Notes: generated by a model from the sequence alone, not told the origin. A DNA stretch of 6,751 nucleotides from Promethearchaeota archaeon (GCA_027031765.1 JALVPN010000035.1:1-6751), one strand, 5' to 3'. Numbered from the stretch's first letter, positions 1 to 6,751 are shown. Numbers and translations are program-made.

Positions 1-741
1 AGCGCACCCTTCGCTGAAATCGTCCTCGGTGGGCGGACGTACCAGTGGGGCAAGAACACCAGTGCACCCTTCAGTGTGCTCAGCCACACCACTCCAGCAG
101 CCACCTTCTCGTCCGCCTACGAGTCCGACGACGGGCGCATGGCCACTGGCGGGTCCTTCCGGTACACCCAGTACTACCTGACCATCGGCTTCCCAGAGTG
201 GGACGGCTACAGTGTGTTCCAGGACCCCGTGTTCGTGAGCTATGTGTCCAGCAGGGGCACCAGCTCTGTGACCTCCCCCGTCCAGTTCACCGGCCTTGCC
301 CTACGACCTGACGTGCCCACGCCGGACGCCCCAGTCCTGGTCACCATCCGGGTCCTGAGCGACGAGCCCGTGCAGGGCGTCATGCTCTACTACAGCAGCG
401 ACCGGACGAACTGGATTGGCGTGGCCATGACCGCCTCGGAAGACCTGTACAGCGCACAGATCCCGCCGCATCCGATGGGTACACAGGTCTGGTTCTACAT
501 TGTGGCGTCGACCGCAAGTGGTGCGTACCCAAGTGAAACATATAGCTACATCGTGGGACAGGGCACCACTACGGTGACCACCACGAGTGCCACCACAACA
601 GCGTCCACCAACAGTACGGACGGCACTGGGGTGCCCCCACCGGTCGTCCCGTTGGAACTCGTCGCACTGGGTGCGGGCGTGGGCACGGTCGGCGTCGTCA
701 TCGGGGTGTTCGTCCTCAGGAAGCGCCGGCGGCCCGGGTAG
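1..741 (+). CDS. 3' part of a secreted/surface protein with Ig-like beta domain, Thr-rich linker and C-terminal transmembrane anchor (5' truncated by window)
   Basis: Frame 1 is open from base 1 (SAPFAEIVLGGRTYQWGK...) to TAG at 739-741. It shows strong C/G third-position bias. There is a beta-rich module (VLVTIRV...VMLYYS...W...M...YSAQIP...VWFYIVA), then TTTVTTTSATTTASTNST, a hydrophobic helix LVALGAGVGTVGVVIGVFVL and a basic stop-transfer RKRRR. Confidence 0.9.
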   Translation, partial: SAPFAEIVLGGRTYQWGKNTSAPFSVLSHTTPAATFSSAYESDDGRMATGGSFRYTQYYLTIGFPEWDGYSVFQDPVFVSYVSSRGTSSVTSPVQFTGLALRPDVPTPDAPVLVTIRVLSDEPVQGVMLYYSSDRTNWIGVAMTASEDLYSAQIPPHPMGTQVWFYIVASTASGAYPSETYSYIVGQGTTTVTTTSATTTASTNSTDGTGVPPPVVPLELVALGAGVGTVGVVIGVFVLRKRRRPG

Positions 742-762
742 TGGCTGTCACACGCAGGCCCC

Positions 763-1101
763 ATGTCCCCCTCCGGGCCCACCTCTCGACGGCCACTGCA
801 GGACACTAGGCCCATCGAGCGCGGGTCACAGCGTCCATCCCGGAACGTCCGGCTGGTCACCACAGTCCTCCTGTGCCATGACCACACTACTACTGCGTCT
901 GTCCCCCTCGCCGGGAGCAGTCCCCATGGCGTCCTCAGTTGCCCCATCGTCACCCCCGCCACCGGTACCATCATCGGTGCTGCGATTCCTGTCCGCAGGC
1001 CCTGCATCCCTGACAGGGAAGTCCGTGACAAGGACAGCTGCGGCGACGCGGCACAGTCCAGTCCAGAAAGAGGTCGACAGCTGCTCACGATGTATGACTG
1101 A
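763..1101 (+). other. Possible small ORF or degenerate gene remnant in a ~600 bp intergenic gap
   Basis: Coding-like C-ending codon bias over about 850-1050, but no clear RBS or recognisable family. The in-register antisense frame (826-1299) is also open. Confidence 0.25.
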
Positions 1102-1345
1102 CGAGAGGAATGAGCCTGAGACCGGGATGATGCTCACAAAGACGCCTGCACATGTGGCACCTACACGGTTGACACCCGTCGGGATATGTGGGGGCTCTAC
1201 CTCCAACACCTGCAACTGCTCCCGGTACTGAAAGGGTTGCCCAGGTACCTCCGTGGAGTGGCGTAAGCGGTCGTGCCGCCCTTTCTTCGTCCCGAACACT
1301 TATCTGGTGGCATCATCGAGGGCGCCATGCCGGTTGGTGAGCCTA

Positions 1346-2185
1346 GTGGGTCTGGACACGGACGAGATCATGCGGATTGCTCTGGACATGGCAGGCCTCG
1401 ATGAGGTGCCCGGTGATACAGACATCCACGTCCCGGGCAAGGACATCGAGCGTGTGCTCATTGGTATCGACATGGGCACCGCGGAACTCCTCCTTGCACG
1501 TGAGCTGGGCTACGACCTCGTCATTGCGCACCACCCTCCTGGGGGCCGCTCACGGGTGAACTTTGAGAGTGTCGTCCTCCGTCAGATCGACCAGATGGTG
1601 GAGGCAGGTGTACCACCCCACGTTGCTGAGAAGGCGCTGCAGCCAAGGTTGCAGTCCGTCCGCATGCGGACCCATGTCAGCAACTATGACCTCACAGTGT
1701 CAGCAGCACGGCTCCTCAAGATGCCGTTCATGAACATCCACCTCCCACTCGACATAGTGTGCCGGAGGCGGTTCATACGCACAATCGAGGAGCACGTGGG
1801 CGGCAGGAAGGATGCGATTGTAAGCGATGCTATCGATGCCATGATGGAGATCCCGGAGATGAAAATGGGCCTCACACGTCCGGTGGTATATGTCGGCTCA
1901 GAGTCCAACCTCCTGGGACGGTGGGTCGTCGCAATGGCCGGTGGGACCAACGGGGGTGCGGGTGTCGCAAAGGCATACTTCGATGCAGGCTACTCGACCC
2001 TCTTCTACATGCACCTTACAGAAACAGACAGGAAAGAACTACAGGGATACTCCGGGGCCGGGAACCTCGTGGCCACCGGTCACATGGCATCGGACTCTGT
2101 TGGGATCTCGCCGTTCGTGCAGCGCCTCCGCGAACAGGGCCTCGAAGTCACGCCGATGAGCGGGGTCTTCGTCCCCGAGCAGTAG
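1346..2185 (+). CDS. NIF3-like (YbgI/GTP cyclohydrolase 1 type 2 homolog) dinuclear metal-centre protein
   Basis: Motifs GIDMG, VIAHHP, NIHLPLD and TGHMASDS match the NIF3 His-His/Asp/His-x3-acid ligand set. GGTGA at 1336-1340 lies 5 nt before GTG 1346. ATG 1370 is an alternative start; the track's 1253 start is probably too long. Confidence 0.9.
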   Translation: MGLDTDEIMRIALDMAGLDEVPGDTDIHVPGKDIERVLIGIDMGTAELLLARELGYDLVIAHHPPGGRSRVNFESVVLRQIDQMVEAGVPPHVAEKALQPRLQSVRMRTHVSNYDLTVSAARLLKMPFMNIHLPLDIVCRRRFIRTIEEHVGGRKDAIVSDAIDAMMEIPEMKMGLTRPVVYVGSESNLLGRWVVAMAGGTNGGAGVAKAYFDAGYSTLFYMHLTETDRKELQGYSGAGNLVATGHMASDSVGISPFVQRLREQGLEVTPMSGVFVPEQ

Positions 2186-2290
2186 CGTCGAGGGCCCGGA
2201 CAACACACAGCTGCACGTATGTGTGCACATCCCCACCCGACGGGCCCGTGGTGCCGCTGTGTGCGTGAGGGCAGCCCCTGCACTGTCGTG

Positions 2291-2974
2291 CTATGCCTCA
2301 GGGAGTGTCGTTGGAGGGACAACGACCGGCGCTCTCTTTGGGGCCCACGGGTTCGTGAGGGCGAGCGTCGTCAGGAGCATGGACAACAGCATCGTCAGAT
2401 ACGAGATGCTGATGAGACCGTTCTCCTGGAGCCAGACCCTGGTCGCCTGGTTCGCGATTGCCAGCAGGACTGACGCCACCATCAGGTCGCTGCGCACTTC
2501 TCTCAGTCGCTTCGTGTACCAGGTTATGAGGAAGGTCAGGAGGATCCCGATGAAGACCGGGATGATCAGGGGGATAAGGATGGTCATTATCATGGTCTCG
2601 GAGTCGGCCAAGGCCGTGACCACCACCCAGACCACCACGAACAGTGCCATGGCCCTGAGGTGGTACCGCTCGTACCGGGGCAGCCAGATGTTCAACATCA
2701 CACCCAGCATCGGTAGCACGAGGGCACAGATCACAAGGGTACGCACCTTGAACACTGCAAGGCTCATCTCGACGACGCCCAGCTCCGGGAGTATCAGTAT
2801 CAGGAGGCTCGTGGACTGGGCAACGAACGTTATCGCGAACATCAGGGGCAGGTCGGTCAGGATCCGGTGCTCCTGCCTGTACCACACCCGCAGGAGGTAG
2901 GCCGCAAGGAGGACCGACAATATCATAGAGGCCGCAAGTGCCAACAAATCCGTATTGACTGTCTGCAAGGTCAT
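2291..2974 (-). CDS. Hypothetical integral membrane protein, about 7 TM helices, no soluble output domain
   Basis: 227 aa from MTLQTVN... with seven hydrophobic segments separated by short charged loops (RVWYRQEHR, PRYERYHLR, TWYTKRLREVR). GTG 2977 is an alternative start. Convergent with the NIF3 gene. Confidence 0.85.
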   Translation of the reverse strand: MTLQTVNTDLLALAASMILSVLLAAYLLRVWYRQEHRILTDLPLMFAITFVAQSTSLLILILPELGVVEMSLAVFKVRTLVICALVLPMLGVMLNIWLPRYERYHLRAMALFVVVWVVVTALADSETMIMTILIPLIIPVFIGILLTFLITWYTKRLREVRSDLMVASVLLAIANQATRVWLQENGLISISYLTMLLSMLLTTLALTNPWAPKRAPVVVPPTTLPEA

Positions 2975-3026
2975 CACGTCCCATCTAGTGGGTGGCCGGC
3001 CGATGTCTGCGCGGCAGCCCTCCCGC

Positions 3027-4097
3027 CTATTCCTCCTGTGTCCCGACAACGCCACAGTGTGTGTAGTGGGCGTTGCGGGGCGGTCCCGATGATGGTGTGG
3101 TGGTCCCTGCTATGAAAGGCCCCCTGACATGTCCGTCCTCTCTTCCCGGACCCTCAGTGTGGGGGCTCGGGCCCCGTGTCGCCCCACATGATGTGCGTGC
3201 GCGGAGCCTGTTGGTCAGAACCGACATGTCTTCCACATGGTAGTGTGCTACCAGGACCATCAGTACACCCATAGAGGCGATGAACATCAACACCGTGATG
3301 ACCATCAGCGTGGCGTTCGAGAAGACAAAGTCGGGCCCCACAACCGACGGGTCCTCACCCACCTTGAAGTTCTCGTTGAGGAAGTTGAACAGTGTGTGCA
3401 TCATGACGGGGCCCATGAGCGACCGCCCACGTGCAAACCTCGCGTAATAGAGGCCCATGAACACTCCGAGAAGGGCCGACAGCACCACCATTCCCAATGC
3501 CTCGGCCACAGTGAGCAGCCGCCCGACATCGGAGAGGAGCGGCCACGTGAGGTGCCAGAGGCCGAACAAGATGGCTGAGCCAAGCACTGCACGCCCCATG
3601 GTGACCCGCGTCGCAAGTGCGTTCTGTATCAGGCCTCTGAACAGGGCCTCCTCCAGGAGGGCATTTGTCAGGAAGAAGAGTGCCGAGTACGGCAGCAGGT
3701 AGGTGGTGACAACGTACACCGCCAGCGGGTACTGTGGGTCGAACACCCCCGCATAGACCGCTGCCGACGCGACATCGGCGACCAGCCAGATAGAGACACC
3801 GAGCACCAGTCCCATCACGATGTGTGTCCGGAGGTGGTCTTTCGAGAGGCCCAGCACTGTCCTTACCTCACCACGTTGCCTCGACCAGAATACCACGATG
3901 AGGACTAGGAGTGGGAACAGTTTCGATGGCAGGATGTTCAGCCATGTGTCGCCCAGTCGTAGGACGAAAATATCCACTACACGCCATGCGAGCGCAACTG
4001 CAAACAGGACGGATGCGAGTTGCAGCAGGCTGGCCTGTGCCCACGGGGACACCGTCATAGTCTGTCTGCCACTACCACCGACTGCCGATGAGGCCAC
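3027..4097 (-). CDS. CPBP (Abi / type II CAAX protease) family intramembrane glutamic endopeptidase
   Basis: Canonical motifs EEALFRG (EExxxR), FGLWH (FxxxH) and HTLFN (HxxxN/D) in a multi-TM protein. GGTGA at 4103-4107 lies 5 nt before GTG 4097; ATG 4058 is an alternative start. Confidence 0.9.
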   Translation of the reverse strand: MASSAVGGSGRQTMTVSPWAQASLLQLASVLFAVALAWRVVDIFVLRLGDTWLNILPSKLFPLLVLIVVFWSRQRGEVRTVLGLSKDHLRTHIVMGLVLGVSIWLVADVASAAVYAGVFDPQYPLAVYVVTTYLLPYSALFFLTNALLEEALFRGLIQNALATRVTMGRAVLGSAILFGLWHLTWPLLSDVGRLLTVAEALGMVVLSALLGVFMGLYYARFARGRSLMGPVMMHTLFNFLNENFKVGEDPSVVGPDFVFSNATLMVITVLMFIASMGVLMVLVAHYHVEDMSVLTNRLRARTSCGATRGPSPHTEGPGREDGHVRGPFIAGTTTPSSGPPRNAHYTHCGVVGTQEE

Positions 4098-4130
4098 CAA
4101 TCTCACCTGCGGCTGTTCTCCGCCTGCTAC

Positions 4131-4138
4131 AATATAAG
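4131..4138 (-). promoter_or_regulatory. TATA-like box for the CPBP gene
   Basis: CTTATATT on the minus strand in otherwise GC-rich DNA, about 25-30 nt upstream of the GGTGA RBS. Confidence 0.45.
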
Positions 4139-4145
4139 GCCCAAC

Positions 4146-4151
4146 AAAAAA
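4146..4151 (-). terminator. Oligo-T tract, candidate archaeal terminator of dsrEFH
   Basis: GTGTTTTTTGTT on the minus strand about 50 nt after the dsrH stop. Confidence 0.4.
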
Positions 4152-4201
4152 CACTCTTCGGGCCCTGTCCCAGCTCAGGTGGCCCGGCGCCCGCCTGCAC
4201 A

Positions 4202-4501
4202 CTAGAAGCATATCACGCGGTCGTACCGGTCCATTACGAGGTCGACGATCTCAGGGTAGTCGACCAGCTCGAAGTCCGCCACCAGACGGTCACCAATGCC
4301 CCGCTGTTCCACGTGGGGACGCGACACGTACACCTTGACCCCCTCGATGTCTATCTCCTCGGACTCCGGACAGCCCTTGTCCGCAAGGAACACGCCGTCC
4401 TGGGCCAGGAGGATGCCCACCTCATGCCCGTGCTTCTTCAGCGCCTGCAGGGTCTCATCAAGGCTTGAACAGTCCGCTGAGAGCCAGATAAGGAACTTCA
4501 T
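4202..4501 (-). CDS. dsrH: DsrH/TusB family sulfur relay subunit
   Basis: ILLAQDGVF...VYVSRPHVEQRGI...VDYPEIVDLV..YDRVICF fits the DsrH/TusB pattern. It is third in the E-F-H cluster. RBS GAGGAGGT (4511-4518) overlaps the dsrF stop and favours ATG 4501 over ATG 4510. Confidence 0.85.
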   Translation of the reverse strand: MKFLIWLSADCSSLDETLQALKKHGHEVGILLAQDGVFLADKGCPESEEIDIEGVKVYVSRPHVEQRGIGDRLVADFELVDYPEIVDLVMDRYDRVICF

Positions 4502-4516
4502 CCACACCATACCTCC

Positions 4517-4867
4517 TCAGAATGTGATGACGACCTCGGCGTCCTCGAACACCTTCGCAACGCCCTCCTCGTCGAGGACCTCCACACCATCAATCAGCTC
4601 CTCAGGCGAGACCTTGCGCTCCCTGAGTGACCTCTCCGTGGTACAGATCCTGCCGTCGAAACTCCTGTACGTCGACTTGAACATCCTGATTGGGAGGTCG
4701 TCCATCCCTCGTAGCAGAGCATAGACACCGTCCGCCATGAACAGCATCGTCGGCTCGTGATCCATGCCGAACATGCCCACAGCCGCCCGCCACCCCTCAA
4801 AGTTGATGATCTTGCCGTACGGCTTGCTCCTGATGAGAATTAGTACGTTCCGTTCGGTGAACTCCAC
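4517..4867 (-). CDS. dsrF: DsrF/TusC family sulfur relay subunit
   Basis: VLILIRSKPYG...EGWRAA...LFMADGVYALL...SLRER...VVITF fits the DsrF/TusC pattern. GGAGGAGG (4874-4881) lies 6 nt before GTG 4867. Confidence 0.85.
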   Translation of the reverse strand: MEFTERNVLILIRSKPYGKIINFEGWRAAVGMFGMDHEPTMLFMADGVYALLRGMDDLPIRMFKSTYRSFDGRICTTERSLRERKVSPEELIDGVEVLDEEGVAKVFEDAEVVITF

Positions 4868-4886
4868 TGCGTTCCTCCTCCTGTCC

Positions 4887-5258
4887 TCACATCCCCAGCG
4901 TGATGAACCGGTCACACTCACCGACTATCTCTGCGAGCTCCGTCAGCCCCGTCACCTCGACACCACTGATAAAGTCCGCACCGCCCTGGTCGAAGCCCCT
5001 CGCACTGGTGCACAGGCCACACGCTTGGAACTCGACACCCATGTCTGCAAGCTCCTGCAGCCGGTCGTTCATGGGCCGGTCTGGGTCTGGGTCCTGGCCC
5101 AGTTTGGCATTGTTCACACCGTCAACGAACAGGAAGACCTTCACCTCGTGACCCTTCTCCACGGCCGCTCTGGCGAGCTCGTACAGCGTCTCACTGTTCT
5201 GGTACGTGTATGGGCCGCTGAGCAACAGTATACCCAGTGTCTTAGAACTCACCTGCAT
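4887..5258 (-). CDS. dsrE: DsrE/TusD family sulfur relay subunit with CxxC
   Basis: LGILLLSGPY...VFLFVDGV...ACGLCTSARG...GLTELAE..GECDRFITL. The first Cys aligns with the persulfide Cys of the TusD/DsrE C-x6-RG motif. GGAG precedes the ATG. Confidence 0.9.
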   Translation of the reverse strand: MQVSSKTLGILLLSGPYTYQNSETLYELARAAVEKGHEVKVFLFVDGVNNAKLGQDPDPDRPMNDRLQELADMGVEFQACGLCTSARGFDQGGADFISGVEVTGLTELAEIVGECDRFITLGM

Positions 5259-5297
5259 TCAACTCCAGATGTGCCGCGCCCATGTCAGCCGGCGTGG

Positions 5298-5311
5298 TTA
5301 AAAAATGTAAG
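5298..5311 (-). promoter_or_regulatory. AT-rich TATA-like element upstream of dsrE
   Basis: CTTACATTTTTTAA on the minus strand, about 40 nt upstream of the dsrE ATG; it is the main AT-rich island in the interval. Confidence 0.45.
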
Positions 5312-5530
5312 GGCCCGGCAATGTCACCACCCACCTCCGGGACGACAGGGGCGGTCTCAGGTCGCGACCCAGTATAGTGTGTGCACCCCTACTACTCCGG
5401 AGTTCGCCGGCACCAAGACGGGCTCTTCAAGTGCACTCCGTCCGTACGGTGTTCTGGAGTTGGTTGCCGGGTGCTGACTGTGAGCACATGGTGGGTTTCA
5501 GTGGACAGAAGTGTGCTCCCCGGGACGCAC

Positions 5531-5603
5531 AGGAGATGGAGAAGAAGGGAAAAAAGAGAGGTGGGGGTGTTGGACAGGGCTTGCTGGCCCTGTCCTTGGC
5601 CCC
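5531..5603 (-). terminator. Hairpin plus pyrimidine/T6 tract after the small peptide ORF
   Basis: Perfect 9-bp inverted repeat GGACAGGGC (5572-5580) / GCCCTGTCC (5587-5595) with a 6-nt loop, extendable by GGGG/CCCC. On the minus strand it is followed by CTCTCTTTTTTCCCTTCTTCTCC. Confidence 0.6.
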
Positions 5604-5607
5604 TGTT

Positions 5608-5691
5608 TCAGAACGGATAGTCCGGGCTCGGGTCAGCAGGCACGCTGAAGGGGTAGTCCGGGCTCGGGTCAGCAGGTACGTTGTGCTCCAT
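5608..5691 (-). CDS. 27-aa small protein with two tandem 12-aa units (MEHNVPADPSPDYPFSVPADPSPDYPF); candidate repeat-core peptide precursor
   Basis: GGTGAT (5698-5703) lies 6 nt before ATG 5691. Three of the four differences between repeat copies are synonymous in this frame. TGA follows the second unit directly, then a hairpin and T-tract. In-frame GTG starts at 5733/5736 would add an acidic leader (DEPAHTHDTGDTL). Confidence 0.65.
   Translation of the reverse strand: MEHNVPADPSPDYPFSVPADPSPDYPF
5611..5682. repeat. Tandem duplication, 2 x 36 bp, 32/36 identical
   Basis: gaacggatagtccgggctcgggtcagcaggcacgct (5611-5646) versus gaaggggtagtccgggctcgggtcagcaggtacgtt (5647-5682), with a 23-bp perfect core. 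Confidence 0.95.
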
Positions 5692-5905
5692 CAGTGTATC
5701 ACCGGTGTCGTGTGTGTGCGCTGGCTCATCCACCACCCCGCAGACACAGCGGCAACCGGGAGGCCCCTGCTGCAAGACCCTTGCACCAGGACGCAGCCTC
5801 GCTGCACCAGAATGAATGAGCATAATAGGGCCCGTGCACAACGTAACGTGTCACACCGGGCAACGGCCACCACGCCGTGGCCGCCCGACTGAAGAGGAGT
5901 GCGTA

Positions 5906-6751
5906 GTGTGTGAACAGGCCCTGCTATGTGACTCTAGGGGTGTGCCACTCCCTGGCGTAGTCAGGTGGACACCCGATGGCCCGGTAGTCGTGCCTGAGGA
6001 CGGCCCCATCTCAGGAGAGGTATACTACTCCGTCGAGGATGAACTGTTCCCTGCTGAAACAGGGACGACGCTGAGAATCCCGACCAAACGGCGTGTCCTT
6101 GTGAAGTTCCCGCCACTCGTCGTCAGGCGCCTACCATATTGCTCCGGCGGCGAGATTGACACGACTGAGGACCTCTATCCCCGCTCCACTCACTCCTGGT
6201 ACGTCCGTTATCGGATTGGGCTGCGGGTCACCGGCGGGCCAGACCACACTTACGTCCTGCAGGAGGTACATGACGACGAACGGCTGTGGCTGACAGTCGT
6301 CGACCATGAGGGCAGGGTCGTCGAGTCCCACTGGGTTCACCCCTTTGAGGCCGGCCCGCTCCTCCTGGACGATGACTCCACCGCACTCCTCAAGATGTTC
6401 TCGGTCTCGCAGATGTCGCGCCCGGAGCTGCTCGGAGTACTTGATGGGCCCCCGCCACCACGGTCTGCCATGGTGCGCCTGATGGAGGGTGCTGACATCC
6501 CCATGGCAGGTGCCGGCGATGATGCCAGGTCCGTACTCACACCGCTCGTGCCGACATCGTTCACGCCACGCCAGCGCGAAGAGATGATGGCATTCCTCTA
6601 CCTGGTGGCAACAGGTCATACGGTACCGGACGACCCGCTGGTATTCCTGCAACGGTGCTTCAATGCGCCCTATCTCCGTGGCCTCCTGCTCAGACACTAC
6701 CGCTTTGTCCTCAGTGGCAGGCGGCCGCCGTCGTACGTCTCGGTCTTCCAC
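5906..6751 (+). CDS. Hypothetical protein, 5' part (runs off window)
   Basis: Frame 2 is open from 5816 to the window end. GAGGAG (5894-5899) lies 6 nt before GTG 5906. It translates as MCEQALLCDSRGVPLPGVVRWTPDG...VKFPPLVVRRLPY...HWVHPFEAG...FLYLVATGHTVPDDPLVFLQRCFNAPYLRGLLLRHY... with coding-like codon bias. It is absent from the ORF track because no stop is reached. Confidence 0.85.
   Translation, partial: MCEQALLCDSRGVPLPGVVRWTPDGPVVVPEDGPISGEVYYSVEDELFPAETGTTLRIPTKRRVLVKFPPLVVRRLPYCSGGEIDTTEDLYPRSTHSWYVRYRIGLRVTGGPDHTYVLQEVHDDERLWLTVVDHEGRVVESHWVHPFEAGPLLLDDDSTALLKMFSVSQMSRPELLGVLDGPPPPRSAMVRLMEGADIPMAGAGDDARSVLTPLVPTSFTPRQREEMMAFLYLVATGHTVPDDPLVFLQRCFNAPYLRGLLLRHYRFVLSGRRPPSYVSVFH

Follow-up and report, generated by a model that had tools for sequence, protein, structure and literature searches.

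A 27-codon micropeptide gene with a duplicated proline-rich core in an Asgard archaeon, and its putative Lrp-fold partner

Introduction

Can a reading frame of 27 codons, made up largely of two copies of the same eleven residues, be a gene, and if so, what might its product do? Genes of 11 to 27 codons escape standard annotation. Bacillota and eukaryotes have well-known gene-encoded peptide signals and co-regulators; to our knowledge none has been characterised in archaea. The frame that raises the question lies on the minus strand at positions 5608 to 5691 of what we call the window, the whole of a 6751-bp contig (C35) from a Promethearchaeota genome of 2.95 Mb in 229 contigs that is estimated to be 95% complete. 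The window sequence is matched by one DNA run only, from a hydrothermal vent metagenome, and no RNA run is listed for it. An earlier note on this DNA had proposed that the frame encodes a selected peptide with a duplicated core, and had pointed to multicore precursors of modified peptides or pheromones as a model. Here we ask whether the frame is a gene, whether it has relatives, and with what it might work.

Results

The frame runs from 5691 to 5608 on the minus strand and consists of 27 codons and a TGA stop (5610-5608). Its translation is MEHN-VPADPSPDYPF-S-VPADPSPDYPF-stop: a variable head of four residues, core 1 (5647 to 5679, minus strand), a serine linker, and core 2 (5611 to 5643, minus strand), with the stop codon directly after the last phenylalanine. 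Tandem Repeats Finder places a 36-bp unit at 5611-5680 of the window, in 1.9 copies with 91% matches and no indels. By direct codon comparison the two units differ at four sites, three of them synonymous (GTA/GTG, TAC/TAT and CCC/CCG) and the fourth an asparagine-to-serine difference at the junction (AAC/AGC), exactly as had been reported from the DNA alone. In the overlapping plus-strand ORF the same differences alter residues, and the remaining plus frames contain stops; these earlier observations hold as well.

Four substitutions are few, and we therefore set beside them a second locus, which a six-frame motif search of the whole genome revealed on contig C217. It encodes MNT-VPADPSPDYPF-stop, a single-core peptide; a relaxed version of the same search found no paralogs beyond C35 and C217. 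Core 1 differs from core 2 by three synonymous changes and from the C217 core by seven, with no residue changed, and core 2 differs from the C217 core at six bases. Across the three cores, 8 of 33 bases vary, without exception in third position and synonymously (hypergeometric P = 1.2e-5 for the third-position placement alone). The minus-strand frame is the sole frame that keeps the peptide identical over the three core copies. Outside the core, the two loci have in common a 14-nt TATA-like element, a Shine-Dalgarno sequence, and a hairpin with a T run that occurs at both but differs in sequence. Because their flanks are otherwise dissimilar while the core is kept, the object of selection is the peptide.

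We considered whether the repeat might instead be non-coding, as a protein-binding site or an RNA element, or might be the decayed tail of a longer gene. The ORF is shorter than the length at which gene callers operate, and in the window it can be extended in frame, in the 5' direction, to 77 codons. That extension, however, would begin outside the likely transcript, and at C217 an in-frame stop lies 3 codons ahead of the peptide ATG, so that at this locus the unit cannot be the remnant of a longer ORF. Scanned for Rfam families and tRNAs, the window gave no match. Above all, variation that keeps strictly to a period of three and is synonymous only is inexplicable by constraints on DNA or RNA, and the substitution pattern effectively refutes a non-gene reading. 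Judged by its substitutions, the 27-codon frame is a real and strongly selected micro-gene, which is presumably translated in vivo.

The surroundings of the frame are those expected of a gene with its own transcription unit. A GGTGAT Shine-Dalgarno sequence (5698 to 5703, minus strand) stands 6 nt ahead of the ATG and is perfectly complementary to the 16S rRNA 3' end of the same genome (contig C110, ending in ...GGATCACCTCCT); hexamers of this type (AGGTGA, GTGATA) are enriched 5' of long ORFs in this genome, and the C217 copy has GTGAT where the window copy has its Shine-Dalgarno sequence. About 130 nt 5' of the ATG is a TATA-like element, CCCTATTATGCTCA (5817 to 5830, minus strand), which has two exact matches genome-wide, each about 130 nt upstream of a peptide ATG, and which is probably a promoter element. 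Past the stop codon, a hairpin (5564 to 5603, minus strand; -26.3 kcal/mol, z -3.0) is followed, 8 nt from its stem, by a T6 run (5550 to 5555, minus strand) that is likely an archaeal transcription stop. A simple scan for bacterial terminators made no call at this hairpin and T run, because the run stands 8 nt away from the stem. The C217 copy also has a 3' hairpin, different in sequence from that of the window (z -4.0), and the 5' UTRs show no unusual degree of structure (z -1.1 and -0.6). Thus the ribosome-binding site, the stop right after the second unit and the hairpin with its T run, all of which the earlier note had listed, are present, and together with the TATA-like element they suggest an independent unit of promoter, Shine-Dalgarno sequence, 27 codons, hairpin and T run.

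We then asked if the peptide could be found elsewhere by its sequence. When 40 relatives were searched at the DNA level for the 557-bp intergenic region, nothing matched outside the genome itself, and a degenerate PADPxPDYPF pattern in 85 genomes of the family recovered only the genome's own three cores. The pattern DPxPDYPF followed by a stop gave 12 hits among 185,579 species, each represented by one genome, and 11 hits in 241 million metagenome records, chance-like or unrelated and none of them archaeal, and 15 hits in viral contigs, all unrelated. The relatives of the peptide were found through the gene next to it and not through the peptide sequence. The tBLASTn with the exact core that had been proposed earlier would not have succeeded: in the degenerate-pattern scans this core occurs in its own genome only. 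The variable core number and the conserved neighbour for which that check was to look do appear once relatives are reached through the neighbouring partner gene. The lesson is that micro-genes of this size are detectable through a neighbour rather than by a peptide-sequence search.

Two of the unrelated matches deserve a description. Ciceribacter sp. (NZ_JBHFEI010000003.1; L009:5144-5245, minus strand) encodes a 33-residue PqqA-like peptide, MAWKKP...EINMY..., that ends in DDPRPDYPF-stop, and pqqB- and pqqC-like genes come after it; that it has the same eight-residue ending as the archaeal core is either a curious coincidence or convergence. Seven IMG/VR contigs (L045, L046, L051, L052, L053, L056 and L058) have in common a recurrent 21-codon stop-to-stop frame, ...SFLST[H/R]YDPxPDYPF[D/G]E-stop, which is unrelated to the archaeal peptide and may belong to an RNA gene or be an alternative frame within a conserved gene.

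The neighbouring gene that led to the relatives begins in the window, on the plus strand (5906 to 6751), and encodes the N-terminal part of a member of a family of about 670 residues. Its start codon is uncertain: a GTG at 5906 stands behind GAGGAG, and homology begins at about 5951. The gene is split by an assembly break, with the rest on contig C82 (50-1081). Both parts match the family profile strongly (5951-6751, E 9e-76; C82, E 2e-82), covering profile positions 21-291 on C35 and 321-667 on C82, so that about 30 residues are missing. We call this gene the partner. It is present in 74 of 86 genomes of the family and in all 16 of 16 genera (14 of 15 in an earlier sampling). By profile, 54 of 59 family genomes encode it, compared with one weak partial hit in 192 genomes from other families of the same phylum. 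Its nearest Atlas clusters are from Thor- and Heimdallarchaeota, with scores that serve as leads only.

In relatives, an ORF of 11-66 codons lies just 5' of the partner gene, on the same strand, in 43 of the 56 loci examined. When a filter for proline-rich ORFs ending in P-[W/F] was applied, it found one upstream on the same strand at 29 of 36 distinct loci, compared with 1 of 39 on the opposite strand, none inside the gene and 1 of 27 downstream; among further loci, mostly second paralogs, 14 of 20 had such an ORF. These ORFs lie 20-410 nt upstream of the partner gene and have a Shine-Dalgarno sequence, mostly GGTGA or GTGA. The 44 collected peptides are 11-66 residues long, contain 24% proline and carry from 1 to 4 cores each. 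The usual ending is ...PEPW-stop, and the stop codon directly follows P-[W/F] in 37 of the 44. In the other 7, from 2 to 6 additional residues come after the last core, and a free aromatic C-terminus would there need trimming. The conserved neighbour of the peptide in relatives is the partner alone.

How does the window peptide fit into this set? The residue before the final proline is glutamate in 53 of 88 family cores and tyrosine in the window cores, which makes the window peptide a variant form. An intermediate between the PEPW and PDYPF types is found in one relative (G014), whose cores end in PDDPF and PDQPF; the peptide of another (G047) ends in TNPF, and a second-paralog peptide (G077) consists of two TPTDKPPEPW units. 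By these comparisons, the window peptide is a divergent member (PDYPF as against PEPW) of a proline-rich P-[W/F] micropeptide family of one Asgard family. As the exact core occurs only in its own genome, what connects it to the PEPW family is its architecture, its position and a shared motif style, P-D/E-x-P-F/W-stop, and not alignable homology, for which the peptides are too short and evolve too fast. The first impression that the peptide falls into no known class therefore needs qualifying: it belongs to a family-wide set, and of that set we found no description in the literature that we searched.

The mode of selection seen in the window genome recurs in these relatives. Where cores are repeated within single genes, we counted 31 synonymous and 2 non-synonymous codon differences, and 31 of the 33 changed bases are third positions. 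Among six orthologs from one genus, with the core HPGRPFxPEPW, seven codons vary synonymously and a single residue changes, while head residues 2-4 vary freely. As the core is constrained and the head is free, the functional unit is thus a core of about eleven residues behind a short unconstrained head, a layout that the window peptide shares. The internal cores are under purifying selection as well as the terminal ones. What had been argued from four substitutions in one contig is now carried by the 8 synonymous core differences of the genome (P = 1.2e-5), the unlinked second locus and the 31 versus 2 codons of the relatives; homologs exist, they neither drift at the residue level nor are frameshifted, and the frame is not the tail of a longer gene.

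We also compared how peptide and partner are arranged. In most relatives' loci, TATA-like elements (CCTATTAAGCTCC, CTAATAAAG, GTAATAAAG) lie at -130 to -140 from the peptide ATG, and in most a hairpin follows the stop codon, with a T run typically 52-75 nt past the stop. Further TATA-like elements precede many partner starts by 40-55 nt; these were seen by eye and were not caught by a regular expression. The elements, together with the hairpin and T run, suggest that peptide and partner are separate but adjacent units. The genes 5' of the pair vary by genus, among them a nitrilase-like gene, a rubrerythrin-like gene and a small wHTH protein (G004 and other loci), and the two-gene pair therefore moves as a unit. 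In the window, the peptide unit is inverted: about 215 nt separate the peptide ATG from the partner, and the two genes diverge, as opposed to the tandem same-strand arrangement at the 43 loci of relatives. They consequently diverge from a spacer of about 215 nt with one TATA-like element (5817-5830), which may double as a promoter for the partner gene. Inverted repeats around the locus fail to explain the inversion.

The second copy, on C217, has no member of the partner family beside it. Directly upstream of it is a gene (C217:4147-5358, minus strand) for a 403-residue protein that carries an AsnC-type HTH (PF13404, E 1e-14); eight genera conserve this protein, at 47-56% identity. BLASTP and profile-profile comparison found no significant relation between this protein and the partner family, and orthologs of the protein in relatives have no proline-rich P-[W/F] ORF alongside. 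On the 3' side of the C217 peptide are a gamma-carbonic-anhydrase-like hexapeptide protein and then a convergent M1 peptidase.

The arrangement in relatives raises the question whether the peptide acts in cis, on the ribosome that makes it. A proline-rich nascent chain with P-[W/F] at the stop codon might pause the ribosome, perhaps in a manner dependent on aIF5A or polyamines, and determine whether the hairpin and T run are read through; the downstream gene would be the partner in relatives and dsrEFH-like or gamma-carbonic-anhydrase-like genes in this genome. A documented pause motif of this kind is the C-terminal PPW of the AZIN1 upstream coding region, which is a polyamine- and eIF5A-dependent pause site, and PPW is also a prominent pause motif in bacteria without EF-P (PMC8705083). 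In keeping with a leader, the ORF of relatives nearly always shares the strand of the partner and lies directly 5' of it, a hairpin and T run separating the two; the stop directly follows P-[W/F] in most peptides, many cores contain PPP or PPE, and none of the peptides has an export signal. The likeness to pausing upstream peptides (the AZIN1 element, TnaC, and the proline motifs that involve EF-P or eIF5A) extends to a short ORF upstream of a putatively regulated gene, to a Pro-Trp end conserved at the stop, and to selection at the amino-acid level on about the last 11 residues.

Several observations, however, speak against a purely cis role. The core is perfectly conserved even though the window gene is oriented away from the partner and an unrelated gene follows the second copy. 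The archaeal motif is P-E-P-W, or P-D-Y-P-F in the window, not PPW, and the local core has no Pro-Pro at all. Internal repeated cores are conserved in the archaeal family and are as constrained as the terminal ones. The distance from stop to hairpin varies across relatives from 0 to 57 nt, TATA-like elements (noted by eye) lie between the terminator and the partner start at many loci, and the unit, with its probable own promoter and terminator, is both inverted and duplicated in the window genome. Finally, the cores of paralogs differ within one genome despite the same ribosome. We regard a cis-acting leader or arrest peptide as unlikely, if the strongest of the alternatives.

If the peptide acts in trans, the partner is the obvious place to look. 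The partner is not recognised by Pfam or NCBIfam, and a sequence-profile search of the PDB returned nothing significant. An AF2 model built on 31 orthologs (pLDDT 86, pTM 0.83) has a beta domain, a helical domain and then a tandem Lrp/AsnC-like module; the residues invariant in the family include the stretch AHRWPHxH. In this model, residues 319-656 match the tandem Lrp-like protein NirDL (4ch7) with a Z of 12.0 over 271 residues and a Foldseek E of 5e-5; single Lrp/AsnC regulators (2cyy, 2qz8) come further down the Foldseek list. By its predicted fold, the C-terminal half is a tandem Lrp/AsnC-type module, in which a winged helix and a RAM/ACT-like ligand domain occur twice. A likeness to Lrp/AsnC (FFRP) regulators, with their winged HTH and RAM (ACT-like) domain, is thereby given at the level of predicted structure, and the fold suggests a ligand-sensing, possibly DNA-binding protein. 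The best structural match is an enzyme, siroheme decarboxylase, so that the Lrp fold is no proof of a regulator role.

The N-terminal half, comprising the beta and helical domains, gave a best Z of 5.1 in fold searches and Atlas TM scores below 0.33, and so no convincing match to a known fold. The helical domain (residues 182-325) shows a weak run of matches (Z 4-5) to zincin metallopeptidases (M1, M4, M36, M61 and M60-like), which we treated as noise because the family has no HExxH. Were these matches real, the helical part would be a pseudo-peptidase domain and an attractive candidate for a peptide-binding site.

Discussion

The reading that we favour is that the peptide is a trans-acting partner or ligand of the Lrp-fold protein, and we put its probability at about one half. 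Within the cell, that protein would have the peptide as its cognate ligand or partner; specificity would come from the eleven-residue core, and the key contact would be made by the aromatic C-terminus. A multi-core peptide would yield several copies of the ligand if cleaved behind W/F, or would serve as a multivalent ligand, and peptide and partner together would form a small regulatory circuit in which the partner might bind DNA. We favour action in trans because the linkage to the partner is both family-wide and specific, and we prefer it to action in cis because the window gene is inverted relative to the partner and an unlinked second copy encodes the identical core. A hairpin and T run that belong to the peptide unit and close it, and TATA-like elements ahead of many partner starts, weigh in the same direction. 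Paralogous partners in one genome are accompanied by different cores, each kept among its orthologs, and for this reason a co-evolving partner fits better than an invariant ribosome.

Could the target be some protein other than the neighbour? The peptide might act in trans as a short linear motif for a domain that recognises a C-terminal Y/x-P-F/W or [D/E]-P-[F/W], the Lrp-fold neighbour doing no more than regulate the peptide gene. Such a role would suit the unlinked second copy. Acidic, proline-rich motifs with an aromatic end, such as DPF, DPW and NPF, are familiar in eukaryotes, and the cores resemble them, down to the TNPF and DDPF endings of two relatives (G047 and G014). Against this, no candidate target was identified, and so close a linkage to one gene family, throughout the archaeal family, is explained most simply by a direct functional pair. 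We think such a role improbable, somewhat more so than a cis-acting leader.

Identical cores in variable number also call to mind the precursors of modified peptides and pheromones, which was the model put forward in the earlier note. Multi-core precursors are found among cyanobactins, dikaritins and the yeast alpha-factor; biarylitide BytA is leaderless, and MftA and PqqA are cofactor precursors with a C-terminal aromatic residue. The archaeal genes are similar in having from 1 to 4 identical cores across genomes and paralogs, a very small size and an invariant C-terminal aromatic residue. The cores would then be cut behind W/F, possibly modified by the 670-residue protein or by unlinked enzymes, and exportable. 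In one three-core peptide the last core, too, is trailed by two linker-like residues, which points to a cut after each W; the partner's C-terminal half has its best match in an enzyme of Lrp-like fold, and almost leaderless precursors have a precedent in that of biarylitide, at 5 residues.

The evidence nevertheless goes mostly the other way. Pfam and NCBIfam scans of the neighbours at both loci and of the partner found no RRE or tailoring domain, and neither locus, nor those of relatives, has a linked gene for a radical SAM enzyme, YcaO, lanthionine synthetase, ATP-grasp, P450, protease or transporter; the sole conserved neighbour of the archaeal peptide is a Lrp-like fold protein. The peptide has no leader or export signal, its head being limited to 3-4 variable residues, and no follower after the last core of the window peptide; it lacks the Cys/Ser/Thr-rich or other typical core chemistry. 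The conserved His, Trp and Arg of the partner family have no known catalytic meaning, and in relatives the peptide does not have the window's CPBP protease and dsrEFH-like genes next to it. The multicore precursor model thus loses most of its ground, and we consider it the least probable of the ways in which a translated peptide might work here.

Taking the peptide as a trans-acting ligand of the partner, we compared the pair with known systems. In RRNPP-type cassettes of Bacillota and their phages (Rap-Phr, PlcR-PapR, NprR-NprX, AimR-AimP), and likewise in Rgg-SHP and ComR-ComS, a tiny, fast-evolving peptide gene adjoins a gene for a cytoplasmic sensor or regulator, as appears to be the case here. 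Further points of likeness to RRNPP systems are paralogous pairs in one genome with distinct peptides, and a functional part that is a short C-terminal segment, often aromatic. The differences are equally clear. The C-terminal half of the partner is predicted to be Lrp/AsnC-like, not TPR, and Pfam and fold searches found no TPR. The archaeal peptide is without a secretion signal or propeptide, with just 3-4 residues ahead of the core and without a hydrophobic stretch; archaeal peptides go down to 11-15 residues, tandem cores are possible, and the host is an archaeon. By analogy, then, the module is most like the bacterial peptide-receptor cassettes, yet it is without their defining TPR receptor and exported propeptide, and we know of no close precedent for a directly translated intracellular ligand of 12-27 residues.

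Peptide and partner together look like an undescribed module. A bolder formulation, which we offer tentatively and at somewhat less than even odds, is that of a private, fast-diversifying intracellular peptide code, in which directly translated proline-rich peptides of eleven residues, aromatic at the C-terminus, would be the cognate ligands of lineage-specific Lrp-fold sensors with a novel N-terminal half, and tandem cores would be multivalent or multi-copy ligands. If this is true, archaea would have their first described peptide-receptor regulatory system, and for the first time an Lrp/RAM-type module would be seen to read a gene-encoded peptide instead of an amino acid. What the window contributes is the PDYPF variant, the inverted arrangement and the unlinked single-core copy, and hence the argument against a purely cis role. 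No prokaryotes are closer to eukaryotes than these archaea, and the case for a micro-gene that they keep beside a conserved partner is statistically strong; it is directly testable, as a synthetic 11-mer and one recombinant protein suffice. Whichever way it turns out, the biology would be new for archaea: an Lrp-fold sensor with a peptide ligand, or a Pro-Trp ribosome-pausing leader like the eukaryotic PPW element.

The remaining genes of the window are ordinary and unlinked to the peptide in relatives. The dsrEFH-like, CPBP protease and membrane genes were considered as a possible maturation system and rejected, as they are not neighbours of the peptide in relatives. They include three DsrE/DsrF/DsrH-like genes in a row (4202-5258, minus strand) and a Rce1-like CPBP intramembrane protease (3027-4211, minus strand). 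On the plus strand, the segment 1253-2185 gives a weak hit to the NIF3 family.
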